A DNA stretch of 63,714 nucleotides, the filler included, from Candidatus Tectimicrobiota bacterium (lineage in GTDB: Bacteria; JACPSX01), in assembly GCA_016193065.1 (NCBI GenBank). It is 4 parts of 4 records of this genome, joined end to end, with 100 filler letters (N's around TTAATTAATTAA, not from the genome) between each part and the next. Parts side by side here need not be neighbours in the genome. Positions count along the whole stretch, not along the records: positions 1 to 7,791 come from JACPSX010000105.1; 3 more parts are not named here. The stretch is one strand, 5' to 3'. The position numbers and the translations under genes were made by a program. Position 1 is the first letter of the stretch. Every line of letters begins with the position of its first letter. Under the pieces are notes generated by a model. It saw only the letters and a list, made by a program, of their open reading frames with translations, was not told the origin of the DNA and did no database searches. Below, piece after piece: positions 1-63,714 of this stretch.

Positions 1-408
1 GGCCAGTTCCTTGCTCAAAGCCCCGCCTTCCACCCGGTCCGTCCAGTCCTCCACGGGTCCCAACTTCCCATGGTTAAACCGGGGCATGTAATCGTCCAGG
101 GAAACCGTGGCTTCTTGTTCCTTCTTGCGCCCCCGAAGCTTCAGGTAGCAGAGATTTTTGGCGGTAGTGAAAACCCATGGCAGGAAAGAGCCCGGCGTCC
201 TCAGCGTGCCAATCTTCTCCAAAATGGTAACAAAGACGTCCTGGAGTACCTCCTCGGCATCGGCGCTGTCGCTCGTCATTTTCAGCGCGTAGTAGTAGAG
301 CTTCTCCTGGCACTGCTCCAGGATAGACTCCAGAGCCCCCTTGTCTCCGGCTTGCAGTCTCTTGACGGCTTCGCTGAGGGCCTCGGTATTTTGCGGGTTC
401 TTTACCAT
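1..408 (-). CDS. ECF (sigma-70 family) RNA polymerase sigma factor, 3' end beyond window start
   Basis: Manual translation, not in ORF track: MVKNPQNTEALSEAVKRLQAGDKGALESILEQCQEKLYYYALKMTSDSADAEEVLQDVFVTILEKIGTLRTPGSFLPWVFTTAKNLC...; region-2 motifs DAEEVLQDVF and FLPWVFTTAKN. Confidence 0.88.
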   Translation of the reverse strand, partial: MVKNPQNTEALSEAVKRLQAGDKGALESILEQCQEKLYYYALKMTSDSADAEEVLQDVFVTILEKIGTLRTPGSFLPWVFTTAKNLCYLKLRGRKKEQEATVSLDDYMPRFNHGKLGPVEDWTDRVEGGALSKELA

Positions 409-480
409 GGTAATCCCCTAATTTCAGCGCACTTCGTCGCCCGACCCCGCAGGGTTGGCTTCATTGACTTCTATCTTTTT

Positions 481-507
481 AAACGAGGAAAGAAGGCGCG
501 GGTTACA
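481..507 (-). promoter_or_regulatory. Putative ECF-type promoter (TGTAACC-N15-CGTTT) upstream of the second sigma factor
   Basis: Minus strand reads TGTAACC CGCGCCTTCTTTCCT CGTTT, matching the -35 AAC / -10 CGT pattern of ECF promoters. Confidence 0.55.
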
Positions 508-1051
508 GGGAGCCCAAGATTGCTTTAAGGTGTCCTAAGGCGCGATGGAGATTGACCCGGACTGCTCCGGGAGATGTCTCCGTAACGGCCGCAATCTCCT
601 CATGGGTAAGGCCGCCGAACCGGCTGAGGAGAAGCACTTCTCGCTGAGAGGACGGCAGGCAGGCGATGGCTTGTGTGAGCCGTTGCGCGAGCTCCTCACC
701 TTCGATCTTTTGAACCGCTGTGGGCGCTGGATCGGCCAGGCCTTCTAAGAGTTCCGGGACTTGATGCTCCCGGTCAGGTCTCTTCTGACGGAGAATATCC
801 AGTGAGAGGTTTCGTGCGATGGTGAAGAGCCAGGTCCGCAGAGTTGCCGTGGGACGGTAGCGGTCGCGGGCAAGGTAGACCCGAAGAAACGTCTCCTGAA
901 GTAGCTCTTCAGCAATCGCTTGATTTCCGATGTGCCGTAGCAGAAAGTTGAACACCGCCTTGTGGTGTCGCTCATAGAGGATTTGAAACGCGCGGGCGTT
1001 GCCATCGCGTATCTCCTCCATCAACTGCTCATCAGGAGTCTCTGGCGACAT
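503..1051 (-). CDS. ECF RNA polymerase sigma factor
   Basis: DEQLMEEIRDGNARAFQILYERH, AEELLQETFLRV, TWLFTIARN, region-4 LTHEEIAAVTETSPGAVRVNLHRAL; start placed at MSPETP (1051). Confidence 0.92.
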   Translation of the reverse strand: MSPETPDEQLMEEIRDGNARAFQILYERHHKAVFNFLLRHIGNQAIAEELLQETFLRVYLARDRYRPTATLRTWLFTIARNLSLDILRQKRPDREHQVPELLEGLADPAPTAVQKIEGEELAQRLTQAIACLPSSQREVLLLSRFGGLTHEEIAAVTETSPGAVRVNLHRALGHLKAILGSL

Positions 1052-1085
1052 CTTTTGCCCCGGTAAGGGGATCTTGTGGCCCAAA

Positions 1086-1376
1086 TTACCCTTCGATCGG
1101 CTCGGCGGCGAAGGTTCCAAATTCAAAGCTGAGCCGGTAGTGTCGGCCGCAGCATTCGATCCTGTCGCCCGCCTGGGCGCCTTCCGGTACGAAGATCCTC
1201 GTCTCGCATGTCGGACAGGTTACCCAGTGCGCGATGGTTGCCCCCCAGGAATCGTCCTCCTTCCTCAGCCTGAGGAAGAGGCCGGCTCAGTTTGGACAGG
1301 TGATTATGGAACCGTCCGTGGCGCCGGTCGGGACCGGAAGGTCAGCCCCGCAGTCTGGACAGCGAATGGTCTCCAT
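1086..1376 (-). CDS. Putative selenoprotein: 96-aa tandem zinc-ribbon protein (CPDC...CPNU...CPTC...CC)
   Basis: METIRCPDCGADLPVPTGATDGSIITCPN[TGA 1289-1287]AGLFLRLRKEDDSWGATIAHWVTCPTCETRIFVPEGAQAGDRIECCGRHYRLSFEFGTFAAEPIEG*; AAGGAGG RBS; hairpin CTTCCTCA-GGC-TGAGGAAG with loop 16 nt after the TGA. Confidence 0.8.
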
Positions 1377-1385
1377 GCTTCCTCC

Positions 1386-1625
1386 TTACAGTCCCAGCAA
1401 CTGCTGGAGCTTGCCGCGGTCGAACCCCACGACGGGCTCTCCGTTTACCAGGATCACCGGAACGGCGCGAGCACCGGTCAGGCGTACCAGCTCATCCGCG
1501 GCTTCCGGATGATCCAGCAAGTTGACATCTCGAAACGTGACCCCTTTAGACGAAAGAAACTCTTTCGCCGCCTTACACGAACTTCACGTCGGGGAAGAGT
1601 AAACAATGACCTGTCGGTTGCTCAT
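1386..1625 (-). CDS. Putative selenoprotein glutaredoxin (NrdH/YruB-like) with UxxC active site, 79 aa
   Basis: MSNRQVIVYSSPT[TGA 1586-1584]SSCKAAKEFLSSKGVTFRDVNLLDHPEAADELVRLTGARAVPVILVNGEPVVGFDRGKLQQLLGL*; cis-Pro AVP and GFD motifs; AAGGAGG RBS; hairpin GGCGAAAGA-GTT-TCTTTCGTC downstream of the TGA. Confidence 0.9.
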
Positions 1626-1647
1626 GGTGCGTCCTCCTTCCAGGTAA

Positions 1648-2058
1648 TCAATCTTTTGCCTCCAGGTCCAGCGCCTCCAGGATTGGGCAGGTGCTGGCGG
1701 GACCCTTGCCGGAACACTGCTCCGCAAGACGATCGAGGCCCTTTCTCATGGCCTGCAGCGTCCGGATCTTCTCTTCGATGTCCTTGATCTTGGCTTGTGC
1801 CCGCCGCAGCACGTCAGCGCAGCGGGCACCGGATGTGGCCCGCAAGGACAGCAGATCCTTGATCTCTTTCAGGGAGAACCCGAGTTCCTGGGCTCGTTTG
1901 ATGAAGCGGATTCTGCGGACGCTGTCCGACGCGAAGGCACGGTAGCCCGACGGTGTACGGGCCGGTCGGGGGAGCAGACCCCTGCGCTCGTAATATCGGA
2001 TCGTCTCGACATGCACCCGGCCCTGCCGGGCCAACTTTCCAATCGTCAGCGCTTCCAT
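1648..2058 (-). CDS. merR: MerR-family divalent heavy-metal-responsive regulator
   Basis: LTIGKLA...VETIRYYERRGLL HTH; Cys80/Cys115/Cys124 with the same spacing as MerR C82/C117/C126; GGAGG RBS. Confidence 0.9.
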   Translation of the reverse strand: MEALTIGKLARQGRVHVETIRYYERRGLLPRPARTPSGYRAFASDSVRRIRFIKRAQELGFSLKEIKDLLSLRATSGARCADVLRRAQAKIKDIEEKIRTLQAMRKGLDRLAEQCSGKGPASTCPILEALDLEAKD

Positions 2059-2080
2059 ATTTCTTATCCCTCCACTGTGA

Positions 2081-2112
2081 AGTTTAAACCCTGCACCTAG
2101 GTACAGGGTCAA
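2081..2112 (-). promoter_or_regulatory. MerR-type promoter with dyad operator in an elongated spacer
   Basis: Minus strand TTGACC-20 bp-TAAACT; near-perfect dyad ACCCTGTACCTAGGTGCAGGGT at 2088-2109. Confidence 0.88.
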
Positions 2113-2349
2113 GACAATTTTTCACTAAGATGCGGTGATAGACATAGATGGCGAAACTTTTGCCTCCTCTGATCAGAAGGCCCCGTGGACCCGGAATTGA
2201 ATCTACTTCATCTTGATCCCCAAAACTCATTGGTTTAGAATTCTTTACCCGGAACGGCCTGCGGTATTTCCAAATCATGTGCTAGTCTGCGACATGCGCT
2301 TGTGTAACACAGCGAAACTGAACGGGCTCAAGGTGCGCGAGCTGTTCCG

Positions 2350-2712
2350 ATGGCGCCTTTTGAAAGCGAGGGGTTTGACAGAATTTCGGATCGAGGTAGA
2401 GTATGGGCGAGGATCGATTACGTGGTGGCGGCAGCGGCGGGCTGACTGACGGGGACATTTGGACGCGCGCTGGCGGCGCGCCAGATCGACACCGATGACG
2501 GAAAGCTCTCCTCGGAAGTCACGGGGGAAATCGAGCTCGAGGGCAACGTCCTGATCATCCGGCGCATTCGCGTTCATTACCGGGTGCGGGCCGGAGAGGA
2601 TGAGCGGGAAACGATCGAACGGGTCCACGGGATGCACGCCGAGCGCTGCCCCGTCGCCCGGTCGTTGAGAGGAGCCATCGAGATCCGGACTTCCTATGAA
2701 CTGATTGCTTGA
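2350..2712 (+). CDS. Putative OsmC/Ohr-like selenoprotein (5' end uncertain, possibly truncated)
   Basis: ...IDYVVAAAAG[TGA 2443-2445]LTGTFGRALAARQ...HAERCPVARSLRGAIEIRTSYELIA*; the TGA sits at the first conserved OsmC Cys and the second Cys is in CPVxxSL; hairpin GCGCGCT-GGC-GGCGCGC follows. Confidence 0.78.
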
Positions 2713-2791
2713 GGGCCCGGTACGGCGGTCTCCGGGGCCGCTTGCTCCTGGCCCGGCCGGCGCGACCAAGATCGCTGGAGGGTAAACTCCC

Positions 2792-3658
2792 ATGTTCCTG
2801 ATGGCCGGGCTTGGCCTTGTGGTGGGAATTCCCCTGGGGTTCGGCATCCACCGCGGCGGCTTCTGCATGCACAGCGCCAGCCGGGAATTTCTCAGCGGGA
2901 CGCCCTCCCCGTCTCTGTTTGCTTACTTGCTGGCGCTGGGAATTCAGTTGCTGTTGGTGAACGGACTGGCGGCGGAGGGTTTCTTCGTACTGGGCTTCGC
3001 CATCGGGGGATTGCTTGCGGCCGAAGGGCTTCTGCGACCGCTGACCCTGTGGCTGTTGCGCTCCGCCGTCCCGTTTGCCGGGCCGGCCTCTCTCCCGTCG
3101 TTGCTGGGACTGAGGCAAGGCTGGATCATCGGGGGAGGACTGGCGCTGATCGCTCTCCTGTTCCGGATCCTTCCCAGGCCTTCCTCATCCGGGACAAACT
3201 GGTCGTGGCAGCGTACCGGAATCGTCGTGGGTCTCTTGGGGACACTGGCGTGGGTGGCGGGCGCGCCGGTGGGGTGGCACTGGGGNNNNNNNNNNNNNNN
3301 NNNNNNNNNCCGCACCCTCCTGGGGGGCCTGGTCAGCCCAGGGCAGCATCCCATGACCTGGGGCACCTTCATGATTCTCGGTATCCCTCTGGGAAGTTGG
3401 CTGAGCGCGTGGTCCCGGGGGACGCTGGAGTGGTGGGTGCCGGAGGGCTGGGAACTGGCGCGGCGCTTTTGCGGGGGACTGTTCATGGGAATCGGGGGGA
3501 CGGTGGCAGGGGGGTGCAACATCGGCAACTCGCTGACCGGGGTTTCCATCTTTTCACTGAACAGCCTGGTGGCGACGGCGAGCATTCTTCTGGGCGTGAC
3601 GCTGGCTGTCCGCGCATTTTCTTCCCGGGACCGGGTGTGCCCCGCCAGGGCGACTTGA
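2792..3658 (+). CDS. YeeE/YedE family (sulfur/selenium compound) membrane transporter; contains an N gap and an apparent internal deletion
   Basis: GFGIHRGGFCM and GGLFMGIGGTVAGGCNIGN motifs; many hydrophobic segments. Confidence 0.85.
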   Translation: MFLMAGLGLVVGIPLGFGIHRGGFCMHSASREFLSGTPSPSLFAYLLALGIQLLLVNGLAAEGFFVLGFAIGGLLAAEGLLRPLTLWLLRSAVPFAGPASLPSLLGLRQGWIIGGGLALIALLFRILPRPSSSGTNWSWQRTGIVVGLLGTLAWVAGAPVGWHWXXXXXXXXXRTLLGGLVSPGQHPMTWGTFMILGIPLGSWLSAWSRGTLEWWVPEGWELARRFCGGLFMGIGGTVAGGCNIGNSLTGVSIFSLNSLVATASILLGVTLAVRAFSSRDRVCPARAT

Positions 3659-3672
3659 ACTAGCCCTCCGCA

Positions 3673-4275
3673 TTAAAAGGCGACCGCTTTACCCTTCATC
3701 TCAGGATGCAAGGGGCAAAGAACCTGAAAGGTTCCGGTGTTTGTCGCCGTGAAGAAGATGACATCAATGTCGCCGGGGGCTGCATGGGCATGCACGGAGA
3801 GCTCAACGGGGCAGACTCCGGACGTGCAGTCGTGGTAGGGCACCAACTTCCCCTCGGGATGGTGAGCAGCATGTTCGCCTTGCGGAGTGCCCGCCGTATC
3901 TTCCTTGGACAGCCAGAGCAAATTGCTGGGCCGGAGCCCAATGATGTGGTAGTGGTGCTCCTGCAAGCCACGGTTCCGCACCACAAGCTGGATTCTCTGC
4001 CCGACCGGGATGCTCAGGAACGCGGGCAAGAAACCCGTATCCGTCATTTCGACGTTGATGGTCATGATGGCGGCAGATGAATCATTCTGTTTAATGTCCT
4101 GCCGGGCTGTTCCCGTTTTTTGACGAGGCGATGGGGTTGTCACTGCCCTCGATTCATTTACGGGTGATTTCCCCCGGCGTTGTTCGTGGGCTTCGCCCAC
4201 GGAGGCGCCAAAAACAAGGGGGATTATCATCACAATGACAAAGGCGTGCGGTCCCAGGTTGCGTTTCAGCAGCAT
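3673..4275 (-). CDS. Exported cupredoxin-domain protein, His-rich insertion
   Basis: N-terminal hydrophobic leader; FLPAFLSIPVGQRIQLVVRN, HHYH, GTFQVLCPLHPEMKG (type-1 Cu-like C-x2-H-x2-M). Confidence 0.75.
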   Translation of the reverse strand: MLLKRNLGPHAFVIVMIIPLVFGASVGEAHEQRRGKSPVNESRAVTTPSPRQKTGTARQDIKQNDSSAAIMTINVEMTDTGFLPAFLSIPVGQRIQLVVRNRGLQEHHYHIIGLRPSNLLWLSKEDTAGTPQGEHAAHHPEGKLVPYHDCTSGVCPVELSVHAHAAPGDIDVIFFTATNTGTFQVLCPLHPEMKGKAVAF

Positions 4276-4296
4276 ACGTCCCTCCCTTCATTTGGA

Positions 4297-4650
4297 CTAT
4301 GGCTGGCCGTTCAGAGATTTCAAATAGGCCTCCAAGGCGTCGATTTCCTCGTCATTTAACCGAATGCTGCTCATCTGGGGGCGTGTCTCCAGGGCACGCA
4401 GCACATCCGATATCGTCTTGCCTCGAATATTTGGAGCCGCAAATGCCGCTTTCCCTCTACCATCGGGGCCATGGCAATAAGCACACCCGATTCCCCCGGC
4501 ACTCCTCTCGAACACGATTTTGCCCTTTGCCACCAGATCCGGTTTCGCATCGTCATTGGCCGCACCGGGACCGACGAGTCCCGGTGAAACCAGGATGAAT
4601 GCGGCAATCCACACGAGGAGAGACAAACGTTTGCTCTTCAACTCCCTCAC
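4297..4650 (-). CDS. Monoheme class I cytochrome c
   Basis: Signal peptide, CAYCH, APNI, distal Met in PQMSS, LNDEEIDALEAYL. Confidence 0.9.
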   Translation of the reverse strand: MRELKSKRLSLLVWIAAFILVSPGLVGPGAANDDAKPDLVAKGKIVFERSAGGIGCAYCHGPDGRGKAAFAAPNIRGKTISDVLRALETRPQMSSIRLNDEEIDALEAYLKSLNGQP

Positions 4651-6164
4651 CTCCGTGAATTCGACGAAGACAGGATGGATTTCTTCTGAGCCAACATGCT
4701 GTTATGAATCCCGCCCTGGTCGGCGAGAAGCTCCCCGGTGAAGTCCGGGTTGTAGCGAACAAATCCTCCTGAATGTGTGTCCCCTCCGTTAGCGGAAGGG
4801 ATGCGCGCTTTGACCTGCCGTTTGCCCAGATCAAACACGATGGTTTCCAGGGTCCCCGAACTGGTTATCCACATCTCGTTGGCGCTCACATCAGGGTGGA
4901 GAGTGTTGTGGTCGATGGTCTGGCCCCCGATGGGGAATTCTCTGACGGTTGTAAAGGTCTTTGTGTTCACCAGGCCGAGAGAGCCCCCGAGATTAAACGA
5001 CATTTCACCTTTACCGATGACCCAGAGCTCGGTCTCGTCCCAGTTCAATGCGATGTTGTAGGGCCCCGGAACACCCGACTGGGTCGAGCCGACGACCGTG
5101 TCCGTGGAGTTGTCGATCTTGTAGATGCGGCTGCCGGAGGAGTCGCTGACATAGGTGTACTTGCCGTCGGAAGTAAAGGCAAAACCGTTGGGGTACATAC
5201 CCACCCCTGGAATGATCTTCACCCGGCCGCTGGCCAGATCCAGCTTGCCGACCGCCCCGGCGAGCTTATCGGCGACGGAACGGCCGCCGAGAATAAGCCC
5301 TGAGTAAATGTACCTGCCCGAGGGATCCACGTCGGACTGATAGGGAAGGGCATTGAAGTTGAGCGTTCCAAAGGTCATCACGATCCGATGATCGTCGTTG
5401 GGGTCCAGGAGGATGCGAGTCTGGTCGGCTTCAACGAGAACCCGATCGCGCCCTTTCCAGTCCCTGAACGCATTGACATGGTGAGGACCCACTGGTGTGC
5501 TGAGCACCTTGTCCAGCTTCAGCGTCCTGGCGTTGACGATCAACAGCGTGCCGCCCTGTTGCTCAACAGTCCACGGCTGGTCGCCATCCCCGGTGGGAAC
5601 ATAGAGCCATTTGCCGTCCGGAGAGATGCCCAGCCCGTGGGGGGTCATCATCTTTTTAAATCCCAGATCATAAGACGCGGAGGTGACAACCTCCTTCGTG
5701 TTGGCGTCAATAATCTGGAGACCCGCGAGCTTGTAGGTCTTGGAGTAAGTCCCCGCATAGCCCTTCCCTTCGCTGGTAATGAATACCAGTGGGTGCTTGG
5801 CCGGATCCCAGGCGTTCGGGCCGCTGGAATCATAGGTGGCAATCAACCGGACGTTGGCTTTCAGGGAAGTTTCGGTATCCCATCCGCTGGGGGGGGCTCC
5901 CTGCGGCGCCGCTTGAAGCTGGCCGGCCTGGATGACAATACTCGGCGCCATGGACTTTAGCTGCTGCTGAAGCTGAGCAATGATGCGTTCTTTCTCCTGT
6001 AATTGCGCTTGTAGTTGCGCGTCAGATCCTTTTTTCGCCCGTCCTACGGCCTGCGCTGCTTCACCTTGGGGTTGAAAAGATATGGCCCCGGCGGCCGCCG
6101 CAAGCAACGAGACGATTCCCAGGAGAACCCATCGAGCTAGGAGTTTCTTTGCTACACGGATCAT
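4647..6164 (-). CDS. Exported YncE/lactonase-like beta-propeller protein with His motifs
   Basis: Signal peptide, Gln-rich coiled segment, repeats PHGLGISPDGKWLYV and PNGFAFTSDGKYTYV; PHG, PHH, IDH, DTH motifs. Confidence 0.75.
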   Translation of the reverse strand: MIRVAKKLLARWVLLGIVSLLAAAAGAISFQPQGEAAQAVGRAKKGSDAQLQAQLQEKERIIAQLQQQLKSMAPSIVIQAGQLQAAPQGAPPSGWDTETSLKANVRLIATYDSSGPNAWDPAKHPLVFITSEGKGYAGTYSKTYKLAGLQIIDANTKEVVTSASYDLGFKKMMTPHGLGISPDGKWLYVPTGDGDQPWTVEQQGGTLLIVNARTLKLDKVLSTPVGPHHVNAFRDWKGRDRVLVEADQTRILLDPNDDHRIVMTFGTLNFNALPYQSDVDPSGRYIYSGLILGGRSVADKLAGAVGKLDLASGRVKIIPGVGMYPNGFAFTSDGKYTYVSDSSGSRIYKIDNSTDTVVGSTQSGVPGPYNIALNWDETELWVIGKGEMSFNLGGSLGLVNTKTFTTVREFPIGGQTIDHNTLHPDVSANEMWITSSGTLETIVFDLGKRQVKARIPSANGGDTHSGGFVRYNPDFTGELLADQGGIHNSMLAQKKSILSSSNSRR

Positions 6165-6221
6165 AGTCTTCTTCTCCTTTCGGCTATTCTTAGGACCACA
6201 CAGGTCCCAACCAGAGATCCT

Positions 6222-6635
6222 TCACATCCCATCGTCTTTTCCCTCCCCCGCCGCCATCCGATCCGCACCGAGGGCCCGGAGGGCGTGAATCAGTTGCTTT
6301 GCGCCGATCTCCTTCAACAGATAGGCGCAGGCCCCGGCTGAGAGGACTTTATTTCTCTCGGTCTCATCGAAATAGGAAGTTAGAACCACGACCCGCGCCA
6401 TGGGGATCATGGCGGCGATCCTCCGGCATGTCTCCACTCCATTTCCGTCGTCCATCTTGACGTCGAGGAGCACCAGATCAGGCCTTAAACTCATCACCTG
6501 TCGCAGGGCCTCCTGCCCCGTGGCTGCGGCGCCGACGATTTCGAGCCCCTGCTTCCTGCCCAGCGCGGCTGTGAGTTCCTGCCGCACCTTTTCGTGGCCA
6601 TCAACGATCAGGACCTTGATGTTTCCCATGTTCAT
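6222..6635 (-). CDS. Single-domain response regulator receiver (NarL-like REC)
   Basis: IKVLIVDGH...PDLVLLDVKM...VVVLTS...AYLLK. Confidence 0.85.
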   Translation of the reverse strand: MNMGNIKVLIVDGHEKVRQELTAALGRKQGLEIVGAAATGQEALRQVMSLRPDLVLLDVKMDDGNGVETCRRIAAMIPMARVVVLTSYFDETERNKVLSAGACAYLLKEIGAKQLIHALRALGADRMAAGEGKDDGM

Positions 6636-6798
6636 CGCGCTCCTAGCGCTCGCCTCTTATGCACTCAATTTGCTTTCCCTGAGGTCTGCCCACAAGTGCC
6701 GTCTTTCCTTATCTGCGGATCCCCTTGTCCAAAAAAAAGGGGCCAGACGGCCCCCTGGAAAAGGCCATCCGGCCCTGCGTCTTTCTCCAACCGTGCCG

Positions 6799-7356
6799 TT
6801 AAGATCCTTTGGGCTCCGTCGCTCCTCCCTTCGACGCCCGCGTGGCCAGGTAGGCAGCCGCTGCGGAGCGGCGGGTCAGGTTGAGTTTGCTTAAGATGCT
6901 GCTGACGCAATTCTTGACCGTCTTGTCGCTCAGAAAGACCTCTTTGGCGATCTCCTTGTTCGTCTTACCCTTGGCGATGAGAGTCAGGATGCGCTGCTCG
7001 CGTTCGGAAAGCATGGCGAGCCCTTCGTCGGCGCTGCCCATCCCCATCTTTCGCACCCGTTCCAGGACCTTATCCGTGACGGATGGGTCAAGCAAGGAGT
7101 TACCCCGGGCCACTGTTTGGATCGCCTCGACCAGCGTCTGCCCGCGCACCTGCTTGAGCAGGTAGCCGGAGGCCCCGGCTACGATGGAGGCGAGGACCGC
7201 CTCCTCGTCGGCATAGGAGGTGAGCATGATGACCTTTGCCGACCTCGCTTCGCCCACGACCTCCAGGCCCGGTTTGTGGCTGAGAAGGGTACGGAGACCC
7301 ATGCGCACCACTTCGTGGTCGTCAACGATCAGGACTCGGATTGGCTTTTCTTTCAT
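6799..7356 (-). CDS. NarL/LuxR-family response regulator with the central receiver segment missing
   Basis: IRVLIVDDHEVVR; LSEREQRILTLIAKGKTNKEIA HTH; GEARSAKVIMLTS junction lacks the phosphoacceptor PDVVLMD region. Confidence 0.85.
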   Translation of the reverse strand: MKEKPIRVLIVDDHEVVRMGLRTLLSHKPGLEVVGEARSAKVIMLTSYADEEAVLASIVAGASGYLLKQVRGQTLVEAIQTVARGNSLLDPSVTDKVLERVRKMGMGSADEGLAMLSEREQRILTLIAKGKTNKEIAKEVFLSDKTVKNCVSSILSKLNLTRRSAAAAYLATRASKGGATEPKGS

Positions 7357-7791
7357 CCTGTTTCCCCTCCCTGGTCTCGACTAGCGGGATTTCCACTGTA
7401 ATCTCGGTGCCGTCGCGAGTACTCACGATCGACAAGGTTCCTCCCAGAGCTTTGGCTCTTCTCGCCATGTTCTGCAAACCCTGGCCGCCAGTGGCTTCAC
7501 CTGCTTTCGGATCGAAGCCCGCACCATTGTCCTTGATGGAGAGAACCAGGCGATCCCCGTGAGACGAGAGTCGAACAACTGCCTTGCTCGCCCGGGCGTG
7601 TTTCATGATATTGATCAGGGCTTCCTGAACAATGTGGGTCAGTTGGATGACCTCTTCCTGACTGAGCCCCTTTACCTCCTTGGTGATGAGCGCTGCTTCC
7701 ATGAGGGAATTTACTCGGAAGGCCTTGACGGCTTCCTCCAGGGCCTCTTCGATACCCTTCGCCCCCGCTGGATTGGGACGCAGGTCAAAAA
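7322..7791 (-). CDS. NarX-like sensor histidine kinase, C-terminal HATPase part (5' truncated at contig end)
   Basis: FDLRP...IVQEALINIMKHARA...IKDNGAGFD...GQGLQNMARRA. Confidence 0.88.
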
Positions 7792-7891
7792 NNNNNNNNN
7801 NNNNNNNNNNNNNNNNNNNNNNNNNNNNNNNNNNNTTAATTAATTAANNNNNNNNNNNNNNNNNNNNNNNNNNNNNNNNNNNNNNNNNNNN
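7792..7891. other. Artificial contig-joining linker
   Basis: 100 nt: Ns flanking TTAATTAATTAA (stops in all six frames). Confidence 0.97.
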
Positions 7892-9038
7892 CCCCTTCCC
7901 GCCGGGGCTGCACGCCAGGCTGCTGCCGAACGGGAACCTCTTGTTCGCCGGCAGGAGCGGCAAGGTGGATCCTCCCGATCGGCCCGGCGTGGGTAAGTAC
8001 CCCATGGGCGGCGCCGCCGGGTGGCTCATCGAGATGGACTGGAACGGGAAGATCCTCTTCCAGTATCGCGACCCGAGCATGCACCATGACTTCCACCCGA
8101 TGCCCAACGGGAACTACATTTACGTGGCCTGGGATAAAGTGCCCAAGGACCTCCAGAACAAGGTACGCGGAGGCTACAAGGGGTCCGAGCACCACTCCGA
8201 CGGGTCCATGTTCGCGGACAAGCTCGTGGAGGTCAACCCCAGGGGCGAGGTCGTCTGGGAATGGCGCGCCATCGATCACTTCGACGTGAACGTTGACATC
8301 ATCGGGCCGGTCCACCCCCGAGAGGAATGGTCCCACTTCAACAACGTGGACGTGATGGAAAACGGCAACATCCTGACGGACGGCCGGCACCTGGACAGCA
8401 TGATGATCATCGACAAGAAGACCGGGAACATCATCTGGCGGTGGGGCAGCGTGGCCTACCTGGATGAGGGCGGGACGATCGAGTTCTGCCGCGGCATCAA
8501 CACCATGGGCGGCCAGCACGACTGCAATGAGATCCCCACGGGGTATCCCGGCGCGGGAAACATCATCTGCTACGACAACGGGATGTACGTGGACGAGTCC
8601 CGAGCCGTCGAGGTGGACCCGAAGACGAACAAGGTCGTCTGGGAGTCGAAGCAGCACGGGAAGTATGCCCGGCTGGGTGGCATTGGGAGGAAACACTTCT
8701 CGAACTTCATCAGCGGCGCGGAGAGGCTCCCCAACGGGAACACCCTGATCACGGACGGCGCCAACGGCCGCATCTTCGAGGTCACCCCGCAGCAGGAGGT
8801 CGTCTGGGAGTACGTGAGCGGGTACTTCACGGCCCCCACCTACCAGGGAGCGATGTTCCGCTCTCACCGGTATGCTGTGGACTACGTGCCGCAGTTCAAG
8901 AACCTGAAGCCCGCCAGGGGTCCCGCCGTGGTGCCCCCGGACGTGTCGAAGTTCCGCGTGGCCCCGCAGGCCGAAAAGGCGAAGGAGGAAGGCAAGGAAA
9001 AAGAGGAAGAGCTGGCTCCTCGGATTCCCAGGTACTGA
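7892..9038 (+). CDS. Arylsulfotransferase (ASST)-like beta-propeller protein, 5' truncated
   Basis: MHHDF, EWSHFN, GGQHD, GNIICYDNG, SGAERLPNGNTLIT motifs. Confidence 0.85.
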
Positions 9039-9056
9039 TCAGCGGAAAGGAGTGGT

Positions 9057-9082
9057 TCGGGCGGGGAGAAATCCCCGCCCGA
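9057..9082 (+). terminator. GC-rich hairpin after the first ASST gene
   Basis: TCGGGCGGGGA-GAAA-TCCCCGCCCGA; weak U-tract. Confidence 0.5.
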
Positions 9083-9167
9083 CGTTTCCCCGGATTAAGT
9101 CAAGAACCTGCATCCGCTATCGACGGGCCCATTCCTGCCGGGAGACTCTTAGCCAGGCCGGCACCGT

Positions 9168-9304
9168 GTTACTTCTCGGTAACCATCCCCCTCTGAGAGT
9201 TTCGCTTCGGTAACGGCTGCTTCATGCCTCCTGGGCTCACATCGGCCGCTAGACCCCTTTTTCCAACGGATTCATTGGGTTGCCCGGGTGGCATGATCAT
9301 TGCT
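9168..9304 (+). promoter_or_regulatory. Paired GTTAC-N6-GTAAC sites plus sigma54 promoter (unit 1)
   Basis: Sites at 9168-9183 and 9199-9214; TGGCATGATCATTGCT at 9289-9304. Confidence 0.8.
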
Positions 9305-9415
9305 GCGAGAGGAAAGAAGGAGGGAGATGTTTCGCTCCTACATAGGGAGAAGGAAGTTGGGATAACAATCATTTCAACAGGGAAATGAAGAGTCCATTTT
9401 ACAGGGAGCTATACG

Positions 9416-10906
9416 ATGAAAAAGCTTTTCCTCATACTGGCAATATCTTCCTTGGCATTGATTCCGGCAACGCTTCTTGCATTTCCAACCGTCTACCCGA
9501 CCGGAACAACGATCTACAAGCCTGAGAAGTGCTGGAATGGCTACACAGTTTTGCAGAACGCCGGAATCAAGTGGACGGAAGGCCGGGAAGGCGGCACTGT
9601 TTTGATCGACATGAACGGAAACGTTCTCAGCGAGTGGCCGAACATTCATTTCTTTCCGGCCAAGATTTTGCCCGGCGGCCACATCATGGGATACATGGGA
9701 TCCGACGGACCCGGTCACGAGTCGTCCAAGAAGCTGGTCCAGATGGACTGGAACGGCAATGTTGTCTGGCAGTTTGAGATGGCCGGGCAGGAACACGACT
9801 TCCAGAGAGAAGGAAACCCCGTCGGCTACTACGCGCCCGGCATGGAGCCCAAGGTCGACCGGGGAAACACCCTGACCCTCGTCTACAGGAAGAACATCAA
9901 GAAGCCCCAGATCAGCCCCCAGCCTCTGACGGACACGGCGTTCCTGGAAGTGACCTGGGACGGGAGGGTCGTCTGGGAGTGGCTGCAGAGCGATCACTTC
10001 GAGGAGATGGAGTTCAGCGAGGAGGCCAGGAACGCCATGTCCCGATCTCCGAGCGGAGGGGACTGGGCCCACATCAACAACATGAACGTCCTCGGTCCCA
10101 ACACGTGGTACGACATGGGCGACCAGCGCTTCCACCCCGACAACATCATCTATGACGCCCGGGTTCTCAACATTATAGCCATCATCGACAAGAAGACCGG
10201 CAAGCTCGTCTGGAAGGTGGGTCCGGATTACACCGCGACTCCGGCCCTGCGGAAGCTCGGGCAGATCATCGGCCCCCATCAGGCCCACATGATCCCCAGG
10301 GGGCTCCCGGGGGAGGGGAACATCCTGGTTTTCGACAACGGGGGCTTCGCAGGGTACGGTAACCCGAATCCCGGCTCCCCGACCGGCATGTACAACGCCC
10401 TCCGGGATTACTCCCGGGTCATCGAGTTTGATCCGGTGACGATGGAGATCGTCTGGGAGTATTCCATGAGGGCTGCGGGCCACCTGCCGAGAATCGAGGG
10501 CCACAAGTTTTACAGCCCCTACATGAGCGGGGCCCAGCGGCTCCCCAACGGCAACACTCTGATCACGGAAGCTGCCTCGGGTCGCGTTTTTGAGGTAACT
10601 CCGGAGCGGGAGATCGTCTGGGAGTTCGTAAGCCCGTTCTTCTACCCGGGGAACCAGGGGATTGGCGGGGACCCCACACGCCAGTATCCACCCATCAACC
10701 ATCTGTATCGAGCCTACCGGGTCCCTTACGGGTGGGTTCCGCAGGTGAAAAAGCCCAAGGAAACGTCCGTGATTCCTCCTCCCAACTCAGAATTGCGGGT
10801 CCCTCAGAGCGCGCCGGCGACGTCTGTGAAGCCCGCGGAGACGCAGAGACCCGCCAGGAAAGAGGAGAGGGAAGAAGAACAGTATCCCCAACCCCTGAGA
10901 TATTAG
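9416..10906 (+). CDS. Exported arylsulfotransferase (ASST)-like protein
   Basis: Sec signal; FPTVYPTGTTIY, QEHDFQREGNP, DWAHIN, GPHQAHMIP, SGAQRLPNGNTLITE. Confidence 0.9.
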   Translation: MKKLFLILAISSLALIPATLLAFPTVYPTGTTIYKPEKCWNGYTVLQNAGIKWTEGREGGTVLIDMNGNVLSEWPNIHFFPAKILPGGHIMGYMGSDGPGHESSKKLVQMDWNGNVVWQFEMAGQEHDFQREGNPVGYYAPGMEPKVDRGNTLTLVYRKNIKKPQISPQPLTDTAFLEVTWDGRVVWEWLQSDHFEEMEFSEEARNAMSRSPSGGDWAHINNMNVLGPNTWYDMGDQRFHPDNIIYDARVLNIIAIIDKKTGKLVWKVGPDYTATPALRKLGQIIGPHQAHMIPRGLPGEGNILVFDNGGFAGYGNPNPGSPTGMYNALRDYSRVIEFDPVTMEIVWEYSMRAAGHLPRIEGHKFYSPYMSGAQRLPNGNTLITEAASGRVFEVTPEREIVWEFVSPFFYPGNQGIGGDPTRQYPPINHLYRAYRVPYGWVPQVKKPKETSVIPPPNSELRVPQSAPATSVKPAETQRPARKEEREEEQYPQPLRY

Positions 10907-10954
10907 TTGCCCAGATGTCAGAACGGAATATCGACATCCGGCGGTTACACGCGC

Positions 10955-12052
10955 ATGTTCGGCCATCTTGTGGAGTGGGTGAAAGAGCAGGTACGCGGGA
11001 GGCAGTTCGAGGCCGTTCAGATCGAGGTGACCTCCCGCTGCATCCAGCGCTGCGTCATGTGCCCGAGAGTCGCCCTGGCGGACCGTTGGCCGGAGCTGGA
11101 TCTCCCCTGGGAAGCCTTCCAGCGCAGCGCCCGGGCTTTCCACCGGACAAAGTTCGTCTACCTCCAGGGGTGGGGAGAGCCTCTCCTCCACCCCCGCCTC
11201 TATGACATGATCGCCCTGGCCAAAGACGCCGGGTGCCGGGTGGGATTTACCAGCAACGGCATGCTTCTGGATCTGCTTGCAGGCAAGCGGCTCCTGGCCC
11301 TGGACCTGGACCTCCTGGCCATCTCCATTGCCGGCGCCACCCGGCGCACGCACGAGAGCATCCGGGTCGGCTCGGACTTCCCCACGGTCCTGGACAACGT
11401 TCGCCGGTTCCTGATCTTGAAGGCAAAGCAGCGCAGCAGGAAGCCGAAGGTCGAGATCTTCTTTCTCATGACGAAAACCAACATGGCCGAGCTGCCTCAG
11501 GCAGTGGATCTTGCTGCATCCCTGGGAGTGGACGAACTGGTGGCCACCAACCTGGATTACGCCGTCACGCCCGAGCATGACGATCTCAAGGCGTTCTCCT
11601 GGAAGCCTCAGAAGAGCCCCTTCGTTTGGTTCCTAGAGGAGGCGAGGAAGAGAGCTCAACGAGCCGGTCTTAGCTTCCGCCCCTATCCGCTGGATCCCGA
11701 GGAGGCGGCCGTCTGTGAGGCCAACCCGACGAAGATCCTGTTCATTTCCTGCGACGGCTGGGTGTCGCCCTGCAACTACATGGGCCTGCCTGGGCGGAGC
11801 GACGTCCCGCGGCGCTTTGGAGGCCTGTCGTTGACGGTTCCCCGTCTTCGGTTCGGGAACGTCCTGGATCAAGAGCTGCTGGAGATATGGGAGAGTCCAG
11901 CCTACCGGGCGTTTCGCCGGCAGTTCGAGGAGCGCCTTGTAGGGAACCTGATGCGGGCGCTCAGCGCGACCGTAGGCAGCGGGTCAGTTTCCAATCAAAA
12001 GGTGCCGCCGCCCGAGCCCTGCCGCACCTGCTACAAGCTCTACGGATTGTGA
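10955..12052 (+). CDS. Radical SAM protein with SPASM/twitch-like C-terminus
   Basis: CIQRCVMC, QGWGEPLLHP, C-terminal Cys set (VCEANP, SPCNY, PCRTCYK). Confidence 0.9.
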   Translation: MFGHLVEWVKEQVRGRQFEAVQIEVTSRCIQRCVMCPRVALADRWPELDLPWEAFQRSARAFHRTKFVYLQGWGEPLLHPRLYDMIALAKDAGCRVGFTSNGMLLDLLAGKRLLALDLDLLAISIAGATRRTHESIRVGSDFPTVLDNVRRFLILKAKQRSRKPKVEIFFLMTKTNMAELPQAVDLAASLGVDELVATNLDYAVTPEHDDLKAFSWKPQKSPFVWFLEEARKRAQRAGLSFRPYPLDPEEAAVCEANPTKILFISCDGWVSPCNYMGLPGRSDVPRRFGGLSLTVPRLRFGNVLDQELLEIWESPAYRAFRRQFEERLVGNLMRALSATVGSGSVSNQKVPPPEPCRTCYKLYGL

Positions 12053-12068
12053 CCCCTTTGAGATCCCG

Positions 12069-12196
12069 GTTACCGTGCGGTAACGGAAACGTTTCCGGCC
12101 GGTAACTCTCCCCTGCACACTCTTTCTCCCTTTTAACGTAACCCCGCTTTTTCCCATGGGGTTCTCCAGGGTTGTCCAAACGGCATGGTCATTGCT
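12069..12196 (+). promoter_or_regulatory. Paired GTTAC-N6-GTAAC sites plus sigma54 promoter (unit 2)
   Basis: Sites at 12069-12084 and 12091-12106; CGGCATGGTCATTGCT at 12181-12196. Confidence 0.75.
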
Positions 12197-12314
12197 TGAA
12201 AAGTTCATTGAAAAAGTGTGCTTGACCCTAAACTTGCCTGGAGCAATCTCAAGAAGGAAGAAGACCAACAACGGCGAGGGAAAAGGCCGCGGTTTGATGT
12301 TGGGAGGTGAGCGG

Positions 12315-12494
12315 ATGTTTGGACTGGGACTCCCTGAACTGATCATTATTCTGGTGATCGGCATGATCTTCTTCGGGGTGGGCAAGTTGCCTGAACTGGG
12401 CGGAAATCTTGGGAAGTGCATCCACAATTTTCGCAAAGCTCATAAAGAACTCGAAGAAGTCGATGCACCAAAAGAAGAGAAAAAACAAACATAA
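12315..12494 (+). CDS. tatA: Twin-arginine translocase TatA/E subunit
   Basis: [51 protein letters not shown]. Confidence 0.93.
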
Positions 12495-12923
12495 CGGCCT
12501 GAGTGATATCCCCCACTCTCTGGGTCGAGTCCCCCTCATTTCGGCGGCTTGCACTTTGCTTACTGATTCATTTCCTTCAGACTCCTCAAGGAAGAATCAA
12601 CTATCTCAAATAGATAGGTCGTGCCCATATCTTTCCCGTTTATGAATCTCAAGTAGGCATGGTTCTTGCGATTCCAATATTGACATGAGACCAGGGAAGG
12701 GTTTCACGTCTTCTTTCTCTGTATAGCGATCCAGCGAAGCAGGGTCACCGCTTGATTCGCTAAACCGCACGTCAACTGTTCTGCTCTCCACCCTTCCTCG
12801 GGTAAGATCAAGATCAACCATCCCTATGTTCTTTTGGAAAGGGGGTGCCGCCGAGAAGCCCATAAGCCTGCATGCGTCCACTAGGGTCTCATTGCTGGGG
12901 TTAAGTCTCTGGAGGAACGTACG

Positions 12924-13256
12924 ATGGAACAATCTCTTGCTGATGGTTGCTTCACTCAGGACCGCAAGCACTTTTACCTCGAGTTCCTGGAATTTGTCCA
13001 CCGGTATCCCGAAATGAAGGTTTCCCTTTACGTCCCCCGAAATGACCTGCCCCTCCTGGCTAAAAAGGAGTGTTCCTCCATTGTCTGCGATCTACTGGAC
13101 CTCTGCGAATCCGGCCGGCTCACCCTTATCGGAACGATGCCCAGACCTCATCTGCTCGAATATCTTCGTGGAGTCGGAAAAGGCCAGAGCAACCCGATCC
13201 TCTTCCAAGAGGAACGAGTAGGACGTTATACGGATTCTCACCCGGGTGTGGCGTGA
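12924..13256 (+). CDS. Small hypothetical protein, paralog copy 1 (GH57 N-terminal-like)
   Basis: FYLEFLEF..RYPEMKVSLYVP.NDLPLLA..EC..IV..LLDLCESGRL motif shared with 16689-17024 and 20212-20544; GGAGG RBS. Confidence 0.65.
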   Translation: MEQSLADGCFTQDRKHFYLEFLEFVHRYPEMKVSLYVPRNDLPLLAKKECSSIVCDLLDLCESGRLTLIGTMPRPHLLEYLRGVGKGQSNPILFQEERVGRYTDSHPGVA

Positions 13257-13360
13257 GAGGCTGAACCGATTTCTGGGAGGACTCTGGAACCTTGCCTGCT
13301 ACTCCCGGGTCTAATAAATAAAAAATATACGCGTTGCGAAGCTCACGAAGAGGAGTCGCG

Positions 13361-13597
13361 ATGGCGCGAACCATGAAAGCATTCGTGGTGAGGCGGATCG
13401 GCGAAGTGGGGAGGATGGAGAAGCCGGTTCCCGAACCAGGTCTGAACGATGGCATCGTGAAGACCACGGCGGCGCTCCTCTGTACCTCCGATGTGCATAC
13501 CGTAGCGGGTGCAATTGGGGAACGGACTGATCTTACGCTGGGCTATGAGGCCGTAGGGATTATTTTCAAGCTTAAGCCCTTGATCTCTTTTGAGTAA
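13361..13597 (+). pseudogene. Truncated Zn-dependent (NADP-type) alcohol dehydrogenase N-terminus
   Basis: MKAFVV...EKPVPEPG...LCTSDVHT...LGYEAVG, then a stop after about 78 aa. Confidence 0.8.
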
Positions 13598-13631
13598 TAT
13601 GCGTCCTACTACCGCATATGGGAGGAGCGTC

Positions 13632-13841
13632 ATGAAGTGCGAGCGCTGCTTGGGCCCGATGGTTTCCGAACGTGTGCTGTACCAGGGCAGGGTATTCCAC
13701 ATGTGGAAGTGCCTGATGTGCGGCGACCTCATCGACTGGATCATCCTGTTGAACCGATCGGATCCTTCCCTGGTGGAGGAAGCGTTGAACGAGAAAAGCG
13801 AAGAAATGTTTCAAGAGGAGGTCCGCTCCCACTGTGCCTGA
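13632..13841 (+). CDS. Small zinc-ribbon protein
   Basis: MKCERCLGPMV...WKCLMCGDLIDWIILLNR; GGAGGAG RBS. Confidence 0.7.
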   Translation: MKCERCLGPMVSERVLYQGRVFHMWKCLMCGDLIDWIILLNRSDPSLVEEALNEKSEEMFQEEVRSHCA

Positions 13842-13848
13842 GGAACGT

Positions 13849-13902
13849 ATGATGGATCAGTCCCTCTCTGCTGGTTGCTTCACTCAGGACCGCAAGCACT
13901 TC
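13849..13902 (+). pseudogene. 5' fragment of a fourth copy of the small paralog family
   Basis: MMDQSLSAGCFTQDRKHF matches the starts of 12924 and 17024, then homology is lost. Confidence 0.6.
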
Positions 13903-13915
13903 CGCACCCGCGCCA

Positions 13916-14857
13916 TCATGACCACACTCCCGAGGTAAAAGGCCAGAGGATCGGGTGCCCCTGCCGCCGGTACTCGCAGAATTCATACCGGAGGAACGGA
14001 TAGCCTCCCCACTTCTCCTTGAACCGTCTGATCCCTTCATTTACCCCCAACCCGAGATGAATGTAACCCTTTCCACGTTCCCTGGCGAGATTCACCATTT
14101 CGAACTTCTCCTTGAACCGTCTGATCCCTTCATTTACCCCCAACCCAAGATGAATGTAACCCTTTCCACGTTCCCTGGCGAGATTCACCATTTCGAGAAA
14201 CATGAGGTCCGAGGCGCCGGGAACATAGTGTCTCTTGGAATGGCAGCCCACCACATAGGTGGCAAAGTTCTGCGCGCCAAGCTCAACCACGTAAAAAGCC
14301 GACACCTTCCCTTCCCGGTTCCAGACGGTTAAAACCGCTGCGGTGGCCGATTTAGCTGTATACTCCTCCATACTGAGGAAAAGCCTTTCGATTCGGGGGC
14401 CCGGTTTCTCCCTCTTCAGAAATTCAGAGATGACGTCCTGGTGGGCTTTCCCGATCCCTGTGCCCCGCACAACCGCCAGATCCCTAGCGGCCTTGTCAAC
14501 GATCCGCTGGAGGGGTTTCTTCAGCTCGAATCCCTGGAGTTCCAGTTTATAGTAGGAGTCACTTTCTCTCTCCTGGCGCAGGTGTACCATTCCCGGAGGA
14601 ACCTCGGGGACGATGAACCATAAGTATTCGGGTTGAAAGGTCTTCATGATGCCATGGACGACCCTCTCGAAATCCGTGCCGGCAAAGTTACCTGTAATGG
14701 GATACCCCACAAGGATAAGCCAGTTGTCCTTTGCGAAGAAGACATAGTCATCGATGAGAAATGGTTCTCCCCGTGAGATGAGGGCCATCAAGCTCACGGT
14801 GTGCTCGGGAACATAGGCGTTGGCCAGAATGTATCTCTCTTCATCCGGTGAGATCAT
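13916..14857 (-). CDS. GNAT/acyl-CoA N-acyltransferase-fold (FemAB/DUF2156-like) protein
   Basis: AYVPEH, YVPGASDL, IHLGLGVNEGIRRFKEKWGG; paralog of the next gene. Confidence 0.7.
   Translation of the reverse strand: MISPDEERYILANAYVPEHTVSLMALISRGEPFLIDDYVFFAKDNWLILVGYPITGNFAGTDFERVVHGIMKTFQPEYLWFIVPEVPPGMVHLRQERESDSYYKLELQGFELKKPLQRIVDKAARDLAVVRGTGIGKAHQDVISEFLKREKPGPRIERLFLSMEEYTAKSATAAVLTVWNREGKVSAFYVVELGAQNFATYVVGCHSKRHYVPGASDLMFLEMVNLARERGKGYIHLGLGVNEGIRRFKEKFEMVNLARERGKGYIHLGLGVNEGIRRFKEKWGGYPFLRYEFCEYRRQGHPILWPFTSGVWS
14011..14196. repeat. 93-bp in-frame tandem duplication with one mismatch
   Basis: 14011-14103 repeated at 14104-14196, duplicating EMVNLARERGKGYIHLGLGVNEGIRRFKEK. Confidence 0.9.
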
Positions 14858-15756
14858 AACCTTTCCAAGAGGCTCTCGAAAAGCGACCTGGGACTCGGCT
14901 GGTACCGGCAGAACTCATAGCTGAGGAAGGGCCTTCCCTCCCATTTCAGCTTGAAGTGCGCCACCCCTTCATGAATCCCCAGGCCAAGGTTGATAAAGGC
15001 ATTTTCCTTCTCCTGAGCGGTGGTCAGCACTTCGTGCAGGAGAAGGTCTGATGCCCCTGGAACATAATGCTTTGGTGAGCAAAAATTGAATTGATAAAAT
15101 GCGTACTCCTTGCTGCCGAACTCCGCCACATCGAAGGCGACCAGGTTCCCCGCCCCATCTCTCGCGCTGAAGACTTCGGCCGTAGGAACCGCAGAAACGT
15201 ATGCTGGGACCCTTTCAAAAATGTATCGAGTCTCCTCACGGAGCTGGCGGGAATCGAGAAACTCACGGATTAACCGCGTGTGCTCCTTGTGAATCTCCCC
15301 GGCACGCTCAACCTGTAGCTCTTTCGATGCCCGCCGTATCATATTTCGGACCTTCGCAGGGATGCTCATCTGCGAAAGATCCAGCCGGTAGTAATGGTCG
15401 CAGTTGCGCTCCCGAACGGGCACTCGCACCATGGAGATCACCGGCGCGGTGAGGGCCACATACGCTGGCTTGAATCGTGAAATTGCCGACCGGAGGGCCT
15501 CCATTAGCGACTTTTCATCGAAGGGAGACCGCAGGGGATAGCCGATGAAGAGGAGAGTCTCTTCAGCACGGTAACACACATAGTCCCCGAGAAGATACGG
15601 CTCTGCCCGGGAAATGGCAGTCACATAGCCCGGCAGGTGCTCCGGCACATAGGCATGGCTCGCAATGAAATCTGCTTCAGAAGGCGTGATCATTCGGAGA
15701 CCTAAATCTTCCCAATGGATCGCCCCTCGATCCGGTTCCCGCAAGATCGATGTCAC
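14854..15756 (-). CDS. GNAT-fold (FemAB/DUF2156-like) protein, paralog
   Basis: AYVPEH, YVPGASDLL, INLGLGIHEGVAHFKLKWEG; 4-nt overlap with the downstream paralog. Confidence 0.7.
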   Translation of the reverse strand: MTSILREPDRGAIHWEDLGLRMITPSEADFIASHAYVPEHLPGYVTAISRAEPYLLGDYVCYRAEETLLFIGYPLRSPFDEKSLMEALRSAISRFKPAYVALTAPVISMVRVPVRERNCDHYYRLDLSQMSIPAKVRNMIRRASKELQVERAGEIHKEHTRLIREFLDSRQLREETRYIFERVPAYVSAVPTAEVFSARDGAGNLVAFDVAEFGSKEYAFYQFNFCSPKHYVPGASDLLLHEVLTTAQEKENAFINLGLGIHEGVAHFKLKWEGRPFLSYEFCRYQPSPRSLFESLLERL

Positions 15757-15861
15757 TTTTCCGACCAGAATTTACCTCTGTACAAAGCCTATATCCGGGG
15801 ACAAGGGAAGTCAAAAGGAGGGTGAAAAACTCCAGGAGAATCCCCTTACGCTGCCGTCTGG

Positions 15862-15985
15862 GTTACCGCCAGGTAACCGTTTCCTCCTGAAATGTTTCCA
15901 TTCGGTAACCTCTGCCTTGCTCTCTTCTCCTCTTTCCCGTGGATTGGCCCTAATCCGAAGAAAACAAACTGGGTTGATGCGTGCT
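15862..15985 (+). promoter_or_regulatory. Paired GTTAC-N6-GTAAC sites with a degenerate sigma54 element (unit 3)
   Basis: Sites at 15862-15877 and 15894-15909; TGGGTTGATGCGTGCT at 15970-15985; no convincing + strand gene follows. Confidence 0.55.
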
Positions 15986-16249
15986 GTTGGCCCGCAGGTC
16001 CTGACACCCGCCAGGCGCGGGTACCCACAAAGTGGGTGCGGGTCGCCTCCTCGATCCGCGCTCCGTCACCCTGACGAGGGTCCCCGACCAAGCCCGCTTG
16101 CGCGGGCTCGGTGCCCGGCGCGGCTCTGCGGAGGCTTCCCCGGCGTCACCCGTGGGCCTGCGTCGAATGACCGCGGCGGGGAATTTCGGATTGGGATTGG
16201 CTCTTCCCTCAAGAGGTTTCTCCGAGAAGAGGTCGGCGGCAACGATTGG

Positions 16250-16699
16250 TTAATAGGACAGGACCGTAAGGAAAAGCCCGACAAGCCATGCAAGCACGAG
16301 GAAGGTCGGCAGGGTAACCGAGATGAAAGTGGTAGAGCGAATTCGAAACTGACCTTTGCGAACCTCCTCTGGAAAGGCTTCCTCGGAAGGAACAGCGCTC
16401 GATTGCCCGGGACCCCCCGCGAGCTTCTCAATAAACCAGGCCGCGTCCAGGGCATAGAAAACCCAAAATACATCGATCACTACAACCAGAAAAACGATAA
16501 GAGATCGGACTGAAATCGAGGAGGATAGAGTTTCGCCAACGATCGCGAGAGCATTCAGCGCCAGAATAAATCCCGATCGACGTTTCAGCAGTTGAGCTTG
16601 ATATTGAACAGAACGAGATTGTGGTGCAAGCTCCGCTGAAAGTCTCTCGATCAACACGCGTTTATCCCCTCCCTTATCTTTCAACTCTTCACGCCGCAT
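16250..16699 (-). CDS. Hypothetical membrane protein
   Basis: ORF with about three hydrophobic segments, overlapping the upstream gene end. Confidence 0.5.
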   Translation of the reverse strand: MRREELKDKGGDKRVLIERLSAELAPQSRSVQYQAQLLKRRSGFILALNALAIVGETLSSSISVRSLIVFLVVVIDVFWVFYALDAAWFIEKLAGGPGQSSAVPSEEAFPEEVRKGQFRIRSTTFISVTLPTFLVLAWLVGLFLTVLSY

Positions 16700-17024
16700 C
16701 CGGGTGGAAATCTGTAGAACTCCCTATACTTTCTTCTTGGAAGAGGATCGGGTTGCTCTGGGCTTTTCCGACTTCACGGAGATATTCAAGGAGATGAGGC
16801 CTGGGCATCATGCCCACGAGGGTGAGCCGGCCGGATTCGCAGAGATCCAGCAGGTCGCGGACAATCGAGAAACACTCCTCTTTGGCCAGAAGGGGGAAGT
16901 CGTTTTGAGGAACGTAAAGGCAGATTTGCACCTCAGGATACCGGCGGGTAAACTCCAGGAACTCGAGGTAAAAGTGCTTGCGCCCCTGAACGAAGCAACC
17001 AACGGAAAGGGACTGATCCATCAT
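16689..17024 (-). CDS. Small hypothetical protein, paralog copy 2 (GH57 N-terminal-like)
   Basis: Same motif family as 12924-13256; shared leader ATTGCTGGGGTT...GGAGGAAC. Confidence 0.65.
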   Translation of the reverse strand: MMDQSLSVGCFVQGRKHFYLEFLEFTRRYPEVQICLYVPQNDFPLLAKEECFSIVRDLLDLCESGRLTLVGMMPRPHLLEYLREVGKAQSNPILFQEESIGSSTDFHPDAA

Positions 17025-17161
17025 GGGTTCCTCCAGGGGCTCAACCCCAGCAATAAGATCCTGACCGAAATCCCTAGATCGTGCGGCGGCGACCCGGTCT
17101 CATGAAGACCAGGTCGGGGCGAAGGTGAGCACGACACATGTCACCACGGGTACTTGTCGTG

Positions 17162-17407
17162 TCATCCGGTTGGTTCATCAGGGGCTGGTCCGCCACGGAC
17201 GTAGAGTCGACAGATCCGGCCGTCAATGCAAGCGCCCAACGCCTCCAAGGGCCTTTGTGGAATCCGGGATAGCGCTTCCAATTCCTCTTGGGACAACTCC
17301 AGTCCGGCGTGCAAAGAAGCGATCGCCGGATCCGAAAAGAACTCTTCGCGGAATCCTTCATCCGTGACCAGCTTGCCCAAAGTTCTCTCGACTTCCCGTT
17401 GGCTCAC
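17162..17407 (-). CDS. NHLP-clan (Os1348-like) small protein
   Basis: MSQREVERTLGKLVTDEGFREEFFSDP...GLELSQEELEAL; GGAGGTG RBS before GTG. Confidence 0.7.
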   Translation of the reverse strand: MSQREVERTLGKLVTDEGFREEFFSDPAIASLHAGLELSQEELEALSRIPQRPLEALGACIDGRICRLYVRGGPAPDEPTG

Positions 17408-17439
17408 GTGAATCACCTCCATGGACTTTTTCTTAGTAG

Positions 17440-17455
17440 AGCAAAGGGTATACCA
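17440..17455 (-). promoter_or_regulatory. Sigma54 -24/-12 promoter for the NHLP-like gene
   Basis: Minus strand TGGTATACCCTTTGCT. Confidence 0.7.
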
Positions 17456-17593
17456 AACTCCCGGATCGACCGTACCTCATTGCGGAGTAACAAGTTGCTG
17501 GCACCCGGGGGAATCGGATGGCAGGAAGGCTGGTGGTTGAGCTGCAGAAAGCTGGAGAATTCTCTACAATCTGTGCAGAAATAAACAACGCGG

Positions 17594-19804
<2,211 letters not shown>

Positions 19805-20211
19805 GATAGTCCTCCCCTGGTGAGAATCTATCTCAACGGAAAGGCACTTGTATTTTGGTGGGGCAGATCGAATTATACACATTGCGGCCGGCCCGTCAAA
19901 TCAAAATTGGAAACTTTCTCTTCCTGCTATTGACAAGAGAGAGTGCAGAATCCAAATTTTATTTTATATAGAGAACCAGGGATGGGTTTCGCGTTTTCCT
20001 CCTAAGTATAACAATCCAGGGAAGCAGGGTCATCCGCTCGATTCCCTAAACCCCACGGAAGCTGTTCTGCTCTTCACCCTCCCTCGGGAAGATCAAGATT
20101 AACCATCCTTATATTTTTGGGGGAAAGGAGGTGCCGCCGAGGAGTCAACAAACCCGCCTAATTCCGCGAGAGTCTTACTGTGGGGGGGAAAACCTGTGGA
20201 GGAAACTTACC

Positions 20212-20544
20212 ATGGAGCAGTCCCTCTCTCCCGGTTTCTTCGTTCAGGGTCGCAAGCTATTTTATACGGAGTTTTTGGAGTTTGCCGGCCGCTATCCCGA
20301 AATGAGGATCTCCCTTTACGTTCCCCAAAATGACCTCCCTCTCCTGGCCAATGAGGAGTGCTCCTCGATTGTCCGCGGTCTCCTGAACCTCTGCGAATCC
20401 GGCCGCCTTATCCTGATGGGAATGATTCCCAGGTCTCATCTCCTCGCCTATCTCCGTGAAATCCGAACAGGATTCAGAAACCCACTCCTCCCGCCAGATG
20501 AAATTCCAGGGAACCCTATGGATCCCTATCCGGATGCGGCATGA
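20212..20544 (+). CDS. Small hypothetical protein, paralog copy 3 (GH57 N-terminal-like)
   Basis: MEQSLSPGFFVQGRKLFYTEFLEFAGRYPEMRISLYVPQNDLPLLA; upstream ~20060-20210 resembles ~12776-12920. Confidence 0.65.
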   Translation: MEQSLSPGFFVQGRKLFYTEFLEFAGRYPEMRISLYVPQNDLPLLANEECSSIVRGLLNLCESGRLILMGMIPRSHLLAYLREIRTGFRNPLLPPDEIPGNPMDPYPDAA

Positions 20545-20556
20545 GGGGGCGAACAG

Positions 20557-21720
20557 ATGAGAATCGCCTTACTGGCCTGGGAGTCTCTGCACTCGATTCC
20601 CGTCGGGGGAGTGGGAGTTCACGTCACCGAATTGGCGGCGGCCCTGGAGCGCAAAGGTCACGAGGTCCACGTGTTCACCCGCATGGGGCCGGGTCAACCC
20701 CATCTGGAGCGGATTCACGGAGTCTGGTACCACCGCTGCCCTTTTGGTTTCAACCCCAACTTCGTGGACGAAATCCAGAACATGTGCCGCTCCTTCGTCC
20801 ACCACCTGTTTGCCGCCGAGGACTACATGGGGGCCCACTTTGACGTGGTTCATGCCCACGACTGGCTCACCTCCAACGCCATGGTCTGGATCAAGCAGGG
20901 CCGAGGGCGCAGAGTGATCTTGACGATCCACTCCACGGAGTACGGCCGCTGCGGCAACAACTTCTGGGGGGGGCAATCGGCCCGCATCCGGGATCACGAG
21001 CGCCACGGAACCTACTGTGCCGACCGGGTCATCACCGTCTCCAAGGCCCTGAAAGGAGAGGTGATGTGGATGTACAATCTTCCTGACTGGAAGGTGGAGG
21101 TGGCCTATAACGGGGTCAACGTCCATAACTTCGACGGCTGGATCCCCGATCCGGGGGCGATCCGGAAGAGTTATGGCATTGGCCCGATCGACCCGATGGT
21201 GCTCTTTTCCGGACGGATGACCTCCCAGAAGGGGCCCGATCTCCTGCTGGAGGCCGTCCCCATGATTTTGCGCTACTACCCTCGCGCCAAGTTTGTCTTC
21301 GCGGGGGAGGGGGACATGCGGGGTGCTTGTGAGCACAGAGCCCGGCAGATGGGGGTGGCGCACGCCTGCCGCTTTTTAGGACATCGCGGCGGCATGGAAC
21401 TCCACAACCTCTATAAGATCTGTGACGTGGTGTGTGTCCCCAGCCGGAACGAGCCTTTCGGCATCACGATCCTGGAGGCGTGGAGCGCCGGCAAGCCCGT
21501 GGTGGCATCCAAGAACGGAGGCCCGGACGAAATCGTCTGGCACGAGGTGACGGGCTTGAAGATCTATGCAACTCCGGAGTCCGTGGCCTGGGGCCTCGGC
21601 ACCCTGTTCACGAACTTCGAGTGGGCTCGCTGGATGGGGAGGAACGGCCGGGTCGCCGCGGAGGCAGCTTTTTCCTGGGACTTCGTAGCAGATCGAGTAT
21701 TGGGGGCATACGCCACCTGA
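20557..21720 (+). CDS. Glycosyltransferase family 4
   Basis: VGGVGVHV, VHAHDWL, GRMTSQKG, PSRNEPFGITILEAW. Confidence 0.93.
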   Translation: MRIALLAWESLHSIPVGGVGVHVTELAAALERKGHEVHVFTRMGPGQPHLERIHGVWYHRCPFGFNPNFVDEIQNMCRSFVHHLFAAEDYMGAHFDVVHAHDWLTSNAMVWIKQGRGRRVILTIHSTEYGRCGNNFWGGQSARIRDHERHGTYCADRVITVSKALKGEVMWMYNLPDWKVEVAYNGVNVHNFDGWIPDPGAIRKSYGIGPIDPMVLFSGRMTSQKGPDLLLEAVPMILRYYPRAKFVFAGEGDMRGACEHRARQMGVAHACRFLGHRGGMELHNLYKICDVVCVPSRNEPFGITILEAWSAGKPVVASKNGGPDEIVWHEVTGLKIYATPESVAWGLGTLFTNFEWARWMGRNGRVAAEAAFSWDFVADRVLGAYAT

Positions 21721-21788
21721 GCCTAGAAAAATGAAAAGAGCCCTCGCAGAGTCCGGTCCGGGTAGCCGGACTCCACAGGAGGTGTGTT

Positions 21789-22259
21789 ATGAGTATGGTG
21801 AAGCGGCTGCGGGAATTCTTGGATTCCCACAGCGTCGGGTATGAGGTAATCCCACACCGGGAGGAATACACCAGCCAGGAGATTGCCGCTGCCGGCCACA
21901 TCTCCAGCAAGGCTATGGCCAAGGTGGTTATGATCAGGCGGGGGGCGGGGTTCGTGATGGCCGTCCTGCCGGCCGCATGCAAGGTGAGTACGGACCGGCT
22001 CGAGAAGATCTTTGACGAACCGGGCATCGCCATCGCCCGCGAGCATGAGTTTGCTGAATTGTTCCCGGATTGCGAGACAGGAGCGATGCCGCCTTTCGGC
22101 AACCTGTACGGGCTGGAGGTGTACGTGGATGAGGAAATCACCAAGTACCCCCGAATCGTCTTCCAGGCGGGAAACCACTACGAGCTCGCGTCCCTGAGCT
22201 ACGCTGCCTTCAGCCGGCTGGTGCAGCCCAAAGTTGGCGAGTTCTGTTCACACGTTTGA
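21789..22259 (+). CDS. YbaK/ProX family aminoacyl-tRNA deacylase
   Basis: MAKVV, LFPDCETGAMPPFG, FQAGNH. Confidence 0.9.
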   Translation: MSMVKRLREFLDSHSVGYEVIPHREEYTSQEIAAAGHISSKAMAKVVMIRRGAGFVMAVLPAACKVSTDRLEKIFDEPGIAIAREHEFAELFPDCETGAMPPFGNLYGLEVYVDEEITKYPRIVFQAGNHYELASLSYAAFSRLVQPKVGEFCSHV

Positions 22260-22283
22260 GGGACTTCCCCCTCTTGGGTTCGG

Positions 22284-22420
22284 GTTACCGTCCGGTAACC
22301 CTTTCTTCCCTGTATGTTGCCATTTGGTAACCTTCTCTCCCGATCCTCTAGTCTACCCTTTGATGTAAAGGCTCTTCTCCGGCATTTTCCCCGGCGCATC
22401 CAAGCGGTATGTCCCTTGCT
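22284..22420 (+). promoter_or_regulatory. Paired GTTAC-N6-GTAAC sites plus sigma54 promoter (unit 4)
   Basis: Sites at 22284-22299 and 22316-22331; CGGTATGTCCCTTGCT at 22405-22420. Confidence 0.75.
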
Positions 22421-22533
22421 ATGGGACAGCATGAAAGGAGTAATCTGCCTGAATCTGTCCTGGCGTGAAAGGAGAAAGGCATGAGCAATAAGTCGGAAGA
22501 AAAGCACGTTCCTGCGCGGGAGGACGTGTCGCC

Positions 22534-22899
22534 ATGAAACGTTCGCTTCGCCAATTCACTTCGATCCTCTGCGCTGGCTTGTTCCTGCTCTCTTTGCTTT
22601 TCGTTTCCTCAGCCCTTTTGGCTCAGGACAAGAAGACACCGACCTCGGTAGAAAGAGGGGACAAGCTGTTTGAGGAATTGAAGTGCGGAGACTGTCATTT
22701 CAAGGGTCACGATGGGGAGGGTCCAGGAAAAGATCTCTCGAAGGAGGGAACCAAGCGGGACCAGCAGTGGCTCATGAATTATTTGAAGGAATTTCAGACT
22801 ACCCATTCGAAGTACACGCAGGCGTTCCAGGAGAGTGAGATCCAGGATCTGAGTGCCTATCTGTTGAGTGACAGATCCTGTTCGGAAAAGTGCCATTAG
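22534..22899 (+). CDS. Periplasmic cytochrome c
   Basis: Signal peptide, CGDCH, GKDLS, EIQDLSAYL; atypical C-terminal CSEKCH. Confidence 0.85.
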   Translation: MKRSLRQFTSILCAGLFLLSLLFVSSALLAQDKKTPTSVERGDKLFEELKCGDCHFKGHDGEGPGKDLSKEGTKRDQQWLMNYLKEFQTTHSKYTQAFQESEIQDLSAYLLSDRSCSEKCH

Positions 22900-22948
22900 A
22901 TCGTTGCGGACTCAGGGACGAGCGACAGGACTGGCACTCGGCGGTCGC

Positions 22949-23084
22949 GTTACCACAGAGTAACTGCAACGGACCGCTATGTCACCGGTCGGTAACCTGC
23001 TCTCCGCGTTCATCCAACGCTTCCGTCTCTGGACCTGGTTTATCAACGAGTTGATCCCTGCGCGCGGAAGGCACGGTCCTTGCT
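22949..23084 (+). promoter_or_regulatory. Paired GTTAC-N6-GTAAC sites plus sigma54 promoter (unit 5)
   Basis: Sites at 22949-22964 and 22981-22996; AGGCACGGTCCTTGCT at 23069-23084. Confidence 0.8.
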
Positions 23085-23172
23085 CTTCCCTAAGAAAGGA
23101 GAAACATTCTTCCAATTGCAGTCCCAGCGGACGGAGGCGCCGCTGTTCAACCGGCAATGGGAGGTCAACCCG

Positions 23173-25422
23173 ATGAGCGGCAACAGTCTGTTGTCTCAGG
23201 ATCTGACCCGGCGAACTTTTCTCAAGGCCGCGGCGGCGTGCGCGGCGGTCGGCGAGGCGCTTCTTGGAAGGCCCGCTTCCGTGCTCGCGCAGATGCCCGC
23301 TGTGTCTCCACCGACCCGTGAGGAAATCATCCCCACCATCTGCTCGGGATGTCACAACGACTGCGGCATGCTCGTGCACGTCAGAGAGGGCCTTATCCGG
23401 TCCATCGAGGGGAACCCGGATCATCCCATGAACCAGGGTTCGCTGTGTCCCAAGGGGAGGTCCATGAGCGAGCTGGTCTACTCCCCTTACCGGATCAAGC
23501 GCCCGCTGCTGCGGGTCGGCGAGAGAGGGGAAGGAAAGTGGAAGGAGATCTCCTGGGACGAAGCGCTGAATACCATCTCCGCCCGGCTGAAGGAAATCAA
23601 AGAAAAGCACGGCCCGCAGACTCTTCTGACGACCTCCGGCGCCCCCGTGTATGAAGGGATTCGCAACGCCTTCGCGCAGTTCTACTCCCTTTACGGAACG
23701 CCGAATACCTGGGGGACCGCTCTGTGCTCGTCTCCCATCGAGCTGGTCATGAGAGCCGATTACGGCTTCCGGGAAGAGAACGACTACCTCAGCAGCCCGC
23801 TGATCATCGTCTGGGGGGCCAACCCCTTTGCTTCCATGCGCCCCGGTCACAACATGGCCTACGAGGTGAGCGGCGTCTGCAGCCCCCTTCTGGAGGCGAA
23901 GGAAAAGGGGGCCAAGCTGGTCGTCATCGATCCCATCCACACGGAGACCGCGGCCAAGGCGGACATCTGGGTTCCCATTCGACCCGGCACGGACGGGGCC
24001 CTGGCTCTGGCCATGCTCCACGTCATCATCACCGAAGGCCTGTACGACGCGGATTTCGTGCGGAACTGGACCACCGGTTTTGAGGAGCTCAAGAGCCACG
24101 TTCAACCGTACACCCCCGAATGGGCCTCCCCGATCACGGACGTCCCCGCCAAGCGGATCCGCGAGCTCGCGATCCTGTACGGGACAACGAGGCCGGCGAT
24201 CATCCGGACCGGCAACACCTTCGCAAACCACACGAACGGCTGTCAGGCCGTGCACGCCCTGAGTTCCCTGATCGCGATCACGGGCAACCTGGACGTTCCG
24301 GGAGGATCCGTCTGCTTTGCCGGAGGTAGAGGCGACTACACCATCCTGACCGCGTCACCGGCCACCGCGAGGCCCAAAGAGCCTCACATGCTGGCCAAGC
24401 AATACCCCCTCCAGATGACCGGCCCCGCCGTCCTCGATTCGATCTTCACCGGGAAGCCGTACACGCCCCGCGCTCTGTTCTGCTACCACAGCAACTTCCT
24501 GCTCAGCAACGTGGACTACCAGCGAACCCGGGAAGCCCTGAACAAGCTGGAGTTCATCGTGGTCGTGGACATCTTCATGACGCGATCCATCGAAGAGCTC
24601 GCGGACGTGGCGCTGCCGGACACGAGCTTCCTCGAGAGGTACGACTACCGCACGCATCCCTCGGCCCGGGGCGGAGTCGTGGCGTTGGGCCGGCCCGTGG
24701 TTCCCCCCCGGCACGAATCGAGACCCTGGTACGAGATCGAGCAGGACCTGGCCAAGAGGATGGGCTTTGCGGACAAGTATCCCTGGCACACCGCCGAGGA
24801 ATTCATCGACTACATCGTCAAGCCCTCGAAGCTCACCTTCAAGAAGCTCAAGGAGACCCCCGTCCAGTACGTGGGGAAGCACGTGTGGCGCAAGTACGAG
24901 GCGGGGCTGCTCAGGAGCGATCGGAAGCCCGGATTCAACACGCCCTCGGGCAAAGTCGAGCTGTACAATTCCACGTTCAAGAAGCACGGATACGATCCGC
25001 TGCCCACGTACCGTGAGCCCGCGGAAAGCCCCGTGAGCACGCCGGAGATCGCCAAGGATTACCCCCTGATCGCGGTCAACCGCCGCTCTCCGTTATTCGT
25101 CCATTTCAAGTACCGCAATCTCCCCTACCTGCGGGAAGTGGAGCCGGAGCCCGTGGTGTGTCTGCACCCGCGGGATGCCGGAGCGCGCGCAATCCGGGAC
25201 GGAGACTGGGTGATCATCACTTCGCCGCGCGGCCGCATCCGGCAGAAGGCCATAGTCACCGAGAGAGTGAAGCCCGGCGTCGCCCTGATCGACGGAGGCT
25301 GGGGAAACTCCTGGGATCACAGGGACGCGTGTTTCAACGCCTTGAGCGACAACCTCAAGCGGGACCCCATCGGGCAGCAACCGTCCATCGCCTCCTTCCT
25401 TTGCCAGGTCGGTAAGGCGTGA
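23173..25422 (+). CDS. Tat-exported molybdopterin oxidoreductase catalytic subunit 1 (Psr/Phs-like, DMSOR family)
   Basis: TRRTFLK, CSGCHNDC...LCPKG, likely Cys ligand in TALCSSP, PIRPGTDGALAL. Confidence 0.92.
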   Translation: MSGNSLLSQDLTRRTFLKAAAACAAVGEALLGRPASVLAQMPAVSPPTREEIIPTICSGCHNDCGMLVHVREGLIRSIEGNPDHPMNQGSLCPKGRSMSELVYSPYRIKRPLLRVGERGEGKWKEISWDEALNTISARLKEIKEKHGPQTLLTTSGAPVYEGIRNAFAQFYSLYGTPNTWGTALCSSPIELVMRADYGFREENDYLSSPLIIVWGANPFASMRPGHNMAYEVSGVCSPLLEAKEKGAKLVVIDPIHTETAAKADIWVPIRPGTDGALALAMLHVIITEGLYDADFVRNWTTGFEELKSHVQPYTPEWASPITDVPAKRIRELAILYGTTRPAIIRTGNTFANHTNGCQAVHALSSLIAITGNLDVPGGSVCFAGGRGDYTILTASPATARPKEPHMLAKQYPLQMTGPAVLDSIFTGKPYTPRALFCYHSNFLLSNVDYQRTREALNKLEFIVVVDIFMTRSIEELADVALPDTSFLERYDYRTHPSARGGVVALGRPVVPPRHESRPWYEIEQDLAKRMGFADKYPWHTAEEFIDYIVKPSKLTFKKLKETPVQYVGKHVWRKYEAGLLRSDRKPGFNTPSGKVELYNSTFKKHGYDPLPTYREPAESPVSTPEIAKDYPLIAVNRRSPLFVHFKYRNLPYLREVEPEPVVCLHPRDAGARAIRDGDWVIITSPRGRIRQKAIVTERVKPGVALIDGGWGNSWDHRDACFNALSDNLKRDPIGQQPSIASFLCQVGKA

Positions 25423-25447
25423 CGGGGAAGGCTGCCGGGGAGAAAGC

Positions 25448-26416
25448 ATGAGCGAACTGCAAACCGTATGGAGTTGGCTGCCGGCCATTTATTTCTTTCT
25501 GGGAGGACTGGGCGCGGGGGCCTTTTGCACCGTTGCGGTCCTGGCGCTGGTCACCGGCGAACGATTCAGGGGGACCGTACGGTTCGGTGCCTGGACGGCT
25601 ACGGTGGTCACGACCGCGGGCACCCTGGCCCTGCTTCTGGACGTGGGAGCGCCCTGGCGTGCTCTCGTCCTTTTCAAGAGCTTCGTGAACTTCCAATCCT
25701 GGATGACCATCGGCGCCTGGTTCCTGTTCGCCGCCATTTTGCTCCAGGGTCTTTACGCCCTTCTCTGGACGGACGGAGTCCTGCAGTGGTCCGAGGGCTT
25801 CTGGAAGCCGCTGCGGGAGAAGCGTGCCTTGTGGCGGGCCCTGGTGGCGGCCATCGGTATCCTCGTCAGCCTCGTGGTCGCGGCTTACACGGGAATCCTT
25901 CTGGGAGTCCTCCCCTTCCGTCCCTTCTGGAACACCTGGCTTCTCCCGGCGCTGTTCACGGCGTCAGCGCTTGAGACCGGGACGGCAGTGGTCACCGCCC
26001 ATGCTTCCCTGCGCGAGCAGGGCGAAGGGGTGGAGCGGCTGCGGAAAGTTCTGGAGGTCTCCATCACCGTCCTGATCGTTATCGAGGCCGCCATTCTTGG
26101 ATACTACGTCCTGTCGGCGGTCGCCGGCTCCCTGGATTCGTCCCGAGCGGCGCGCTTGCTGACCCGAGGAGCACTCGGCCCGATCTTCTGGATTCTGGTC
26201 GTCGGTTTGGGACTCGTGGTCCCCTTTTTTATCTGCGTCACCCGGTTGAGCGGACTCACCAAGCGCAGGACGGCCCTGCTGCCGGTCGCCGGAATCGCCT
26301 CGTGCCTCCTGGGCGCTTTCTCGCTCAGGTCCGTGATTCTCTGGGCAGGGATTCCGGCGTCTCTTTCCAGCCCGGGCTTGTCGCAGATCACGGCAGGGAT
26401 ACGCTTCATACCCTAG
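25448..26416 (+). CDS. NrfD/PsrC membrane anchor subunit
   Basis: WSWLPAIYFFLGGLGAG, SWMTIGAW, AYTGILLG; multiple TM helices. Confidence 0.92.
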   Translation: MSELQTVWSWLPAIYFFLGGLGAGAFCTVAVLALVTGERFRGTVRFGAWTATVVTTAGTLALLLDVGAPWRALVLFKSFVNFQSWMTIGAWFLFAAILLQGLYALLWTDGVLQWSEGFWKPLREKRALWRALVAAIGILVSLVVAAYTGILLGVLPFRPFWNTWLLPALFTASALETGTAVVTAHASLREQGEGVERLRKVLEVSITVLIVIEAAILGYYVLSAVAGSLDSSRAARLLTRGALGPIFWILVVGLGLVVPFFICVTRLSGLTKRRTALLPVAGIASCLLGAFSLRSVILWAGIPASLSSPGLSQITAGIRFIP

Positions 26417-26449
26417 GAGCCGCAACCGGGGAGAGTTAAGGAGGAAGAC

Positions 26450-28720
26450 ATGAACGCGCGAGAATCGTCGGTTGGCTGGAGTTTGAGCCGGCGCACGTTC
26501 CTCAAGGCCACCGGGGCCCTGGGGGCGGCTCTTGCTCTGCGGGAGAGTTGCGAAGGCGTGCTTCGCAGCGGCCCCGCCCGCGCCGCCGCGGCGCAGGCTC
26601 AGCCGGAAAAGGAAACGGTGGTTCCCACCATCTGCGGGGGCTGCCATCAGAACTGCGGGATGCTCGTCCATGTCAGGGGCGGCAGGGTCGTTTCCGTCGA
26701 GGGCAACCCCGATCATCCCATGAACAGCGGCGATCTGTGCCCGAAGGCGCAGGCTGCCTCTCAGATTCTCTACGCCCCGGACCGCCTGAAATATCCTCTC
26801 CTGCGGGCCGGCAAGAGGGGCGAAGGGAAGTGGAAGAGAATCTCCTGGGACGAGGCCCTGGACTTCATGGCCAACAAGCTCAAGGAAGTGCGGGACAAAT
26901 ACGGACCCATGGCCCTGGCCATGTCCACCGCGGCTCCGGTCATGCAGTGCAGCCGGACCACGTTTGTCCAGTTTCCGGCCGTGTACGGCACTCCCAACCG
27001 GATGAGCGGCAACAACTGCTACGTCAACCGGATGCTCGCCCTGGTCGCCACCTTCGGATACCGGGCGGAAGACGACTACGACCAGACCCGGCTGATCCTG
27101 CTCTGGGGCGGCAACCCCCTTGCTTCCATGCGGGCGGGCTCCTACGCCGCATACGACGGGCTTCAGCGGCCGATCCTGGATGCCATCGAGCGCGGGGCCA
27201 AGCTGATCGTCATCGATCCCATCTATACCGACACGGCGGCCAAGGCCCAGCAGTGGATCCCCATCCGGCCGGGCACCGACGGCGCCCTGGCGCTGGCGAT
27301 GCTCCACGTCATCATCAACGAAGGTCTGTACGACCGGGGCTTCGTACAGGACTGGACGGTCGGGTTCACAGAGCTTACCGAGCTCGTCCAGGACTACCCG
27401 CCCGAGAAGGTGGCGCGGATCACCTCGGTCCCGGCGGAAACCATCCGGAGCCTGGCCCGGGAGTACGCGATCACCAAACCCGCGCTCATCCACGAGGCCA
27501 ACGCCTGGGCGTTTCACACCAACGGCACCCAGACTTGCCGGGCGATCGCCTGCCTGATGGCAGTCACCGGAAACCTGGATGCCCCGGGAGGGCCGGTCTG
27601 CTTCCCCGGCTCCGCGGGCGACCGCCTCACTGTGGTGGAAGATCTGCCTCCCACCGTGCAAGTTGCCGCCAAGCCGCTGGGGGCGGACAAGTACCGGCTC
27701 ATGCCCAACGGGCCGTCGGTGTTCGACGCCATGAGCTCGGGGAAACCCTACCCCATCAAGGCCCTGATCGTCTTCCACAGCGACCCCATCGTGGTCCTGC
27801 AAGACGGCAACCGCCAGCGCGACGTGTTCGCCAAGAACCTGGACTTCCTGGCCGTGATCGACATCTTCCACACCCCCACGACTCAGATGGCGGACATTGT
27901 CCTGCCGGATACCACGTTCCTGGAGCGCCTGGATTACCGGCATCACCCCAGCGCCAGAGGCGCCATCGTGGCCTTGCGCCAGCCCGTGGTGAAGCCCATG
28001 TACGAGTCCCTGCCCGGCTATGACATCGAGCTCAAGCTGGCGGCGCGCATGGGGTTCCTGGACAAGTACCCGTGGAAGAGCGGCGAGGAAATGCTGAACC
28101 ACATCCTCAAGCCCTCCAAGGTCACGGTGCAGGACCTGCGGAAGAAGCCCGTGCAGTTCATCACCGGCCCCATGGTGTACAAGAAGTACGAGAAGGGGCT
28201 GCTGCGGCCCGACAAGAAGCCGGGTTTTGCCACCCCATCCGGGAAGGTGGAGCTTTCCTCCAGCGTGTTCCAGAAGGCGGGCTACGACCCGCTGCCGAGG
28301 TACATCGAGCCGGCGGAGAGTCCGGTGAGCACGCCGGAACTGGCCAAACGGTACCCCCTGATCGGCATGAGCCGGCGGTCGGCGACCTTCGTGCACTCGA
28401 AGTACCGGAACATCCCCTGGCTCCGTGAAATCGAAAGCGAACCTTTCATCCGGGTCAACCCCGAGGACGCCGCCAAGCGGGGAATCGCGGACGGGAACCT
28501 GGTGATCGCGGAAACCAAGAGGGGGCAGATCAGGATGCGCGCCAAGGTCACCTCCACGGTCACGCCCGGGGTCGTGCTGATCGACGGCTGCTGGTGGAAG
28601 CCGGAAAACTTGAGCGACCTGAGCTGGACCCTGAACGCGTTGATCGACATGGAGGCGCGCGACCCCATAGGAAACCTGGCCACGCTTTCGTCGTTCCTAT
28701 GCGAGATCAAGAAAGCGTAG
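26450..28720 (+). CDS. Tat-exported molybdopterin oxidoreductase catalytic subunit 2 (paralog)
   Basis: SRRTFLK, CGGCHQNC...LCPKA, likely Cys ligand in GNNCYVN. Confidence 0.92.
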   Translation: MNARESSVGWSLSRRTFLKATGALGAALALRESCEGVLRSGPARAAAAQAQPEKETVVPTICGGCHQNCGMLVHVRGGRVVSVEGNPDHPMNSGDLCPKAQAASQILYAPDRLKYPLLRAGKRGEGKWKRISWDEALDFMANKLKEVRDKYGPMALAMSTAAPVMQCSRTTFVQFPAVYGTPNRMSGNNCYVNRMLALVATFGYRAEDDYDQTRLILLWGGNPLASMRAGSYAAYDGLQRPILDAIERGAKLIVIDPIYTDTAAKAQQWIPIRPGTDGALALAMLHVIINEGLYDRGFVQDWTVGFTELTELVQDYPPEKVARITSVPAETIRSLAREYAITKPALIHEANAWAFHTNGTQTCRAIACLMAVTGNLDAPGGPVCFPGSAGDRLTVVEDLPPTVQVAAKPLGADKYRLMPNGPSVFDAMSSGKPYPIKALIVFHSDPIVVLQDGNRQRDVFAKNLDFLAVIDIFHTPTTQMADIVLPDTTFLERLDYRHHPSARGAIVALRQPVVKPMYESLPGYDIELKLAARMGFLDKYPWKSGEEMLNHILKPSKVTVQDLRKKPVQFITGPMVYKKYEKGLLRPDKKPGFATPSGKVELSSSVFQKAGYDPLPRYIEPAESPVSTPELAKRYPLIGMSRRSATFVHSKYRNIPWLREIESEPFIRVNPEDAAKRGIADGNLVIAETKRGQIRMRAKVTSTVTPGVVLIDGCWWKPENLSDLSWTLNALIDMEARDPIGNLATLSSFLCEIKKA

Positions 28721-28736
28721 GGGAGGGAGAAAAGCC

Positions 28737-29273
28737 ATGCAAAGAGGATTCTACGTCGATACGGAACGCTGCGTGGGCTGCCGCTCCTGCGAAGTGTCGT
28801 GCAAGCAATGGAACGCCCTCCCGCCCTACGTGCTGGGCAAGACCGGACCCAGATGGCGGAGGGTCGTATCTATTGAAAGCGGGACCTACCCCGCCCCGCT
28901 GCTCGTCAACGTTTCCACGGCCTGCATGCATTGCGGCAAGCCCGCCTGCGCGGCGGTATGTCCCACGGGGGCCATTACGAAGCGCATCGAGGACGGCATT
29001 GTGGTGGTGAACAAGGACAAGTGCATCGGGTGCCGCTATTGCTCCTTCGCCTGCCCCTTCGGCGTGCCTCAATACGGCGAGGACGGCTTGATGCAGAAGT
29101 GCAATCTCTGTCTGGAGCGCGTGGAGCGGGGGGAGGATCCGGCCTGTGTGGCATCCTGTCCGGGCAAGGCGCTGCATGCCGGCACGATGGAGGATATGTC
29201 GAAGCTGGCCTCGAGGAAAGCGGGCCGCAAGCTCGCGGGAGCCACCCAGCCGTCCATCCTGATCTCCCGGTAG
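28737..29273 (+). CDS. 4Fe-4S electron transfer subunit (DmsB/NrfC/PsrB-like)
   Basis: CVGCRSCEVSC, CMHCGKPACAAVCP, CIGCRYCSFACP, KCNLC...CVASCP. Confidence 0.95.
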   Translation: MQRGFYVDTERCVGCRSCEVSCKQWNALPPYVLGKTGPRWRRVVSIESGTYPAPLLVNVSTACMHCGKPACAAVCPTGAITKRIEDGIVVVNKDKCIGCRYCSFACPFGVPQYGEDGLMQKCNLCLERVERGEDPACVASCPGKALHAGTMEDMSKLASRKAGRKLAGATQPSILISR

Positions 29274-29366
29274 CCCCTGGAGGTCGGAGTCGGAGGAGCC
29301 CTGCTCCGGTCGCCGCGGCTTCCGACCGGCGCAGGGAGCGCCGTTCCGAGAAGGAAGAGGGAACCG

Positions 29367-30101
29367 ATGTCAGAACGTCGGGAACGAGCCGGGATTCTGG
29401 AGACCCTTCGGGACCGCTACGCCACCTATGGTTTCCTGTCCCGGATTTACCGGGAGGAACTCACCGGCCCGCTGCTGCGCGAGATGGCCGGCTCTGCGTC
29501 CTTGCAGGACGCGCCGGCCCCGGACAGCGAAGGTTTGACGATGATTCAGGAGTTCGCCGGGGGTCTACAGCGAGCCGATCTGGAAGAAGTCGAGTGGGAT
29601 CTGGCAGCGGAGTACGCCGGCCTGTTCCTGAGCGGCGCCCATTCCGTATCCCCCTACGAATCGGTCTACACGAGCAGGGTGATGCAGGAGGCGCGGGACG
29701 AAGTTCTCAAGATCTACATGGGGGAGGGACTGGAGGTATCTCAGGGTTGCAACGAGCCCGAAGATCACCTCGCCATCGAGCTGGAATTGATGCGCCGGCT
29801 CTGCCAGAAGACCATCGACAGTATGGAACAGGATGATCTCCGGACCGCCCTGCGCTGTCTGGAAAGGCAAGAGCAGTTCCTTGCCCGACACCTTCAAGCC
29901 TGGGTCCCCAGATTCTGCGCGGACATGGAGAAGGCCGCGCGCTCGGGCTTCTACAAGGGGATCGCCAAGGTCACGGGCGAGTTCCTTGCGCTCGACAAAG
30001 AAACCATCCGTGAACTGATCGAGGCGGTGAAAGACGGGATAAGCTCCGGCGCTCCCCCGCCGCCTCCTTTGAGCCACGATCGGCGCTTCGCGCCCGGGTA
30101 G
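29367..30101 (+). CDS. TorD/DmsD family redox enzyme maturation chaperone
   Basis: SPYESVY, EPEDHLAIELE, HLQAWVPRF. Confidence 0.92.
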   Translation: MSERRERAGILETLRDRYATYGFLSRIYREELTGPLLREMAGSASLQDAPAPDSEGLTMIQEFAGGLQRADLEEVEWDLAAEYAGLFLSGAHSVSPYESVYTSRVMQEARDEVLKIYMGEGLEVSQGCNEPEDHLAIELELMRRLCQKTIDSMEQDDLRTALRCLERQEQFLARHLQAWVPRFCADMEKAARSGFYKGIAKVTGEFLALDKETIRELIEAVKDGISSGAPPPPPLSHDRRFAPG

Positions 30102-30153
30102 ATTCCGGGGGCACGCAACTTAGGGCCGATGCCCCCGGCCTCCGAGTTCTTTC

Positions 30154-31329
30154 GTGCCGGGACTGGAGATTGAACAAATCGTGCAGATGCTAACCTCTCT
30201 GGAGAGCCGGGCCATCAAGGTCCATGCCCTGCAGTGTTCCAAGTTGCGACACCGTCGCTCCACCTGCGCCCTGTGCGCCGACCATTGTCCCGTGAAAGCC
30301 ATCACCTGGGAAGAATCACTGCAGGTCGACCCGGAGAAATGTACGGGCTGCGGGATCTGTGCGGCCGTCTGCCCGACGGGAGCTCTGGAGGCTCGGAACC
30401 CGACGAACCTGGAGCTGTGCACCCGAATTCAGGAACTGGCCAAAACCGAGACTTCCATAGTCTTCGCCTGCCCCACCTACCTGAGAGGCGCGGAGGGGGC
30501 AGACGATCGCCGTCTCCGGGTCAATTGCCTGGGGCGTCTCGATGAATCCATCCTGGCGGGGGCTCTCTCTGTCGGAATTCAGTCCGTCCGTCTGCTGGCC
30601 GGCGCCTGCGCGTCATGCCCTCACGCCATCGGCCTCGCCGTTGCCGAGCAGGTCACGCACAGGACAAACGCGCTGCTCGGGGCCTTCGGCATCTCCGCGA
30701 GGATCCGTGTGAGCCTGGAGCCGCCTTGCGCGCCGGAGCCGCCGGCTCAGCCCTCCGCGCCGTCCGCAGGCCTCTCCCGGCGCTCCTTCTTCCGTCTGCT
30801 GACGCGGGAGACGGCCCGCAAAGCCGCGGTCGGCGTCGAGAGCATCCTGGGCATTCCAAACGCCCGGACCCAAAAACCGGAAAAAGGGGAACTGCCTGCC
30901 GCCCTGCCCGCCAAACGGAGGCTCCTCCTGGCGGCATTGCGGCGGATCGGGAAGTCGGTCGCCGCCGAATCCCCTGCCGACGGCGGTCTGTGGGCCCGGT
31001 TCGGCTTCAAGGAAGCCTGCAACGGCTGCCAGATGTGCGCGTTTTTCTGCCCCACCGGGGCATTGAGCAAAGTTCAAGAAGGAGGAAAGGTCGGCGTCAC
31101 TTTCCGGACCTCTCATTGCACCGCCTGCCGCCTTTGCCAGGAGATCTGCGATTGCGGCGCTGTAACCCTCTCCTCCACCGTGGACCTGAGCAAAGTGCTG
31201 GCGGACTCCGTGGATGTGCTGTTGATGCAGGAAGTGAAGGCCTGTCCCTGGCTGGAATCCCCGGAGGAGAGAATCAAGAGAATCCTCTCGGAAATGTTTC
31301 CAAACGGAAACAGCCGTTCGGGATTGTAA
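30154..31329 (+). CDS. Polyferredoxin-type 4Fe-4S protein
   Basis: Multiple CxxCxxCxxxCP motifs; internal SRRSFF. Confidence 0.85.
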   Translation: MPGLEIEQIVQMLTSLESRAIKVHALQCSKLRHRRSTCALCADHCPVKAITWEESLQVDPEKCTGCGICAAVCPTGALEARNPTNLELCTRIQELAKTETSIVFACPTYLRGAEGADDRRLRVNCLGRLDESILAGALSVGIQSVRLLAGACASCPHAIGLAVAEQVTHRTNALLGAFGISARIRVSLEPPCAPEPPAQPSAPSAGLSRRSFFRLLTRETARKAAVGVESILGIPNARTQKPEKGELPAALPAKRRLLLAALRRIGKSVAAESPADGGLWARFGFKEACNGCQMCAFFCPTGALSKVQEGGKVGVTFRTSHCTACRLCQEICDCGAVTLSSTVDLSKVLADSVDVLLMQEVKACPWLESPEERIKRILSEMFPNGNSRSGL

Positions 31330-31434
31330 CCATTCGGTAACGTCTTCCCTTTCTTCCCGCGGCCGATGGCGGAAATCAAGTCCTTCCATTCGCGGCGGTT
31401 CGGCGCGCTCTTTCCCTGTGGTACGGTCATTGCT
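31296..31434 (+). promoter_or_regulatory. Degenerate paired sites plus sigma54 promoter (unit 6)
   Basis: GTTTC-N6-GAAAC at 31296-31311, GTAAC-N6-GTAAC at 31326-31341; TGGTACGGTCATTGCT at 31419-31434. Confidence 0.65.
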
Positions 31435-31506
31435 GGCATGGACTCCCGGGTGCAACAGAGCGGGACCCCGGCGTGGAGGTTTGTTCCGAACGCGAGGGAG
31501 GAAGGC

Positions 31507-31808
31507 ATGGACCCTTACGACGTCGTATTGATTCAAAGCCCCTGTCAGGTAGTCCGCCGCCTGGAGGAACGGGAGAGCCACATCCAGACAAACATCCGCC
31601 GGATCACCGACCTGATCGGGTTTCTCTTCCACCGCATCGGCGAGGTCAAGCTGGCGGTTACCGGGGAGTATTCCCTGTTCGGCCAGTACCGCCCCAGATC
31701 CACGGAGGAATGGATCGAAATCGCCCTGCCCAGCCCCATCTTCGCCACGGATCTGCTCGGAGGGACGGCCAGGAAGTTCGAGATTTACCTGGTCGGCCAC
31801 TTCCTGGA
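31507..31808 (+). CDS. Probable carbon-nitrogen hydrolase (nitrilase-like) N-terminus, truncated at contig end
   Basis: VVLIQ...NIRRI...VKLAVTGEYSL resembles the nitrilase LVVFPE motif; GGAGG RBS. Confidence 0.5.
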
Positions 31809-31908
31809 NNNNNNNNNNNNNNNNNNNNNNNNNNNNNNNNNNNNNNNNNNNNTTAATTAATTAANNNNNNNNNNNNNNNNNNNNNNNNNNNNNNNNNNNN
31901 NNNNNNNN
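31809..31908. other. Artificial contig-joining linker
   Basis: Ns flanking TTAATTAATTAA. Confidence 0.97.
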
Positions 31909-31978
31909 GGCTGATCCGCCTCAGGTGGAAGCTAGTTTCAAAGCCTCTTACATCAGTTAGGGGCAGATGTCCAGCTTA

Positions 31979-32735
31979 AATTCAGGGGACACCTTACTTA
32001 ACTTGTAGCTTCCTTGCTCCCTTCGGCCGGGCTTCTGCCGCCTCAGCGTGCGTTCCATGATCATCTACAGCGCTTCCGTGAAGCGTTCACTTCCAAGCGG
32101 CCTGCCAGTTCGCTCGTGTTTCCTGATGTCGTTCATTGTCTCTTCCTCCTCGGCCGAGGAGAGGAACCGTTTCCAGTCTCCAACGATCTCCAGCAGGGGA
32201 GACACCTTGACAAGCTGATCCTCTACGCCGTCGAGGTGAGCCCGCGCACTGCTCCACTTCCATGACTGGGGTTCGCGCGCCAGTTGTGCCCGCACCGGAT
32301 TCATCTCTATATATCGAGCCGCCGCAAGGAGATAGTTTTCATCCATGGGAAAAGAAGAAAAACGCCCTTCCCACAGATGTCCCCGCCAGTTTTCGCGAAA
32401 GTTGATCCATCGACTGTAACGCCGGTGTGCCTCGCCAACTCCCCGCCTTAGCCCACCCTCGGTTTCCGGAACCGCTATGAGATGGACATGGTTCGGCATC
32501 AGGCAATAGGTCCAGATCTCCACACCACATTTCTGGGACCACTCGGCCATCAAAGAGATGTAAGCCCGATAATCTTCGTCGCGGAAAACGGTGGGCATTC
32601 GCCGGTTGCCGCGCTGGGTCACGTGGTGAGGCATGCCGGCAGCTATCACCCGCGCAATTCGAGCCATGACAGAGTAGAATACAATTAAAGCAAATCCCAA
32701 GTGAAAGAAGAATTACGTATGGTGTCCCCGGAATT
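31979..32735 (-). mobile_element. RAYT/REPtron-like unit flanked by inverted GGTGTCCCC-GAATT motifs
   Basis: AATTCAGGGGACACC (31979-31993) and GGTGTCCCCGGAATT (32721-32735) flank a Y1 transposase; 31909-32220 recurs at 58712-59027. Confidence 0.7.
32065..32667 (-). CDS. REP-associated Y1 (HUH) tyrosine transposase, C-terminus shortened by TAG
   Basis: HHVTQRGNRR, YCLMPNHVHL, RYIEMNPVRA, WSSARAH. Confidence 0.9.
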   Translation of the reverse strand: MARIARVIAAGMPHHVTQRGNRRMPTVFRDEDYRAYISLMAEWSQKCGVEIWTYCLMPNHVHLIAVPETEGGLRRGVGEAHRRYSRWINFRENWRGHLWEGRFSSFPMDENYLLAAARYIEMNPVRAQLAREPQSWKWSSARAHLDGVEDQLVKVSPLLEIVGDWKRFLSSAEEEETMNDIRKHERTGRPLGSERFTEAL

Positions 32736-32785
32736 CGGAATTCCCGCGGAATTCCCGGAATTCGGGATTCCCTATCCACATTCCC

Positions 32786-33247
32786 TCATTGAGGCACTCT
32801 CTCGACACAAGCCTTTTTAGGTTTTGAGGTGGGAATAAGATCTAACTTGTCTGGCGATATGAATTGAAAAGAATAGCTCATTATCTCACCAATCAAATTG
32901 TTTGCCCTTGTGATTGTGTACACCCCTCCCTGAGCTACTTCCGTTTGCCATTGACCATCTACCCAAATCAGATCGGCGGTATTGGCGACAGTTTTGTCAC
33001 TACTTCTTTCAATATAAAGACCTTCTTTCTTGCCTAGAGGAATAACAATGCCAGCTTTGCCTCCATCCTTTAGAGAGCATTCGCCATAAAATACCGCCGT
33101 CCTTTCATTCTTTAAGCGAGACAAATATTCTGCTACAAATTTTGTACCGGCCGCGTCTCTTGCCACGACTTGGTCTGTCGCCGAGCCCGCCAAAGAAGGA
33201 ACAGGTATTGCTAAAATGAAAGCTAGAAAAATGAGAGATTTCGACAT
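32786..33247 (-). CDS. Exported hypothetical protein, probable immunity protein
   Basis: Signal peptide, low GC, immediately downstream of the RHS toxin gene. Confidence 0.65.
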   Translation of the reverse strand: MSKSLIFLAFILAIPVPSLAGSATDQVVARDAAGTKFVAEYLSRLKNERTAVFYGECSLKDGGKAGIVIPLGKKEGLYIERSSDKTVANTADLIWVDGQWQTEVAQGGVYTITRANNLIGEIMSYSFQFISPDKLDLIPTSKPKKACVERVPQ

Positions 33248-33265
33248 TTCAAGCCTCGTTGCGCG

Positions 33266-34189
33266 TCATTGCGCGAAGATGTTTATGTAAACCCCGCTAG
33301 CAGGCAATTGCTGGCCTACGGGAACTCTTGGATTACCAGCCGTGGGGTAACTGTTGTTGAATGGCCCAAACTGCTGAAGAACGGGATATAGGCCATAACG
33401 GGCTGGCCTAGAAGGGTTCCCCTTTATGACAAATCCCTTTGCGCCGCCAGTTGTATCTTTTGAGCAAAGCGCAGTTGCAGCGGCCTGTTTTGCCTGCGAA
33501 TAGGCGGCAACTATTGAAGGCACTTTATTACGCAGAGCGGTCTCGGCTTCCGCACTTAGTTGTGGGGGTGCGATGCCCCGATCAATCTTTCCTGGTATAT
33601 AACGATTTTCAGCGATATACCCAATGACAACTCTTGCATCATAAATGCCTTTACCACTTAACGATCCAGTTTCGTTATAGATAATATTTGCAAGCTCCTC
33701 TTGGGTATAAAGGCCTAGCAGGTCAATCCAATTCATCGGATTATTATCGACGTAACTGTAAAGTGGGTTGGCCCCTTGCTGGATACCTATTGGGTCAGGT
33801 TCAACATACCGCCCGGTGCTTGGATCATAATCCCGGAAGTAGTTGTAATCCAGCCCGGTTTCTTCATCGAAGTACTGGCCGGGGAAACGGAGGTTCAGGG
33901 TGACTCCCGGCTGGGCGGTGATTGTGGTCTCCCCAAAGGGCTCCATGTCCACTTCCCACACTGTCTGGCCCTGCTCGTCCGTCATCATGACCGGAGTCCC
34001 GAGATGATCCGTGTGGACATAGAGGAGAACCTCCGAGGGCGCCGCTTGACCAATTATCGTTTGAGCTAGTATAGACCCGAGTTCCAAAAGGGACAAGGCG
34101 GCCTCTGAAGACTTCAGGGGAAGCAAAGTTAGAGCCATACAGACAAAGGGAAGGAAAAGAGAAAGGGAGCCGAGGCGGGGGGACTTCAT
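33266..34189 (-). CDS. Short RHS repeat-associated core protein with a C-terminal toxin domain
   Basis: YVHTDHLGTP, LRFPGQYFDEETGLDYNYFRDYDPSTGRYVEPDPIG, NNPMNWIDLLGL junction, then a lower-GC tail. Confidence 0.88.
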   Translation of the reverse strand: MKSPRLGSLSLFLPFVCMALTLLPLKSSEAALSLLELGSILAQTIIGQAAPSEVLLYVHTDHLGTPVMMTDEQGQTVWEVDMEPFGETTITAQPGVTLNLRFPGQYFDEETGLDYNYFRDYDPSTGRYVEPDPIGIQQGANPLYSYVDNNPMNWIDLLGLYTQEELANIIYNETGSLSGKGIYDARVVIGYIAENRYIPGKIDRGIAPPQLSAEAETALRNKVPSIVAAYSQAKQAAATALCSKDTTGGAKGFVIKGNPSRPARYGLYPVLQQFGPFNNSYPTAGNPRVPVGQQLPASGVYINIFAQ

Positions 34190-34254
34190 GGCTGCTTCCT
34201 CCCAGAAGAGGGTGGTACCGTTTGCGGAGTGGAAGGGAACTGGTCAGAGATCAA

Positions 34255-34270
34255 AGCAAGAGGAGTGCCA
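34255..34270 (-). promoter_or_regulatory. Sigma54 promoter for the RHS gene
   Basis: Minus strand TGGCACTCCTCTTGCT; palindrome TGCACA-N6-TGTGCA at 34392-34409 upstream. Confidence 0.75.
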
Positions 34271-34553
34271 CGAGACCCGGGAGAAGAGTTGGAAAATGAG
34301 AAGTGCCGGATGATCAAAGAATTAGAGGGAAGGGGAAATGCTTGGAAACCGATTCCGATGGGAAGCAAACGCTCCGCACACCCAAGATCGCTGCACAAAA
34401 AACTGTGCAATTTGCATAGTTTTGATTGCGAATGCGTGGACGGCGAGCCGCACCCTTCTTTCCTCAAGAGACGGGTAGGAGAATGCCCTCGTGCTGGATT
34501 CAGGAGGGGAACATCACCAGAGATTGGAGGACAAAGGTTTTGGGATTCTAACC

Positions 34554-34660
34554 TCAAGACAGCCCGCGGCGGCGGCGCAGGAACCATTCGGCGCACAGGA
34601 CCAGGGTCAAGAGGGCAAATGCCCAGGGGGTCTGCCCCAACTTCAGGCGGCGCTCGGCCA
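34554..34660 (-). repeat. Copy of the 3' end of the gene at 39455-41737
   Basis: Encodes AERRLKLGQTPWAFALLTLVLCAEWFLRRRRGLS*; same amino acids, synonymous differences. Confidence 0.9.
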
Positions 34661-34716
34661 CCGGGCGGTCAACCCTTTGTAGTGATGGCATTGTTTTTGC
34701 CCAGCAACACTTTGGG

Positions 34717-35049
34717 GTGAGCTATTTCGCCATGCTTTATCTCCTTCAAAACCTTGGCTGGATCACGAAGAAGGACCGAGAACGGCTACAAGCCTTCAAG
34801 CCTAGTGAGATAGCCAGCCGTCTGGGACTGGAGATCGATCGCGAAGAAGAAGGACCGCCCGTCCCGCTCCAGTTTGTCCGGCTTGCACTGGAAGCTTATC
34901 GCGGGGGCAAGATTTCCCTGGGGAAGTTTGCTAACATGCTGCGCATGTCTCGTCAGGAAGCTATGGGACTGCTAAAGTCCCTCAACATCCCACTGAGACT
35001 CGGGACTGAAGATAAGGAGGCGCTCAAGCGGGAGCAGGAGAGTGGGTGA
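34717..35049 (+). pseudogene. C-terminal fragment of an ImmA/IrrE-like XRE-metallopeptidase protein
   Basis: GVSYFAMLYLLQNLGWI...FVRLALEAYRGGKISLGKFANML; begins just after the repeat with no RBS. Confidence 0.55.
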
Positions 35050-35167
35050 GGGAAGAGGCGGTCCGGCCGATCGGCCCGTTGTTCTTGATAACTACAGGTG
35101 ATTGGGGTAATTGCCCAGTCACTAGAAAAACATATAACATATTGATTTATATATTGTTAAATTCAGA

Positions 35168-35197
35168 TTGAATTAATAGTACTAAATTTAGTATCAT
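35168..35197 (+). promoter_or_regulatory. hicAB promoter with palindromic operator
   Basis: TTGAAT-18-TATCAT; perfect palindrome TACTAAATTTAGTA at 35180-35193. Confidence 0.6.
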
Positions 35198-35229
35198 TCC
35201 TTGCCGACCTAATGGAAGAATAGTAGAAT

Positions 35230-35475
35230 ATGGGTCAGTGGGAGGAATACTTAGAGAAAATTCGCAATAACCCCCGTAATGCCCGCTTTGACGATATTCT
35301 CAACTTGCTTAGGCACTATGGGTTTCACATCAGGACAGGAAAGGGCTCCCACTATGTTGCCTCGCGTGGTCGCTACAGAATAGTCATCGTAAGAGAAAAT
35401 CCGGTCAAGATCCCATATGTTCGACAGTGCATCAATGCGATAGACGGCGTGACCGAGGAGGACTCAGATGAGTAA
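35230..35475 (+). CDS. hicA: HicA-family toxin
   Basis: NPRNARFDDILNLLRHYGF...GKGSH...VKIPYVRQ. Confidence 0.85.
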   Translation: MGQWEEYLEKIRNNPRNARFDDILNLLRHYGFHIRTGKGSHYVASRGRYRIVIVRENPVKIPYVRQCINAIDGVTEEDSDE

Positions 35476-36109
35476 GGATCTAGGTTATTACATGAAATTG
35501 GACTACCCTGTCACCCTTAAGAGGTGCCAAGAGGACGGGGAAGTTTATTTCTTGGCGGAAATTTCGATTCTGCCGGGCTGCATGTCGCATGGTAAAACCC
35601 CAAATGAGGCAATGGAGATGATCGAAGGAGCCAAGGAAACTTGGATTCGCTCTTTCCTGGAAGATGGCTATGAAGTTCCCGAGCCCAGAGATGAAGAGGA
35701 ATATAGCGGCCGATTCGTCGTGAGAATTCCGAAATCGCTCCACAAGAATTTGGCCGAGATGGCTAGGCGTGAGAACGTGAGTCTCAATCAATTGGTTGTC
35801 AGTTTGTTATCAGCTAATGCAACTAGAGAAGCCTTCAACTTTCAGGAAGCCGCAGGAAGAGACCGATGGGTTAGGGAGCTAGTCAAAAATTGGCTACCTT
35901 CTTCTTGCGTTGTATCTCAGGATCCAAGTGGCCACTTTTTGCTCAGTATAGATCCAACATCTCATTCGGGAGGAGTAGAAACATGGGATGCTCAACTCAC
36001 CAAACCAATCCCGAAGCTCGAGAATCCGTTCTTTGCTCTGCAAAAGATACAGGCACCATACTCCACAACTGAACAATTCGGAGAGACAAAGCACCCGGAG
36101 CAGGTATAG
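35468..36109 (+). CDS. hicB: HicB-family antitoxin with a long C-terminal extension
   Basis: LPGCMSHGKTPNEA, YSGRFVVRIPKSLH...ENVSLNQLV. Confidence 0.88.
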   Translation: MSKDLGYYMKLDYPVTLKRCQEDGEVYFLAEISILPGCMSHGKTPNEAMEMIEGAKETWIRSFLEDGYEVPEPRDEEEYSGRFVVRIPKSLHKNLAEMARRENVSLNQLVVSLLSANATREAFNFQEAAGRDRWVRELVKNWLPSSCVVSQDPSGHFLLSIDPTSHSGGVETWDAQLTKPIPKLENPFFALQKIQAPYSTTEQFGETKHPEQV

Positions 36110-36816
36110 TGAAAGATATTTCCAATCTCACAATTGAAAGAACATTTTTATTCCGTCAAGACTCTATTCCGTTTGCTGGTCTACTGGCTCCAGGTACGAT
36201 TGAGCGAGCCTTTCAGCCATTCAGATTCGGAGTCGCCGGAACAATAATTCAAGAGCCTTCCAGTGGTAAGATCCTTGAGCTCCAGATGGCTAACGGGAGT
36301 TTCGATGTAGATAAGGAGAAAAGTCTCATTGTGGGTAAACTAGACATCTCTGAGCGGAAGATTCACTTTACTATCGGGTCGACTTTTGAAGAAAGTGAGA
36401 AATTCTTTCGTGCGGTATTAGATAGCATAAGTGGGGCTACTCAAGTCTCAATGTCGCCTGGAACTGATATCTTGGTCTCGACTATACAGACCTCATGCGC
36501 AGTTACACTCGATTTTTCCTTCGAGACCTTCTTTTCTCCGAGATTCCTTTCATTCCTTCAAGGGCAGGCACAACAGTTAATGTCCATTTCAGTGGCCGAT
36601 GTTAACGTAAGACCTTTTAAATTCTCTGCTGAGGTCAGCTATGCTGTGAAAGATGAGAGCCTTCACAAACACAAAATCATGGTCTCCAACAAACCCCTAG
36701 TTATTGAACCAAGAGTTAACACGCCTTTCGAAGAGAACCGCTTTTTCACGTCCTCTCCCTGCGATCCCGAAACGCACTTTAATCTACTTCGAGCACTTGA
36801 AGACTCGATGAGATAG
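36109..36816 (+). CDS. Hypothetical protein coupled to hicB
   Basis: 235-aa low-GC ORF whose start overlaps the hicB stop. Confidence 0.6.
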   Translation: MKDISNLTIERTFLFRQDSIPFAGLLAPGTIERAFQPFRFGVAGTIIQEPSSGKILELQMANGSFDVDKEKSLIVGKLDISERKIHFTIGSTFEESEKFFRAVLDSISGATQVSMSPGTDILVSTIQTSCAVTLDFSFETFFSPRFLSFLQGQAQQLMSISVADVNVRPFKFSAEVSYAVKDESLHKHKIMVSNKPLVIEPRVNTPFEENRFFTSSPCDPETHFNLLRALEDSMR

Positions 36817-36881
36817 CGTATCCCCCCGAACTCAAGGGGAAGCCCTCCTACAAAAATTTCAGGATTTCCCCTTTCCAGTCC

Positions 36882-36944
36882 TCAGGACAAGCCCCGGCGG
36901 CGGCGCAGGAACCATTCGGCGCACAGGACCAGAGTGAGGAGGGC
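36882..36944 (-). repeat. Second copy of the 3' end of the gene at 39455-41737
   Basis: Encodes ALLTLVLCAEWFLRRRRGLS*. Confidence 0.88.
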
Positions 36945-36995
36945 GGCGGGCGCTGCTTTATGTGGGTGAACGCTTCATCCGTGGTAGAGGGTTTC

Positions 36996-37841
36996 TCAAT
37001 CCTCGTCCCACGGTGCGATATTGAGCGCATCAAGCCACGCGGTGACCATTTCGTACGCCCGGCGCTCGATGATGGCCCGCTCTTCCGGGTCCGTAATCTC
37101 AAGAAAATCAGCGACCCATTTCGGTCCCGCGTGATCCACAGAAAGGAATTGGCTCCGGATCTTCCCCAGCCCTTCGCGCACGAGCCGGTTCGAGATGTGA
37201 GGACGGAACGCTTCTGCCAGGCCGGCGGTGCCTCCGGGATAGTGGCGCACGCAGTAATCGATGTCGTAAGCGTCCTTCTCCTTGAGACGATCCGCCAGAG
37301 CCATCCCCTTCATCACCAGCCAGGGAACGATCCCGGCCACACGGAACGTCACCCGGTCGCGTCCGCCGCCGGGGAGCTCTCCTTCCACCGAAACCTGGAC
37401 AGGATTGGAAAAGGCCAGATCACACCCTCGTGCCTTCCGGGCACGGACGTCCTGTACGGGTTGAGTCCGGTGGCCGGGGCCGGTGCCTCCATACTCTCCG
37501 GACAAAAGGTCTACCTCGATCACGACGGGGTCACGCCCGGGCAGCGGGATCTCACGGAAGAACCGGAACGGCTGGTCCGGGTCCTGCCGGTACCCTCGGG
37601 AAGCGAATGTCTCAAGAATCGTCCGGTAGGATTCTTCAGGAATTCTCCTGAAGTCCAGTGCAAGGTCGATGTCCAGAGTGCCTGCATGAGGTTCTGACGC
37701 TTGCGGAAAGAGCAGGGGAGGGACCCAGCCCCCAACGACCACCGTATGATCTCTGATCTGCCCCATGAGATGGATGAGCTCGATCAGGACGGACCGGCAG
37801 GCTTCCACAGCCTCCGCGCTGTAATCCCGTTGGGTCACCAT
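36996..37841 (-). CDS. AbiEii-like nucleotidyltransferase (type IV TA toxin-like)
   Basis: VVVGGW...HAGTLDIDLAL...MKGMAL..RLKEKDAYDI. Confidence 0.78.
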   Translation of the reverse strand: MVTQRDYSAEAVEACRSVLIELIHLMGQIRDHTVVVGGWVPPLLFPQASEPHAGTLDIDLALDFRRIPEESYRTILETFASRGYRQDPDQPFRFFREIPLPGRDPVVIEVDLLSGEYGGTGPGHRTQPVQDVRARKARGCDLAFSNPVQVSVEGELPGGGRDRVTFRVAGIVPWLVMKGMALADRLKEKDAYDIDYCVRHYPGGTAGLAEAFRPHISNRLVREGLGKIRSQFLSVDHAGPKWVADFLEITDPEERAIIERRAYEMVTAWLDALNIAPWDED

Positions 37842-38911
37842 CGCGGCCGGAGCCTCTGCTCCAGGATGAATGTGGCGGCTTCTTCTCCCCTCCCCTTGTA
37901 CCCCGCCAGGTCGAGGTAGAGCTGGATGTCGCTGGCGACTGTCTCCCCGTTCACCCTCCTGGCGGCATAGAAGAGGCCCTCGTCAAATGGGTTCAAAATC
38001 GTGAAGTTTGCTCCGGAGGGGACGGGCTTCCATCCCAGCGCCTTGGCTAGCTTCGCTGCATCACTCTCCGCATAGGCGAACCCTCGCGAGTAGCGCGCAA
38101 AGGGCGCCGTGCGCGCAGCTCCCGAGAAGAGGGTGAACGCATAGCGAATCTTGTTCTTGCGGCAGTAGTCGGCAAGCGTCCGTTCGATCTCGGGAAGCTC
38201 TCCAGAGGCAAAGCAGTCGAGCGGGCTGCTCTTCAGATAGGAATAGTTCTCCGCCCACTGCCGGAGAAGCTCCTCGGGCCGGGTCAGGCGCAACCCTTTG
38301 TCTTCTTCCCGGGCGTACTCCAGATCGAGAAGCCGCTGCTTCACCTTGAAGGCCAGCCCCAGGCTCACCTGAGCCTTCTGCGCCATCGCCTGCACCTGCC
38401 AGGATCGTTCTGCCTCTTCCAGGAGCACCCGCAGAACCCGACTTGCCTTCGGGGTGAAGAGGTTTCGCAACGGGCGCCGCTCGACCTTCGGGTTCGAGAA
38501 CCCCTGCCGCTCGATGAACACCTGGCCAAAGGCGAGGCGGCAGTCCCCCGCCTGATCCACGAAGCCGACTCCCTCCTCCTTGCAGATCTCCCGTGAGCGG
38601 GGGCCGATGTAGGGAGCCGCCACGACGCCGTACGTTCTGGCGCCCGAAAGACAGGTCCGGAGCTGCTGGATTGCCCCTCGGATCAGGCGGGGCTCCCCAC
38701 TCCCCTTGGCTTCAACGAGGACCCGCCAGCGTTCTCTGCCTGCCATCAAGTCAAGGACGAGGTCAACCCGTCTGCCCTGAAGCGGAGCGCCCCTCTTCCA
38801 CCCCTTGAGACGGACGAAGGGCACCTGCGAGAGGATGGTTTCAATGCTTTCCTCTATCTGGGATGAGGGTGGCTCGGGAAGAGAAGCGATCGACTTTGCA
38901 AGTCCCGGCAT
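37835..38911 (-). CDS. AbiEi-like antitoxin/transcriptional regulator (start uncertain)
   Basis: wHTH ASRVLRVLL...AQVSLGLAFKVKQRL; IQLYLDL...RGEEAA. Confidence 0.75.
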   Translation of the reverse strand: MPGLAKSIASLPEPPSSQIEESIETILSQVPFVRLKGWKRGAPLQGRRVDLVLDLMAGRERWRVLVEAKGSGEPRLIRGAIQQLRTCLSGARTYGVVAAPYIGPRSREICKEEGVGFVDQAGDCRLAFGQVFIERQGFSNPKVERRPLRNLFTPKASRVLRVLLEEAERSWQVQAMAQKAQVSLGLAFKVKQRLLDLEYAREEDKGLRLTRPEELLRQWAENYSYLKSSPLDCFASGELPEIERTLADYCRKNKIRYAFTLFSGAARTAPFARYSRGFAYAESDAAKLAKALGWKPVPSGANFTILNPFDEGLFYAARRVNGETVASDIQLYLDLAGYKGRGEEAATFILEQRLRPRW

Positions 38912-38956
38912 CCGAAATTCCCCCGACCGGGAATGCCTCCGGTCATGGCGAGGCAA

Positions 38957-39078
38957 TTTCACTGAGGGAGCACCTTTTCCCAACCGGTGAAAGCCTACAA
39001 TTGAATGAAACCCGAGTCAAGGAGTTTCACTGAATCGTTTTGTTTCACCAAATGGTGAAATTAGCTATTTTAGTGAAA
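38957..39078. promoter_or_regulatory. Cluster of TTTCAC/GTGAAA inverted half-sites, probable autoregulatory operator
   Basis: TTTCAC at 38957, 39025, 39043; GTGAAA at 38987, 39055, 39073; palindrome TTTCACCA-AA-TGGTGAAA. Confidence 0.6.
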
Positions 39079-39180
39079 CACCCCCTTTGCAAAGTGCTGT
39101 CGAATCTGCTCTGAAAATGGCTCGTTCACCCCCTCCCTGCTCCAAGACTGTGTCATAAGTCCGTTCATGGTTCGACTGGC

Positions 39181-39264
39181 TCACCACGAACGGGCATCCG
39201 GCCCATGCGCGACGAGCACCCGCTCGATGGCTTCCTCGAAGCTGCGTTCGGAAACATCAACCAT
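39181..39264 (-). pseudogene. Possible N-terminal remnant of a type I restriction HsdR, cut by a REP-like hairpin
   Basis: MVDVSERSFEEAIERVLVAHGPDA with GGAGG RBS; runs into CCGTTCATGGTTCGACTGGCTCACCACGAACGG. Confidence 0.35.
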
Positions 39265-39454
39265 GGGCTACCTCCCTCGCCTCCCCGAGCTCGGTCCGGC
39301 GATCACCGCGGCGGCCCCGGCGGTCGCAAGTTCCGAAAGCGGCACCACGGTCACGCGCCGCTCGAGGTCATAGCGGCCATGAAAATCGAACATCGACAGT
39401 TCATTTTTCATGGTGTCAGAAGGGTCCATCGGAATAAATCGGAGGCGGATTACA

Positions 39455-41737
39455 TCACGACAACCCGCGGCGGCGGCGCAGGAACCACTCGGCGCACAGG
39501 ACCAGGGTTAGCAGGGCGAAGGCCCAGGGGGTCTGCCCCAGCTTCAGGCGGCGCTCGGCCAGCAAGCGGAACTGAGAGCGGGACTCCAGCAGGCGGCGGA
39601 TCTTGTCGATGCCGCCCCGGCTGAGCTCCTCGGGAGAAACCACAAGGCCCTGGGAGGAGCCGGCCAGGCTCTGCAGCGTTTCCCGGTTCGGGAAGCCGCT
39701 GGCAGCCTCCAGTGTGCCGCTCTGGACACGAAAGGAAAATTCGCTCCTACCCGGATTCTCCGGCTGGCCTCGGGTCTCCACCCGTACCCGATATTCGCCG
39801 GAGTTGCCGGGCCGCCAAGTGGCAATGAAGTCACCGGCCTTTTCTCCAGGCTTGGGAATCAGGGAGACGTTCTCCCCGCCGGGGCCTTGCAAGGACACGC
39901 TCAAGGTGGGGTTTTTGGCCGGGCTGTAATCCCGGTCCAGGGCGCGGATGCGGATCGTCACCTCCTCGCCGGGCTCGTAAACGGCCCGGTCCGCCTTTGC
40001 CACCAGAGGATCAAGCCCCGGATCCCGGATGAGCCAGCGCACCATCCGGTGCACGAACTGGAGGTAAGGGCGGTTGCTCTGATCTCCGCCGGCGGCCGTG
40101 AAGTTCCAGCGCCAGAAATAGTCGCTCATGAGAGCCATCGTTCGCCCCTTCCCGTAAGTGCCGACGACCAGCACGGGCTCCGCGTTGCCTTCGCCTCCCA
40201 GACCGCGCCCGGTGGCCAGGAGAATGGCGCCGCTCTTCAGACGGTCCACCCGGTTGTAGCCGTCCAGGCGCGGAAGCTGGTTCCAAACTTCCGCGGGGGA
40301 ATGGCCGTTGGAGCCGAATCGGGTCATGGGGTGGTTTGTCCCTTCCCGGGTCAATTGCACGGAGATGGAATTTTTCTGGTAGGTGGCCTGGGAGTCTCCC
40401 ATCCGGACCGGCAGGATCTCCTCGATGGGCGTGCCGGCGTAGCCGCCGTCCCGGAAGGAACTGGGTCCACCGAGCATGGCGAAGGCGCCTCCCTTCTCCA
40501 CGAATTTTTTAATGTTCTCCAGGTAGTGGAAGGGGAAGTAGGGGAGATACGTAAAGTTGTCGAAGACGATCAGGTCGAAATTGTCCAGCTCCTGGGTAAA
40601 GAGGCGGTCCGTGGGGAAGGGGATCAAGCTGAGTTCGTTTTCCGGAACATTGACCTCGTCCAGAGGAGTGCGCAGGATGACGAAGGAGACGAGATCGAGG
40701 GTCGGGTCGCTTTTGAGAGCCTCGCGCAGGAAGCGGTAGTTCCAGGAAGGGGAGCCGCTGACGATGAGGGCCCGGATGCGGTCCCGCAGCACCCGAACGG
40801 TAAGCTGCACCTGATTGTTGCCGGCGATTTCCTCTTCGGCCCGCAAGGGGGTGCTTGCCGAGAGCTGGTGGTCGCCCACTTCCTTGGGGGTGAGCCTAAA
40901 ACTGACCTGTGCCTCACCCTCCGCAGGCACGGTCACGGTCTTGGATTGCAGGATTCTGTCTCCCCGGCGCAGGATCAGGGGGACCGAGAGTTCCGGATAG
41001 CCGTGGTTGCGCACGGAGAACTTCAGATCCAGAGGAATGTTCACGAAGCCAAGAGGTGGAACGTTCAGGGAAGAAACGGAGAGGTCCCGGAACTTTTGCG
41101 GGTTGCCCACAGGAATGGCAACGATGGGAACCCCCCGCGGAGCCTGAGGAGGAGCGCCGTCGGTCTGTGCGCCGTCGGAAAGCAGGAGGACGCCGGCCAG
41201 GGGTGCTTGCTCTTCCCGGCTCTGGTCCGTAACCTGAGCGAGTGCTTTCTGGATTCGCGTGGCACTCCCTTCCGCTCTCGCTTGGGCCAGGTCTTTCGCG
41301 GAGACTCTCTGCAGGTCTTCATTGAACAGGTAGAGTTGCGGGGTAAAGCGGCCCTGCAGCTCGTGCAAGAGGCCTGCCTGTGAGTTTCCCAGGGCCTGGC
41401 GGGCCAGGTCAAGCCGGGTTGCGGAGGGGTTCCCGTCCTTCAATCCCATGCTGCGGGAGTTGTCGACCAGCACCGCCACCGCAGGCACCAGCCTCTCGCG
41501 CTCCTGGATCAACAGGACGGGGCCCAGCAGGAGCCCGAAGAAGAGGGCAAGCGCCAGAGTTCGCATGCCGATCAGCAGCGCCGAGTCTTTGCGGCCCACC
41601 CTGTGCAGGATCTTCACGAACTGGAAACCCAGAAGAGCGCTGCCGCCAAGCGCCAGAAGGATGAGGACCCAACCGGGAACCAGGGACTCCCAGGCCAGGG
41701 CTGATGTACTCCAAATTGTAGGCGCAGAAGAAGGCAT
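39455..41737 (-). CDS. Membrane-anchored VWA / glutamine-amidotransferase-like protein (MoxR operon)
   Basis: VLVDNSRSM, LLSDG, GSPSWNYRFLR, C-terminal TM ending EWFLRRRRGL. Confidence 0.85.
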   Translation of the reverse strand: MPSSAPTIWSTSALAWESLVPGWVLILLALGGSALLGFQFVKILHRVGRKDSALLIGMRTLALALFFGLLLGPVLLIQERERLVPAVAVLVDNSRSMGLKDGNPSATRLDLARQALGNSQAGLLHELQGRFTPQLYLFNEDLQRVSAKDLAQARAEGSATRIQKALAQVTDQSREEQAPLAGVLLLSDGAQTDGAPPQAPRGVPIVAIPVGNPQKFRDLSVSSLNVPPLGFVNIPLDLKFSVRNHGYPELSVPLILRRGDRILQSKTVTVPAEGEAQVSFRLTPKEVGDHQLSASTPLRAEEEIAGNNQVQLTVRVLRDRIRALIVSGSPSWNYRFLREALKSDPTLDLVSFVILRTPLDEVNVPENELSLIPFPTDRLFTQELDNFDLIVFDNFTYLPYFPFHYLENIKKFVEKGGAFAMLGGPSSFRDGGYAGTPIEEILPVRMGDSQATYQKNSISVQLTREGTNHPMTRFGSNGHSPAEVWNQLPRLDGYNRVDRLKSGAILLATGRGLGGEGNAEPVLVVGTYGKGRTMALMSDYFWRWNFTAAGGDQSNRPYLQFVHRMVRWLIRDPGLDPLVAKADRAVYEPGEEVTIRIRALDRDYSPAKNPTLSVSLQGPGGENVSLIPKPGEKAGDFIATWRPGNSGEYRVRVETRGQPENPGRSEFSFRVQSGTLEAASGFPNRETLQSLAGSSQGLVVSPEELSRGGIDKIRRLLESRSQFRLLAERRLKLGQTPWAFALLTLVLCAEWFLRRRRGLS

Positions 41738-41738
41738 T

Positions 41739-42500
41739 TTAGAGAACCTTGCGCCGCAGGAACGGCAGGTGAATCAGATCGCGTTTGTAATCCGCGGTCA
41801 GGGCGTACAGGACCACGTTGATCCCCAGGCGAAAGGCGTAGGAGCGCTGCGTCTCACCGCCGGGCACGGCCTCGTACCGCCAGTTCCCCAGATAGTCCCT
41901 CTCCCAGGCGCTCCCCACGTCGTTCTGCGTGTAGAGGAGCGGGGTCCAGTTGTCGAGGGTGATCCCCAGCAGGAACGGGTTCACGATCCGTCTGCCCCCC
42001 AGATTTCGCAGCAGATAAAAGGAGCGGAAGGCGGAGTGATCCTGGGAGAGGCGCTCCAGGCGATGTTGCGCGAAAGCCCGCTCCAGTTCACTGCGCAGGC
42101 TCTTGTCAAAGCCGGAAGCCGGGGTACCGGAGGCATCGTCCACAAAGAGAAGCCCTCCAAGGCTCGCAAACTTCCGAAGATTCTCCATCTCTTCGGGGGA
42201 AAACGGGGCAAACTCGTTGCGGCCCGTCATGTAGAGAAACGGGTACTGGAAAAGGTCCCGGTCGGTCAGGCTCAGCACCTTTCTCTCGGAAGCCGCGTCG
42301 ACGCTGGTGCGGGCGGTCAGTTCCCGCAGGAACTCCACCTGGGCATTCGGGTGGGGGTCCCAAGTTCCGCCGCGGTAGCGGAGCTGGGCAAAAGTAAAGC
42401 GGCTGTGAGATTGGGCGAGTGTCTGAGCGGAAGCGGCACTGCCCAGGAGCAGAGTTCCCAGGGCTCCCAAGGACTGCAAAAGAAATTGGCGCCGGTCCAT
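41739..42500 (-). CDS. DUF4159 family protein with Tat-like leader
   Basis: MDRRQFL, YPFLYMTG, GGLLFVDD, GINVVLYALT. Confidence 0.85.
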   Translation of the reverse strand: MDRRQFLLQSLGALGTLLLGSAASAQTLAQSHSRFTFAQLRYRGGTWDPHPNAQVEFLRELTARTSVDAASERKVLSLTDRDLFQYPFLYMTGRNEFAPFSPEEMENLRKFASLGGLLFVDDASGTPASGFDKSLRSELERAFAQHRLERLSQDHSAFRSFYLLRNLGGRRIVNPFLLGITLDNWTPLLYTQNDVGSAWERDYLGNWRYEAVPGGETQRSYAFRLGINVVLYALTADYKRDLIHLPFLRRKVL

Positions 42501-42510
42501 CCCCTTTCTC

Positions 42511-44625
42511 CTAGTTGCGGTGTGCCACGAAGGCTTCGGCCGCCAGAACTCCACCCAGGACCAGGAGGAACCAGGGAGAGAAGTCGGTCTCTCTGGTTCC
42601 CAAAAGGCTCTCCTCCTTGCCGGCCGGAGCGGCGATCCGATCGAGAGGAATCCCGCCTGCTTTTTGCTTGAGCTGAGCAAGGTCCACAGGGGTCAAATCG
42701 GATTCGGCAGCCGGTGGGTTCACCCCGTACCAGATCTCCTGGCTGCCGGGAACCTCAAGCCGGTAAATCCCGGGGGGACCTTGGGGCTGGAAGACGACAA
42801 CCGCCTTGTCCCCGCGATTTTCAATGGGCACTGCAATGGAGCGCCCGCCGGGTTCCCGGAGCCGGGCCTCTTTTCCGACTCCGCTGACCGGGACCACGAC
42901 CTCCTGCTTTGTCCCCCACGAGATCGTCTGGACTCCCTGATCGGCCAGGCGGCCCGTGACGGACAGCACCGCCTGCTGGAACAGGGGCAGATAGGCAGAG
43001 GTGGCGGGAAGATTGTTCCAGTCCAGATCGGCGCTGGAGGTAAACAGCAGAACCTTCCCACGGCCCACAGAAGCTTCCAGGAGAAGAGGGTCACCGCTTT
43101 CCATCTCCAGTAGGGAGTGTACCGGGGTTCTTCGCGATTCCACCCTGAAATAACGGGAGAAGCGCGCATTGCGAAAGGCTTCTTGCCCGGGGCCGCGGAA
43201 GATCTCGACGATGGGGCTACCTACGTCGATCCGGGTTATCCGGAATGGGCTTTTCTCGACCGCGGTCTTGATCTCCGCGAGAGACACAGGCAGCAAGGGG
43301 GTGGCCCCTTCGAAAAGATCGCGGTTGTAGCGCTGGGGTTCCACCTTGTCCCCCAGGAAAAAGATCAATCCCCCTCCGTCCCAGAGATAGCGGAACAGGG
43401 AACTGCGGGCCTCTGGGCTGATGGACTCCACGTTGGCCAGAATGACAGCCCCGTAATCCTTCAGCGAAATCCCCTCGATTTCCTTGGGGGTCACGACCCG
43501 CGGGCCGATGAGTCCCCGCTCCCCAACCCCCTCCGGGTGCAGGGCGTTTGTCAGATAATAGGTCTCGCTGGCGGATAGGGAAGGCCTGGGGTCCCCATCG
43601 ACGACCAGAACTTTGACTTCCGCACTGACGTTGAGCGGAAAGAAAAGACGGTCATCGCCGGAAAGATCATCCGGCCCCAGTTCGATTCTCCCTTCCTGGA
43701 GTCCGGCAGCGGGAGGGAGGAAAGAGATGTTCACTGCCCGGCGCTCTCCGGGCTCTAAGTCCACGAGCTGTTCGGCGAGCTTGGCTGACCCCACCCAGAG
43801 GCTCACGGGGACGGCTTTCTGCGCCTGGGTGGAGAAGTTTGCAACGACAGCCTTGAGCTGCGAGGGGGTTCCTTGGCCCATGGGATCCCTGGCCACCTCG
43901 ACGCTTTGCACGGACCGGTTTGCGGAGGAAGCTCCAGCCGCCAGGTCCACCAGAGTCACCGGGATATCCAGGTTGATTCCCCGCAGCGCCCCGGGGTTGA
44001 ACTGGTCCCAACCATTGCGCCCCAGGTCGGTGACGACCACGATGGCACTTTTCCCCTGGGCCTTTTCCCGGGCGAGGAGCTGATAGGCTTGTTGGAAGAC
44101 TCCGGGGATATCTGCGGTCCCGTAGGAAAATGTGATCCCTTTCAGAACCGCCAATGCCTGGGCGCGATCTCCGAGCGTGAGAGGCCCCTCTGACTTGGTC
44201 GCCGGGTTCGTGGCCAGCAAAACCATCCTGTGGCCGCCCGCGAGACCTTGCAGAAAGGCTTCCAGGATTTTTCGACCCCGGTCCAGGCGGGTCATATTGC
44301 CTTCCAAATAGCCCATGCTGAGGGAGTTGTCCAGGATCAGGACGAGCGCCTCGCTTTGCCGGGCAATCTCCAGAATGTCCCGGCTGCGGGAGAAAACCGG
44401 ATGGGCGACGAAGAGGGCGAGCAGGGCCACGGCGGCCATGCGCAGGGCCAGCAGCAGCCATTGCCGGAGCCGGTTGCGGCGCACCAGCCGGTTGTGGGCC
44501 AGCAACAAATAGCGCATGGGGGCAAAGGGGATGCGGTGCAGGCGGCGCTTGCTGATGAGATGTATCAACACGGGAAGGGCCACGGCCCCCATTGCCGCCA
44601 GCATCCAGGGATTCATAAAACCCAT
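42511..44625 (-). CDS. BatA-domain / VWA protein
   Basis: FMNPWML...LPVLIHL...LLLALR; LILDNSLSM; VVVTD. Confidence 0.88.
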   Translation of the reverse strand: MGFMNPWMLAAMGAVALPVLIHLISKRRLHRIPFAPMRYLLLAHNRLVRRNRLRQWLLLALRMAAVALLALFVAHPVFSRSRDILEIARQSEALVLILDNSLSMGYLEGNMTRLDRGRKILEAFLQGLAGGHRMVLLATNPATKSEGPLTLGDRAQALAVLKGITFSYGTADIPGVFQQAYQLLAREKAQGKSAIVVVTDLGRNGWDQFNPGALRGINLDIPVTLVDLAAGASSANRSVQSVEVARDPMGQGTPSQLKAVVANFSTQAQKAVPVSLWVGSAKLAEQLVDLEPGERRAVNISFLPPAAGLQEGRIELGPDDLSGDDRLFFPLNVSAEVKVLVVDGDPRPSLSASETYYLTNALHPEGVGERGLIGPRVVTPKEIEGISLKDYGAVILANVESISPEARSSLFRYLWDGGGLIFFLGDKVEPQRYNRDLFEGATPLLPVSLAEIKTAVEKSPFRITRIDVGSPIVEIFRGPGQEAFRNARFSRYFRVESRRTPVHSLLEMESGDPLLLEASVGRGKVLLFTSSADLDWNNLPATSAYLPLFQQAVLSVTGRLADQGVQTISWGTKQEVVVPVSGVGKEARLREPGGRSIAVPIENRGDKAVVVFQPQGPPGIYRLEVPGSQEIWYGVNPPAAESDLTPVDLAQLKQKAGGIPLDRIAAPAGKEESLLGTRETDFSPWFLLVLGGVLAAEAFVAHRN

Positions 44626-44627
44626 GG

Positions 44628-45512
44628 TTAGCCTCGCGTTGAAAAAAACCGGATCAGGGACTGGTCCAGAGGAACCGAGGTATCCAGAAGGGTGTAGTCC
44701 ATCCCGGCCTGTGCACAGGCCCGGCGGTAGTGCTCACAGAATGTGCTGATGAGCTCCACGTATTCCCGGCGGATGGCCTCGGGATCCGTAATGACCCGCA
44801 GGTCCTCTTCGAGCCCTTCGAAACGGACCGTGTCCCGAAAGGGGAGGGTCAACTCGTCGCGATCGAGCACGTGGAAGACCATGACCTCGTGCTTGAGAAA
44901 CTCAAAGCGCTTGAAGGCCTGGATGATCCCGTCCCCTTCTTCCAGAAGGTCGGAGAGGACCAGGACCAGACTGCGGCTTTTCAAGCTCCCGGCCAGCTCA
45001 CTCAGGGTCTCACCCAGGGTGGTTTCCCCGCGGGGCTCCACCTCTTCCAGGGCGCCGGCGATGGTTCCCAACTGATCCCGCCCGGCCCGGACGGGAAGGC
45101 TGCGCTTGAGCGTTTTGGAACACAGGGTAAGACCTACGGAGTCTCCCTGGTGGAGAAGGATGTGGGCCATGGAGGTAGCCACGAAGCAGGCATAGGCAAA
45201 CTTGCTCCAGGTGGCCTTTTCTCCCCGGTACGACATGGAGGCGCTGCCGTCCAGCACCAGAAAACAGCGCCGGTTGGTCTCCTCCTCGTATTCTTTGATG
45301 TAGTAGCGGTCCGATTTGCCGTAGACCTTCCAGTCCACGTGGCGGATCTCGTCTCCCGGGCTGTACTCACGATGCTCGGCGAACTCCACGTTGAACCCCT
45401 TGAAGGTGCTCTTGTGGACTCCCGAGAGGAACCCCTCCACGCTGTGGCGGCCCTTCAAGGTCAGGGAAGAGAGCTTCCCCAGAAGCTGCGGGTCGACGTA
45501 ACTCCAGGCCAT
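44628..45512 (-). CDS. DUF58 family protein
   Basis: EFAEHREYSPGDEIRHVDWKVYGK, LDGSASM. Confidence 0.92.
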   Translation of the reverse strand: MAWSYVDPQLLGKLSSLTLKGRHSVEGFLSGVHKSTFKGFNVEFAEHREYSPGDEIRHVDWKVYGKSDRYYIKEYEEETNRRCFLVLDGSASMSYRGEKATWSKFAYACFVATSMAHILLHQGDSVGLTLCSKTLKRSLPVRAGRDQLGTIAGALEEVEPRGETTLGETLSELAGSLKSRSLVLVLSDLLEEGDGIIQAFKRFEFLKHEVMVFHVLDRDELTLPFRDTVRFEGLEEDLRVITDPEAIRREYVELISTFCEHYRRACAQAGMDYTLLDTSVPLDQSLIRFFSTRG

Positions 45513-45513
45513 T

Positions 45514-46527
<1,014 letters not shown>

Positions 46528-46547
46528 AATAATTCCCTTCTTAATTC

Positions 46548-48182
46548 TTAGCGCCCGGGATGGGCGGAGGAGAGCAGGTCGGCGATCTCCTGTTCCTGTT
46601 TCGACCGGCTGGGGTTTCCCAGGCCGTTGTACAATTCGGCAAGTCTTGTGTGAACGCGGGGGTCATAGGGGTTAATCTGGATGACTTGCTCGAAGGCATC
46701 CCGGGCTTCCCGGAGTTTCCCGGACTGCCGGTAGAGTTCCCCCAGATGGCTGTAGGCGGGCGCGTAGTCCGGGTTTGTGCGCAGGATCTGTTCCAGGTAG
46801 GAGATGGACTCCTGACCCCGGTCCGCGCGGATCAGAGCGGTGGCGAGCTTGTTGAGGAGGTACGGAGAGTAGGGATCCTTACTGAGGCCGCGAAAATACT
46901 CCAGAACCGCCACGGGGTTTTGGCCTCGGGACACGAACATGTCCCCCAGACGCACGTGATTGCGGGCCACTAGAGAGCGAATTTGCTTGAGCTCCTGTGC
47001 TTCCGTATCCACCACCCCTCCTTCACGCACGGTGTAGTTGGGGAGACCCACCCCTTCAATTTCCTTTAGTCCCTTGGCGCGCAAGAAACTCTTCCAGGCC
47101 GCCTCAAAGTCCGCGAAGGGGGTCTCCAGAATGTTCTCGATGGCTTTGCGGGTGCCCCCCTCCCCCAGGGATTCAATGTCGCTCAGAAGCTTACGCAGGA
47201 TGCCGGGACCTCCCCGGGTGGCCAGGTAGTCGATGGCCGAAGCCCCCTCGGCGTAGGAAAGCTGGATTTTTTCCGATGTGTCCAGGTTCACGAGGGAGGG
47301 TTCCATGTCAGAGAACGAGACAAACGCTCCGCTGCGCAGGGCCCGGGCCAGGAGAGTTTCGTTCAGGGGGTTTAGGTAAAGGGACGGCTCACTGCGCCAG
47401 CGTGCTTCCTGATACTTGGCCAGCCCCTCGTGCAGCCAGATGGGCGCGTAGTTTCCGGACAGCTTGACGATCAGGACGTGCAGGTATTCGTGCACCAGGG
47501 CATCGAGCCAGCGGTAGCCGCGCAGCAGGGTGCGGGGAGAGATGACCATGATCTTGTTGAACTTGGCAATCCCCACGGCCCCCGAAACTTCGATGTCTTT
47601 GCGGCTCAAGGTGGAGGCCTTCTGAAAGCTCGTGGTGTCGGGAAAGATCTCGACCCGGACGGGCTCTCGGGGTGCAAAGCCGAATTCCCGGGCCATCCTT
47701 TCGTAAATTTTCTCCAGAGCCTCCGTGGCATACAGGCTCAATACACGATCTTCGGGGTCCTTAAAGCGCACGACGAAATGCGGGCTCTGCACCCGAGCAA
47801 GGGGGCTTACGGTGGCCACCGTGTCCCGAACAAATGCGGTCTGGCCCTGGGTTTCCGGGTTGGGGGATATACTGCGGGCCTTTTCGGCCAGATCCAGAGC
47901 TTTGTCGTATTCCCCGGCATAAAAAGCGGCCCAGCTTAAAGCAGACAAGAGCTGGGCATCCTGAGGTTGCTGTCGCAGGAGTTCTTCGCCCAGGCGGCGG
48001 GCCTCGGCGGCATCCCAGCGCCGCAACGATTCGTGCAGGCGATCAAGACCGGCCACATCGCTGGGGCGGAACGTGGCATGGCTTGCGGCGGCAGGCCAGA
48101 GCAGCGCCAGAGTCAATAGCCCCAGACAAGCCCACAAGCGAACCGCCCGGGCCGGCTTCTTTCTACTCGGTAAGATTCTCAA
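46548..48182 (-). CDS. Exported TPR protein with peptidase MA-like domain
   Basis: Signal peptide, TPR repeats, HEYLH...WLHEGLA zincin motif. Confidence 0.85.
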   Translation of the reverse strand: MRILPSRKKPARAVRLWACLGLLTLALLWPAAASHATFRPSDVAGLDRLHESLRRWDAAEARRLGEELLRQQPQDAQLLSALSWAAFYAGEYDKALDLAEKARSISPNPETQGQTAFVRDTVATVSPLARVQSPHFVVRFKDPEDRVLSLYATEALEKIYERMAREFGFAPREPVRVEIFPDTTSFQKASTLSRKDIEVSGAVGIAKFNKIMVISPRTLLRGYRWLDALVHEYLHVLIVKLSGNYAPIWLHEGLAKYQEARWRSEPSLYLNPLNETLLARALRSGAFVSFSDMEPSLVNLDTSEKIQLSYAEGASAIDYLATRGGPGILRKLLSDIESLGEGGTRKAIENILETPFADFEAAWKSFLRAKGLKEIEGVGLPNYTVREGGVVDTEAQELKQIRSLVARNHVRLGDMFVSRGQNPVAVLEYFRGLSKDPYSPYLLNKLATALIRADRGQESISYLEQILRTNPDYAPAYSHLGELYRQSGKLREARDAFEQVIQINPYDPRVHTRLAELYNGLGNPSRSKQEQEIADLLSSAHPGR

Positions 48183-51100
48183 AGTACTTCTCCACCTTGC
48201 CCTTGTATTGAGAAGGAATCTTGTCCTGCAGGGACCGGATCACCCCCTGGCGGAAAACCTCGGGGGCCCTGTAATCCTCCCGTCCCGGCAGTTGGAAATC
48301 GCGCTCGCTAACCCCCTGTCTGCCCCTTTCCTGGAAGCTGCGGTCCGGCTGCCGCATGGGAGGCTCCCTCATGCCCCGGAAGTAGTAAGGGGAGATCCCG
48401 GCCTGGGATAGCATGGGGGCCGGGGTGCCCATGAGGCGGCCGCGCTGGGCCATCTGCTGCATGGCGTTTTGCAGGTTCGATTGGGTCTGGCTCAAACGGT
48501 TGATGGCCTCTTGCTCCGGGGGGATCGCCTCCCGGGAGGCCCGCTCACCCAGTTGGGTTTTGGCCTCTCCCATGGAGCCGGCTGCTCCTTCCAGCCCCTC
48601 CAGGAGTTCGGGCCCGAGAAAGGGGGTGAGGAAGGAGAGTTCCCGCAGCTTATTCAGCAGGGCCTCGGTCTTATCCTGCAGGGCTCTCTGACGGTTTTGC
48701 AGTTCTCCAAACTCACCGGCTTCCTGCTCTCCAACCACATCGCGATTGCGGCCCGGCAGTCTCTGCAGATCTTTTTCCAGAGAGCGCAGCGCTTCCCGCA
48801 TGGCCTCGAAGCTCTTTTCGACCCGGTTCCGAAGCTCGGGGGAAAGCTCACCGGCGGACATCTGAGAGCGCAGCCGCCGCGCCAGATTTTCCTCCTGCGC
48901 CAGAGCTTCCTTGAGCCGGAGCTTCCCCTCCTCCAGGTGGCGTTCCGCGATTTCGCGTTCCATCTGGCGCAGCGTATCCCTCAGCCGGTCCAGGGACCAG
49001 CGCAAGTCCCAGCCGCCCCGGTTCAGATCCCCGCCGGTTTGCTCCCCGACCCCTTTGAGCTTCTCCCGCACCTGGCCCAGGGTATCCCGCAGGCGTTTCT
49101 GCAGGTCGGGGAAGAGTTCCTGCTGCCGCTTGTTGAGGAGGTCCGAGAGCTTACTGTCCAGGTTCCCGGTGTCTTTGAGGAGCTGCTTCTGGGTTTCAAT
49201 CAACTCCTGGAGAATGTTGCTGGCTTTTTCCGATTCCCGCTGGGACATGTTGAAGGGGAAGTTTTGGGCCATGTTGAACATCCCTTGCAAGCTTGCCATC
49301 ATCTGGGAGAGGGCCCTCATGAAGTTTTGGGCCAGTTGCCGGGCGGCTTCCAGATCTCCGGCCTGGAGCAGGCGCTGCAGCTCCTGGAGGTCGCGGAAGA
49401 GATCGCCGAAATTCAGGGTTTCCCCGCTCATCTGGTTGATGAACTCGTCGGGCATCTGGCGGGCCAGTTGGGACAGAGATTCCATCATCTGCTGCATGAG
49501 GTTCTGGAGTTTCCCGAGGGTATCCATGAGAGAGCGCATCAGATTGGGGTCAAACTTCTGGGCTAACTGGTCCAGGGCGTCCAGCAGTCCGCGCTGCATG
49601 TTCGTGATGTTCTGGGTGGATTGCATGAGATCCCGCATCTTCTGGCGCTGCAGGGTCTCCTCGGCCAGCAGGGCGGCCTTTTCCAGCTCCGAGGTGACCT
49701 TCTCCTGGCGGTCCGTAAAAGGCTGGGAGCCCACCCGAGGCCGGGCCTTGAATTCGTCCTGGAGAAACTGCAGGTTGCGCTTCAAGGTGTCCAGGTCCAT
49801 GAGAGTGGAGACATCCGAGAGGGGGTCCTTTTCCATGCGCTGCAGCCCCTCGTTGAGCCGGTCCACCACCTCGTTGAGCCGGTCCTTGAGCTTGCCGTGC
49901 TCCTCCCGCAGCTCCTTTTCCACCCGCTCGGCGTCGGCGGGAGGCAGACGGCCCTCCTGAAACTGTTCGAGTTTCTCCCCGTATTGGAGCTGGTTCCCGA
50001 GCAGGTCCAGTAACTTTTCGGCCAGGTCACGCTGCAGGTCCTGGACCCCCCGATGGCGTTCCTGGGCACTGTGGACGATCAAGACGTGCTCGGCGGAAAA
50101 GCCGGTCTTGGGACCCGAGAAGACATCGTTGTCCTGGGCCTCCAGGTGATAGCGCACGACCGTCCCGGGTTCCAGGGAGAGCAGACCAAGATCCCAGAGA
50201 TAGTGCCCGCTGATTTTGCGCTCCCGCACCCCGGCCTTGCCGATCCGGATTCTCTGCTCCGGACCTTCTTTGAGACGGTAAACCAGGGTCACCGAGGAAA
50301 GACCGAAATCATCGCCGGCCGTGAAGCCCAGGTCGATGATCTGGTATTCATCCACGCTCATCTCCGGCGGTGGGTTGACGATTTCCACCACCGGGAGTTG
50401 ATCCGCAATCGTCCGGAAGTCGTAATGCACGGGGTGGCGATTCTTGAAACCCTCGGTGTCTTCCAGCTCCAGATGGTACCCGGTTGAGGCCAGAGCCACA
50501 ATGCGAGCCCCGAGCGCATTTTCCGGGGAGATTTGCATGGCCCTGCGGGTGCCATCGTCGAAGACCATGACGGCCCGAGAGATCTTCTTGTTGGCCTTTA
50601 CTTTCAGGATCACCTCGGTCCCTTTGAGGGCCTCCACGTGGCCGCTTCCTTCCCGCGCTTCCGGGGCCAGCCCCGTGTATTCCGGGTAGATGTACTGGAT
50701 CTGAAAGTTCCCGGCGGCGGGGAGGTCGATGACCTCCACCTGATACAGTGGAGACCGATCCGATCCAACCCGGGCTTCGTAGCGAAAGGAGCTGTTCACC
50801 TGGGGGAGCAGTGTCCGGAAGCGCGCCGGCCCGGCCGCTGCCATGGCGATGGGGAGCTCCCGTCCGTCGCCGTTGTAAACCGTGAGCATCACCTGCTTGG
50901 GAAGAGGTCCTGTCGTGGTGGCCACAATCTCCAGGCTGTCCCCTCTGGGAATCTTCACCTGGCCGGGGGAAAGAGCGATGGACACGTGACGGGGTGGGAT
51001 CGCCGCAAAGGGGTTCAAGAGGAGGGCCGCTGTCCGCTGGACTCCCGATGGAAAGAACATCCAGGACCCCACGAAGGCAACTCCCAGGGGAATGAGCGTG

Positions 51101-51573
51101 AGAAGCCTGGACCGCACCGCGGTCGGGTATTGCAGGCGCAGGTCAGGCGCCTTGCGGATGACTTGGGAAGCCTGGTCGATGGCGGCTGCCGCCAGGTCCA
51201 CAGAGGCCCGGCCCTGGTTCTTCCCTTCGATAACCTCTTTTTGGAGTTGCCAGGCGTTGAGGATCTGGTTGCGCAGGAGTGGGTGTTCGTGCTCCAGATA
51301 ACGAGCCACCTTTTCTTGGGGGATTGGACGGAGGATTCCGAAAGCCAGACGGCAACCCAGGAAAACTACGATGAGGAAAAAGAGAAGAGCGTATACCGGA
51401 ACCGCGTAGGGGAAGAAGGGAGCTGCGGCTTCGGCCAGCGGAGCACTGAGCCACAGGACGATTCCCAGAGCCAGCAGGACGGACCCGTTTTCCAGCAAGC
51501 CAAAAACTTTTAGCCGCTGCCGGCCTTTCTGGATGAGCCGGGTGACATCCTGAAACGACAAACTCGGCGACAC
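48163..51573 (-). CDS. Large membrane-anchored coiled-coil protein (DUF4175-like)
   Basis: N-terminal TMs, DDFGL motif, long Q/E/M-rich coiled coil, VEKYFENL end. Confidence 0.8.
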   Translation of the reverse strand: MSPSLSFQDVTRLIQKGRQRLKVFGLLENGSVLLALGIVLWLSAPLAEAAAPFFPYAVPVYALLFFLIVVFLGCRLAFGILRPIPQEKVARYLEHEHPLLRNQILNAWQLQKEVIEGKNQGRASVDLAAAAIDQASQVIRKAPDLRLQYPTAVRSRLLTLIPLGVAFVGSWMFFPSGVQRTAALLLNPFAAIPPRHVSIALSPGQVKIPRGDSLEIVATTTGPLPKQVMLTVYNGDGRELPIAMAAAGPARFRTLLPQVNSSFRYEARVGSDRSPLYQVEVIDLPAAGNFQIQYIYPEYTGLAPEAREGSGHVEALKGTEVILKVKANKKISRAVMVFDDGTRRAMQISPENALGARIVALASTGYHLELEDTEGFKNRHPVHYDFRTIADQLPVVEIVNPPPEMSVDEYQIIDLGFTAGDDFGLSSVTLVYRLKEGPEQRIRIGKAGVRERKISGHYLWDLGLLSLEPGTVVRYHLEAQDNDVFSGPKTGFSAEHVLIVHSAQERHRGVQDLQRDLAEKLLDLLGNQLQYGEKLEQFQEGRLPPADAERVEKELREEHGKLKDRLNEVVDRLNEGLQRMEKDPLSDVSTLMDLDTLKRNLQFLQDEFKARPRVGSQPFTDRQEKVTSELEKAALLAEETLQRQKMRDLMQSTQNITNMQRGLLDALDQLAQKFDPNLMRSLMDTLGKLQNLMQQMMESLSQLARQMPDEFINQMSGETLNFGDLFRDLQELQRLLQAGDLEAARQLAQNFMRALSQMMASLQGMFNMAQNFPFNMSQRESEKASNILQELIETQKQLLKDTGNLDSKLSDLLNKRQQELFPDLQKRLRDTLGQVREKLKGVGEQTGGDLNRGGWDLRWSLDRLRDTLRQMEREIAERHLEEGKLRLKEALAQEENLARRLRSQMSAGELSPELRNRVEKSFEAMREALRSLEKDLQRLPGRNRDVVGEQEAGEFGELQNRQRALQDKTEALLNKLRELSFLTPFLGPELLEGLEGAAGSMGEAKTQLGERASREAIPPEQEAINRLSQTQSNLQNAMQQMAQRGRLMGTPAPMLSQAGISPYYFRGMREPPMRQPDRSFQERGRQGVSERDFQLPGREDYRAPEVFRQGVIRSLQDKIPSQYKGKVEKYFENLTE

Positions 51574-52045
51574 GGTAACGCCCCCTCCCCTCTGTCAGCG
51601 GGAACCCGAAAGGTCATATCGGTTGGACACCCAAACGGTGCGGGCGGTTCCCCTTCTCTCCAGATACTGCGCGCCTGCTGCCGTCGCGAAGAACGGAAGG
51701 AACCCTCCAGGTGCCACTAACCCAAGGGGGCACAAGGAAAATTGCAACGTCCCATGTTTACCATAGGGGTAACCCTCTGTCAATTGCGCGGTTATCACAC
51801 CTGATTCTGTCCGAGGCCGGGGGCCGCCTTCCCGCGCAAAAGTTTACCGGGTACCCGCAAGAGCGGGTGCCCAAGGGGCACCCTGGCCTCCTCCTTGCAT
51901 CCGTAGAGCTCGGCTGCGCGGGCTGCTCCCTCTGAGCTGGTGGCTGGCCGCTGAACGCTTTCGTAATGGGAAAAAAGGTTTGCGGTTTGACGGATGGGAT
52001 GCTAGAGTGAGCCGAATTTACAGACAGCGCGGTTAAGGAGTGTGG

Positions 52046-52786
52046 ATGGATTATCAGGTGAAACTGGAGGTCTTCGAGGGACCTCTGGATCTTCTCCTCC
52101 ACCTCATCAAAAAGAACGAGGTGGACATCTACGATATCCCCATCGCCGTGATCACCCAGCAGTATCTGTCCTACCTGGACCTCATGCAGACCTTGAACCT
52201 GGATGTGGCCGGCGAATACCTGGTCATGGCGGCCACCCTGATCCACATCAAATCCCGCCAGCTTTTACCTCCCGAAGAAACCGCGGAGCCCGAAGGGGAG
52301 GAGATGGAGGATCCCCGGGAGGAGCTCGTTCGCCGTCTTTTGGAGTACAAAAAGTTTAAAGAGGCTGCCGAGGAGCTGCGCCGCAGGGAAGTCCTGTGGC
52401 AGGATGTCTTTGCCCGCCAGGCACCTTGGGAGGGCGATGGAGAGCCCCTGTCTTACGGCCAGGAAGCCACGGTTTTCGATCTCCTCTCGGCCCTGCAGGA
52501 CATTCTCGATCGGGTGCGGGAGATCCCCGGTGTCCCTCTCTCTCTGGAAGAGATCACGATCACGGAAAAGATCAACATGATCCTGAGCTGCTTGGCCGAG
52601 ACCGAGACGCTTGCCTTCGAGGATCTCTTTGCCACAAGCACAACGCGCATGGAAATCATCGTGACTTTCCTGGCCCTGTTGGAGCTGGTGAAACAGCGCC
52701 TGCTCCGGCTCTGGCAGCCGGCGCCCTCCGGGCCGATTCGGATCTACCGCGGCGTGGAAACGGGAACTGCCCATGAACGATTCTGA
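52046..52786 (+). CDS. scpA: Segregation and condensation protein A
   Basis: FEGPLDLLLHLI, EYLVMAATLIHIKSR, IVTFLALLEL. Confidence 0.95.
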   Translation: MDYQVKLEVFEGPLDLLLHLIKKNEVDIYDIPIAVITQQYLSYLDLMQTLNLDVAGEYLVMAATLIHIKSRQLLPPEETAEPEGEEMEDPREELVRRLLEYKKFKEAAEELRRREVLWQDVFARQAPWEGDGEPLSYGQEATVFDLLSALQDILDRVREIPGVPLSLEEITITEKINMILSCLAETETLAFEDLFATSTTRMEIIVTFLALLELVKQRLLRLWQPAPSGPIRIYRGVETGTAHERF

Positions 52787-53369
52787 GCTGAAAGCGATTC
52801 TGGAATCGATCCTGTTCATCGCTGAGGGTCCCGTGACCCTCAAGCAGTTCTGCGAACTGTTCCAGGAAAAGTGCGAGAAGGAACAGGTGCGCAGGCTTCT
52901 CGAAGAGCTGAAGATCGACTTTGCAGAGCGGGCCCTCCAGCTCGTGGAGGTGGCCGGAGGCTACCGGCTGTGCACTCGCCCCGTGCACGCGGAATGGATC
53001 CGCAGCTTCCAGGCTCAGGAGCGCCGGACCCGGCTTTCCCCGGCAGCCTTGGAGACTCTGGCCATTATTGCTTACCGGCAACCCATCACCCGGGTCGAGA
53101 TCGACGAGATCCGCGGGGTGGATTGCAGCACGGTCCTCAAGACCCTCCTGGAGAGGCGCCTGGTCCGCATCCTGGGCCGCCGGCGGGCTCCGGGAAACCC
53201 CCTCACCTACGGTTCGACCCGGGAGTTTCTGGAGTATTTCGGCCTCAAGGACTTGAAGGATCTCCCGACTCTGAGCGAGTTTAGCCCCCCCGAAGAGGTG
53301 GAGATCTATTCCCATGAAGCTGAGGCTGCAGAAGATCCTGGCGGAAGCGGGGATCTCCTCCCGGCGTGA
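52773..53369 (+). CDS. scpB: Segregation and condensation protein B
   Basis: LSPAALETLAIIAYRQPITRVEIDEIRGV. Confidence 0.95.
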   Translation: MNDSELKAILESILFIAEGPVTLKQFCELFQEKCEKEQVRRLLEELKIDFAERALQLVEVAGGYRLCTRPVHAEWIRSFQAQERRTRLSPAALETLAIIAYRQPITRVEIDEIRGVDCSTVLKTLLERRLVRILGRRRAPGNPLTYGSTREFLEYFGLKDLKDLPTLSEFSPPEEVEIYSHEAEAAEDPGGSGDLLPA

Positions 53370-54054
53370 AGCTGAAACATTCATCTTGGCAGGCCGGGTT
53401 ACCGTTAATGGCCGGATCGTGCGCTCCTTGGGCAGCAAGGCGGATCCCGAGAGTGACCTGGTGGCCGTTGACGGCCGCCCCCTGGGCCCCCCCGAAACCA
53501 AGGCCTACTTCGTGCTGTACAAGCCCCGAGGGGTCATCACTTCCCGGAAAGACGAGCGCGGCCGCAAGACCGTCGCGGATTTGATGCGCTCCCTGCCGTT
53601 TCGGCTCTTCCCGGCGGGCCGCCTGGATTATGACGCGGAGGGAGTTTTGATCATGACGAACGACGGGGAACTGGCCATGGCCCTGACCCATCCGAGCTAT
53701 CAAGTTTCCCGCACGTACTTGACCAAGGTGCGGGGGTTCCCTTCCCCTTCGGCGCTGGCCTTCTTGCGGCGCGGGTCCGGGAGCGGGCCCTCCCCGCGGG
53801 TCCGGCTGGTGAAAAAAACCCCCAAGAACTGCTGGATCGAGATTACCCTGACCACGGGTCGCTATCATGAGGTCAAGGAGATCTGTGCTGCAGCGGGGCA
53901 TCCGGTTCTCCGGTTGATCCGGACAGCCCATGGGTGTGTGACCCTGGAGGGTCTTCAGCCCGGAGAGTATCGTCCCCTGCTCCCCCGGGAGGTCCGGCAC
54001 CTGCGCACCCTCCTGCGAACATTCCATGGAAATGGAGAGAAGATTCAACGCTAG
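53314..54054 (+). CDS. rluB: rRNA pseudouridine synthase (RluB/RsuA family)
   Basis: RLQKILAEAGISSRR S4 domain, GRLDYD. Confidence 0.9.
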   Translation: MKLRLQKILAEAGISSRREAETFILAGRVTVNGRIVRSLGSKADPESDLVAVDGRPLGPPETKAYFVLYKPRGVITSRKDERGRKTVADLMRSLPFRLFPAGRLDYDAEGVLIMTNDGELAMALTHPSYQVSRTYLTKVRGFPSPSALAFLRRGSGSGPSPRVRLVKKTPKNCWIEITLTTGRYHEVKEICAAAGHPVLRLIRTAHGCVTLEGLQPGEYRPLLPREVRHLRTLLRTFHGNGEKIQR

Positions 54055-54772
54055 AGATTTTTTTCTGATCATCGTGACGATGGGTTTGCTGGCGGGTTGC
54101 GCGTCCCCGCTGCCCCCCCCGGTGCTACGGGACGAACCGGCCCAGGCTCCCTCTGTTCCGGCGCCACCACCGGACCCAATCCCCGCGCCTCTGCCTGCGC
54201 CGGGACCGCCGCCCGTCTTGGAAACACCAGCGCCTCCTCCGTCTCCCTCCCTGAGCCAGCGTTTTCCACAAATCGCCCGCAGCAGCGGGGTGACCCGGGC
54301 GGAGGCTGCAACCGTCATCGTGAGGGGAATACCTCGCTTCCACCTGATTCGTCCGCTGAAGTCTGTGGAGATTGTCACGGATATCCCGGACCACAGCGCC
54401 CGCCGGGAAATTTTGGAAGTGGTCGGCAAGGGGATTATGGAGGTGTACCCGAATCATACCTTTTCCCCTTCCTCCCTGCTCTCACGGGGGGAACTGGCGG
54501 AGATTCTAAGCACTCTGATCGATCGCCTGCCCGCCAACCGGCGGCCGCCTCTCCCTGGTTCCTCCTCGTCCCTCCGGTTCCAGGATCTTCTCGATAGAAA
54601 CCGGTATGCTCCGGCAGTCTACCGGATGGTGCGGCTGGGAATCTTGAAACCGAAATCCGCCAGAACCTTTGGTGTCGGAGAGAAGGTCAGCGGCGGGGAA
54701 CTCCTGGGGGCTGTGTCTGCCTTGAACGCATGGTTCACAACGGCCTCCCGGACGTCTTCGGATACCCGCTAA
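54026..54772 (+). CDS. Pro-rich lipoprotein with SLH-like domains
   Basis: LLAGC lipobox; TRAEAA, YPNHTFSP...SRGELA. Confidence 0.75.
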   Translation: MEMERRFNARDFFLIIVTMGLLAGCASPLPPPVLRDEPAQAPSVPAPPPDPIPAPLPAPGPPPVLETPAPPPSPSLSQRFPQIARSSGVTRAEAATVIVRGIPRFHLIRPLKSVEIVTDIPDHSARREILEVVGKGIMEVYPNHTFSPSSLLSRGELAEILSTLIDRLPANRRPPLPGSSSSLRFQDLLDRNRYAPAVYRMVRLGILKPKSARTFGVGEKVSGGELLGAVSALNAWFTTASRTSSDTR

Positions 54773-54777
54773 TCCAT

Positions 54778-55109
54778 GTAGGGGCGCGATTTATCGCGCC
54801 TTAGTTTGTCCTGACTGCCGGCAGATTATTGTCGGGCGCAATGAATTGCGCCCCTACTTAAGACTCGCTAACCAGCGATCAAATCCGTCCTCGCCTTTCC
54901 GTCGTGGATTCTCCCGGTCGAGTTCCCAGCGCAATGGATTGGTCGCAATATATTCCCGCATGCGGTTTAAGGATTCTTCATTGCGAATGATGTGCTCGAA
55001 ATGGTTGCATTGCCACTCGAATTTTGGGAATTCTGCCAGTCGGATGAGACGGGTAGTTACTGCCTTAAAGTACGATGTTCCCCAGTGTAGGGGCGCGATT
55101 TATCGCGCC
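54778..55109 (-). mobile_element. RAYT transposase 3' remnant with GTAG-type REP hairpins
   Basis: GTAGGGGCGCGATTTATCGCGCC at 54778 and 55087, inverted variant at 54831-54857; minus frame WQCNHFEHIIRNEESLNRMREYIATNP. Confidence 0.75.
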
Positions 55110-55311
55110 TTCGTTTGTTCTAACTATCTGTACCACCCGCCCCGCATCGTTCAATCCCATTTTCTCGTCTTCCACCTCGCCAAATGAATTCTCTCGATTA
55201 CAGGTACAGATCGTCACGAAATAGGCACCGGCTTGGGAGTAGTCATACCCCGAATTTTCCTCTGTTTCCTAAATCTTGACAGCCGTTTGCGGATCGGGCT
55301 ATTATTTGATA

Positions 55312-55965
55312 ATGAAAGATTCATCCCTTCAGGAGAAATCGACCGAGCGACGCTCCTTCCTCAAGAAGGGGAGCCGGACAGCAGCCGTTCTCCTGGCCGG
55401 GCTGTTCCTCCTGGGCTGCCAGGCCAGGGTGGAAACGATTCCTGTCCTCGACACTCCCGCCCATCATACCGATGTAGGAATGCGGCTTCTGGAGCGGGGC
55501 AAGCTCGATCAAGCCCTCCGGGAATTCCGCCTGGCCAAAGCCCTCGACCCCAGATACCCGCCGGCCTACCTGGGAGCCGGGATGGTCTATCGCAGCCAGG
55601 GGGATTTTGCCAAGGCATTTGCCGAGCTTCAGGAAGCCAGGACGAATGCTCAGACGGCCGCCCAAAAGATTTCCGCCCGCGCCGAGATCATTGTGACCTA
55701 CCGCCAGGCATTCCTGGCGGGGCAGGGGGAAAAAGACTGGCTCAAGATCTCGGAACAGGAGTTTGCCGAAGGGACTGCCCAGCCCGGGGACCACTCGGCC
55801 CTCTATTACGCCATGGGCCGGGCCTACTTGACTGCCTACGAATTTCTCAAAGCCGAAGAAATGTTCCGCAAGGTCGTTTCTCGGGACGGCCCTTACGCCA
55901 GGTCCGCCTCCGCGGAGCTGGCGATTATCGAGAAGGTGAAGCAGTTCATGAGAGAGGGCCGTTAG
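55312..55965 (+). CDS. TPR lipoprotein
   Basis: RRSFL...FLLGC leader; TPR-like helices. Confidence 0.7.
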   Translation: MKDSSLQEKSTERRSFLKKGSRTAAVLLAGLFLLGCQARVETIPVLDTPAHHTDVGMRLLERGKLDQALREFRLAKALDPRYPPAYLGAGMVYRSQGDFAKAFAELQEARTNAQTAAQKISARAEIIVTYRQAFLAGQGEKDWLKISEQEFAEGTAQPGDHSALYYAMGRAYLTAYEFLKAEEMFRKVVSRDGPYARSASAELAIIEKVKQFMREGR

Positions 55966-56031
55966 TGCCTTCGCGACCCTGCAGCAAACGGGACTCAGGA
56001 GTTCCTCTTTGCCTCCATTGACGCGAAAGGG

Positions 56032-57099
56032 GTGGGAAGGGGTATTGTGGATCCTGAGCGGGGCCGTTGTTGTTGCCCTCCTCNNNACGTTGCCCGGGGG
56101 GTTCTGGCTCCGTTTTTTATTAGTTTTCTCCTGGCTTACCTCCTGGATCCCCTCATCGGACGCCTGACCAGCCGGAGATTTCCCCGCACCGCTTCCATTG
56201 TTGCCCTGATGGTCGTCACACTCCTGCTGATCGGGACTGCCGTCGTTCTCCTCTATCCGATCCTGAGTCAGCAGGCCCAGCACCTCATAGAAAACATGCC
56301 GCTCTACATTGAGGCGGTGCAGAGATGGCTGGCCCCCTTGGTGGAGCGCCTGGGAATTGGGGATCCCGGGAGCCTGCGGGAGTTTCTCAATCAGGTATTC
56401 TCCCGTTTTGGATCTCTTCCCCTTCAGGTCCTCACTCAAAGCACCCGGATTGGCTTTCAAGCCCTGACGAATTTGGTCAGCTTCATCCTCTTCCTGGTCA
56501 ATCTCCTGATCATCCCCGTGGCTACTTTTTACCTGCTCAGGGACTGGGATCAGCTCAAGGAGCGGGCCATTACCCTGGTTCCCGTGCACCGGCGCGCTGG
56601 GGCGAGGTCCCTGATAAAGAAAATCGACACGGCCCTGGGAGCTTTCATCCGGGGGCAGATACTCATCGCCTTCCTGCAGGCGGTGTATTACAGCTTTGCC
56701 TTTTCGTTGGTGGGAGTACCCCTGGGCGTGCTGCTCGGCATGGTGACCGGCTTTGCCAGCGTGATCCCCTACCTTGGTCTCGTCATTGGGCTTCTCCCTA
56801 CGCTGCTCCTCACCTATGTCCAGTTCAGTGACTTTTCCCATCTGCTGGGTGTGCTGCTTGTTTTCGGGATTGCCCAGGTTCTGGAGACGGGAGTCTACAC
56901 TCCCCGCATCATGGGGGAGAAGGTGGGACTCCATCCGGTCGCTATCTTGCTGGCGGTGGTCGTGGGGGGGAAGCTGTTCGGGTTTGTGGGAATTCTCCTG
57001 GCGATTCCCGGGGCCGCCGTGATCAATGTTCTCTTTCAGGAGACCCTGGAACGTTACCGGCGCTCCCCTTACTATGCAGGCCCTACGGACAGCTCTTAG
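56032..57099 (+). CDS. AI-2E family transporter (5' end disturbed by an N gap)
   Basis: LAPFFISFLLAYLLDP, FIRGQ, IPYLG, GLHPVAILL. Confidence 0.9.
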   Translation: MGRGIVDPERGRCCCPPXXVARGVLAPFFISFLLAYLLDPLIGRLTSRRFPRTASIVALMVVTLLLIGTAVVLLYPILSQQAQHLIENMPLYIEAVQRWLAPLVERLGIGDPGSLREFLNQVFSRFGSLPLQVLTQSTRIGFQALTNLVSFILFLVNLLIIPVATFYLLRDWDQLKERAITLVPVHRRAGARSLIKKIDTALGAFIRGQILIAFLQAVYYSFAFSLVGVPLGVLLGMVTGFASVIPYLGLVIGLLPTLLLTYVQFSDFSHLLGVLLVFGIAQVLETGVYTPRIMGEKVGLHPVAILLAVVVGGKLFGFVGILLAIPGAAVINVLFQETLERYRRSPYYAGPTDSS

Positions 57100-57116
57100 G
57101 AGGCTTGCAGTAGGCC

Positions 57117-58008
57117 ATGAAGCCCCCCGTTTTCGTCACGCGCCCGATTCCCGCCCCTGCCCTGGCACAGCTCACTCACCGACCGAATCACTGGGGACCT
57201 CTTGGAATCGGCAATGGAGCTCAGGGTCGTTTCGAACGTGGCCGTGGGGTTTGACAACATCGACGTGGCGGCTGCGACCCGGCGCGGGATCCTGGTGACC
57301 AACACGCCGGGAATTCTCGACGAGACCACGGCCGACCTGGCCTTTGCCCTCCTCCTGTCCGCAGCCCGGCGCGTGGCGGAAGGGGACCGCCTCGTCCGCC
57401 GGGGAGAGTTCCGGGAATGGAGTGTTCACATGCTGCTGGGGGAAGATGTTTTCGGCAGAACCCTGGGGCTGTGCGGCTGCGGGCGCATCGGTCAGGCTGT
57501 GGCCCGCCGGGCCGCCGGGTTCTCCATGCGGGTCCTTTACACGGCCCGCCATCGACTCCACGGTCCCACCGAACAGCAGATGGGACTCACTTATGTGGAC
57601 AAGGAGACCCTGCTGCGGGAGAGCGATTTTGTGAGCCTTCACCTCCCCCTGACTCCCGAGACCCGGCACTACATCACGGAGCGGGAGCTGGCGCTTATGA
57701 AACCCACGGCCTATCTCATCAACACGGCCCGTGGCCCCGTCATTGATGAGCCGGCGTTGGTGGAGGCTCTCAAGACCAGCCGGATCGCGGGGGCGGGCCT
57801 GGATGTTTTCGAAGACGAGCCCCGCCTCCACCCGGGCCTCATGGGTCTGGACAATGTGGTCCTCACCCCTCACATTGGCAGTGCTTCCCGCCAGACCCGC
57901 ACCCGGATGGCGCTCGTGGCGGCGGAAAATCTGATTGCCGCTTTGCTGGGAAAACGCCCCCCCAACCTCGTGAACCCCGAAGCTTTCGATCGACGCGACG
58001 CGCGGTAG
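57117..58008 (+). CDS. D-glycerate/glyoxylate reductase (2-hydroxyacid dehydrogenase) with deletion and frameshift near 57175
   Basis: MKPPVFVTRPIP in one frame; LTDRI...AVGFDNID, GCGRIG, INTARG, GLDVFEDEP, PHIGSA in another. Confidence 0.85.
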
Positions 58009-58120
58009 GGAACTGCATGCGGCGGTGGTCGCAAAAGAGCCTCCATGCCAAGAATCAAGACCTGACCCCAATCCTTGGTGGACGGGCTTTTCGTCGGCAC
58101 ATCTCAGTCAACGACGGCGT

Positions 58121-58654
58121 TTACCGGCCCTTGAAATCGATGTTGCTGAACAAAGGCGCGGTGGGTCTGGTGATCTTGAAGGCGGCCATGCTTTTTAAAG
58201 GCCCGCCGCTGCTGCCGACGTGACAACCGTTGCACCCTGCGATAGCAGTATCATACGCCTTTTCGAACGCCGCCTTATCCTTTGCCTCGATCGCCTTGAT
58301 CAATGCCGGAAGAGCGGACTCTGCCCAGGGTTTCAAACTTGCGATTCGCTTCGGCCTCACCACATAAACGCCCTTGATCGTCTCTTCGGACCTATAGGCC
58401 TCAAAACGGGCCAAGTCCCAGTTGCCTGCTTGCGCGCCAAACCACATGTTGTTGAAATAGATAGTCAGCTCAATCATCCGCGGCGCTGTGCCTGGCTGGA
58501 TGGACCAAAGCGGTAGCTTCTCATCGTACTTCGAAAATTTTTCGTCGATGGCCTTATTGACGTTCTCCTGAGCGACTGCAGGTGGCCCCTGCCAGGCGGA
58601 AACTAGCAGGGCGATGCCAATCAGCGCCACCAGCGCCAGTCTGAGGGTTTTCAT
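58121..58654 (-). CDS. Exported c-type cytochrome with C-terminal heme site (class II-like)
   Basis: Signal peptide, helical body, CNGCH near the C-terminus. Confidence 0.75.
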   Translation of the reverse strand: MKTLRLALVALIGIALLVSAWQGPPAVAQENVNKAIDEKFSKYDEKLPLWSIQPGTAPRMIELTIYFNNMWFGAQAGNWDLARFEAYRSEETIKGVYVVRPKRIASLKPWAESALPALIKAIEAKDKAAFEKAYDTAIAGCNGCHVGSSGGPLKSMAAFKITRPTAPLFSNIDFKGR

Positions 58655-58711
58655 CGGTACCCCCTTTCAAAAAAGAAATCACGGTTGACCCCTCCTCTAG
58701 CCTCAGCCAAA

Positions 58712-59027
58712 GGCTGATCCGCCTCAGGTGGAAGCTAGTTTCAAAGCCTCTTACATCAGTTAGGGGCAGATGTCCAGCTTAAATTCAGGGGACACCTTAC
58801 TTAACTTGTAACTTCCTTGCTCCCTTCGGGCCGGGCTTCTGTCGCCTCAGCGTGCGTTCCATGATCCGCTCTAGCGGTTCCGTGAAGCGTTCATTTCCAA
58901 GTGGCCTGCCGGTCCGCTCGTGCTTCCTGATGTCGTTCATTGTCTCTTCCTCCTCGGCCGAGGAAAGGAACAGTTTCCAGTCTCCAACGATCTCCAGCAG
59001 GGGAGACACCTTGACAAGCTGATCATC
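58712..59027 (-). mobile_element. 3' part of a second RAYT copy with flank
   Basis: Near-identical to 31909-32220, with an intact C-terminus ...RRQKPGPKGARKLQVK. Confidence 0.85.
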
Positions 59028-59127
59028 NNNNNNNNNNNNNNNNNNNNNNNNNNNNNNNNNNNNNNNNNNNNTTAATTAATTAANNNNNNNNNNNNNNNNN
59101 NNNNNNNNNNNNNNNNNNNNNNNNNNN
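59028..59127. other. Artificial contig-joining linker
   Basis: Ns flanking TTAATTAATTAA. Confidence 0.97.
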
Positions 59128-59563
59128 GAAATTTACCGGCCCGCTCGTCTCGGGCGATTTTCGATTTTACCGTAATGGCGTCCGACTTCTTCTGGAGGGC
59201 TTTCGCCTTCATCTTTGGAGTGTGATGGTGCGTCATCACGGTCTCGGATTTGATGGGCCGGGAGAGCCACATCTTCGCGGTGGTGCTAGAACGTCGGGTT
59301 TAGTAGGGTGTCAAAAGAGTGATTTTCGTGCTTCGACCAGCTCAGCACGAACGGAAGATGATCCGTGGTGCCGGTCTTTGAGGCGGGCAGGTACCTGCTG
59401 GCCTTCGACGGTGCGGCGTTGCTGCTCTTGGAACTCTGGCGGAAGAGGCGTGAGGTGTGAGTCAGGGGAGCAAATTCACCTAAGCCGAGGGATGATTGCC
59501 GGACTTTCACGAGATAGTTGTTCTCCTTCGGGGTGAAGCTTCAGTTGTTGATGTTCATGAAGT

Positions 59564-59800
59564 ATGACATTATGTACATGGATGTTACAATGGAGTAGAG
59601 AATTGAGAACTCCGGTTTTGCAACACAAACGCGTGCAGTTGAATCAGAAAAAGCTTGACAGAGCAAAGCGGGTTTTAGGGGCGAAGACCGAGACCGGGGC
59701 TTTGAATCGAGCGCTCGATGTGGTTGTGGACGAGGCCGGGGTTGACGCCGCGCTGAAAAAGGGGCGGCGGAGAGGGCGCCTCCGAAAGGCTTTCCTATAG
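59564..59800 (+). CDS. VapB-like antitoxin, orphan (start uncertain)
   Basis: KRVQLNQKKLDRAKRVLGAKTETGALNRALD RHH-like motif. Confidence 0.5.
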   Translation: MTLCTWMLQWSRELRTPVLQHKRVQLNQKKLDRAKRVLGAKTETGALNRALDVVVDEAGVDAALKKGRRRGRLRKAFL

Positions 59801-59987
59801 GGTACACCGGACGCTCATCGACACAAATATTTACATCGATTGGTTCAACAGCGGCTTGTATGAAGCCATTCTGTTCCAGGCTGGGCCGGTAAAATATCTG
59901 AGCGATATTGTTCGATGACATGGAGGTTGACGATCCCGGAGTATTTATGTATTGTAGTGACATACCTACCTTGATCCAGGGGGATCT

Positions 59988-60266
59988 ATGCGGATTGGGT
60001 TACGCGAGGCAAATCAGCAGTTCTCGAAAGCTATGAAGGCGGTGAAAACGGGGGATGAGGTGGTCTTGACCGAGCGAGGAAAGCCCATTGCTGTGATCAA
60101 GCCGCTCAAGAAGTCCGACAAGGGAGAGACAGTGTTCCAGCGACTGGAGACGGCTGGGCTGTTGCGTGCAGCGACCAAATCTCTGCCCTTACCGTCTTGG
60201 ACCCCGCGTCCATTGAAAGGCGCACCGTTGTCGAAGACGCTCCGCGAGGAACGGGATTCCTCCTGA
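59988..60266 (+). CDS. Phd/YefM family antitoxin
   Basis: IGLREANQQFSKAMKAVKTGDEVVLTERGKPIAVI. Confidence 0.9.
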   Translation: MRIGLREANQQFSKAMKAVKTGDEVVLTERGKPIAVIKPLKKSDKGETVFQRLETAGLLRAATKSLPLPSWTPRPLKGAPLSKTLREERDSS

Positions 60267-60703
60267 TGCCTGCCCCTTGGGCGTATTTCGACACCAGCGT
60301 ACTTGTAAAACGATACGTAAGGGAACAGGGCTCAGCCCGTGCGCAGACCCTACTTCGTCGCTATCGATTCCTGTCGTCGGCCATCGCTCCGGCGGAGATG
60401 ATGTCGGCTCTCTGTCGGCGTCGGGCTGCTGGGGAGCTGGCTGAACGCGACTTTGATGTGATTCTCTCCCGGATGCAAAAGGATCGGGCCTATTGGGAGC
60501 TTGTTGAAGTGAGCCCGCTGGTTCTGAGCCAAACGGAGGAACTGATTCAGAGGACACCTCTGCGAACTCTGGACGCAATCCATGTGGCTTCCGCCATGGC
60601 ATTCCAGGCTGCTTCGGGGATCCAGATTCCGTTCATGACGGGGGATATCCGGCAGCGGGACGCAGCCCAACGGTTAGCCATCAATGTCGTCTGGGTGCGA
60701 TGA
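60266..60703 (+). CDS. vapC: VapC PIN-domain toxin
   Basis: YFDTSVLVKRYVRE, LRTLDAIHVASA, FMTGD; TGATG coupling. Confidence 0.9.
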   Translation: MPAPWAYFDTSVLVKRYVREQGSARAQTLLRRYRFLSSAIAPAEMMSALCRRRAAGELAERDFDVILSRMQKDRAYWELVEVSPLVLSQTEELIQRTPLRTLDAIHVASAMAFQAASGIQIPFMTGDIRQRDAAQRLAINVVWVR

Positions 60704-60763
60704 GGGTCCTGGTGGTGTATGATCGAATAGAGTATAAAGTATAGAGGGAGGAGGCCATAGTCG

Positions 60764-61123
60764 ATGGGTGATTTGTATGGGCAGGCCAACTCGCCGGGCG
60801 AAGAGATAAAGGTGAGCGAAACCCTACTGGACGAGATCGTCCGTCGTATTGTTGAAGTGGCGCGACCCGAGCGGATCATTCTCTTCGGTTCTGCCGCCCG
60901 CGGGCGGAGAGGACCGGACAGTGATCTCGATTTCCTCGTGGTAAAGTCCGGCGTGTCCCACCGACGCCGCCTGGCCCAGCAAATTCATCGAACTCTCTTT
61001 GGGATTGGTGTGCCTGTTGATATTATTGTGGTCACACCGGAGGACATCCAGACCTTTCGTGACAAGGTGGGAACGATCATCGGCCCCGCCCTTCGGGAAG
61101 GAAGGGAAGTCTATGCCGCCTGA
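60764..61123 (+). CDS. Minimal nucleotidyltransferase (MNT)
   Basis: IILFGSAARG...DSDLDFLVV. Confidence 0.9.
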   Translation: MGDLYGQANSPGEEIKVSETLLDEIVRRIVEVARPERIILFGSAARGRRGPDSDLDFLVVKSGVSHRRRLAQQIHRTLFGIGVPVDIIVVTPEDIQTFRDKVGTIIGPALREGREVYAA

Positions 61124-61199
61124 ACGCCGTAACCCAACCAATCCGACCGAAAGAGTTGTTCGCTGGGCTGAGTCTCTGATCTCCGCTTGGTTAAAGTAG
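61113..61199 (+). pseudogene. Internally deleted HEPN partner
   Basis: MPPERRNPTNPT-ERVVRWAESLI joins the typical N- and C-termini of MNT-associated HEPN proteins. Confidence 0.55.
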
Positions 61200-61321
61200 A
61201 AGAGATGACCGAGCGGAAAAGAATTTGTAAGCCCGTTCCTTAAGAAAACCTATTTCTGGGCAGTTGTAAAGCCCCCGCCGCGTGTTATTAGGTCGGAGAC
61301 TTCTCTACGGGAGGAAGACCG

Positions 61322-62536
61322 ATGGAGAATATCCCAGACCGGGCTTCAAACGTCGTCCGAATCCATCCAGAGTACACCGTAACAGAAGAACCGCCCCTGC
61401 CGCTGGCCCAGATGAATCTCTTTACCGGCGAGGCCGAGCCGGTTCCGATTGAAGTCAGCGGGACAGACGAAGAAGGACGGGAGCGGGTCCTGGAGGAAGG
61501 AATCTCAATGGTCCAGACCCAGGACGGTTCCCAGATTGTCCTCTCCGGGTTTGGGATTTTCCTCTCGAAGAAAAGCGAGCGGCTGATTGTCAGGAGCGGC
61601 AAGAAGTCGATCTATGAGTTTCCGCTCTTTCGGGTGAACGAGGTGGTCGTGGCTTCCCGTGGGGTTTCTCTTTCCTCGGACATCATCGAAGCACTGTGCG
61701 AGCGGGGGATTCGGCTGAGTTTCCTCTCGGGAGGTGGAAGGCCCTATGCGATGGTCACCTCCCCCATGCTGACCGCTACTGTTCTCTCGCGTCGGGAGCA
61801 GATCCTTGCGTTCGCGGATGGCCGCGGGCTTAGCTTCTCCAAGAGAGTGGTGGAAGGAAAGCTCAAGAACCAGGAGAAGCTGTTGCGCTACTTCGGGAAG
61901 TACCTGAAGAAGGCGGATCCGGGGCACTTCGAGAAGGTGGAAGAGACAGCCAATCGTCTCCGGGAAATCCGCAAGAAGGTAGGGCCGATTCAGGGCAAGT
62001 GTGTAGAGGATGCCCGGGGATCTCTTTTGGGGCTGGAAGGGACTGCGGGCCGGCTGTATTGGGAGGCGGTCAAGGAGATCATTGGGGAAAAGGTGGAGTT
62101 CTTCGGACGGGAGCATCGGGGAACGGAGAATGCGGTCAACGCTCTGTTGAACTACGGCTACGGGATTCTCTACGCGCAGGTCTGGGGGGCGGTCCTCAAT
62201 GCAGGCCTGGAGCCGTTCGCGGGTTTCCTGCACGTAGACCGTCCCGGGAAACCTTCCCTGGTGCTTGATCTGGTGGAGGAATTTCGCCAGCCGGTGGTGG
62301 ACCGGGTGGTGATCTCCCATGTCAACCTGGGCCAGGTGATCGGCATGAAAGAGGGGCTTCTGGACGAAGAGACACGGAAAGCCTTTGGGGCGCGGGTCCT
62401 GGAGCGGCTGGAGTCAACCGAGACGGTGGCGGGGAAAAAGTATCAGATCAAATCGATCATCCAGATGCAGGCGCGCCGGCTGTGCCTGCATCTTCGGGGC
62501 GAGAAGGAATATCGACCGTTTACGTTCCAATGGTGA
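61322..62536 (+). CDS. cas1: CRISPR-associated endonuclease Cas1 with N-terminal extension
   Basis: LLGLEGTAGRLYW, NALLNYGY, GFLH, LVLDLVEEFR. Confidence 0.95.
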   Translation: MENIPDRASNVVRIHPEYTVTEEPPLPLAQMNLFTGEAEPVPIEVSGTDEEGRERVLEEGISMVQTQDGSQIVLSGFGIFLSKKSERLIVRSGKKSIYEFPLFRVNEVVVASRGVSLSSDIIEALCERGIRLSFLSGGGRPYAMVTSPMLTATVLSRREQILAFADGRGLSFSKRVVEGKLKNQEKLLRYFGKYLKKADPGHFEKVEETANRLREIRKKVGPIQGKCVEDARGSLLGLEGTAGRLYWEAVKEIIGEKVEFFGREHRGTENAVNALLNYGYGILYAQVWGAVLNAGLEPFAGFLHVDRPGKPSLVLDLVEEFRQPVVDRVVISHVNLGQVIGMKEGLLDEETRKAFGARVLERLESTETVAGKKYQIKSIIQMQARRLCLHLRGEKEYRPFTFQW

Positions 62537-62542
62537 TGAGAG

Positions 62543-62848
62543 ATGGAGGAGCTTCGCACCTACGTCCTCTACGATATCGAAGACGACCGGATCCGGGGCC
62601 GGATCGCCGAGGCCTGTAAAGACTACGGACTCACCCGCATCCAGTACAGCGCCTTTTGCGGCTCCTTGAACCGGAACCGGCGGGGCGAGCTCTACATCCG
62701 GCTGTCGGAGGAATTGGGAGAGAAGGCGGGGAAGATCCTGATCCTTCCGGTCTGCGAGAAGGATGTGAAGGAAGAACGGAAAATTCAAGATCCTGATCCT
62801 TCCGGTCTGCGAGAAGGATGTGAAGGAAGAACGGAAAATTCAAAATGA
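62543..62848 (+). CDS. cas2: CRISPR-associated Cas2 (3' end altered by a 55-bp tandem duplication)
   Basis: YVLYDIEDD, YGLTRIQYSAF. Confidence 0.92.
   Translation: MEELRTYVLYDIEDDRIRGRIAEACKDYGLTRIQYSAFCGSLNRNRRGELYIRLSEELGEKAGKILILPVCEKDVKEERKIQDPDPSGLREGCEGRTENSK
62732..62841. repeat. Exact 55-bp tandem duplication
   Basis: 62732-62786 equals 62787-62841. Confidence 0.92.
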
Positions 62849-63459
62849 GCATGAGGACGACGACGATTCCGACGGAAGTGCCGGTCATTCCGCTGAGGGT
62901 GAATGACCTCAAGCAGTATGTTTACTGCCCCCGGGTGGTCTTCTACCAGTACGTCATGCCGGTGGAGAAGAAGGCCACGTACAAGATGGAGCACGGGAAG
63001 ATTGCCGAGGCCAGGATCGATGAGCTGGAGAAGAGACGGAAGCTGCAACGGTATCACCTGGATCAGGGGCGGCGCCGGTTCCACGTCTGGGTGCAGTCGG
63101 AACGGCTGGGGTTGTCGGGGAAATTGGACATGTTGATCGAGACCGACGAGGCTCTCTATCCGGTGGATTTCAAGTTCACGGAGGGACCGCCCCACCGGAA
63201 CCATGCTCATCAGATCTGCGGGTACGGGTTAATCCTGGAAGATATGCACGGACGGCCGGTGGAGAGGGGGTTTATCTATCTGATTCCCCAGAACAAGGTG
63301 GCGGAAATCCCGATCACGGGGGCACTTCGGCAAGAAACGCTCGACATGATCGAGGCAATTCGTGCTATGATTCAGCGCGAGATGTTCCCCGATCCCACCC
63401 CTTATCGGAACAGGTGCGAGGACTGTGAATACCGGAATTACTGCCGAGATATCTTTTAG
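62845..63459 (+). CDS. cas4: CRISPR-associated exonuclease Cas4
   Basis: QYVYCPR, GKLD...PVDFK, QICGY, CEDCEYRNYC. Confidence 0.93.
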   Translation: MSMRTTTIPTEVPVIPLRVNDLKQYVYCPRVVFYQYVMPVEKKATYKMEHGKIAEARIDELEKRRKLQRYHLDQGRRRFHVWVQSERLGLSGKLDMLIETDEALYPVDFKFTEGPPHRNHAHQICGYGLILEDMHGRPVERGFIYLIPQNKVAEIPITGALRQETLDMIEAIRAMIQREMFPDPTPYRNRCEDCEYRNYCRDIF

Positions 63460-63573
63460 CTTGGGATTTTTACGCAAACCCCCCGGCAATTTGGGCAGGA
63501 AAGGGGGTTGCGTAGAAATTGCGATCAAAGTAAGCTTGAAAGGGTTGTTTCGTGGCGAGTTAGTGGTGCCGTA

Positions 63574-63714
63574 ACAGCGCCTTTTGCGGCTCCTTGAACC
63601 GGAACCGGCGGGGCGAGCTCTACATCCGGCTGTCGGAGGAATTGGGAGAGAAGGCGGGGAAGATCCTGATCCTTCCGGTCTGCGAGAAGGATGTGAAGGA
63701 AGAACGGAAAATTC
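63574..63714. repeat. 141-bp exact copy of the cas2 interior at the window end
   Basis: Identical to 62646-62786. Confidence 0.9.

Follow-up and report, generated by a model that had tools for sequence, protein, structure and literature searches.

Do the in-frame TGA codons near the start of this DNA encode selenocysteine, and do the genes that carry them form one metal-responsive unit? The window, by which we mean the whole stretch of 63,714 nucleotides that was analysed, carries on its minus strand merR, a glutaredoxin-like gene (grx), a zinc-ribbon gene (znr) and two ECF sigma factor genes, in the order and at the places given by an earlier, sequence-only reading. That reading combined them with a divergent OsmC-like ORF and yeeE into a metal-inducible, selenium-based detoxification module. 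The sequence observation overall is confirmed and the interpretation is partly supported. Each of the three TGAs falls where its family conserves Cys, and selenocysteine is the best reading of all three; it is probable that merR, grx and znr are a reduced mer-type operon in which MerR controls Grx(U) and Znr(U), the UGAs are decoded as selenocysteine and Hg(II) is handed from protein to protein.

The grx gene (1386..1625, minus strand, 79 aa) scores 68.2 bits against PF00462 across its TGA (1586-1584), which is the first residue of the active site U14-S-S-C17 (SPT-U-SSC). This codon is TGA in 27/27 related loci. Protein homologues have C, W or an N-terminal truncation at the site, and the Cys forms found are P0004, P0005 and P0010. 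The znr gene (1086..1376, minus strand, 96 aa) encodes a tandem LysW-like zinc-ribbon protein (PF21344, 29.0 bits, cut-off 27) with ligands C6, C9, C27 and U30 at site 1 (CPN-U-AG; TGA at 1289-1287) and C54, C57, C75 and C76 at site 2. Its 84 homologues at E<=0.001 show conservation before as well as after the TGA, the full-length ones having Cys at position 30, and no ATG/GTG/TTG ORF of at least 30 aa is listed past the TGA in this frame. Within the related loci Cys and TGA alternate in znr, where the codon is TGA in five of 27 and TGC/TGT in the other 22; in the 27 grx loci and the 84 OsmC-like loci TGA is constant. Database homologues are truncated past the TGA or bear W there, in agreement with the claim that standard ORF calling overlooks these genes.

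The hairpins described earlier, with loops 16, 23 and 26 nt past the TGAs, were reproduced, and each is conserved within its family. As single sequences they do not fold better than shuffles (z = -0.67, +0.24 and -1.79), so the case beyond chance rests on comparison with relatives. The grx hairpin (1549..1569, minus strand; GGCGAAAGA-GUU-UCUUUCGUC, loop 23 nt past the UGA) is near-invariant across 28/28 sequences. It keeps codons that are rare for these genomes, namely AAA (25/27), CTT (27/27) and TTT (19/27), which occur at 11%, 7% and 11% in neighbouring genes. The znr hairpin (1257..1280, minus strand) has a stem of 7-8 bp and a GGC loop 16 nt past the UGA; 6-7 of its 7 stem pairs form in all six TGA forms, against a mean of 3.5 in the Cys forms, 21 of 22 of which have no more than two contiguous pairs from the loop. 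U-A in the window and L001 replaces the C-G of the remaining TGA forms, a compensatory change. The TGA forms may have a single shared origin, and the association of TGA with hairpin therefore does not count as six independent events. Five relatives' genomes contain selA (4/5), selB (4/5), selD (4/5) and tRNA-Sec (5/5). The window itself has no tRNA gene, and nothing in it matches the selA, selB or selD loci of the relatives; we infer the selenocysteine competence of its own organism.

A MerR-type promoter/operator (2081..2112, minus strand) faces merR-grx-znr, as had been claimed. Its -35 element is TTGACC (2112-2107), its -10 element is TTAAAC (2087-2082), and the 19-nt spacer CTGTACCTAGGTGCAGGGT (2106-2088) contains the dyad CTGTAC-CTAG-GTGCAG. 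All 20 relatives with divergent merR keep a promoter of this type in the merR-merB or merR-grx gap (20/20), in which the dyad CTGTAG-TTA-CTACAG lies in a 19-nt spacer that separates TTGAnn from TAnnnT. By Pfam and NCBIfam profile scores merR (1648..2058, minus strand, 136 aa) encodes a MerR-family metal sensor (PF09278, 77.8 bits; PF13411, 65.3 bits; PF00376, 54.6 bits), and its translated ORF has the reported Cys at 80, 115 and 124. PbrR has the same Cys spacing; the MerR-class sensor most likely responds to Hg(II).

The 27 related loci, mostly from Methylomirabilota/Rokubacteria MAGs, place the pair among mercury genes. Their cluster runs from divergent merR (20/27 loci) through a selenocysteine MerB and grx(U)-znr to MerF and/or MerT-like genes. 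The merB gene lies beside grx-znr in 22/27 loci, and of the 21 that cover its SL-U-TTxNFFR site 20 have TGA there; grx adjoins znr in 26/27, the two being 1.1 kb apart in L010; and a MerF and/or MerT-like gene follows znr in 21/27. MerF scores lie at 42-51 bits, above the cut-off of 24.3, NF033565 reaches 50.6 against 50, and MerA exceeds its cut-off in none of the five relatives' genomes. The grx(U)-znr pair thus appears, from its gene neighbourhoods, to be a standard part of a mer-type (mercury-detoxification) cluster in these bacteria, one that gene callers miss. The window's version lacks merB, merF, merT and merA and has merR as first gene; the best tblastn hit for merB has E = 1.4, and no MerF/MerT-like match was found at E<=1. 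The statement that no mer genes are in view therefore holds for the window and not for its relatives, and the proposed role in metal detoxification gains a mercury link through synteny.

The remaining members of the proposed module are not supported by the relatives. The OsmC-like ORF (2350..2712, plus strand; PF02566, 57 bits) does carry TGA (2443-2445) at its first conserved Cys and is followed by yeeE. Its family match starts only at 2413, and it lacks about 58 N-terminal residues that are found in all 84 homologues: with five full-length homologues as tblastn queries the alignment starts at their residues 57-60, and their N-termini have no match in any frame of the window. In 84/84 family loci the gene is full length and carries the TGA, and the loci share the hairpin GCGCGCU-GGN-GGCGCGY (2465-2481, plus strand), whose loop begins 26 nt past the TGA. 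Neighbours of these 84 loci never include merR, grx, znr or yeeE, and a search of the 27 grx-znr loci detected neither an OsmC-like gene nor yeeE. The ORF is a 5'-truncated remnant of an unrelated selenoprotein family, outside the mer-type module. The YeeE/YedE-like membrane protein gene (2792..3658, plus strand; PF04143, 27.1 bits, cut-off 27), broken by a run of N at 3286-3309, is likewise a bystander. ECF sigma factor A (503..1051, minus strand; PF04542, 67.6 bits; PF08281, 63.1 bits) begins 35 nt past the znr stop and is followed by the N-terminal part of ECF sigma factor B (1..408, minus strand; PF04542, 53.8 bits), which is cut by the window end. In one run, DNA that shares about 95% identity with the window still has znr beside the ECF gene. 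Coupling to ECF sigma factors is not a feature of the system at large, as no ECF gene adjoins the module in the 27 relatives.

We propose that positions 1086-2112 of the minus strand act as follows. MerR would bind the dyad within the 19-bp-spacer promoter and, once bound to metal, switch on transcription of merR, grx (UxxC) and znr (CxxC...CxxU), probably continuing into the two ECF sigma genes. SelB would decode both UGAs as selenocysteine via the hairpins 16 and 23 nt downstream. The Grx(U)-Znr pair would then acquire Hg(II) by exchange of selenolate/thiolate ligands with MerB or the importers, with the four-ligand ribbon site holding the metal and Grx loading, unloading or re-reducing the ribbon. 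The transfer of Hg(II) to the pair is suggested by where the pair lies in the MerA-less genomes of relatives, with a selenocysteine MerB on one side and MerF/MerT-like importers on the other.

The module may instead handle metal or thiol stress in general, with MerR sensing Pb, Cd, Zn or Cu, Grx(U) repairing oxidised or metal-blocked thiols and the ribbon serving as a structural Zn protein or as a redox switch that signals to the ECF sigma factors. Consistent with this, merR reaches 141.9 bits on its top NCBIfam model (TIGR02051, MerR), under the cut-off of 150.85, and the ZntR, CueR and CadR/PbrR models are close behind (107-123 bits). Structural mer genes are absent from the window, the ECF genes come directly after znr, and a terminator scan detects no terminator-like site on that strand. 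In L016 the module is also followed by a P-type ATPase that has an HMA-like motif, and ORFs from L005, L015 and L018 fall in the same cluster as this ATPase. We nevertheless regard this reading as unlikely: in relatives the pair is flanked by merB and by MerF/MerT-like genes, MerR is the top regulator model in both the window and L024, and the sole ECF match among the 27 loci lies about 5 kb upstream (L013).

Much less plausible is that the znr TGA in the window is a true stop, due to a recent nonsense mutation or to decay, which would leave grx as the only working selenoprotein gene in a decaying remnant. The window's copy has the longest branch of the znr tree (0.96), which could reflect relaxed constraint; the merB and transporter genes are absent, the neighbouring OsmC-like gene is truncated, and contigs of runs X1 and X4 have 141 additional letters between 2986 and 2987, within yeeE. 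Against decay, no stop interrupts the 66 codons past the TGA, which still encode the second ribbon and the C-terminal motif of the family, the hairpin keeps 7/7 pairs through two replacements of C-G by U-A, and the same codon is TGA, with the same hairpin, in five other loci. A general reading of TGA as sense (Trp or Gly), or assembly errors at these codons, deserves almost no credence and is contradicted. Database homologues do have W at these sites, but the aligned homologue residue is Cys, and the TGAs recur in 27/27 and 84/84 loci from many assemblies. In the window TGA is the ordinary stop of merR, the OsmC-like ORF and yeeE, and the next genes have their own ribosome-binding sites; there is therefore no general recoding. 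Reads with TGC or TGT had been named as possible counter-evidence. Logan contigs from groundwater runs, compared with the window letter by letter, carry the TGAs: X1 record 4 covers 301-1753 with differences only at 671, 680 and 683, X1 record 7 covers 1724-2986 with none, and X4 agrees at every letter over 1049-1683 (record 19) and 2171-2739 (record 21), although these runs are not independent of the window because they may be its own source.

Two of the three proteins belong to known kinds, which narrows the earlier remark that no description was known. A glutaredoxin selenoprotein (Grx, PF00462, UxxC) is catalogued as experimentally verified (PMC13188914, Table 1), and shares with ours the fold, Sec in place of the leading Cys of CxxC, and a SECIS hairpin shortly downstream. 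The subfamily described here differs in being tied to a zinc-ribbon gene in mer-type clusters (27 loci), and reaches none of the curated NCBIfam cut-offs (YruB, 78.9 against 88.55; Uxx-star, 60.7 against 66). The same table lists an OsmC-like selenoprotein (PF02566) from a Sargasso Sea study, with the same fold and Sec at the first catalytic Cys; the window's copy differs in its missing N-terminal residues. That copy scores 24.6 bits against the NF041052 cut-off of 95, and for P0063, a full-length member of the subfamily, NCBIfam gives no match at E<=0.001. Mercury-related metal binders with selenocysteine in the table are a putative MerT (C/SxxU), an FmdB-family zinc ribbon (UxxU) and a putative mercuric-reductase-like metal-binding protein (UxxU) (PMC13188914, Table 1). 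Like znr they are small, with Sec replacing a metal-ligand Cys in a CxxC-type site, and znr differs from these entries in fold and family. P0002 scores 20.8 bits on the FmdB model TIGR02605 (cut-off 31.3), and NF041197 is absent among its NCBIfam matches at E<=0.01. Neither a zinc-ribbon selenoprotein of this kind nor the MerB(U)-Grx(U)-Znr arrangement was found in the catalogue as represented by that table, in NCBIfam or in searchable papers.

Each half of znr has the LysW zinc-ribbon fold in the predicted structure (AlphaFold2, mean pLDDT 95). The best PDB match is the carrier protein LysW (LysW/ArgW, PF21344; 3vpb_E, E=1e-2, target-normalised TM 0.73, Foldseek probability 1.00, rmsd 1.2 over 47 columns). 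Unlike LysW/ArgW, znr has two ribbons in tandem with one ligand alternating between Cys and Sec, scores 58 against a cut-off of 75 on the NCBIfam LysW model, and has mer genes as its identified neighbours, in a search that did not extend to lysine/arginine biosynthesis genes. SaoL of the SAO system, a MerB-like organometallic lyase with a proposed metal-handling role, resembles the relatives' MerB as a MerB-family selenoprotein with Sec about 50 residues from the C-terminus, in an operon with several selenoproteins, one of thioredoxin fold (Haft and Gwadz, 10.1101/2022.07.06.499078). As described there, SaoL carries a CU motif and is found in anaerobes, within a nine-gene ABC-transport neighbourhood, whereas the relatives' MerB has SL-U-TT and is partnered by MerR, Grx, Znr and MerF/MerT-like genes, and the window has no MerB. 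The relatives' MerB scores 57.5 against the SaoL cut-off of 140 and 68.9 against the MerB cut-off of 193. Classical mer operons are of the Tn501/Tn21 type or of the Gram-positive type, which has merR first, and they combine a three-Cys MerR with a 19-bp-spacer promoter whose dyad directly follows the -35 element. The cluster described here shares this sensor and promoter and, in the relatives, merB and merF/merT. It differs from them in the five relatives' genomes without MerA over cut-off, in its extra conserved grx(U) and znr, and in the use of selenocysteine at catalytic or ligand positions.

The minus strand at the start of the window carries a compact run of genes behind a MerR-type promoter. 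The promoter (2112-2081, minus) has a -35 element TTGACC at 2112-2107 and a -10 element TTAAAC at 2087-2082. Its 19-nt spacer contains the near-palindrome CTGTAC-CTAG-GTGCAG, and an over-long spacer (19-20 bp) with a dyad operator is what is expected of a MerR target. Next come merR (2058-1648), where Pfam assigns the MerR helix-turn-helix and dimerisation helix, the glutaredoxin-like ORF grx (1625-1386), with an in-frame TGA at 1586-1584 (SPT-U-SSC), and the 96-codon ORF znr (1376-1086), a zinc-ribbon gene with an in-frame TGA at 1289-1287 (CPN-U-AG). Two ECF sigma genes follow on the same strand. Gene A (1051-503; PF04542 and PF08281) has sigma-70 regions 2 and 4 only, the make-up of an ECF sigma factor, while gene B (408-1) is represented by its start and shows region 2 alone, since the window ends there. 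On the plus strand lie an OsmC-like ORF (2350-2712), with a TGA at 2443-2445 where the Pfam OsmC model has its first conserved Cys, and a YeeE-like ORF (2792-3658) broken by a 24-base N-run at 3286-3309. Pfam supports every gene assignment in the 1-3658 region. The layout, the three TGAs and the hairpin loops 16, 23 and 26 nt downstream of them are as the sequence-only reading described.

Counted on the translation, the ligand Cys residues of the regulator are C80, C115 and C124, 35 and 9 residues apart, as in known MerR. Among NCBIfam models, the mercury MerR equivalog TIGR02051 scores highest, at 141.9 bits, under its cut-off of 150.85; ZntR models give 122.7 and 118.1 bits, CueR 120.1 and CadR/PbrR 107.2. 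None of selA, selB, selC and selD was found within the 63.7-kb window, ARAGORN reported no tRNA genes in it, and Rfam gave no match at gathering thresholds over its whole length. A window scan for other read-through ORFs returned 62 raw candidates. The genomes of five relatives do contain selenocysteine machinery: selA in four, selB in four, selD in four, and tRNA-Sec in all five (in one of them only at threshold). In four relatives, tRNA-Sec, selA and selB are clustered (G001:C1:82001-86934, G002:C164, G003:C150 and G005:C139), and of the four selD genes three themselves contain an in-frame TGA.

Folds of the single sequences after the three TGAs are no better than those of shuffled sequences (z = -0.67, +0.24 and -1.79), so the case for selenocysteine rests on relatives. 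A protein search found 57 grx homologues, 25 of which were aligned. These fall into three classes: full-length proteins with CxxC, full-length proteins with W at the first Cys, and proteins of 60-66 aa that start just past the site. The W reads as a TGA that the gene caller translated as Trp. Cys occupies the Sec site in P0004, P0005, P0010, P0023, P0025, P0030 and P0032. For znr, a word-indexed protein search found no homologue and exhaustive searching with HMMER recovered 84; in those of full length, position 30 is Cys and the sequence is conserved on either side of it. Among public proteins, P0006, P0013, P0028, P0031, P0062-P0066 and others are cut after the TGA or have W at the Sec site. 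P0164 resembles a Grx C-terminus fused to the zinc ribbon, and P0180 a fusion of the zinc ribbon with MerF; both fusions are probable artefacts of gene calling and reflect the gene order.

The nine closest zinc-ribbon sequences were aligned and used as query in a one-genome-per-species scan, which gave 27 related loci. They come mostly from Methylomirabilota/Rokubacteria MAGs, and the others are single MAGs labelled Vicinamibacterales, Binatia, Actinomycetota, Limnocylindria, Myxococcales, Elusimicrobia and Acidobacteria. The grx gene lies upstream of znr in 27/27, directly adjacent in 26 and 1.1 kb off in L010. Its site codon is TGA throughout (27/27). The znr site codon is TGA in five loci (L001, L008, L015, L016 and L023) and TGC or TGT in the other 22. 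The Cys/TGA alternation that the sequence-only reading had proposed to look for is seen both for znr, in these Cys codons, and for grx, in its Cys proteins.

General recoding of TGA and assembly error were weighed as accounts of the TGAs and rejected. TGA terminates merR, the OsmC-like ORF and yeeE in the window, so its code is standard. In Logan contigs from groundwater sequencing runs, possibly the window's own source, both module TGAs and the one at 2443 are identical to the window. The sequence-only reading had itself named TGC or TGT in reads as evidence against it, and the contigs have TGA at all three sites. It had also named homologues unconserved past the TGAs. Conservation continues past the TGA in all three families: Pfam domains span the TGAs, and the three family alignments (A1, A2 and A3) agree. 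The window ORF list has no in-frame start codon past the znr TGA. Selenocysteine is the best reading of the three TGAs.

The hairpins after the TGAs, each with G in its loop, likewise proved to be conserved in the three families. The grx hairpin, GGCGAAAGA-GUU-UCUUUCGUC, is near-invariant in 28/28 sequences. It relies on codons that these GC-rich genomes seldom use, with AAA in 25/27, CTT in 27/27 and TTT in 19/27; across the adjoining merR, merB and znr genes, their shares of the respective synonymous sets are 11%, 7% and 11%. The znr hairpin has a 7-bp stem and a GG-containing loop, and 6-7 of the seven pairs form in all six TGA forms, window included, with U-A in the window and L001 where the other TGA forms have C-G. 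Cys forms have a mean of 3.5/7 pairs, and 21 of the 22 have at most two contiguous pairs from the loop. Only this position-specific stem separates the two forms; overall folding energy does not (mean MFE -19.5 kcal/mol for TGA forms vs -18.9 kcal/mol for Cys forms, Mann-Whitney p = 0.40). Since the znr tree is compatible with the TGA forms having arisen once, they do not count as six independent events. For the OsmC-like family, RNAalifold on 85 sequences gives a conserved stem, in a hairpin 26 nt downstream of the TGA, and the family hairpin GCGCGCU-GGN-GGCGCGY is retained in the window.

The neighbourhood of grx and znr in the relatives is of the mer type. A divergent merR is present in 20/27 loci, and the merR-grx gap is occupied by a MerB-family gene; merB is present in 22/27. 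In L024, one of these loci, MerB scores 106.9 bits with PF03243, 68.9 with the NCBIfam MerB model (cut-off 193) and 57.5 with SaoL (cut-off 140). The motif SL-U-TT(L/I)NFFR has TGA in 20 of the 21 loci that cover the site and Cys in L002, and past the TGA stands an invariant hairpin, UUCUUCC-GGUC-GGAAGA, with the loop GGUC. This merB(U) is found in loci of the range L003-L027 (e.g., L024:6093-6755). Over the Pfam cut-off there are eight MerB matches, in three of the five relatives' genomes, all with one TGA. Directly 3' of znr, a gene for MerF, for a weakly MerT-like membrane protein, or for both is present in 21/27 loci. The MerF scores are 42-51 bits with PF11431 (cut-off 24.3) and 50.6 with NF033565 (cut-off 50), and the MerT-like protein 18.9-21.7 bits against a cut-off of 32.9. 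The merR-merB or merR-grx gap holds, in 20/20 loci, a promoter of the window's type: TTGAnn, a 19-nt spacer with CTGTAG-TTA-CTACAG, and TAnnnT. This synteny of merB, the MerF/MerT-like genes and the promoter makes the conserved unit merR with, divergently, merB(U)-grx(U)-znr(C/U)-merF/merT. No MerA exceeded the cut-off in the five genomes (best 385.8 bits vs 454.45).

The window is a variant of this unit without merB or transporter genes, in which merR is the first gene of the operon. The best tblastn match to merB in the window has E = 1.4, and neither MerF nor the MerT-like protein has a match there at E<=1. Absence of merB beside grx is seen also in L008, L015, L016 and L026. In counts uncorrected for relatedness, an adjacent merB is absent from 5/6 znr TGA forms vs 1/22 Cys forms. 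As side observations from translations, L016 (1623-4385), L005, L015 and L018 have after the module a long ORF with a metal-binding CxxC that resembles a heavy-metal P-type ATPase, and L018 also has two tandem merR-like genes and an HMA-like ORF.

The sequence-only reading had placed the OsmC-like ORF and yeeE in the same cluster, and the comparison removes them from it. The OsmC-like family was assembled from a metagenome scan and four genome loci and has 84 members, all full length and all with TGA; no Cys form occurs among them, and none of the 84 loci has merR, grx, znr or yeeE beside the gene. In the window, family homology begins only at 2413 (Pfam domain 57 bits), the alignments of five full-length homologues start at their residues 57-60, and no counterpart of their N-termini (~58 residues) exists in any frame of 2000-2800. 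Run contigs span the truncation junction without differences. We take the window ORF to be a remnant, truncated at its 5' end, of an unrelated selenoprotein family that always has the TGA. Members of the subfamily (L043-L122 and L039-L042) are ~155-160 aa long with TGA at the first catalytic Cys, and the full-length P0063 matches no NCBIfam model at E<=0.001. A sigma-70-like promoter match (2375-2402, plus; TTGACA, 16 nt, TAGAGT; 10/12) lies inside the ORF, just upstream of the start of family homology; it may drive the remnant and yeeE, or be a chance match. In the Logan contigs of sequencing runs X1 and X4, yeeE is 141 letters longer at 2986/2987; these 47 codons are absent from the window, where yeeE is probably mis-assembled or a deletion variant. 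On the opposite strand after yeeE, 3673-6164 (minus) holds a cupredoxin-domain protein (PF13473, 40.4 bits) and a 505-aa ORF, and a small ORF at 4297-4650 has a CxxCH motif in its translation; this may be a copper or electron-transfer cluster.

Coupling to the two ECF sigma factors, also claimed by the sequence-only reading, is unsupported as a general trait of the system. A second study yielded contigs, ~95% identical to the window, in which znr adjoins the first ECF gene, and there is no terminator-like site between znr and ECF gene A on the minus strand, so co-transcription is possible. No ECF sigma gene lies beside the module in any of the 27 relatives, the sole match being ~5 kb upstream in L013. 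Any co-transcription would be lineage-specific.

The znr protein was modelled by AlphaFold2 from a 33-sequence alignment as an all-beta protein with mean pLDDT 95. LysW chains are the only meaningful PDB matches to the model. The best, 3vpb_E (E = 1e-2, probability 1.00, TM 0.73 normalised to target, rmsd 1.2 over 47 columns), spans one half of the protein, so that the model consists of two LysW-like ribbons in tandem. The four ligands of site 1 are C6, C9, C27 and C/U30, and those of site 2 are C54, C57 and C/H75-C76. The protein is no LysW/ArgW carrier: NF041070 scores 58 against a cut-off of 75, the identified neighbours are mer genes, and the fold is all that it has in common with LysW/ArgW. 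The ESM Atlas has just automatic "LysW-like" cluster names for znr.

What is observed directly is the gene order, the Sec/Cys alternation, the hairpins, the promoter and the synteny with mer genes, and a mechanism can be proposed around them. MerR, most likely with Hg(II), would turn on the long-spacer promoter, and SelB would decode both UGAs. In lineages without MerA, Grx(U) and Znr would then receive Hg(II), either from MerB or from importers, through rapid selenolate/thiolate exchange. The four-ligand site of Znr could act as the holder, and Grx as loader, unloader or reductant. By analogy, MerB requires excess thiol for Hg(II) release, and an archaeal mer operon has MerH, a small TRASH-domain protein, as a Hg chaperone. 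We advance tentatively, at somewhat less than even confidence, the proposal that Methylomirabilota/Rokubacteria and neighbouring groups possess a MerA-independent, selenium-based Hg pathway. Through selenolate exchange, MerB(Sec) or a MerF/MerT importer would pass Hg(II) on to a dedicated Grx(Sec) and to a tandem zinc-ribbon Hg chaperone or sink, in which the fourth ligand alternates between Cys and Sec and the Sec form is favoured without merB. In the window lineage the module would sit behind merR and ahead of two ECF sigma genes, and one Hg-sensing promoter would also start an ECF regulon.

The catalogue of 119 selenoprotein families in a 2026 review includes Grx (UxxC), OsmC-like, the MerB-like SaoL (CU), MerT, a mercuric-reductase-like binder and an FmdB zinc ribbon (PMC13188914 Table 1). 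Neither a LysW-like tandem ribbon nor an SL-U MerB is in that table (PMC13188914). No NCBIfam model of release 20 is passed by these proteins, except MerF for L019. The literature searched has no description of the MerB(U)-Grx(U)-Znr arrangement and no paper that joins zinc ribbon, selenocysteine and mercury, and the terms looked for in the BSepDB paper gave no match. Our claim of novelty is limited to the literature and databases searched. Standard annotation truncates all three proteins, MerB(U), Grx(U) and znr(U), and metagenomic mer surveys may for that reason count too few MerB in these phyla. Rokubacteria have a single MerB in one survey table (PMC8261052), against the eight TGA-bearing MerB matches found here in three of five genomes. 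The znr protein would add one family to the 119 catalogued. It also offers a natural Cys/Sec switch at a metal-ligand position for work on Hg-Se protein chemistry.

In the usual account, mercury resistance consists of MerR, transport and MerA, with or without MerB. The bacteria described here, widespread in soil and groundwater, have mer-type clusters without MerA and with up to three Sec proteins: MerB, Grx and the zinc ribbon. Their MerB also differs from SaoL, which is characterised by a CU motif, whereas the relatives' MerB has SL-U instead.

Follow-up and report, generated by a model that had tools for sequence, protein, structure and literature searches.

The window, that is, the whole stretch of 63,714 nucleotides analysed here, carries on its minus strand an operon reduced to merR–glutaredoxin–ribbon–sigma, whose features are collected in Table 1. 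The initial annotation had described the ribbon gene as encoding a 96-aa protein with TGA as residue 30, and we reproduced this protein exactly, but from the minus strand (1376→1086); the plus strand of 1086..1376 gives a translation unrelated to it. The features reported along with the protein were likewise recovered, namely two similar halves (35% identity over 43 residues, E 3e-6), a strong ribosome-binding site 4 nt before the ATG (1387-1381), an 8-bp stem with a GGC loop 16 nt after the TGA, which gains an extra G-U pair, and an ECF sigma gene whose ATG, at 1051, lies 34 nt past the ribbon stop codon. Absent from that account was the in-frame TGA of the window glutaredoxin.

Table 1. Features of the ribbon operon and its surroundings in the window.
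Feature	Position	Strand	Remarks
ECF sigma factor	503..1051	minus	probably co-transcribed with the ribbon; accessory neighbour, not constant in the family
Doubled LysW-fold zinc ribbon (predicted), 96 aa	1086..1376 (1376→1086)	minus	putative ligands C6, C9, C27, U30 + C54, C57, C75, C76
In-frame TGA, predicted Sec30 in C27-P-N-U30	1287..1289	minus	Cys in 86, TGA in 10 of 96 distinct loci
SECIS-type hairpin of the ribbon gene	1259..1279	minus	8 Watson-Crick pairs + one G-U, GGC loop
Ribosome-binding site AAGGAGG	1381..1387	minus	4 nt before ATG; overlaps the glutaredoxin stop codon
Glutaredoxin UxxC, 79 aa	1386..1625 (1625→1386)	minus	TGA 1586-1584; Pfam Glutaredoxin 68 bits
SECIS-type hairpin of the glutaredoxin gene	1549..1569	minus	9 pairs, GUU loop; z -1.04, energy unexceptional
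MerR-family metal sensor, three cysteines	1648..2058 (2058→1648)	minus	TIGR02051 MerR best, 141.9 bits vs cut-off 150.85
MerR-type promoter	2081..2112	minus	-35 2112-2107, 9-4-9 palindrome 2109-2088, -10 2086-2081, 20-bp spacer

Bacterial SECIS elements, in the model given in the accessible text of PMC13188914, are hairpins with a G in the loop 16-37 nt after the UGA. The hairpin of the ribbon gene agrees with this model, its arms pairing positions 1278-1271 with 1267-1260 and its loop beginning at 16 nt on the minus strand. Among the TGA triplets of the whole genome (n=82,105), 0.71% are followed in the same register by a G-loop stem of at least 8 pairs and 0.27% by one of at least 9 pairs, a length that the ribbon hairpin reaches once its G-U pair is counted; the hairpin therefore exceeds what chance would give. 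Since the 50 nt from the ribbon TGA fold as a whole no better than shuffled sequences (z 0.07), the hairpin was weighed by its position and conservation, not by its energy. Moreover, a contig of run X3 that spans 684-1396 shows zero differences from the window, and for the related contigs that three further studies (X5, X6 and X8) supply, the listed changes include none at codon 1287-1289 or in the stem; a sequencing error is an unlikely source of the TGA.

A HMMER scan of 1.84 billion representatives returned 84 protein matches to the ribbon, while a word-index homolog search and a search of plasmids returned none. DNA loci were drawn from genomes (21), metagenomes (best 80 of 479) and whole-genome searches, and after removal of one truncated locus and of duplicates 96 distinct loci remained, with the window and a paralog from the same genome counted in. 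The family was present in 6 of 401 sampled genomes, the Candidatus Tectimicrobiota source genome included, and its recorded hosts are mostly Rokubacteria/Methylomirabilota, with single records from Acidobacteria, Myxococcales, Binatia and Chloroflexota. A genome of the same genus (G001) gave no ribbon match and a glutaredoxin match of only 39%.

The initial annotation had proposed looking for homologs with Cys at position 30, and this is what the profile search found. Position 30 is Cys in 31/31 chosen near-full-length protein homologs, and codon 30 is TGC or TGT in 86 of the 96 distinct loci and TGA in the remaining 10, a Sec share that is biased low because one of the two metagenome patterns demanded Cys at this position. 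TAA or TAG was found in none of them; a TAG noted in locus L141 is its ordinary stop. A second TGA, at Cys9, is carried by two relatives, the same-genome paralog (contig C245) and L023, and across the 96 loci Sec was found at positions 9 and 30 only. A stem of at least 6 pairs with a G loop 14-19 nt past the codon accompanies 9/10 TGA forms versus 8/86 Cys forms, a contrast that is partly fitted, because the 14-19 nt register was picked after viewing the Sec forms, and that counts related loci though kin are not independent. The two groups were told apart only weakly by an earlier, energy-based SECIS scan with the loop at 16 nt or beyond, which picked up 6/10 Sec and 26/86 Cys forms.

The pairing of Cys with TGA, the SECIS-type hairpin and the presence of SelB and two SelD above cut-off in the source genome uphold the claim of recoding: the ribbon TGA is almost certainly read as selenocysteine, and we are just as confident, on the grounds of comparative sequence analysis, that the gene encodes a real selenoprotein. 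Were the TGA a true stop, the gene would be a pseudogene or specify a 29-residue peptide. SelA and a credible tRNA-Sec (SelC) were indeed not found in the 86% complete source assembly, and a carrier genome that is 97% complete (G091) is also without a SelA match, which would fit such a reading. However, SelA was detected in the same-genus genome G001 and in 8/9 other carrier genomes tested, both SelD genes of the source genome contain a TGA themselves, and a true stop would hardly turn up at the same Cys column of 10 distinct loci throughout the tree, always as TGA and not once as TAA or TAG, with a hairpin that tracks it and with a frame beyond it that is intact and conserved. We therefore consider termination at this codon extremely improbable. 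The two selenophosphate synthetase genes lie on contigs C120 and C175, and their in-frame TGA codons are accompanied by hairpins. A tRNA-Sec candidate on contig C54 was dropped, as it appeared at a relaxed threshold only, with mismatched stems and no Rfam match, and Rfam tRNA-Sec matches above cut-off were dropped because they coincide with tRNA-Trp and tRNA-Ser calls.

The AlphaFold2 model of the ribbon is all-beta and confident (pLDDT 94.7), and the closest structures are those of LysW (rmsd 1.2 A over 50 columns; Z 8.1 and 6.6). Each half also matches a LysW structure by sequence, and for one Cys homolog the ESM Atlas gives automatic LysW-domain names only. The early impression of a LysW-like zinc ribbon was thus borne out by structure prediction and by fold searches, which place LysW first, and the protein is predicted to be a small cytoplasmic doubled zinc ribbon. 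It has the same zinc-ribbon globule as the LysW/ArgW carriers (PF21344, NF041070, TIGR01206; PDB 3VPB, 3WWL) and scores 29 bits with Pfam against a cut-off of 27. It differs from these carriers in that it reaches 58 against the NF041070 cut-off of 75, is doubled and takes Sec, and stands beside mer-like genes, with no lysine-pathway gene among its recurring neighbours. The EDWGE tail, which defines LysW as a carrier according to the portion of PMC10433800 consulted, is found neither in the window protein nor in the aligned core of any of the 96 loci, indicating that the ribbon has no carrier glutamate; the only fetched protein with EDWGE is P0073, a single-domain LysW-like match. The FmdB zinc ribbon (TIGR02605, UxxU) is likewise predicted to hold Sec in a zinc-ribbon knuckle (Table 1 of PMC13188914 and the accessible text of PMC9312934). 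However, FmdB is a single ribbon with another motif, and our protein scores 20.8 bits against the TIGR02605 cut-off of 31.3.

The two lobes are not equally constant. Ligands 6, 27, 54 and 57 are Cys in 96/96 loci and those of the N-terminal lobe hardly vary, while the last ligand pair of the C-terminal lobe is variable, with His at 75 in 6/96 and Gly or Ser at 75/76 in 6/96. Given that Sec occurs only in the N-terminal lobe, that the other ligands of this lobe are Cys and that positions 75/76 vary, the N-terminal lobe is the probable reactive site. Sec had been presented at first as a structural metal ligand. A structural role is doubtful, since its confinement to the N-terminal site and the redox selenoprotein that is its constant partner suggest a reactive rather than a structural site.

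On a quick tree of 115 rows, the Sec forms stand in scattered places (7 changes), and a single Sec clade was rejected with a p-AU of 0.013 on a quick tree of 41 rows. As the Sec forms make no single clade, Sec was gained or lost several times; moreover, it is not essential in the ribbon, because 86/96 members have Cys in its place even though Sec is used by the proteins encoded beside them. This pattern, together with the LysW fold and an acidic pI of about 4.7, would also suit a Zn-stabilised scaffold or adaptor that docks on enzymes like the acidic LysW globule, with Sec as a nearly neutral occasional swap. We find this explanation unlikely, as Sec is seen at just two ligands, both in the same lobe, and is accompanied by a hairpin that fits it. 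In addition, two distant proteins hold both Sec residues, which suggests selection at the N-terminal site.

The constant partner of the family is the UxxC glutaredoxin and not the ECF sigma factor. It adjoins the ribbon in 81/81 distinct loci having at least 300 nt upstream, where the UxxC was recognised by pattern in 78 and by eye in the other 3, and also in 4/4 distant loci. The C245 paralog, L141 and L143 consist of glutaredoxin and ribbon only, with no mer gene found nearby. In the paralog cassette (L020:1604-2150, minus strand), a UxxC glutaredoxin overlaps a ribbon with two CxxU knuckles. Of the hairpins, the first is highly stable (z -4.2), and a gene for an ABC substrate-binding-like protein comes next.

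With a redox selenoprotein as its constant partner, the ribbon could itself be a redox component, either an Fe electron carrier of the rubredoxin or desulforedoxin kind or a thiol/selenol switch. In its detailed form, this explanation holds that a flavin disulfide reductase passes electrons to the seleno-glutaredoxin and then to the ribbon, for metal reduction or thiol repair. The CxxC...CC arrangement of the C-terminal lobe presumably recalls the desulforedoxin pattern, and the gene directly after the ribbon in L092, L122 and L061 encodes a glutathione-reductase-like flavoprotein whose second redox Cys codon is TGA. Most Sec/Cys pairs, moreover, mark redox sites (PMC13188914). Nevertheless, the best structure and sequence matches are to the Zn protein LysW, rubredoxin or desulforedoxin was not among the listed fold-search matches of the ribbon, His substitutes a ligand in 6/96 loci and the flavoprotein is adjacent in three related loci only, so that we regard a redox role, although it is the main alternative, as a possibility to be kept in mind rather than as a likely one.

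The flavin disulfide reductase is found at L092:506-1846 (plus strand) and also in L122, L061, L145, L146, L147 and L148. This member of the glutathione reductase/MerA superfamily lacks a C-terminal Cys pair, and TGA stands in place of its second redox-active Cys. It falls under every NCBIfam cut-off and has no such entry in the 119-family table of PMC13188914 as accessed; it possibly represents another uncatalogued selenoprotein family.

The ribbon had also been put forward as a metal or redox switch regulating the ECF sigma factor encoded 34 nt downstream. A related sigma follows the ribbon in 4/9 Sec loci and in 0/73 Cys loci (4/82 with enough flank), and also in L064, whose flank is too short for the count; the four aligned sigmas are 50-55% identical. 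Probable co-transcription in the window favours the proposed switch, as does the fact that a homolog of the anti-sigma-like gene present in other loci was not found in the source genome. However, the vast majority of loci lack the sigma, as does the same-genome paralog, three of the four sigma-bearing Sec loci share one clade, and L035, L037, L061, L092 and L096 have an anti-sigma-like gene of their own downstream (so labelled for an HxxxCxxC-like motif, with no family match). When a Cys-form ribbon and the ECF sigma from its own contig (L092) were co-folded, the score was 0.01 against a mark of 0.32, which speaks neither for nor against the switch. The link to sigma is real for a subgroup, but with these counts, one clade and separate anti-sigma-like genes it cannot be the function of the family, and a switch acting on sigma is a very unlikely role for the ribbon. 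Co-induction under metal stress explains the association more simply.

In most other loci, the ribbon belongs to a longer, mer-like operon with the usual order merR – merB-like – glutaredoxin – ribbon – merF-like – merT-like – HMA. MerR is encoded upstream in 31/44 loci, a MerB-like gene lies within 2 kb upstream in 53/60, and a MerF/MerT-like gene comes next in 64/82 (63/73 Cys loci and 1/9 Sec loci). The MerB-like neighbour reaches 100 bits with Pfam MerB and MerF is above cut-off for the one tested, while the MerT-like label is tentative, with one weak match and one protein without a match. The active-site position of the MerB-like protein, which by position is the Cys159 site, is occupied by TGA in 68 loci, where the frame runs on past the codon with its sequence conserved, and by Cys in 1. 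In addition, an HMA protein with UxxU is present in 38/57 loci with enough flank. In loci of the series L031 to L131, the Sec MerB-like lyase is encoded upstream of the ribbon, and some loci add a second, Cys-type MerB alongside. Near the ribbon gene of L140 and L142 are genes for two UxxU HMA proteins and for a MerT-like membrane protein in which two TGA codons in a row replace the Cys-Cys of its family.

MerA, for its part, is above cut-off in 1/23 carrier genomes, and the C-terminal Cys pair of MerA is present in 1/20 best matches (the top match per genome), both counts coming from incomplete assemblies. No MerA-type C-terminus was found in the 104 loci searched, 18 distinct ones of which had 2.5 kb on both sides. 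With such counts, most carriers would need another acceptor of Hg; the fate of Hg(II) in genomes with MerB and without MerA is posed as an open question in the part of PMC8261052 consulted.

The operators differ between the window and the other loci. In the latter, we recovered 30 distinct operators with a 6-3-6 palindrome in a 19-bp spacer, unlike the mercury consensus; we take these sites to resemble those of CadR/PbrR, so that the metal handled by the family may be another one. The window operator, on the other hand, agrees at 16/18 positions with the firmicute mercury MerR consensus, as given in the accessible text of PMC1526738, and a pattern search of the genome gave no second site of this kind. 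MerB and MerF/MerT homologs of the ribbon-operon type were not found in this 86% complete genome, in a search whose control matched nowhere. On contig C46 (L149:3802-4934, minus strand), a C-terminal fragment of MerA that includes the Cys pair is accompanied by a MerC-like ORF (by eye, with no family match) and a MerE-like ORF; together they make up a conventional mer cluster that is interrupted where the contig ends.

Given the mer-like context and the mercury-type MerR operator, which lend support to the soft-metal role suggested at first, we propose that the ribbon is a cytoplasmic acceptor of Hg(II) or another soft metal that is reset by the seleno-glutaredoxin, a function read from gene context to which we assign a probability of about 0.5. 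At rest, both lobes would hold Zn, the C-terminal one being the more structural and the N-terminal one, the sole taker of Sec, serving as the exchange site. Sensing of the metal by MerR would switch the operon on, after which the ribbon would accept Hg(II) delivered by the transporters, set free by the MerB-like lyase or bound to poisoned protein thiols, and release Zn. The glutaredoxin would then strip the metal or re-reduce the site, making the ribbon reusable. Sec would confer a higher Hg affinity and a faster exchange, and Cys versions would do the same job less avidly; in the source genome, the metal could pass to a MerA encoded elsewhere.

Several observations favour such an acceptor: the restriction of Sec/Cys pairing to positions 30 and 9, the constancy of the UxxC glutaredoxin, the mer-like genes, the window operator, the rarity of MerA among carriers and the contrast between a variable last ligand pair in the C-terminal lobe and nearly invariant ligands in the N-terminal one. 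Others speak against it. A MerF/MerT gene comes next in 1/9 Sec loci, and the paralog, L141 and L143 are without mer genes. The source genome yielded no MerB, MerF or MerT of the ribbon type, and a MerA fragment is present there; the 6-3-6 operators of the other loci, the 86/96 Cys members and the SelA and tRNA-Sec not found in the source assembly count on the same side.

Further, an undescribed pathway for mercury or organometals, based on selenium and taking the place of MerA, may be built around the ribbon and the seleno-glutaredoxin, an extension which we put forward tentatively and judge less probable than the acceptor role itself. A Sec lyase would cleave the organometal, Sec ligands would relay the ion via the HMA protein, the ribbon and the glutaredoxin, and the metal would finally be sequestered or be reduced without mercuric reductase. 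If so, Rokubacteria of soil and groundwater would commonly possess the pathway, which would have been overlooked because annotation truncates up to four of its genes at UGA.

Two known systems invite comparison. The classical mer operon (MerR, MerT, MerP, MerF, MerB, MerA) is homologous in its regulator, promoter architecture, transporters, HMA and lyase; the ribbon operon differs in being mostly without MerA, in adding a glutaredoxin and a doubled ribbon, and in placing Sec at several metal-binding sites. The SAO system, as described in the accessible part of bioRxiv 10.1101/2022.07.06.499078, is a selenoprotein cluster around the MerB-like SaoL (NF040728), with Sec at Cys159, and resembles the ribbon cluster in its multiple selenoproteins, its MerB-like Sec lyase and its thioredoxin-like selenoprotein. 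However, two MerB-like neighbours of the ribbon score 64.8 and 36.9 against the SaoL cut-off of 140 and have a single U rather than CU. In the same source, SAO has an ABC importer and occurs in anaerobes, whereas the ribbon cluster has MerR, MerF/MerT-like and HMA genes and is hosted by Rokubacteria/Methylomirabilota and a few others.

The ribbon had been flagged as a candidate new selenoprotein family. In favour of novelty, no LysW-like selenoprotein family appears in Table 1 of PMC13188914 (119 prokaryotic families) as accessed, no selenoprotein model of NCBIfam 20.0 fits the ribbon, and the family was not found in the accessible portions of the literature, including PMC12013277, PMC13326102 and PMC9312934; Haft and Tolstoy 2025, the journal version of Haft and Gwadz, BSepDB Table S2 and the bioRxiv supplements could list it. 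That Sec can sit in a zinc-ribbon knuckle is itself no new prediction, however, since the sources cited above make it for the FmdB UxxU protein. Among small proteins with Sec as presumed metal ligand, which NF041115 (UxxU HMA), NF041197 (dual CXXC) and NF045648 (MbdU) share with the ribbon, NF041197 hits 2/30 ribbon members (best E 0.011) and does not match the window protein. NF041115 and NF045648 are neither among the 25 of 37 families listed nor among the 21 matches of the window protein. The HMA neighbour of the ribbon matches NF041115 best, with 76.5 bits on a partial sequence against a cut-off of 95. MerB-like, MerT-like and HMA proteins with Sec have each been catalogued already; what appears to be new is the ribbon family, its constant association with a seleno-glutaredoxin and the assembly of all these parts into a mer-like operon mostly without MerA.

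The ribbon thereby adds to the prokaryotic selenoproteome a family with Sec as predicted ligand of a four-coordinate ribbon site, and its natural all-Cys, one-Sec and two-Sec forms offer a ready series on the effect of selenium at a metal site. It also marks a mer-like operon in which lyase, glutaredoxin and HMA protein are selenoproteins and MerA is mostly absent. Several selenium-using proteins in one cluster point to a putative selenium-based handling of toxic soft metals, and the operon is a testable candidate answer to the question of Hg(II) handling in MerB-without-MerA cells, as raised in the consulted part of PMC8261052. Surveys of merB by catalytic cysteines would overlook MerB-like genes truncated at UGA.

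Elsewhere in the window, an OsmC-like frame (labelled by eye) at 2383-2712 on the plus strand contains an in-frame TGA close to its beginning and shows no clear start codon; it is either a broken gene or another recoded one. A second ECF sigma gene at 1-408 on the minus strand is cut by the contig end and shares about 91% DNA identity with a copy on contig C104. Tandem arylsulfotransferase-family (ASST) genes occupy 7941-9038 and 9416-10906 on the plus strand.
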